A stretch of DNA of 20,760 bases from Candidatus Heimdallarchaeota archaeon. Its GTDB lineage: Archaea; Asgardarchaeota; Heimdallarchaeia; Heimdallarchaeales; Heimdallarchaeaceae. The position numbers and the translations under genes are program-made. Position 1 is the stretch's first letter. Every line of letters starts with the position of its first letter. The notes beneath the pieces were generated by a model. That model did not search any database. It was not told where the DNA came from and saw only the letters and a program-made list of their open reading frames with translations. Positions 1 through 20,760 of this stretch are shown here, in pieces. The stretch is taken from contig DAOVER010000049.1 in assembly GCA_030668875.1 (NCBI GenBank), positions 1 through 20,760 on the forward strand, given 5' to 3'.

Positions 1-997
1 ATGATAAAAGTGGTTTAAGATGATATGGGAGTGAGAATTTCACTTTTGAAGAAAAACCAAACTCATTAGTTATTCTTTTAATAGAATCCAACAATTTATG
101 TGAATAAATAGTAGGTTTTCTCAATGCTGGAATGATTGTTCTAAGTTCAATTACATCAATTGTTACCCCTTTTTCTTCAATTTCTTGAACAATATCTATT
201 AGAAAACTGAAATCCTCTTCATCTTCCTTGCAATTGAATCGAATTTTAAAGTGAGCATCTTCTAAATTACTGCTTATAAGTAATATATTATCTAGAATGG
301 TTCCAAGTGTTGAGCTAGAGGGATCTTCTCTTAATATTCTAGTTCTACGGTGTTGTTCCTCTGATACACCTATAGTTACGCTGAAGCGCCATTTAAATGA
401 TGGAAATGATGAAAAGAGAGCTAAATAACGGTTTAAATTGTAACCATTTGTTGTCACCATCAGTTCAATATTGGGCATCATCTCATGAACTCGCTTTAGA
501 ATTCTTTCAATAGTTTCAAAAGCGTGTTTATTATTCAGTAAAGGTTCTCCTCCATACAGGTGAATTTGTCTGGGAGGATTATTTCCATTGCTTGATTTTT
601 TTTCTATAACTGATAATGATTTTTCTACATCTAAGCAATCTTGATCATCACCGGTTTTTTGAAATGATTCATATTGTTGATAGCAATATGGGCACTTAAA
701 GTTACAATCATACCACAATGTTAAGTAAACAATTTCTTCACCATTAAATAACGTGTATAGATCAATTGATTTGTTCAATTCTGATAAAATCCTATCACTA
801 AGTTTTTTATTGAATTCATATAGTTCTTCTTCTTTTTTTGCGAAAAATAGTTCTTCCTTCTGTTCTTGTGTTAAGTAATTGGTTAAACTTTCTGGATCAC
901 TGTCAGTTTCTATTAGCATCTGTGTAATAATGTTATAATATAGCCAACTACCACTTTTTTGTTTTCTATGAATCAATATAGTATTATTCAATTTCAT
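1..997 (-). CDS. Radical SAM enzyme, 3'-partial (runs off the left edge; not in the ORF track)
   Basis: Hand translation from ATG at 997 stays open to position 2: MKLNNTILIHRKQKSGSWLYYNIITQML...LTLWYDCNFKCPYCYQ...IHLYGGEPLL...VTTNGYNL. It has the CxxxCxxC cluster motif plus the GGEP and TTNG motifs. The start overlaps the upstream ATPase stop by 14 nt. Confidence 0.93.
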   Translation of the reverse strand, partial: MKLNNTILIHRKQKSGSWLYYNIITQMLIETDSDPESLTNYLTQEQKEELFFAKKEEELYEFNKKLSDRILSELNKSIDLYTLFNGEEIVYLTLWYDCNFKCPYCYQQYESFQKTGDDQDCLDVEKSLSVIEKKSSNGNNPPRQIHLYGGEPLLNNKHAFETIERILKRVHEMMPNIELMVTTNGYNLNRYLALFSSFPSFKWRFSVTIGVSEEQHRRTRILREDPSSSTLGTILDNILLISSNLEDAHFKIRFNCKEDEEDFSFLIDIVQEIEEKGVTIDVIELRTIIPALRKPTIYSHKLLDSIKRITNEFGFSSKVKFSLPYHLKPLLS

Positions 998-1799
998 ACC
1001 GTCCTAAAATATTTGTAATATATTCCATAAGAATTGAATACTCTGGGTCCTTCTCTTTGAAAAACAAATCATTAAACACTTGATCTCTATAAGATATCTC
1101 GATCGAATAATCAAGAAAAATACACCTTTCTATGCCCAATTCAATAAAATTACTTTTCAATTTGTCCAACATCTTCTCTCTATCAATCGTGTATCTAGGA
1201 GTAACCATTGACACAAAGAGGTCGAATCTCTTTGACATGATTCTTCCCCTTAGTATCTTGACAATGCGTTTTATCCCTTCAATATTTGCTTTTGTTGGAG
1301 TGATACTACCTATGACTAAATCAGCAAGAATTATTGCATGGAGAGAGTAGTAATTGAGCTGAGCAGGAGTATCAAAGATAATAATATCATAAGATGTTTT
1401 TAATTTCGCACTAAAATCTAACATAAAAGGGAATAAATCATGCTCAATATTTGTTGAGTGTAGTATTAGGTCTTCTTGTAAAGAGAGTTCAGGATCAGAG
1501 AGAATTAAATCCAAATTCGAAAACGAACTTTGTATTATAATCTCATTCAAATCTGCACTTCTTCCTCTCTTCGCTTTTAATTCAGGTAATCTGTTGCTGT
1601 AATAATCATTAAGGTATGTCTTAGGCGCTAAATCAAACATATATAATAATTGAGGAGAGTATAAATCAAGGTCAACTAATATTGTCTTTAAACCCATTTT
1701 ACTAAATAGAATTCCCATATTGGCAGCTAGTGTGGACTTTCCTGTTCCACCCCTATAGGAAAAAACTGTTATGGTTAGGGGTTCTTCTTTCGTAGCCAT
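984..1799 (-). CDS. MinD/ParA-family P-loop ATPase
   Basis: Deviant Walker A SYRGGTGKST, DLDL motif, Walker B IIIFDTP. Starts 1 nt after the stop of the upstream gene. Confidence 0.9.
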   Translation of the reverse strand: MATKEEPLTITVFSYRGGTGKSTLAANMGILFSKMGLKTILVDLDLYSPQLLYMFDLAPKTYLNDYYSNRLPELKAKRGRSADLNEIIIQSSFSNLDLILSDPELSLQEDLILHSTNIEHDLFPFMLDFSAKLKTSYDIIIFDTPAQLNYYSLHAIILADLVIGSITPTKANIEGIKRIVKILRGRIMSKRFDLFVSMVTPRYTIDREKMLDKLKSNFIELGIERCIFLDYSIEISYRDQVFNDLFFKEKDPEYSILMEYITNILGRYEIE

Positions 1800-1800
1800 A

Positions 1801-2916
1801 TTAATTCACATATATCACTCTTTTTTCTTTCTCATATCTTATTTTTATAACCAAATGCTTCTTTAGCCACTCAATAGCCTCCATTATGATTTCATCATCA
1901 ACATTGTTTTTTTTCGCAATTTCTGATTTCAACTCGTCAACAGAAATTTTCTCAATATTGAAAACCAACATTTTTTGAATGGTTTCGGTTATAACAACAT
2001 ATTCTGATGGGATAGAATATTGAAATTTTATATTGTAAAGATTGCTCTTTTTCTTAAATTCTGTTCTAAACATAAATAATAACTCTGAAATTTGGGTTTG
2101 AATCTTGTTAGTTATTTCTTTGATTTTTTCTTGTGTATATGCTGAAACCCCAACATAATCACGAAGAAAGAAGTCTAAATTTCTTACAATGGTCGGTGCT
2201 AGAATATACCCCAAATACTGGGGTTTTGTTATTATTAAGAAACAATAAGGAACATAGGTTTGGTACAGTATTTTCATTTCTTCTTTTGGTTTCTTCAATT
2301 CTAATATGTCGCTCCTACTAATTCCCCGCTTCGTGCCAAGGAACCTCACAACGGCTAGATGGTCGTATCTTTGTGCATTATAAATAATATGATCATCTTT
2401 AGGAAGTTCTCCGCCATTTTCTTCCAAAATCTGAAAACTATCCTTAATATATTCAAAATTCAATAAATCAGGATATGTTTGTGATAATGTGTCTTTATCT
2501 TCATAGGAATGTACAATCTTCTGATTTTCAAATGAATAAAGGAAAATAATACGACAAAATCTTGTAGGAAAGAACTTATCTTTTTCTTCATCCAATATCT
2601 CAGAAGAATAAATTGCAGAAATATCATCGTAAATTTGTTCCAGTATGGTTATTTCAAGAGTGTCTCTTGCTTTAAAGATCTCTGATTTAGTCCCTACAAA
2701 AAAATACTTTCCCTTATTACCCCTTCTAGTTCTAATTTCTTTTTCTAAATTTGAATATGAAATGCTAGAGTTCTTGTTATAAATGTTGAAGAGATATTTC
2801 TTTCCAGGATAGATATTTATCCAATAAGGAATAGTTACACATCCTTCCTTATCTACATTTTTCTCATATTTTATTGGTAAAGATGTTTGTTCTTCTATCT
2901 CTTCATCCTTTTGCAT
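1801..2916 (-). CDS. Multidomain hypothetical protein: N-terminal AbrB/MraZ-like swapped hairpin, uncharacterised alpha/beta middle, C-terminal winged helix
   Basis: 371-aa ORF with GAGG RBS. KNVDKEGCVTIP resembles the AbrB VDxxGRIxIP motif. The C-terminal VDELKSEIAKK...IIMEAIEWLKK..IKIRYEKEKRVIYV has a wHTH pattern. Domain calls are by eye. Confidence 0.65.
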   Translation of the reverse strand: MQKDEEIEEQTSLPIKYEKNVDKEGCVTIPYWINIYPGKKYLFNIYNKNSSISYSNLEKEIRTRRGNKGKYFFVGTKSEIFKARDTLEITILEQIYDDISAIYSSEILDEEKDKFFPTRFCRIIFLYSFENQKIVHSYEDKDTLSQTYPDLLNFEYIKDSFQILEENGGELPKDDHIIYNAQRYDHLAVVRFLGTKRGISRSDILELKKPKEEMKILYQTYVPYCFLIITKPQYLGYILAPTIVRNLDFFLRDYVGVSAYTQEKIKEITNKIQTQISELLFMFRTEFKKKSNLYNIKFQYSIPSEYVVITETIQKMLVFNIEKISVDELKSEIAKKNNVDDEIIMEAIEWLKKHLVIKIRYEKEKRVIYVN

Positions 2917-3050
2917 TATTCCTCTACTCGATTTCAGCTAGTTATTGAATATCAGTTACGAATAGCAATTAGCCCTTCACATATTATTCTTTAAATTGGT
3001 TTATAAATATAGCACAAAAAAAGCAATTTATTCAAGTGAATCACTAAATA

Positions 3051-3057
3051 TTTATAA
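3051..3057 (+). promoter_or_regulatory. Archaeal TATA box, probably a leaderless transcript of the wHTH gene
   Basis: TTTATAA at canonical spacing from ATG 3080. Confidence 0.55.
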
Positions 3058-3079
3058 GAAAAATTCGCTAAATCTAGTT

Positions 3080-3505
3080 ATGCATCAGGACAGTCTCAAA
3101 GAGATATCGATATTAGAACAAAAATCAGCTCTACAAATACTTGTCCAATTGCTAGAATATGGGGGAACGATGCAGATAAGTTTCCTAGAACAATCTGTCG
3201 ATGGCGGTCAATCTGCTGTTGAAACAGCAATTAGAAAACTCTCTTCTATAAAGATAGTTCAAGATTACCAAATGTACGAAAAGGGTCCAAGGTACATCAT
3301 GTTGACTAGTAAAGGTGAGAGTATAGCTTATGATCTAATTTCTATTCAAGAAAAAATAAATCAAGAATATCCTGATGAGAAAGATGTTAAGGATAAAATA
3401 GATTTAGTAGTACAACTATCAGAGAAACAAAAAAAGCATGGTTTGGCAAGAAAAACCATTTATCTGAAAGATGAAAGAAGAAAGATACTAACAAAAGAGA
3501 AGTAA
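3080..3505 (+). CDS. Winged helix-turn-helix transcription regulator (HxlR/MarR-like), divergent from the ATPase operon
   Basis: ALQILVQLL...SAVETAIRKLSSIKIV...RYIMLTSKGESIA. The ATG at 3080 is preferred over the track's TTG at 2996 because TTTATAA (3051-3057) lies ~26 nt upstream. Confidence 0.8.
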   Translation: MHQDSLKEISILEQKSALQILVQLLEYGGTMQISFLEQSVDGGQSAVETAIRKLSSIKIVQDYQMYEKGPRYIMLTSKGESIAYDLISIQEKINQEYPDEKDVKDKIDLVVQLSEKQKKHGLARKTIYLKDERRKILTKEK

Positions 3506-3550
3506 GTTGAAATTACAAAAACCATATCTATTAACGGAAGAGGAGATACA

Positions 3551-4330
3551 ATGCCAGAAGAAGAAACCACGATAGATGAGGAATATTGTAAAACTCACAA
3601 TGAAGATAAATCAATGTATGAGAAACCTTTAGGTAAACTGCTCTTAACCATCATAACGGTTTATTCGTTTTTGATAGCAATACTAGCATTAACATATGAT
3701 AAAGATATTTTTTTCTTCTTACCTGTATCAACTATAATAATTGGATTAGACTGTGCTTATCTATTCTACATAGTTGTAAGTGCTAATTTGAATTATTTTG
3801 GCGAGAAACTACCAAAAATCGTAAAGAGTAATTTAGAAGGTTATTCACTGAATATAATAATTATTATTGTATGCTGGTTCTCTTTATCCTTTCTTTATGA
3901 GATATATTTTGTTAAAGAATCAGTTTCTAGACCTTGGTTGATAGTTCTATTTATCATATCACAGATAATCTTTGGCGTACCTATAATTATAAGTCAATTA
4001 AGAGCAACATTACATAGTCTTTCTGCACTGTATTTTAAAAACAAAAAGATATACCAATCAATTCAATCTGTCAGAGTTTGGTTAAATAAGTATAATAAAC
4101 AGACAATTTTCTTGATATTTCTTTTTCATATGACATTTACATCATTCAATTTTGTAATCCTGATGGGGACATCTTGCAGCATTATTTTTTTAGATTGGTT
4201 CTTTTTTGGTGAATTATGTATCACACTTATTCTTCCTCTGGGTCTTTATACCATCATTAATTTTTGTAGCTGGTGTAAAAATAAGTGTAAAAGTAAAAAG
4301 GAAAAAAGGGAACTCCTTGGAGAAGATTAG
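3551..4330 (+). CDS. Polytopic membrane protein (about 6 hydrophobic segments), unknown function
   Basis: GAGGAG RBS at ~3540, multiple long hydrophobic runs, basic C-terminal tail. Confidence 0.8.
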   Translation: MPEEETTIDEEYCKTHNEDKSMYEKPLGKLLLTIITVYSFLIAILALTYDKDIFFFLPVSTIIIGLDCAYLFYIVVSANLNYFGEKLPKIVKSNLEGYSLNIIIIIVCWFSLSFLYEIYFVKESVSRPWLIVLFIISQIIFGVPIIISQLRATLHSLSALYFKNKKIYQSIQSVRVWLNKYNKQTIFLIFLFHMTFTSFNFVILMGTSCSIIFLDWFFFGELCITLILPLGLYTIINFCSWCKNKCKSKKEKRELLGED

Positions 4331-4415
4331 CTGTCATTTGGTCTTCATTAATCTCCTCGTCTCATCCCTAATTCCATATTGAACATAATTCTACTATATT
4401 TTCTTAAATCATTTC

Positions 4416-5042
4416 CTATTTTCTTAGTTTACCGTATTGATCTAATCTTAACCCACATTTTGGACAAAATAATTCCTTTGGAGGAGTGATTTTTCTACAA
4501 ACAGGACACACTCGTTTTTGTTCTGCTAGGTTTTTCACCTTAACTCGTGGTACAGTTTTAGTGCTTCTATTTAATATCATTGTAATTATAGGAAAAATCA
4601 CTGTTGCTGCTATACTCAAGAGAATGGGTAGTATCGTTACAGCATGAACTTTGATTATGCTTCCAAAATAATTTCCTTCATGAATCCGAATAAGTAAATA
4701 AGTGGCATCCTTAAACCACACTTTACTATGCTTCCCTATACTGAAAATTTTCTCCCATACCACCTCTCCTCCAGAAGTAGAAGTTAATGCCGTTATCTTT
4801 AGTTTAGCTGTTGATGAAGAACCTGGAAGATCATTTCGTATTTCAACTACTATCTTATAAGCTGCTGGATTTGCCAAATTTGGAGAGATTGTTGTCCCCA
4901 TTGTATAGCCATCTAATCGGTAATCCCTAATTCCTGAGACATAAGTCAGCAATACTTTTGATTGTGCGAAAGAAGTATAACAACCATAACTTAAAGCCCC
5001 ACCGATTAAAATGATTAAAAAATAAGTAGTTCCTTTCTTCAT
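4416..5042 (-). CDS. Membrane-anchored protein with C-terminal zinc ribbon
   Basis: N-terminal signal/TM segment, second TM (ILPILLSIAATVIFPIITMIL), CPVC-x10-CPKC at the C-terminus, GGAG RBS. Confidence 0.82.
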   Translation of the reverse strand: MKKGTTYFLIILIGGALSYGCYTSFAQSKVLLTYVSGIRDYRLDGYTMGTTISPNLANPAAYKIVVEIRNDLPGSSSTAKLKITALTSTSGGEVVWEKIFSIGKHSKVWFKDATYLLIRIHEGNYFGSIIKVHAVTILPILLSIAATVIFPIITMILNRSTKTVPRVKVKNLAEQKRVCPVCRKITPPKELFCPKCGLRLDQYGKLRK

Positions 5043-5067
5043 TTATTCTCACTCCTGAATGTCTGAT

Positions 5068-5631
5068 TTAATGTTCTTTTTCCTCTTCCTTTGGTTCTAC
5101 ACAGAAGAAACCATTTGCAAATATCTTTTTGAAATTATGAGTTTCCAATTCTTCCTTTTTAATATTGTATATTCTGAAATTATAAGGCTCTTTTCAAAAG
5201 CAACACCCATCTAATATAATAACTGCTTCTTGAGCTTTCATTCCTTTCTTAACATTTTTTTCTATCCACAAACTTATCTCTTCAAAATCTTGACCATTTT
5301 TTGGATAGACTATTGCTAATACTATCTTTGATTTGGAATTAAGGAGTTTATTTTCTAATGTCTCCTGAATTATTATCTCTTTATCTGTTACATTCTCGTG
5401 TTCCACATGAAGTATCATTTCATCTTTCTTTTGTTCTAGTGAATAATCCCACCAAGTAAGATCGTATCTTTCTAGTTCATACTGCACAAGATGACCTAAC
5501 ATCCTACCTAATCTATCAAAGTAGTCAAGGATTCTATGAGTCCAAGTAGTATTAGTATTATCCCCCACTAACTGAAAAGAATGATAATTTTCAGTAAAGC
5601 CATATATTAAATCGTTGCTATCAATTGTCAT
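5068..5631 (-). pseudogene. PD-(D/E)xK-like nuclease-fold gene interrupted by an in-frame TGA at 5194-5196
   Basis: YDLTWW...LHVEHEN resembles a D...ExE nuclease core. After the TGA the frame stays open for 41 codons (KEPYNFRIYNIKK...EKEH) to TAA 5068-5070, just before the RBS of the next gene. Confidence 0.6.
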
Positions 5632-5645
5632 AAGTAATAACCATC

Positions 5646-6249
5646 TTATTTGTTCTTCATCATCCTTTTTGTTTCTTTCTCTGAGTAGGCATTGAACAAG
5701 TCTCTGTAGATAGCTTTCTGAAACTTCTTCTTATTCTCTCTTTCCACCGTATCTCTGCTGACTATCTGTTTGTAAAGAATAATTTCATCATAGAGTTTGA
5801 CCAATCCTTCTTTTTCACATCTCTTTTCCAATAAGGTTAATTTCTGAAACATTACCTTGTTACTCACTCCTTGAAGATAGGAGTAGATATATGCAAACGC
5901 TTCTGCCATGATTTTCAACGAACTGTTCTCTATCTGTTCTATCTTCCCCAGATACATCTCCATTATCTGCATGAATTCCCCATAATTTCCTGTGGAAAGC
6001 AAGAGTTTAGCGATTAGTAGATTAGCAAAGATGTTCTCCGTCTTCTCCTCTTCTTTGCTGTTGTTCAGCCTCTCCATCGTCTTTTCTACTTTCTTTCTAT
6101 ATCCTCCTGAACTGTGAGAATTGATCTCTATTAAGTAATCTATGACTTTCCTCAAACGTTCCTCGATATATTTCTCATCTTTCTCTATTACACCTTCCAG
6201 TGTCTCTACTTTTATCCCAGAATAAACGATTAATTCTCCCAAGATTTGC
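5646..6249 (-). pseudogene. 5'-truncated paralogous copy of the C-terminal third of the TPR-like gene at 9155-10876
   Basis: Gap-free alignment to 9179-9770. Homology stops abruptly at 6249. No ATG in the upstream frame before TAA at 6336-6338. Confidence 0.85.
5658..6249. repeat. Direct repeat copy A (592 bp, ~89% identical to copy B)
   Basis: Constant offset of 3521 nt to copy B, no indels, ~66 mismatches by hand count. Confidence 0.95.
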
Positions 6250-6407
6250 TCCCACCAGATTTCAAGATAAATATTAATTTTAGTATCAATGCTTCTCCTT
6301 GTTACGATGTGTTTGTAGATAGGTCTGTGAAAGCATTATTCTACGCTTTCTTCCATTCTTCCTTATTTTCAATAAGATTTATTAATAGTTCATCAATATT
6401 AATACTA

Positions 6408-7067
6408 ATGTTTCAAAGTTTAAAGAGGAAAATTATTGCTTTTTTGTTCTCTTCCCTAATCCTCCTAGGACATATTAATCTTTGTTCGGGGGAGGAGCAT
6501 TTAGTTGTAAGAATTGTTGACGCGGAGTACCCTCCTTACGTGAGAATATATGAAAATGAGAATTACACTATTTTCAGCATTGACGTAGACTTACAAATAG
6601 AAAACCCAACAGAATCTACATTTAATCTTACATTTATTTGTTCCCCCATCCCATATCCGCATTTAGAATCAAATCTAATAAATAAGAGTCTTGAAGTTGG
6701 GACAACAATTCTTTATGAATGGATTGCAGGGGAAGGCATAATCCCGCCTGGTACAAAAAATCAGAGTTATGATTTTACAATCTTGATAGCTGATTACGAA
6801 AATAAGCAACTTCCTTTAGGAGAGTATACTCTCTGGTTTGATTATACCAATTGCAGTTATGTTTCTATCCCAGTTATAACAGAAAAAATGCATATTAGTG
6901 TGTCTGAAACAAACATCACTTATTACTTTGAATGTAACAACACTACGAAAACATTTACAATAGAAAAAGCAAATTATAAACTGTGGTTCTCTATTAGTTC
7001 TATTTTCTTATTAGTAGTAGGTTTCAGATTTTTAAAAGCCACTAAGAGCAAAGAGAGAAAGTTGTAA
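6408..7067 (+). CDS. Secreted, C-terminally membrane-anchored protein (probable beta-sandwich ectodomain)
   Basis: ATG 6408 gives the signal peptide MFQSLKRKIIAFLFSSLILLGHINLCSG. TATA-like TTTATTAA at 6378-6385. C-terminal TM plus basic tail. The track's start at 6246 crosses the repeat junction and is unlikely. Confidence 0.8.
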   Translation: MFQSLKRKIIAFLFSSLILLGHINLCSGEEHLVVRIVDAEYPPYVRIYENENYTIFSIDVDLQIENPTESTFNLTFICSPIPYPHLESNLINKSLEVGTTILYEWIAGEGIIPPGTKNQSYDFTILIADYENKQLPLGEYTLWFDYTNCSYVSIPVITEKMHISVSETNITYYFECNNTTKTFTIEKANYKLWFSISSIFLLVVGFRFLKATKSKERKL

Positions 7068-7104
7068 GAGGAAAAAAATAGAAGCCAGAAAAAAAGTGAA
7101 AATT

Positions 7105-8664
7105 TTAGTAGTTTAGTTTGAAGTATTTCCACATCTCATATCCATCTATAATTCCCCATCCACAATTAGAAGTTGTATAAATAGCATGTTCATAATCCGC
7201 TACATATGGATAGCCAGGATAAGCGTTTTGTAACCAGCTATAAGAACCAAAAATATATTCACCTTGCTGACTTGGTGCACTACCTAATGCATCTCCCGTC
7301 TTTTGAAATAATAATTGTACCAATGAAACAGTTAGATCTTCATTAGGTCTGTAACTGTCTTGATATTCTTCAAGTAGTGCAATAATTCCAGCCACCATTG
7401 GACATGCATTGCTTGTTCCTGCAAACTCATCAAAGCTTGGAACGGGAGCCCAATCTAATATTGTGCCTGCAAAACTAGCAGCTATGTCCACTCCCCAACC
7501 TGAATTTGCTCTTATATCTCTATTCCATCTGCTTCCAGAACCTAGAGTTGTGTCACTGTCAATAACTCCAGTAACACCAATAACAGATTCAAAAGAACAG
7601 GGGTAGAAAGCTTCGTAATATAGATAGAAAACTGATCCTTCAGTTTCCGGAGGAACACATTGTCCAGCAGCACATACAGGAATCACTCCAGCATTTGTCA
7701 ATGTTTGAAATTCATCCTCCAAAGGAACATAGTAACCTTCACCATGTTGCTCTGACCAAGACATCGATATAATATCAATTCCTAAGAATTCAAATGGAGC
7801 TTTATTGCCGTAGACAGGATCATTCCTATCTTCTACTAACCACTCAATTGCATCAACTGTTTTATATTTATTACCTAGAGTTTCTATGAAAATATAGTTA
7901 GCTGCAGGTGCTATATGTCTTAAAACTGCCATACAATAAGTACCATGAACCTCAGAAGGGAGGTCATAATTACCCTTACCTTCGTCATATATCTCCTGCC
8001 ATTTCTCTTCTTTGGTAGGGTTTTCTACATCCCATTCTTCATAAAAATCTCCATCAGAATGAGTGAAATATTTTATATCTATATATCTATTCTCTGTTGC
8101 TCCCCCGTAACATGTTCTCCACAAGGATTCATGAAAGAAAGAAAGACTGTCATCACAACCTATGAGATCATCGATGATGCAGATTGTGACACCACTTCCA
8201 TCTAAATAATATTTTCCAGTTTCATAGTCATGTAGCTTATCTATCCTAAAATCCTCCAAATCTGTAGTATCATCAATATTATTAATAGTGAAATATTTAA
8301 TTTCTTCAATATCACGTCTTTCTGGTGGCCAACCAAATTTAGAAAAGTAAGCAGTAACTCTTACAGTATGGCTTCCAGCATAAGCTTGTGGATAATATTG
8401 CTTCTCAAAAGGTGAGCCTTCCCCTCCAGATGTTCGTTCAACGAAGATTCCACTGATATATATATCAGTGTAGTCATACCTCCAAGGAAAATTATCAGTA
8501 ACTGAGAATTTAACCGTTATTTTGTTATAGAACAAAACTTCCTCATTTGTTGTTGGTTTAAGTATTGTTATTGTACCAGGATTTTCTGCCTTCGATACTA
8601 ATGTTGAAAGTCCTAAGGCTAATATTAACAAAACAACGATCGACACTGACTTAATTTTCTTCAT
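7105..8664 (-). CDS. Secreted S8 (subtilisin-like) serine protease with N-terminal Ig-like domain
   Basis: Signal peptide. Catalytic triad motifs ICIIDD (Asp), HGT (His) and FAGTSNACPMVAGIIALL (Ser). GAGTGA RBS, with BRE/TATA-like CGAAAG-A-TTGATATA at 8724-8711. Confidence 0.92.
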   Translation of the reverse strand: MKKIKSVSIVVLLILALGLSTLVSKAENPGTITILKPTTNEEVLFYNKITVKFSVTDNFPWRYDYTDIYISGIFVERTSGGEGSPFEKQYYPQAYAGSHTVRVTAYFSKFGWPPERRDIEEIKYFTINNIDDTTDLEDFRIDKLHDYETGKYYLDGSGVTICIIDDLIGCDDSLSFFHESLWRTCYGGATENRYIDIKYFTHSDGDFYEEWDVENPTKEEKWQEIYDEGKGNYDLPSEVHGTYCMAVLRHIAPAANYIFIETLGNKYKTVDAIEWLVEDRNDPVYGNKAPFEFLGIDIISMSWSEQHGEGYYVPLEDEFQTLTNAGVIPVCAAGQCVPPETEGSVFYLYYEAFYPCSFESVIGVTGVIDSDTTLGSGSRWNRDIRANSGWGVDIAASFAGTILDWAPVPSFDEFAGTSNACPMVAGIIALLEEYQDSYRPNEDLTVSLVQLLFQKTGDALGSAPSQQGEYIFGSYSWLQNAYPGYPYVADYEHAIYTTSNCGWGIIDGYEMWKYFKLNY

Positions 8665-8726
8665 AAATTATCACTCATTTTCGTGAAACAACTAATAATA
8701 GGAATAATTCTATATCAATCTTTCGG

Positions 8727-8915
8727 AGCGAGAAGGCTGAAGAGAAAAAGCTGAAAAAAAAGTTTAATAATTTCAACAAACATATCGATTCATTTAGTAA
8801 GTTACTGCAACTTGGACAAGATATATTATTAGTTAATCTCCTCGATTATCAAACCTTAGATAATTTACTGAGCTATGTTTTGAAAGAATTACAAGATTGT
8901 ATAAGATTTTCTTAA
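8727..8915 (+). pseudogene. Probable 5'-truncated gene remnant
   Basis: Start-less open frame (SEKAEEKKLKKKFNNFNKHIDSFSKLLQLGQDILLVNLLDYQTLDNLLSYVLKELQDCIRFS) ending at TAA 8913-8915, with protein-like composition. Confidence 0.4.
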
Positions 8916-8966
8916 ATTAAGAACATAAGTAACGTTATATCTACTAGAAAGAAGTTTTAAATTGTT

Positions 8967-9209
8967 ATGGAAGTCTTTATTACTAAGCAATTCATAACCA
9001 GAAAATATACGAAACATGATTTCACTTTTCCCTTAAATTTAGATGATAAAATCAATCTTTTTGAAGATTTGATTTTAGGTTGGCAGTTAGAGATTGCAGA
9101 ACAGCTAATAAATGGTTATAAAGATGAATGTAACAATATTCACAGTGGGATTCCTCATTCAGGTTTTGCTACTTTAAGCATTATTCTTTTTGTTTCTTTC
9201 TCTGAGTAG
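8967..9209 (+). pseudogene. Probable 3'-truncated gene; its last codons are the antisense of the TPR-like gene end
   Basis: Protein-like N-terminus (KINLFEDLILGWQLEIAEQLING...IPHSGFATLSII) runs into repeat copy B at 9179-9186 and stops 8 codons later. Confidence 0.5.
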
Positions 9210-10876
9210 GCGTTAAACAAGTCTCTGTAGATAGCTCTTTGAAACTTCTTCTTATTTTCTCTTTCAACTGTATCTCTACTAACTATTTGTTTGTAAAGGA
9301 TAATCTCATCATAGAGTTTTACTAAACCTTCTTGTTGACATTTCTTTTCCAATGCAGTTAGTTTCTGAAAGATTACCTTGTTACTCACTCCTTGCAGATA
9401 GGAGTAGATATATGCAAATGCTTCCGCCATTATTCTTAACGAACTATTTTCTATCTGTTCTATCTTCCCCAGATACATCTCCATTATTTGCATGAACTCA
9501 CCATAATTTCCTGTGGAAAGCAAGAGTTTAGCGATTAAGAGATTAGCAAAGATATTCTCCGTTTTATCTTCTTCTTTTCCATTAACGAAATTTTCCATCG
9601 TCTTCTCTACTTTCTTTCTATATCCTCCTGAACTATGAGAATTAATCTCTATCAAATAGTCTATGACATTCTTCAAACGTTTCTCGATATATTTCTCATC
9701 TTTCTCTATTATGGCTTCCAGTGTCTCTACTTTTATCCCAGAATAAACGAGTAATTCTCCCAAGATTTGCGAACTTACAGTTAGATTCTTGGTAAATGGG
9801 ATCAATGAGAGAATACTTTCCTCATTTGTCATCATCATTAGTCCTTTATGAACAGAGTAATAGAGCAAAGAGATGTTTAAGGAAGTGATAAGGAAAGAGT
9901 ATAAATCTTTGGTCAACATCATTTTGGTTCTACGATGATTAACCACTGATTGAAGATCTATTATGGTTTCTTTTATTCCTTCAAAATCCCCTCTCTCAGC
10001 ATAGATTCTTGCCAGTAGTTGGAGACTACCAATATAAAAGAAAACATTTTGTCCTAGATGCACTCTGTCTTTATTCAACTCTTTGGAAGTTAAGAGATGC
10101 ATCTCAGCTTGAGTTCTAAAAGAATTGTAGAGAAACAGGTTGCCTAACATGTTGTGTGCTAATGCTCGACTATCATCTGAAAGAGTAGAAAAGAGGTGTG
10201 TTTGACTTCTACATTCGACGAGTATTTCACTCATTTTTTCCTCTTGATTAGTCCTCGAATAGATTTTAGTCAAATGTAGACAAGTTTTGAAGAGAGGGAC
10301 CATCATTTTTTCCTCAATAAAGTATTTTCTACATTCTTCAAAATGTTCTGCAACTGTAAAATCTCCTTCTTCAGTGAACACACCATAAGCAAAAGAAAAT
10401 AGTATGGCATGATAATTCATTTTTGATGGGTCAGGGAGTGTATTCATTATCTCCATAGCTTTCTCTCTTGCTTCAATTGCTTCATCGTAATTTTTCTTCA
10501 GTTTCTCTACTTGCCAGATGAGGATTAAAGCTAGAGCCTTCCCCTCTGGAAAACTGTTCTGATCAGCTAATCGTTCCATACGAGAGATAATACCTTCGAC
10601 TTCAGGTAGAAGATCAATCCTACCAAAAAATAGTCCTTGTTTAGTATAAAGTAGATCAATATGAGAACCATAATCACCTAATTCTTGGCTTTTCTCAATA
10701 GTTTTATTGATAATCTCTAAAGCTTCTTTCTCTTCCCAATTCCTGTAACTCTTTCTAATTTCCAGAACAATTTCATGTAATTCTTCTACTGTATTTATCT
10801 CTTCTACCTGTTCTCCCAAAGGGTGAGAATAGTTTTTTACTGCTAAACTTTTTTCCACTTCGTACACCTTTACCAT
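9155..10876 (-). CDS. All-helical TPR-like protein
   Basis: 573-aa ORF with TPR-like helical pairs (LAHNMLGNLFLY, LQLLARIYAERGDFE). An alternative GTG start at 10858 has a GGTG RBS. BRE/TATA CTAAAG-ATA-TTTATA lies at 10944-10930. Confidence 0.8.
   Translation of the reverse strand: MVKVYEVEKSLAVKNYSHPLGEQVEEINTVEELHEIVLEIRKSYRNWEEKEALEIINKTIEKSQELGDYGSHIDLLYTKQGLFFGRIDLLPEVEGIISRMERLADQNSFPEGKALALILIWQVEKLKKNYDEAIEAREKAMEIMNTLPDPSKMNYHAILFSFAYGVFTEEGDFTVAEHFEECRKYFIEEKMMVPLFKTCLHLTKIYSRTNQEEKMSEILVECRSQTHLFSTLSDDSRALAHNMLGNLFLYNSFRTQAEMHLLTSKELNKDRVHLGQNVFFYIGSLQLLARIYAERGDFEGIKETIIDLQSVVNHRRTKMMLTKDLYSFLITSLNISLLYYSVHKGLMMMTNEESILSLIPFTKNLTVSSQILGELLVYSGIKVETLEAIIEKDEKYIEKRLKNVIDYLIEINSHSSGGYRKKVEKTMENFVNGKEEDKTENIFANLLIAKLLLSTGNYGEFMQIMEMYLGKIEQIENSSLRIMAEAFAYIYSYLQGVSNKVIFQKLTALEKKCQQEGLVKLYDEIILYKQIVSRDTVERENKKKFQRAIYRDLFNAYSEKETKRIMLKVAKPE
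9179..9770. repeat. Direct repeat copy B (592 bp)
   Basis: See copy A; this copy lies inside the intact TPR-like gene. Confidence 0.95.
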
Positions 10877-10881
10877 GTCTA

Positions 10882-10910
10882 AAAGTGGGATTATTGAACA
10901 AAAAGGGTAA
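10882..10910 (-). promoter_or_regulatory. Repeated leader motif, copy 1 (TTACCCTTTTTGTTCAATAATCCCACTTT)
   Basis: 26/29 identical to 17542-17570. Lies between the TATA box and the start codon of the TPR-like gene. Confidence 0.75.
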
Positions 10911-11062
10911 ACTATGATTCACAAATTCGTATAAATATCTTTAGGAAAGAAAACAATTTGTAATATCACTTTTTTTCTTGCCTTCTGCTACATAGATAAT
11001 ATTTTTCTCTATATGACAAATACTTATAAAATTAGAGACTGAAATTCATGAGATGAAATAGA

Positions 11063-11770
11063 ATGGAATATGATACAATTATATATCTGCCATTTTCAAA
11101 TAAGAAAGATATAGTAGATGCCTTAAATATACTTTTATCACGCAATAATGGAAAATTATATGTGATTCGAACTTTACTAATTGAACAAGTAATTGATGGT
11201 ATTGATTTGAAGATTCGAGAAATTCAAGATGAAATTCAAAATTCAAAAGTAGATCTAGAGCAAATAGAATGCATGGGTACATCTCAAGAGATGACCATTC
11301 AGCTTTACAAGCATATAAATAAGGTAGGGAAAAGAAAAACTTTCTTTGAAACCCCTCCATTAATAATAATATGGTTTCCTGTGATGAGTGAAGCATCATT
11401 GATTTTTGCTTTAACAATTGCAGGTTCTCATTTTGATCACGTTTACTTCATGACTAAGGAAGATGGAATATATTCTCCAAACAATATTATGAAACCTCCC
11501 TTGCAGAAAATACCTCTAGATTTTAATGAATTGGAACTTCTAAAAATGCTAGAAGATGGGAAATCTCTAACTGTGAAAGAATTAGCTGAAGAAATAGGTG
11601 TTACATCAAGTAGTATCTATCCAACAATTGAAAAACTCAAACGCAATGCTCCACTTCTCTCAATTAGAAAAGAAGGTCGTACAAAAAACTATAGTATTAG
11701 TGATTTAGGAAGATTTGTATTGAAACTCAGTTATCCTGACTCATCTCCAAAAAGAATAAAAATAGATTAG
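11063..11770 (+). CDS. CARF-like Rossmann domain plus wHTH transcription regulator (Csa3/DUF6293-like architecture)
   Basis: Clear C-terminal wHTH (LTVKELAEEIGVTSSSIYPTIEKLK...RKEGRTKNYSISDLG). The N-terminal alternating beta/alpha pattern matches CARF by eye. CTTATAAA TATA box at 11023-11030. Confidence 0.7.
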   Translation: MEYDTIIYLPFSNKKDIVDALNILLSRNNGKLYVIRTLLIEQVIDGIDLKIREIQDEIQNSKVDLEQIECMGTSQEMTIQLYKHINKVGKRKTFFETPPLIIIWFPVMSEASLIFALTIAGSHFDHVYFMTKEDGIYSPNNIMKPPLQKIPLDFNELELLKMLEDGKSLTVKELAEEIGVTSSSIYPTIEKLKRNAPLLSIRKEGRTKNYSISDLGRFVLKLSYPDSSPKRIKID

Positions 11771-11833
11771 ATTGAAAATCATATTCATCCTGAATTGGCA
11801 CTAGTATGTTCACTAGACAGTAATGAAATTTAT

Positions 11834-14800
11834 TCAATCATTGGATACCCAAGGTTCTACTGTATCTTCTTGAATTTTATTAATTTCTTCTTTGCTAAAA
11901 GCAAAAAGCTCTAATGCCAAGGAATCAATTTCTCTTTCTACTTTTTCTTTTGTTGCTTTATTTTCTTTGACCGTCATAAAGAATTTCTCAATTTTTTCTA
12001 TAAAGAACTTAGCATCTTTTTCAGTTTTTGGTATTTTGAGTACAAGTAAATCTTCTATTGGTGTTTCTGATTCTTCCCATTTTCTTCCTTTTAATATCAA
12101 AAATATGCCTTTTGCAATAATATCTGAAGTGCATGTAATTTCACCTTGTCCTACTTTTACAACTTTCTCTTCTAATAAAAGAGAGGGCTCACTTATTGAA
12201 TCGAGATTTGTTATTTGTGAAATTAATGCAGATTGCACCATTGGTTGTAAGTCGATTTGATTTAAAGTTTGATTGGTGTGTTGATAAATGTCAATCTCTT
12301 CTTCATGAGATAATCTTATCTTTACAAGTTCTGTAATTCTCGATACAAGTTTATTTTGATCTTCTGTTTGTGGTATTAAAATAGGGATATCATCAAGAAT
12401 GCTTCCATCTAATTGATAGTATCCTCCTCGCTTAACTGCACCTTTGTGTCTAAAATAGTAAGAGAATGCAGATGAATTTAATAATCCGAGAATATAAAAT
12501 CTTGAAATTCCTAAACTTAAAAGATTTTTTTCATTAAGTATAATGCCATAAACCCCTGCTGTTCCTCCAACATAAGCATACCCTCCCTTATTAAGGGTGA
12601 AATTTGGATAATTGTTTAAAGCAGGAGTTATAATAATTCCTTTTTTGTAGATTTGGAACTCTCTTGGTCGAGTAAGACGATGCCATTGAACTGTGTCTCC
12701 AAAAGATTGTGTTCTAGAAATCTTTCGTGAACTGATATCATTTTTATGTGCTGATAGATATTCATAGCATTTGGGGTAGTTTCTCCTTATATCATCAATG
12801 GGGATGACATTTGTTTTAGTTCCATCTTGCTTATAATAAAAAAGAACATACTTATCATAATCTATTTTTGAAAAACGTTTTACATTCCTGCCGTGAATAA
12901 TTGGTTTTAATAGTTTTTGTTCTATTTCAATTTCAGTAAAATTTCTTCTTTTGATTTCTATTAATGGAATAATTCTTCTAAGTCCTTTCTTGTCTGTAGT
13001 TGAACCTTCTTTTCCTATAAAAACTGAATCATTTCCAGTTAATATTCCTTGTTTTGATTCTCCTCCAATAGAACTCAGTGTTTTAGAACAGCTATTTACT
13101 ATCTTCGATATAATGGGATTATCAATAGATGTTTCATATTTCCATTTTTCTTTACTTTTAAGATTCTTTTGTGATAACTTTAATGTGGTGATCTCTGGAA
13201 CCACAGTTTTATTTCGAAGAATCTCAAGAATATTAAGTATTTCTTCTTTCATATAATTATAATTGACTTCATTTTCATTTCTCTCTATCTCATTCAAGCA
13301 TTTTTCTACTATGATAATGGACGTATAATTAGTAGCATCAAGAAATTGTCCGAATTTTTGAAAATCTGTTATTTCTAAGATTTTAGTTTTCTTCAAGAAT
13401 TCCTCTTTAATTCCTTCTCCTGCCTTCTTAATTAGAAATTGATCGGATACTATATAGCCAAGCTTCCCTCCTGCTTTCAACAGATCTAAGCCAAGTTTCA
13501 AAAAAAGAATATAAAGATCTGTTCTACCTATAGCTACATTAGGGTAATTTGCCTTGTAGATTGAGTAGAGCTCATTTGGTATAGAAGTTAAATGGACATA
13601 TGGAGGGTTTCCTATGACATAGTCATATTTTGTTTCCTTTAATTTTGTAATTTGTTTTTGTTCATCAGCATAAATTTTAACTCTTTCATTTATTCTAAAA
13701 AAATCATCCAGTGTTTTCTTTGCATTTTTTGAAATAGGTCCTATTAGTGAATCAGTATGAAATATATTGATTCTTCTAAATTTAAATGATGGTTCATCTT
13801 TTGCAACTTTTATTAGGTCTATTAATTGAAATAGAATATTCATTTCAGCTATATGGCAGGCAAAAGGATTTATGTCCCATCCAACTAAATTATCAATTAC
13901 CACTGTTAAAATTTCATTGGCTTCACTTGGACTAAGTTCGTTAATTGATTTTTTTCCAAAGAGATCTAAAAACGATTTGACTAATCTCTTTGTTGCTTGT
14001 ATGAGAAAACCTCCACTACCACAAGCTGGATCTAAAATTTTTTTTCCTCTAATGTTTTGACCTTCATATCCAATAGAATCCAATATGTAGTTTATAACCT
14101 GAACTGGTGTATAAAACTCACCTAGTTCTTTTCTTTCTTCTTTTGGTAGATATTTCTCGTAAAGATTGCCTAATATATCTTGGTTTACATCTGAAAAATC
14201 AAATTGATTTAAAATCCATAACATTCTATTGAGAAGTCTATCTAACTCTCCATCGCCTGCAATATACCAGTCCAATATTCCTGGTTCGTAGAAGTGGCTA
14301 TAAAGATCTTTCGCATTATTAAATGCAAAATTAATTACACTTTTGTATTTCTGTTTTTTTTCTGTAATAAACTCTCGGAGAGTTTCAATTCCTCCATTTG
14401 ATAAATGTGGTTTAATTAGTTCCTTATCTTCTGATATTCTTATGAAAAGAATTTTATTTAGTAGAACATATATTGTCTCCTTGCAAAATAATATTTTGTT
14501 AGCTTCAGAACTGTCTTTTACTCTTCCTGAATAAATTTTCCATGCTTCAAAACCAAAATCCTTGTATTGAATGTAATCTGAATTAAGTTTCATTAAAGAA
14601 CGTTCGAGTAGTGCTAATTCTTCACCACCAGAACTCTGATTCTTTTGACTTTTTATGCTCTCTCTTATCGTGGAATACTCTTGGTATCTTTTATAATAGA
14701 TATCAAAAGATCTAAGAGCATATTCCATTAATATTTCGTTAATCATTCTATTAGTTTGAAAAAGCAGATGTTCAAATCCCTCTGGTTCAGAAATCTTTAC

Positions 14801-15352
14801 CTTATGATAAAGTATCCCAAAATCCTCATAAATTTCACTATCATATATAATGTACTTTCTAAGCTTGTAAATAAATAATAATTGTTGTATTTCTTTACTT
14901 GTTAATATGTTCTCTATTTTCCCTCCCTTTTCTAATTTTTTCTTCAGCTCATCTAAACTGAATTTTACTCTTAGTATAATCTTTTTACTTGTGGAGTCAA
15001 TTTCCCATACCCATACAAAATTGATGTTTGTTCCAACCAGATACCTTGTTGCCGATTTTGCATATCTTTTAAGTTGTTCTAGTATTTTTTTTTCGTTTTC
15101 CTTATTCAATGCTTTTGTTTCAACAATTATTACTGGATTTTTTTCTTTATCATAGATTACAACATCACAAAAATTCTGTTCAACTGAATATTCCTCGTCA
15201 GTATATTTCCATAAACCTGCTATTATCTCATTTATCCATCTATATCTACAATCCATTTCAGAATCTGTAGGAGTTGTTGAATTATAGACTTTCATTAGAC
15301 TCTTAAAAACCACTATTTCATTAGAGACAATTTTCTTTGCCAATTGAACCAC
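11834..15352 (-). CDS. Type IIG restriction-modification enzyme (fused endonuclease, N6-adenine methyltransferase and TaqI_C-like recognition domain)
   Basis: N-terminal CDVVIY...IIVETKA nuclease motif, LGEFYTP, motif I ILDPACGSGGFL, motif IV VIGNPPY. TTTAAATA TATA-like box at 15384-15377. Confidence 0.95.
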   Translation of the reverse strand: MVQLAKKIVSNEIVVFKSLMKVYNSTTPTDSEMDCRYRWINEIIAGLWKYTDEEYSVEQNFCDVVIYDKEKNPVIIVETKALNKENEKKILEQLKRYAKSATRYLVGTNINFVWVWEIDSTSKKIILRVKFSLDELKKKLEKGGKIENILTSKEIQQLLFIYKLRKYIIYDSEIYEDFGILYHKVKISEPEGFEHLLFQTNRMINEILMEYALRSFDIYYKRYQEYSTIRESIKSQKNQSSGGEELALLERSLMKLNSDYIQYKDFGFEAWKIYSGRVKDSSEANKILFCKETIYVLLNKILFIRISEDKELIKPHLSNGGIETLREFITEKKQKYKSVINFAFNNAKDLYSHFYEPGILDWYIAGDGELDRLLNRMLWILNQFDFSDVNQDILGNLYEKYLPKEERKELGEFYTPVQVINYILDSIGYEGQNIRGKKILDPACGSGGFLIQATKRLVKSFLDLFGKKSINELSPSEANEILTVVIDNLVGWDINPFACHIAEMNILFQLIDLIKVAKDEPSFKFRRINIFHTDSLIGPISKNAKKTLDDFFRINERVKIYADEQKQITKLKETKYDYVIGNPPYVHLTSIPNELYSIYKANYPNVAIGRTDLYILFLKLGLDLLKAGGKLGYIVSDQFLIKKAGEGIKEEFLKKTKILEITDFQKFGQFLDATNYTSIIIVEKCLNEIERNENEVNYNYMKEEILNILEILRNKTVVPEITTLKLSQKNLKSKEKWKYETSIDNPIISKIVNSCSKTLSSIGGESKQGILTGNDSVFIGKEGSTTDKKGLRRIIPLIEIKRRNFTEIEIEQKLLKPIIHGRNVKRFSKIDYDKYVLFYYKQDGTKTNVIPIDDIRRNYPKCYEYLSAHKNDISSRKISRTQSFGDTVQWHRLTRPREFQIYKKGIIITPALNNYPNFTLNKGGYAYVGGTAGVYGIILNEKNLLSLGISRFYILGLLNSSAFSYYFRHKGAVKRGGYYQLDGSILDDIPILIPQTEDQNKLVSRITELVKIRLSHEEEIDIYQHTNQTLNQIDLQPMVQSALISQITNLDSISEPSLLLEEKVVKVGQGEITCTSDIIAKGIFLILKGRKWEESETPIEDLLVLKIPKTEKDAKFFIEKIEKFFMTVKENKATKEKVEREIDSLALELFAFSKEEINKIQEDTVEPWVSND

Positions 15353-15464
15353 TTCAATCCAAATATATACTTAAGATATTTAAATGAATCACATTAAATT
15401 TTTTGGGATAATAGAAGACGAAATCTAAAATTTATGTAAAAATGCTTCAAGCACCTAAAAATAT

Positions 15465-15748
15465 GAACTTTTGCTAGTATCACAGAAATGTGGTAAGAGT
15501 GTTTTAACATAAAGGTCGTGTCCATAAGACGACATAGAACTTCTAAGTAGTGTGTTGTATACTACTAGCTTAATCAAAGTCGTTCTTAAAAAGCGACAAT
15601 TGAAAAGAAACTCTTTTTCATACTCTTAAAAGATTTAGCTTAGATGGATCCATTCGTTTTTTGAGATTGACAAGTTTCAAGCATTGCCTGATTAGGATAT
15701 CTTTGCATCCAAACTTTCCTTGTAGCACTCTTTCAAGTTTTTTATTTT
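15465..15748 (+). ncRNA. Candidate structured non-coding RNA of unknown family
   Basis: No credible ORF in the interval. Nested long-range helices (15465-70/15735-40 and 15495-503/15724-32), at least five internal hairpins, a GAAA tetraloop, G-U pairs that work only on the + strand, and a 3' oligo-T tract. Confidence 0.5.
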
Positions 15749-15760
15749 GAAATATCCCTT

Positions 15761-16345
15761 TTATTCACCCATATCTATCTTTATCATCTCTTCTATTCCT
15801 AATCCTTTCCTCTTTTTATCATCTAGAAACATTCCTAATAATGTGAAAACAGGTGACTCTGTTTTCCCTGTTTCATGAATGTCAAAATACTCCTTCATAT
15901 CAAGTAATGCATCCTTAAAAGATTTAGTTTCTAAACCTGCATCTTTACATTTTAGTAAAACTTCTTTCCTTTTTTCTTCTGTTCGATAAGTATAGAAGTA
16001 AAATATTATTTTTCTTATTTTCTTCTTGGTCATCCACTTATAGTGCTCAGTCTCTTTCAGATATTTTTCAGCTAAATCAAAGAAAAACTTTGTATTTCCC
16101 CATTCTTTTGTAGCCACCTTAGTTGCTAATTCTGTTGTTACACTTACTATCAACAACTCTTCTTCATTTATGGCTAAAACATCTAAATCTCTATATCCTC
16201 GCTGTTTCTTGTTTTCCAATTTGCTCCAAAAGAATCTAGTAGTTGTAGTAATATAACCTAACATATCCAACCATATTTGAACAATTTTTTCATAAGCTTC
16301 AGGATAGCCAGAAACTGCAGGATAATCCATTATATCTTCAATCAT
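15761..16345 (-). CDS. PD-(D/E)xK restriction-endonuclease-fold protein (Mrr/Hjc-like) with atypical third motif
   Basis: EAYEKIVQIWLDMLGY...RDLDVLAI...LLIVSVTT. AGGT-rich RBS. Purine-rich BRE plus TATAAAAA at 16402-16395. Confidence 0.7.
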   Translation of the reverse strand: MIEDIMDYPAVSGYPEAYEKIVQIWLDMLGYITTTTRFFWSKLENKKQRGYRDLDVLAINEEELLIVSVTTELATKVATKEWGNTKFFFDLAEKYLKETEHYKWMTKKKIRKIIFYFYTYRTEEKRKEVLLKCKDAGLETKSFKDALLDMKEYFDIHETGKTESPVFTLLGMFLDDKKRKGLGIEEMIKIDMGE

Positions 16346-16432
16346 TCTTTTACCTTACCTTGTAGAATTTCTTGAATAGTAGAAATATTCACATTTTTTA
16401 TACTTTTTCCCCATTTACTTCAATGAGTAGAT

Positions 16433-16798
16433 ATGGCTTTCAGTCTATGGGGTGGTTCTGAAGAATCTAGAGATGCTTCTTGGAGTTCGTTTGAGAACAG
16501 AGTGGAGTTAATTCTTAAGGAAAGGAAAACTATCCATTTAGATCAGTTACTCAAACTCATGTGGGGAGGTTACAATCTTCTTACTAACTATCAGGGTATT
16601 CTTGAAGGTTTAAAACATCTTGCTGAAGAGGGGAAGATTATCTTCAACAATAAACAACTCTCTCTTGCCACTATCACTGTTTTCGAAGATGGGGAGTTTG
16701 TTGAACGAGCTGTTTGGGATATCATCCACAAGGAAAAGGAAATTGAGAAGAAGAAAGAGATCATTCGTAGGTATAACCAAGCTAACGATTTTGAGTAA
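16433..16798 (+). CDS. Hypothetical protein, possible winged-helix fold
   Basis: 121-aa ORF. VELILKERKTIHLDQLLKLM...ILEGLKHLAEEGKIIF is wHTH-like. TTTTTATA ~30 nt upstream. Confidence 0.7.
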   Translation: MAFSLWGGSEESRDASWSSFENRVELILKERKTIHLDQLLKLMWGGYNLLTNYQGILEGLKHLAEEGKIIFNNKQLSLATITVFEDGEFVERAVWDIIHKEKEIEKKKEIIRRYNQANDFE

Positions 16799-16806
16799 AG
16801 AATAAG

Positions 16807-16872
16807 GTGGGTTTGCCTTCATGGCAAACCCATAGGGAAGTGAGTAAGTACTTGCATGAAATACTTACACTT
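16807..16872. repeat. Two adjacent inverted repeats (stem-loops) between convergent genes
   Basis: TGGGTTTGCC-TTCAT-GGCAAACCCA (perfect 10 bp, 16808-16832) and AAGTG-AG-TAAGTA...TACTTA-CACTT (16838-16872). Confidence 0.85.
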
Positions 16873-16935
16873 GAAGCAGATAAACTACTTCAAATTATAT
16901 TAATTCAACAGAATAAATAAATGTAATTGTTATAT

Positions 16936-17097
16936 TCAACGTTCAACAAAATCTATCAGTTTTCCTCTATTGACTACTCCACAGTTTCTGCAAACTATCT
17001 CTCCTCTTATTTCATCTATTAGGAAGGAGTTTTTCCCACATTCTGTACAAGATTCTTCTTCTCTCCGATTTATTTGTCTCTGTTCTACTTCTGTCAT
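16936..17097 (-). CDS. Stand-alone TFB/TFIIB-type zinc-ribbon microprotein (53 aa; not in the ORF track)
   Basis: MTEVEQRQINRREEESCTECGKNSFLIDEIRGEIVCRNCGVVNRGKLIDFVER. Matches the TFB pattern CxxC..D..RGEIVCxxCG.V..ID. The GGTGAG RBS overlaps the upstream stop. Confidence 0.88.
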   Translation of the reverse strand: MTEVEQRQINRREEESCTECGKNSFLIDEIRGEIVCRNCGVVNRGKLIDFVER

Positions 17098-17103
17098 TAT
17101 AAC

Positions 17104-17523
17104 TCACCTTGCAGTGATAAAGTGGTTTACTACCACATAGATCATTCCTCCTAGAACAAGGACTATCCCTGCTCTGTAAAACAGTAAAGCTATGGAAGTT
17201 TTTCTTATCTTGGTTGTTTCTATTCTCTCTATCTGTTTCTCGTCTAATCTTACTTTTCTGAACAGTTCCATTACTGGTTTGATATATACGACTATTCCTA
17301 TAAAGCAGATTACTGCTCCTGCAAAGACTGCAAAGATGATGTTCATTCTCTGCTCAAAATTCTCTTGATTGATCCTTAGAAATATCGGTTCTGTTAGTGT
17401 CGCTAAGAGAAAGATTACTAATAGCACTCCTTGACTTTGGATCAATTTCAAATATTCTCTGTTAGACTTTGTATGAATTGTTTTCTCTTTCTTTTTTTCC
17501 ACGATTTTCTCTTTTTTACCCAC
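17104..17523 (-). CDS. Small membrane protein (3 TM), co-transcribed with the zinc-ribbon gene
   Basis: GTG start with GGTGA RBS; three hydrophobic segments. Confidence 0.78.
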   Translation of the reverse strand: MGKKEKIVEKKKEKTIHTKSNREYLKLIQSQGVLLVIFLLATLTEPIFLRINQENFEQRMNIIFAVFAGAVICFIGIVVYIKPVMELFRKVRLDEKQIERIETTKIRKTSIALLFYRAGIVLVLGGMIYVVVNHFITAR

Positions 17524-17541
17524 TTCTTTTCACCTTTTATC

Positions 17542-17570
17542 AAAGTGGGATGATTGAACAAGAAGGGTGA
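17542..17570 (-). promoter_or_regulatory. Repeated leader motif, copy 2 (TCACCCTTCTTGTTCAATCATCCCACTTT)
   Basis: 26/29 identical to copy 1; lies upstream of the RBS of 17104-17523. Confidence 0.75.
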
Positions 17571-17662
17571 TGTTCAAACACATATCAGCAAAATGGTTTA
17601 AATACCGTGTAGTGTTCATGTAATACCAGAGATTTTTAACAGATAGTCTTCTAAGTTAAATT

Positions 17663-17917
17663 ATGAAAAAGATTAAGATTGATTTTAAACATCCATGCAT
17701 TCAGTGTGGGAATCAGACTAATTCTTATTGTACAACATGTAAAAGATCCTTATGCGGAAAATGCAGAACAAAGAAACCTTTTTTGATTCCGTTATCTTCT
17801 AATCGCATTCCTTCTGGCATATGTCATGACTGCAATCGTCTTCTTTTATCGTTTTCTGCGATAAGTTTTGGTCTTGATTTTACTACATTTATATCAAAAC
17901 TCCCTGAAAAAAATTGA
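17663..17917 (+). CDS. Small binuclear zinc-finger protein with four CxxC pairs (FYVE/B-box-like spacing)
   Basis: CIQC-x7-CTTC-x4-CGKC-x19-CHDC. Confidence 0.75.
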   Translation: MKKIKIDFKHPCIQCGNQTNSYCTTCKRSLCGKCRTKKPFLIPLSSNRIPSGICHDCNRLLLSFSAISFGLDFTTFISKLPEKN

Positions 17918-17979
17918 AGAATTGAAAAAACGATATCTCTAATTGATGTATTTGATGAAGATGAGGACTATTAGTATCT

Positions 17980-18591
17980 TCAGTCAATGTCCTTTAGTTT
18001 CTTACACAAATCTATAATTCTATTAAAATCGTCTATTTTATATCGTTCACTCTTGTTTTCAAATTCTTTATCAGCATAATTCTGATTGTTTATACTAGGG
18101 CTGATACTTATTGAAATTCCTAATGCGTAGAGTTCTTTGAGCTCACCATGTACTGTTTTAGTAAGAGCTTCCTCAAAAGGCAAGATTTCGTCCAATAGAT
18201 ATTTAGCTATATTTCGCAATGGGTTCTCCAATGATTTATACCCATTTTCAAAAAGAAAGAGATAACTACCTATCATCGCTCTTAGTTTTTTTAATTTGTT
18301 GGAGTGCTCTCTCATTGCTAAAAAGAAGCTATCTCCCATCTTTGTTATAATTACAGTTAGAAGTATTATTCCAACTGTAGTTAGAATCTGATTATTTATT
18401 ATAGGACCTACAATTAACACAGCAAACGTTGTTCCAAAGATTATAATGAATAGGATTGTGCGAAGGATAGTTCTCTTACTTGCATTTCTTCTTAGATAAT
18501 TTCTTATTTTTTCTAACAATTTCATGTTATTGAACCCATTCCTTATAATCTTAATAAAACATGGCTCCTTAATTTTTTCTGTTACTTGCAC
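17980..18591 (-). CDS. Two-TM membrane protein with soluble helical C-terminus
   Basis: Two hydrophobic segments. GTG start 4 nt after the HEPN gene stop; an internal Met (MKLLEK) is an alternative start. Confidence 0.75.
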   Translation of the reverse strand: MQVTEKIKEPCFIKIIRNGFNNMKLLEKIRNYLRRNASKRTILRTILFIIIFGTTFAVLIVGPIINNQILTTVGIILLTVIITKMGDSFFLAMREHSNKLKKLRAMIGSYLFLFENGYKSLENPLRNIAKYLLDEILPFEEALTKTVHGELKELYALGISISISPSINNQNYADKEFENKSERYKIDDFNRIIDLCKKLKDID

Positions 18592-18595
18592 TGAA

Positions 18596-20440
18596 TTAAG
18601 CTAATTTCAATAATATTAAGAAAAGTAAATTCATAAAATAAAGGGAATAATCATTAGGTAAAAGGAGTGAATGTGCGACATTGTGTCTCAGGTTATAACC
18701 ACCTTTTTCAATGAGAACAAATTTGAAGAAGAACAGATCATCTGCATTGATGATTCCTTTTAATTCTTCTTCTCTAAATAAATGGTGAATATCCTTCTCC
18801 ATTACAACATCTCTATTCCTAGGAATATAAGTAGTAGAGATATTCGAGAACTTGCACAAATCTCTAATTATACCTTCAATTTTCAGTATTAATGAATCAA
18901 TGCATAGAACGTAGTTGGGATTAAATGAATTATCTTCAAGACATTTGGTAGTATGTTCAAAATAACTTTTGAGGGAAGGTGTGAGTAATGACAACCAATT
19001 GAATTCTATTATGTGGTCATTTGCATAAGTTCTAGGTAAACTTTTTCCCAACCAGCTGTAATTCTTTAGATATTTTTCTAATACTGTGAAATTTAGCTTT
19101 TCATTTTTTAAGGCTGCAATGATTACCTCATTCAAAAATACATAGCGCATTTTAAGCTCAACCCTATAATTGCGTAATAATTCAAATTTCTTTTTTTCTT
19201 CCTTTGTGTGGAATATTTCAGCTTTATGCCCCTGACGGTCTATTAAATGAACAGGTAAAAGTTGAGAAAATATCCTCTTCTTCATATCTTGAACAGTTAT
19301 ATGTTCAACTTCATCTAATTTAGGAACAAATGATTTATCATAAATTAAAATGTTGATAATCTCTTCAGAACTCTTCTCTTTGACTAGTCTTTCTGCTACA
19401 GTTCTACAGTCTTTTTCATACATCTCTATTCCGTCTAAATAATCCTGCTTTGTTTTTTTACTAAAGGGAGGTGCAATTTCCATAAATTTTTGTTGCTTTT
19501 TCAATTGGGTAAATTGTTTTTCTAACTCCTTTACTTTTTCTTCATCTCCCGCGTCTCTGTAATTCCTTATTGCTGATTCACAGAAATCTAAAGCAAGATT
19601 AGTATTCTTTTTCTTATGATTTTGCATAAGGTTTTCATAACAAGTTGCAATCATACCTACCCAATTGATAGAACACCTTTTTAATATCGAGCTTACTTTT
19701 TTACCAATTTCAAGAATATCAATTGCAAGTATAAACTTAGCCTTTTTAGATAGAACAACTGAATATGATTCACAAAATTGATCTACACCGTCTAGATCAG
19801 TGTTTGTGAAGTTTTTCCTATCTTGAATCATTAATTCAATAAGTTTTAGTTTAATAACTGCGACTGATTCATCATTTTGCTTGTAATCTTTAACCAAACT
19901 AATGAGAACACATTTTGCTTCTTCTGTTTTATACTTAATTTGGAACGAGATTCTATAAGCGTTTATTATGACGTTGAGAATTGTTAATGTAATAAATTTC
20001 AAACCAGTTTCTTGATTATTGGAATAATATTCAGATAACCACAAATATGAATCTACAGCATCTCTTGCAAATTCTATCTCTTTCTTTGGACTTAACCATA
20101 GAATGTGTGAATAATGTGCTTTTAACATCTTATTCTTTACTGTTTTTTGTCTTTCCATCAAATATGTAAATTGCTTTTCTTCGTATCTATCCCAAGGAAT
20201 CTTTTCTTTATATTCTAGATTTCCTATTGGACAACTGTCATAAAAGAAGAAGGTTATCTCCCACTGAGCAATTTTAGATACAGTTAAATTTCCTTCTTCT
20301 TCCTTCTTATCCCTCAGAACTTTGAATAATCCAGCAATTTGCATTGTCTCTAGATGCAAAGCATTATTTTCTAATTGCTCATAAAGTTCTTCCAATTCTT
20401 GATCTTTAGGCGTGGAATAATTCTTTTTTATTTTTATCAC
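18596..20440 (-). CDS. DUF4209-like protein with C-terminal HEPN RNase motif
   Basis: C-terminal GYNLRHNVAHSLL contains R-x4-H. LILKIEGIIRDL and YLMERQK...LKAHYSHILW match recalled DUF4209/DUF7380 patterns. Confidence 0.78.
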   Translation of the reverse strand: MIKIKKNYSTPKDQELEELYEQLENNALHLETMQIAGLFKVLRDKKEEEGNLTVSKIAQWEITFFFYDSCPIGNLEYKEKIPWDRYEEKQFTYLMERQKTVKNKMLKAHYSHILWLSPKKEIEFARDAVDSYLWLSEYYSNNQETGLKFITLTILNVIINAYRISFQIKYKTEEAKCVLISLVKDYKQNDESVAVIKLKLIELMIQDRKNFTNTDLDGVDQFCESYSVVLSKKAKFILAIDILEIGKKVSSILKRCSINWVGMIATCYENLMQNHKKKNTNLALDFCESAIRNYRDAGDEEKVKELEKQFTQLKKQQKFMEIAPPFSKKTKQDYLDGIEMYEKDCRTVAERLVKEKSSEEIINILIYDKSFVPKLDEVEHITVQDMKKRIFSQLLPVHLIDRQGHKAEIFHTKEEKKKFELLRNYRVELKMRYVFLNEVIIAALKNEKLNFTVLEKYLKNYSWLGKSLPRTYANDHIIEFNWLSLLTPSLKSYFEHTTKCLEDNSFNPNYVLCIDSLILKIEGIIRDLCKFSNISTTYIPRNRDVVMEKDIHHLFREEELKGIINADDLFFFKFVLIEKGGYNLRHNVAHSLLLPNDYSLYFMNLLFLILLKLA

Positions 20441-20533
20441 CTTTTATACCATTACATCAACAATCCTTCTGAATCTTAAATTATTTTACCACCTTTATAA
20501 ACCAAATCTTTGATTATCTTTACAGATTAGTAC

Positions 20534-20558
20534 TTACCCTTCTTGTTGTTCGTCCCAC
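20534..20558 (+). promoter_or_regulatory. Repeated leader motif, copy 3 (TTACCCTTCTTGTTGTTCGTCCCAC)
   Basis: Same two blocks (TYACCCTTYTTGTT and TCCCAC) with a 5-nt rather than 6-nt spacer, in sense orientation 13 nt before ATG 20572. Confidence 0.6.
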
Positions 20559-20571
20559 AAAACTATCAGAG

Positions 20572-20760
20572 ATGAACAATATGAGTCAGAAACAGATACC
20601 AGAACTTGAACTTAATAATCTTAAATTCTTCCTTTCTCAATTTGAAGAATTGTATAATGATATTGAATTATTGAAAAAGCAGCGAGCTATTCTTGAACTT
20701 CCTTTAGATCTTTCTATTAATCTTGCTCCTGTCGATATGAATGATGAAAATTCTTATCTC
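20572..20760 (+). CDS. Hypothetical protein, 3'-partial (not in the ORF track)
   Basis: MNNMSQKQIPELELNNLKFFLSQFEELYNDIELLKKQRAILELPLDLSINLAPVDMNDENSYL, open to the window edge. Confidence 0.7.
   Translation, partial: MNNMSQKQIPELELNNLKFFLSQFEELYNDIELLKKQRAILELPLDLSINLAPVDMNDENSYL

Follow-up and report, generated by a model that had tools for sequence, protein, structure and literature searches.

Does the spacer between two minus-strand genes of a heimdallarchaeal genome encode a large structured RNA, and what in this spacer is conserved? Asgard archaea have scarcely been explored for noncoding and regulatory elements. The Heimdallarchaeia have been reported to be the archaeal lineage phylogenetically closest to eukaryotes (PMC8813620). 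An initial annotation had proposed a single closed RNA of about 280 nt on the plus strand of this spacer, possibly serving as an antitoxin, guide, or scaffold or representing an orphan omega-RNA. We found that this description is accurate in detail and over-interpreted as a whole. The spacer holds a truncated, slightly degenerate copy of a new noncoding element, a phased-palindrome array restricted to one family, which we tentatively read as an array that is bound by a protein as DNA.

The locus and its flanking genes

The window, i.e., the whole stretch of DNA that was analyzed (20,760 nt), is the complete 20.8-kb contig (C20) of a 3.2-Mb metagenome-assembled genome with ~30% G+C, which encodes TBP. 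Public runs that contain the locus are marine sediment or cold-seep metagenomes, with no RNA run listed among them. The spacer under study measures 408 nt (15353 to 15760), and both of the genes that flank it are on the minus strand. The features discussed first are as follows.

11834 to 15352, minus strand: flanking 1,172-aa type IIG restriction-modification gene (Pfam Eco57I, N6_Mtase, HSDR_N_2, and TaqI_C; PADLOC REase_MTase_IIG)
15465 to 15748, plus strand: candidate 284-nt RNA with long-range helices 15465-15470/15735-15740 and 15495-15503/15724-15732, not supported as a unit
15761 to 16345, minus strand: flanking 194-aa gene with no Pfam family and a weak PADLOC match to CARF_PDDEXK

The restriction-modification gene probably starts at the ATG at 15295 (MKVYNSTT...) rather than at the GTG at 15352; in another assembly, its product is called as 1,153 aa with the start at ATG 15295. 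A TATA-like TATATATTT lies near the start of this gene, at ~15362 to 15372 on the minus strand. The 194-aa protein may be the product of a small nuclease-fold defense or mobile gene. Its homologues make up just 15 clusters among 5.8 billion proteins, including one bacterial cluster (Neptuniibacter) and some sediment metagenome contigs. These homologues are found in other contexts (beside an Hjc/NOV_C-like gene in one case and an NYN-domain gene in another), and the spacer element is absent there. Two further contigs encode an identical 194-aa protein but are uninformative on synteny, because they are 100% identical to the window. Farther along, a 614-aa protein (18596 to 20440, minus strand) contains DUF7380 and DUF4209 and matches the PADLOC candidate defense family PDC-S39 (E = 7e-26), which supports the view that the contig is a defense island in character. 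An earlier "leader motif" at 10850 to 10910 and 17542 to 17570 was also looked at and is unrelated to the spacer element.

Folding of the 284-nt candidate

All of the helices on which the RNA had been proposed are present at the coordinates given for them, namely, GAACTT/AAGTTT, TATCACA-GAAA-TGTGGTA, and AAGAGTGTT/AGCACTCTT, as are the hairpins at 15515 to 15533, 15546 to 15566, 15579 to 15597, 15601 to 15620, and 15661 to 15680. The 284-nt candidate was folded and compared with shuffles on both strands. The plus strand reached a minimum free energy of -62.9 kcal/mol, compared with an average of -54.0 for shuffles (z = -1.88), and 9 of 200 shuffles did as well. The minus strand gave z = -0.60; folding was thus not beyond chance. 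When all non-overlapping 284-nt windows of the contig were ranked on both strands, the candidate came 8th of 144, and those that folded better were mostly coding. Uninterrupted helices of at least 9 bp (Watson-Crick plus G-U) occurred in all 60 of 60 dinucleotide shuffles, at ~7 per shuffle against 9 observed. Because such helices are common in shuffles, the long-range 9-bp helix and the terminal 6-bp helix carry no evidential weight, and the 3' partners of both lie outside the region that has homologues. The closed architecture did not withstand this comparison. The hairpins that do go beyond chance, at 15515 to 15533, 15547 to 15565, and 15579 to 15597, are phased palindromes that are conserved in other species.

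Other features of the spacer also argue against a 280-nt unit. Its proposed TATA box (TTTATGTA, 15431 to 15438) is substituted at three of eight positions (15431, 15434, and 15438) in strain X6, which is 94% identical, and the proposed RNA contains two internal T runs (T5 at 15614 to 15618 and T6 at 15656 to 15661). At gathering thresholds, the Rfam families (RNase P, SRP, omega-RNA, CRISPR-DR, riboswitches, and others) gave no match in the window (best subthreshold E, 7.8 to 10) and none at an E of ≤0.1 across ten homologous loci. Within the frames and the genome compared, the spacer shows no sign of a decayed protein gene: stop-to-stop frames are at most 56 aa, none combines a start with homology, and tblastx against the window's own genome returned only noise (E = 0.5).

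Three phased palindromes form a conserved module

The lead was that two hairpins of the window have the same stem, GTCG...CGAC, at an 11-nt interval. GTCG-N11-CGAC occurs at only five sites in the 3.2-Mb genome, two of which lie here, 64 nt apart, with GTAG/CTAC exactly midway; the three palindromes begin at 15515, 15547, and 15579, a phase of 32/32 nt. Across 24 species of the genus, GTCG-N11-CGAC sites cluster, with 2 to 4 within 100 to 350 nt and always in long ORF-free spacers. The parts of the window's copy are listed below, with a strand where one is assigned.

15456 to 15464, plus strand: TATA-like TAAAAATAT, 13 nt upstream of hairpin 0, predicted by comparison with homologues
15478 to 15498: hairpin 0, TATCACA-GAAA-TGTGGTA, overlapping the invariant block TGTGGTAAGA (15489 to 15498)
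15489 to 15612: conserved module, consisting of the TGTGGTAAGA block and three phased palindromes; collinear alignment with one indel
15515 to 15533: palindrome I, GTCGT-N9-ACGAC, near-identical to the copy in G009
15547 to 15565: palindrome II, GTAG-N11-CTAC, the same as the 9-bp hairpin 15546 to 15566 and a variant of the family's GTCG...CGAC
15579 to 15597: palindrome III, GTCGT-N9-GCGAC, within a 38-nt stretch common to G021:C147 (34/38 identical)
15601 to 15620, plus strand: weak A/U hairpin (-2.6 kcal/mol) ending in the T5 run, a possible plus-strand stop signal just past the module
15661 to 15680: hairpin E, TTGAGATT-GACA-AGTTTCAA, roughly where G021 and G041 have a further GTCG palindrome; homology weak

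Stems are 4 to 5 bp long with loops of 9 to 11 nt, and most have energies of -2.6 to -4.4 kcal/mol. The TGTGGTAAGA block is unchanged in G010 and G023b and has one change in G023a, and its pairing partner varies among members. Palindrome II aligns with GTCG...CGAC palindromes in all homologues. The spacing from TAAAAATAT to hairpin 0 equals that from TATATAAAT to the equivalent hairpin in G010 and G023a, and TAAAAATAT carries no substitution in strain X6; tRNA promoters of the window's genome are TTTAAAAA-like. The core of the spacer, from 15478 to ~15680 and securely 15489 to 15612, is the truncated copy of the element. Downstream of the module, a perfect 10-bp palindrome, ATGGATCCAT, lies at 15644 to 15653 and is destroyed by 15650 C>A in strain X6.

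Distribution and genomic context of the element

Homologues of 15489 to 15612 form a noncoding module in five other species of the genus and in a sister genus. Homologous elements are listed for G010, G023 (two copies, a and b), G009, G008, G013, and G021 and, in the sister genus, G041. The window and G010 share a collinear 129-nt alignment. BLAST found matches in 11 of the 24 genomes of the genus, with 1 to 3 in each at 71 to 94% identity; element copies are 66 to 88% identical. A covariance model built on the module (R1) gave the window 122.9 bits and detected new members with scores of 69.5 and 57.1 bits; it recovered partly decayed copies in G009 and G008 and a truncated copy in G013. The best homologue, G041:C3 from the sister genus, is collinear over ~135 nt at ~78% identity by our own count. 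It has the three palindromes in the same order as the window, with similar loops and linkers, which are ~75% conserved between the two genera (again by our own count). This homology sustains part of the initial annotation: an undescribed, conserved, hairpin-forming noncoding element with homologues and without an Rfam family is present, but a 280-nt RNA unit is not. Limited look-ups of the literature (Heimdallarchaeia noncoding RNA, aloposons, and Heimdallarchaeum repeats) found no account of the element.

The element is confined to one family. Searching for TATAAATA-N12-GTCG-N11-CGAC yielded 13 hits, spread over 6 of 29 family genomes, against one control hit; the 53 other genomes of the class had none. 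Of the two sister-genus genomes, one carries five TATA-palindrome units by pattern search. Pattern scans of genomes and metagenome contigs for the 38-nt motif returned the G021 lineage alone, plus one chance bacterial match. Searches of the window's own genome (blastn-short, nhmmer, and a genome search) found no second copy. On another contig of that genome (G000 C6:4583 to 4650), one TATA-like box with a palindrome, TTTTATGT-N12-GTCGATGAAAAGATTCGAC followed by TTGAATCGTTTTAG, lies in a 190-nt spacer of convergent genes. Many genomes of the genus have one or two palindromes near-identical to this one (GTCGAAG.....CTTCGAC).

The genes that neighbor the element are unrelated from locus to locus. 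About twenty loci were inspected, and their neighbors encode glycosidases, amidohydrolases, peptidases, a methyltransferase, an ABC ATPase, and TPR, HEAT, or LRR proteins, with single cases of a Cas1 fragment and a PD-(D/E)XK protein; no partner gene recurs among them, and no transposase or integrase lies within ~3 kb of 20 loci. Because the neighbors differ at every locus, and because homologues of the 194-aa protein are found without the element, no functional tie to the flanking nuclease-like or restriction genes is supported. At one locus (L022, G021:C147), two paralogous copies in one orientation (3015 to 3300 and 5464 to 5780) surround a 656-aa TPR gene. At another (L019, G016:C53), a short spacer holds a near-perfect inverted repeat, TCTTACCACG-N13-TGTGGTAAGA (5005 to 5042), in which the repeat arm TGTGGTAAGA is the block that, in the window, supplies the 3' arm of hairpin 0. 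In two species, a Cas1 N-terminal fragment (129 aa) with no other cas genes abuts the left end of the element (L025, G023:C39, 2578 to 2967; L027, 1785 to 2173). A CRISPR link was rejected, since this fragment by a homologue is all there is and no cas operon accompanies it. A CRISPR array or leader was likewise rejected, given a total period of 32 nt, non-identical units, and no array in a crude k-mer scan of the genome.

Anatomy of complete elements

Complete elements are ORF-free, span ~300 to 400 bp, and contain 3 to 5 palindromes of 19 bp with the form GTCG-N11-CGAC. In the module within them, the TGTGGTAAGA block precedes three 19-nt palindromes, which recur with a period of 31 to 33 nt. 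This tandem spacing, seen also in G010, G023a, G023b, G016, and G041, corresponds to approximately three turns of the DNA helix. One end carries a strongly conserved unit, GGTGAAATCGTTAC-TATAAATAG-N11-GTCGAAAG..TTCGAC-..GAACTTCTTAGAG, in which we infer that TATAAATAG is a TATA box. Of 12 sites with a TATA no more than 45 nt away, 10 have its first base exactly 20 nt ahead of the palindrome. In tRNA promoters of the window's genome, the TATA begins ~30 to 36 nt before the gene; on that spacing, the palindrome behind the TATA of the element would cover about -10 to +9 relative to the transcription start. A transcript from that promoter would then lack the 5' arm of the palindrome. Classically, archaeal operators occupy this place over the transcription start.

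The promoter-like unit of each complete element is oriented so that it reads the module in the window's minus-strand sense. A second, weaker TATA-like box lies at the opposite end and points in the plus sense; its equivalent in the window is TAAAAATAT. At both ends, TTGAATCG.TA.TATAAATAG.G precedes a hairpin, the two copies being inverted relative to each other. These inverted TATA-containing ends are absent from the window's copy, in which the conserved TATA-palindrome unit would, by position, fall inside the 194-aa gene. The same unit is also found upstream of protein-coding genes, at L040 (429 aa, with an ~100-nt leader) and L038 (646 aa). RNAalifold suggested an extended helix in which the TATA-proximal 12 nt pair with sequence beyond the palindrome, but 24 units did not reproduce it, and it was dropped.

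Variation among strains

The locus is also present, at ~94% identity, on contigs of other sediment runs. One of them, a 447-nt contig of run X6, covers 15290 to 15735 with 25 differences and one indel. By our own calculation, the spacer is 94.4% identical to X6, the restriction gene 96.1%, and the 194-aa gene 92.4%, and the module has 6 changes in 135 nt; the spacer thus evolves at about the rate of its flanks. Within 15465 to 15735 there are 14 substitutions, five of which (36%) fall at positions proposed to be paired, where ~39% of positions are paired. Substitutions thus hit paired positions as often as unpaired ones, and three of the five break pairs, a further point against the 280-nt RNA. 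These three are 15479 A>T, which costs hairpin 0 one pair in strains X4, X6, and X7; 15582 G>A in X6, which turns an arm of palindrome III into GTCA without a compensating change; and 15619 C>A in X6, which removes a G-C pair from the hairpin at 15601 to 15620. In X4 and X6, 15549 A>C and 15563 T>G form a compensatory pair that converts palindrome II into the canonical GTCG/CGAC. Each strain of the window's species has one non-canonical site.

Recognition as RNA or as DNA

Pairing was tallied over the first five stem positions of the palindromes across members, giving 135 cells in class W, 16 in class x, 12 in class c, and 7 in class u. The half-sites are near-invariant, and it is the loops, the linkers, and the fifth pair that drift. 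Covariation was not significant over seven modules: 84% of cells were paired, there were two double changes, and 53 of 500 shuffles did as well. Two compensatory double changes keep pairing: GTAG/CTAC versus GTCG/CGAC (window versus sister strains) and GTCA/TGAC in palindrome IV of G008. Template-switch correction of quasi-palindromes could yield such compensatory changes without selection. Neither the folding energy, set against shuffles, nor the covariation identifies the element as a structured noncoding RNA.

Indications of strand conflict with one another. The initial annotation had argued for the plus strand from G-U pairs, and each of the five local hairpins of the window is indeed more stable on the plus than on the minus strand. 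Across the family, the argument does not carry over: wobble-type mismatches comprise 7 G-U and 12 A-C (~11 without the misaligned rows, G013 hairpin I and window hairpin IV), with no strand bias, and the promoter-like unit favors the minus sense. In hairpin III, all six of the one-sided changes retain G-U pairing in the window's plus sense. RNAalifold, applied to six full elements over ~450 nt, gave -24.0 kcal/mol in the unit sense and -20.3 in the other, with 18 versus 8 pairs showing double changes. T5 runs are absent from the unit-sense strand of full elements. In the plus sense, T6 to T8 runs lie within 45 nt of the predicted start in G023a and G010.

The invariance of the half-sites across paralogous hairpins points to recognition of sequence and not to pairing alone. 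Together with the strict 11-nt interval, the three-turn phase, and the fixed TATA offset, it argues for recognition on DNA. Weak stems (4 to 5 bp) and a consensus energy of only -20 to -24 kcal/mol likewise count for a DNA array over a free RNA.

Competing explanations

Half-site, phase, and TATA-offset evidence weighed against hairpin evidence leads us to rank a DNA palindrome or operator array first, a family of RNA genes second, and a relic of a miniature inverted-repeat transposable element (MITE) third, although the three overlap in part. The DNA array is our preferred reading while falling somewhat short of an even chance. It proposes that the palindromes are putative binding sites for a sequence-specific protein, which we infer would act on DNA rather than on RNA. 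The palindrome behind the TATA, over the transcription start, would be a putative operator, and the phased triplet would permit proteins to bind cooperatively along one helical face. Being a phased triplet without the TATA unit, the copy in the window would then be either a decaying relic or an array of binding sites that stands on its own between two defense genes; both options are raised because the TATA unit is missing and each strain has one non-canonical site. Several observations count against a DNA array. Double changes keep pairing, as a hairpin model predicts; loops and linkers are more conserved than a pure array of binding sites needs; and ORF-free DNA with inward-facing TATA-like boxes and T runs suits small RNA genes. 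The half-site centers are 15 bp apart, i.e., 1.5 helical turns, and this distance is unusual for a simple helix-turn-helix dimer.

RNA genes are the principal alternative, with a probability that we put at little more than one in four. The family would encode small RNAs of ~130 to 400 nt whose GUCG/CGAC hairpins are recognized, and perhaps cut, by a protein; in the window, the product would be a plus-strand RNA of ~135 to 180 nt, from ~15485 to the T5 or the T6 run, or minus-strand read-through from the 194-aa gene. Conservation of the whole module between genera, beyond the half-sites, is in keeping with such genes, as are the ORF-free elements between TATA-like boxes, the compensatory changes in palindrome II and in palindrome IV of G008, the G-U pairs kept in hairpin III, the plus-strand stability of the window's hairpins, and the unit-sense strand with its lack of T5 runs and slight RNAalifold preference. 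Against them stand the nonsignificant covariation, the lack of an overall wobble bias, the contradictory strand indications, the very short stems, and stem sequences that are invariant across paralogous hairpins; moreover, the first palindrome would straddle the predicted transcription start, and G023a and G010 have T6 to T8 runs close behind the predicted plus-strand start. A bolder version, in which Asgard-specific small RNA genes with a conserved promoter converge from both ends and yield tandem 32-nt hairpins bound or cut by a putative RNA-binding protein, as a new archaeal repeat-RNA system, seems improbable to us. Somewhat under one chance in four goes to a relic of a low-copy, non-autonomous, MITE-like element, in which the TATA units would be the ends, the hairpins would serve a transposase or recombinase in trans, and the truncated copy in the window would have no present function. 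Its patchy spread (11 of 24 genomes, and five units in one genome of the sister genus), never syntenic contexts, inverted ends, decayed (G008 and G009) and truncated (G013 and window) copies, high similarity between genera for a spacer, and a module no better conserved within the species than its flanks all fit this origin. Yet the copy number is far below that of typical MITEs, the copies are diverged and not near-identical, the inspected ends show no target-site duplication, no autonomous transposase or integrase partner was seen near the 20 loci, and the end unit doubles as the upstream region of ordinary genes.

The closed 280-nt RNA is now largely refuted, and we give it only a very slight chance. 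The better fold of the plus strand, an oligo-T run at 15738 to 15748, and the defense island setting speak for it; these are outweighed by a z-score ordinary for the contig, by chance-expected helices outside the conserved part, by the internal T runs, the mutated TATA box, and the broken pairs described above, and by the occurrence of 194-aa homologues without such a spacer and of homologous elements without such a protein. As for the roles suggested for it, a TnpB/IscB omega-RNA relic or an IS200/IS605 end is rejected, as the contig region contains no tnpB or iscB gene and no Rfam match. A type III (ToxI-like) antitoxin is rejected too, its defining features being missing in the window and in the homologues: the three 32-nt units differ in loops and linkers, no co-oriented gene lies downstream in the window, and the neighbors of homologues are heterogeneous. 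For the window itself the practical message is negative: the spacer warrants annotation neither as a structured RNA of 280 nt nor as a partner of the neighboring defense genes. As for the element, which has no counterpart in Rfam, a dispersed cassette, restricted to the family, of a near-invariant promoter-like unit and phased palindromes would give access to the control of transcription in Heimdallarchaeia, or to a small-RNA or mobile-element system of theirs.

Comparison with known systems

Tandem short hairpins with a period of ~32 nt and stems that look recognized by sequence recall CsrB/RsmZ sponges, ToxI arrays, and Cas6-cut CRISPR hairpins. The element differs from these in its non-identical units and in having no co-oriented downstream toxin or cas gene, no GGA-type loop, and no spacers of CRISPR length. 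Clustered, extragenic, imperfect palindromes are also typical of bacterial REP/BIME sequences, but here the copies are fewer by orders of magnitude, the genome is archaeal, and no RAYT-like gene turned up. With MITEs and "mobile promoter" cassettes, the element shares its short, ORF-free form, inverted ends, patchy non-syntenic occurrence, and truncated or decayed copies, whereas 1 to 5 diverged copies per genome, without target-site duplication or an autonomous partner, set it apart.

Regularly spaced palindromic boxes also occur in archaeal promoter-operators. Sulfolobus Ss-LrpB, for instance, has three boxes of 15 bp, and repressor sites may lie over the transcription start. We know of no described archaeal regulator that fits the half-sites of the element (GTCG/CGAC, with centers 15 bp apart). 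Unlike archaeal operators, the promoters of the element face ORF-free DNA, no regulator gene is adjacent, and the whole 300- to 400-bp element is conserved and dispersed. What the element has in common with these operators is conserved half-site palindromes, three of them in helical phase and one at a fixed, short distance downstream of a putative TATA.
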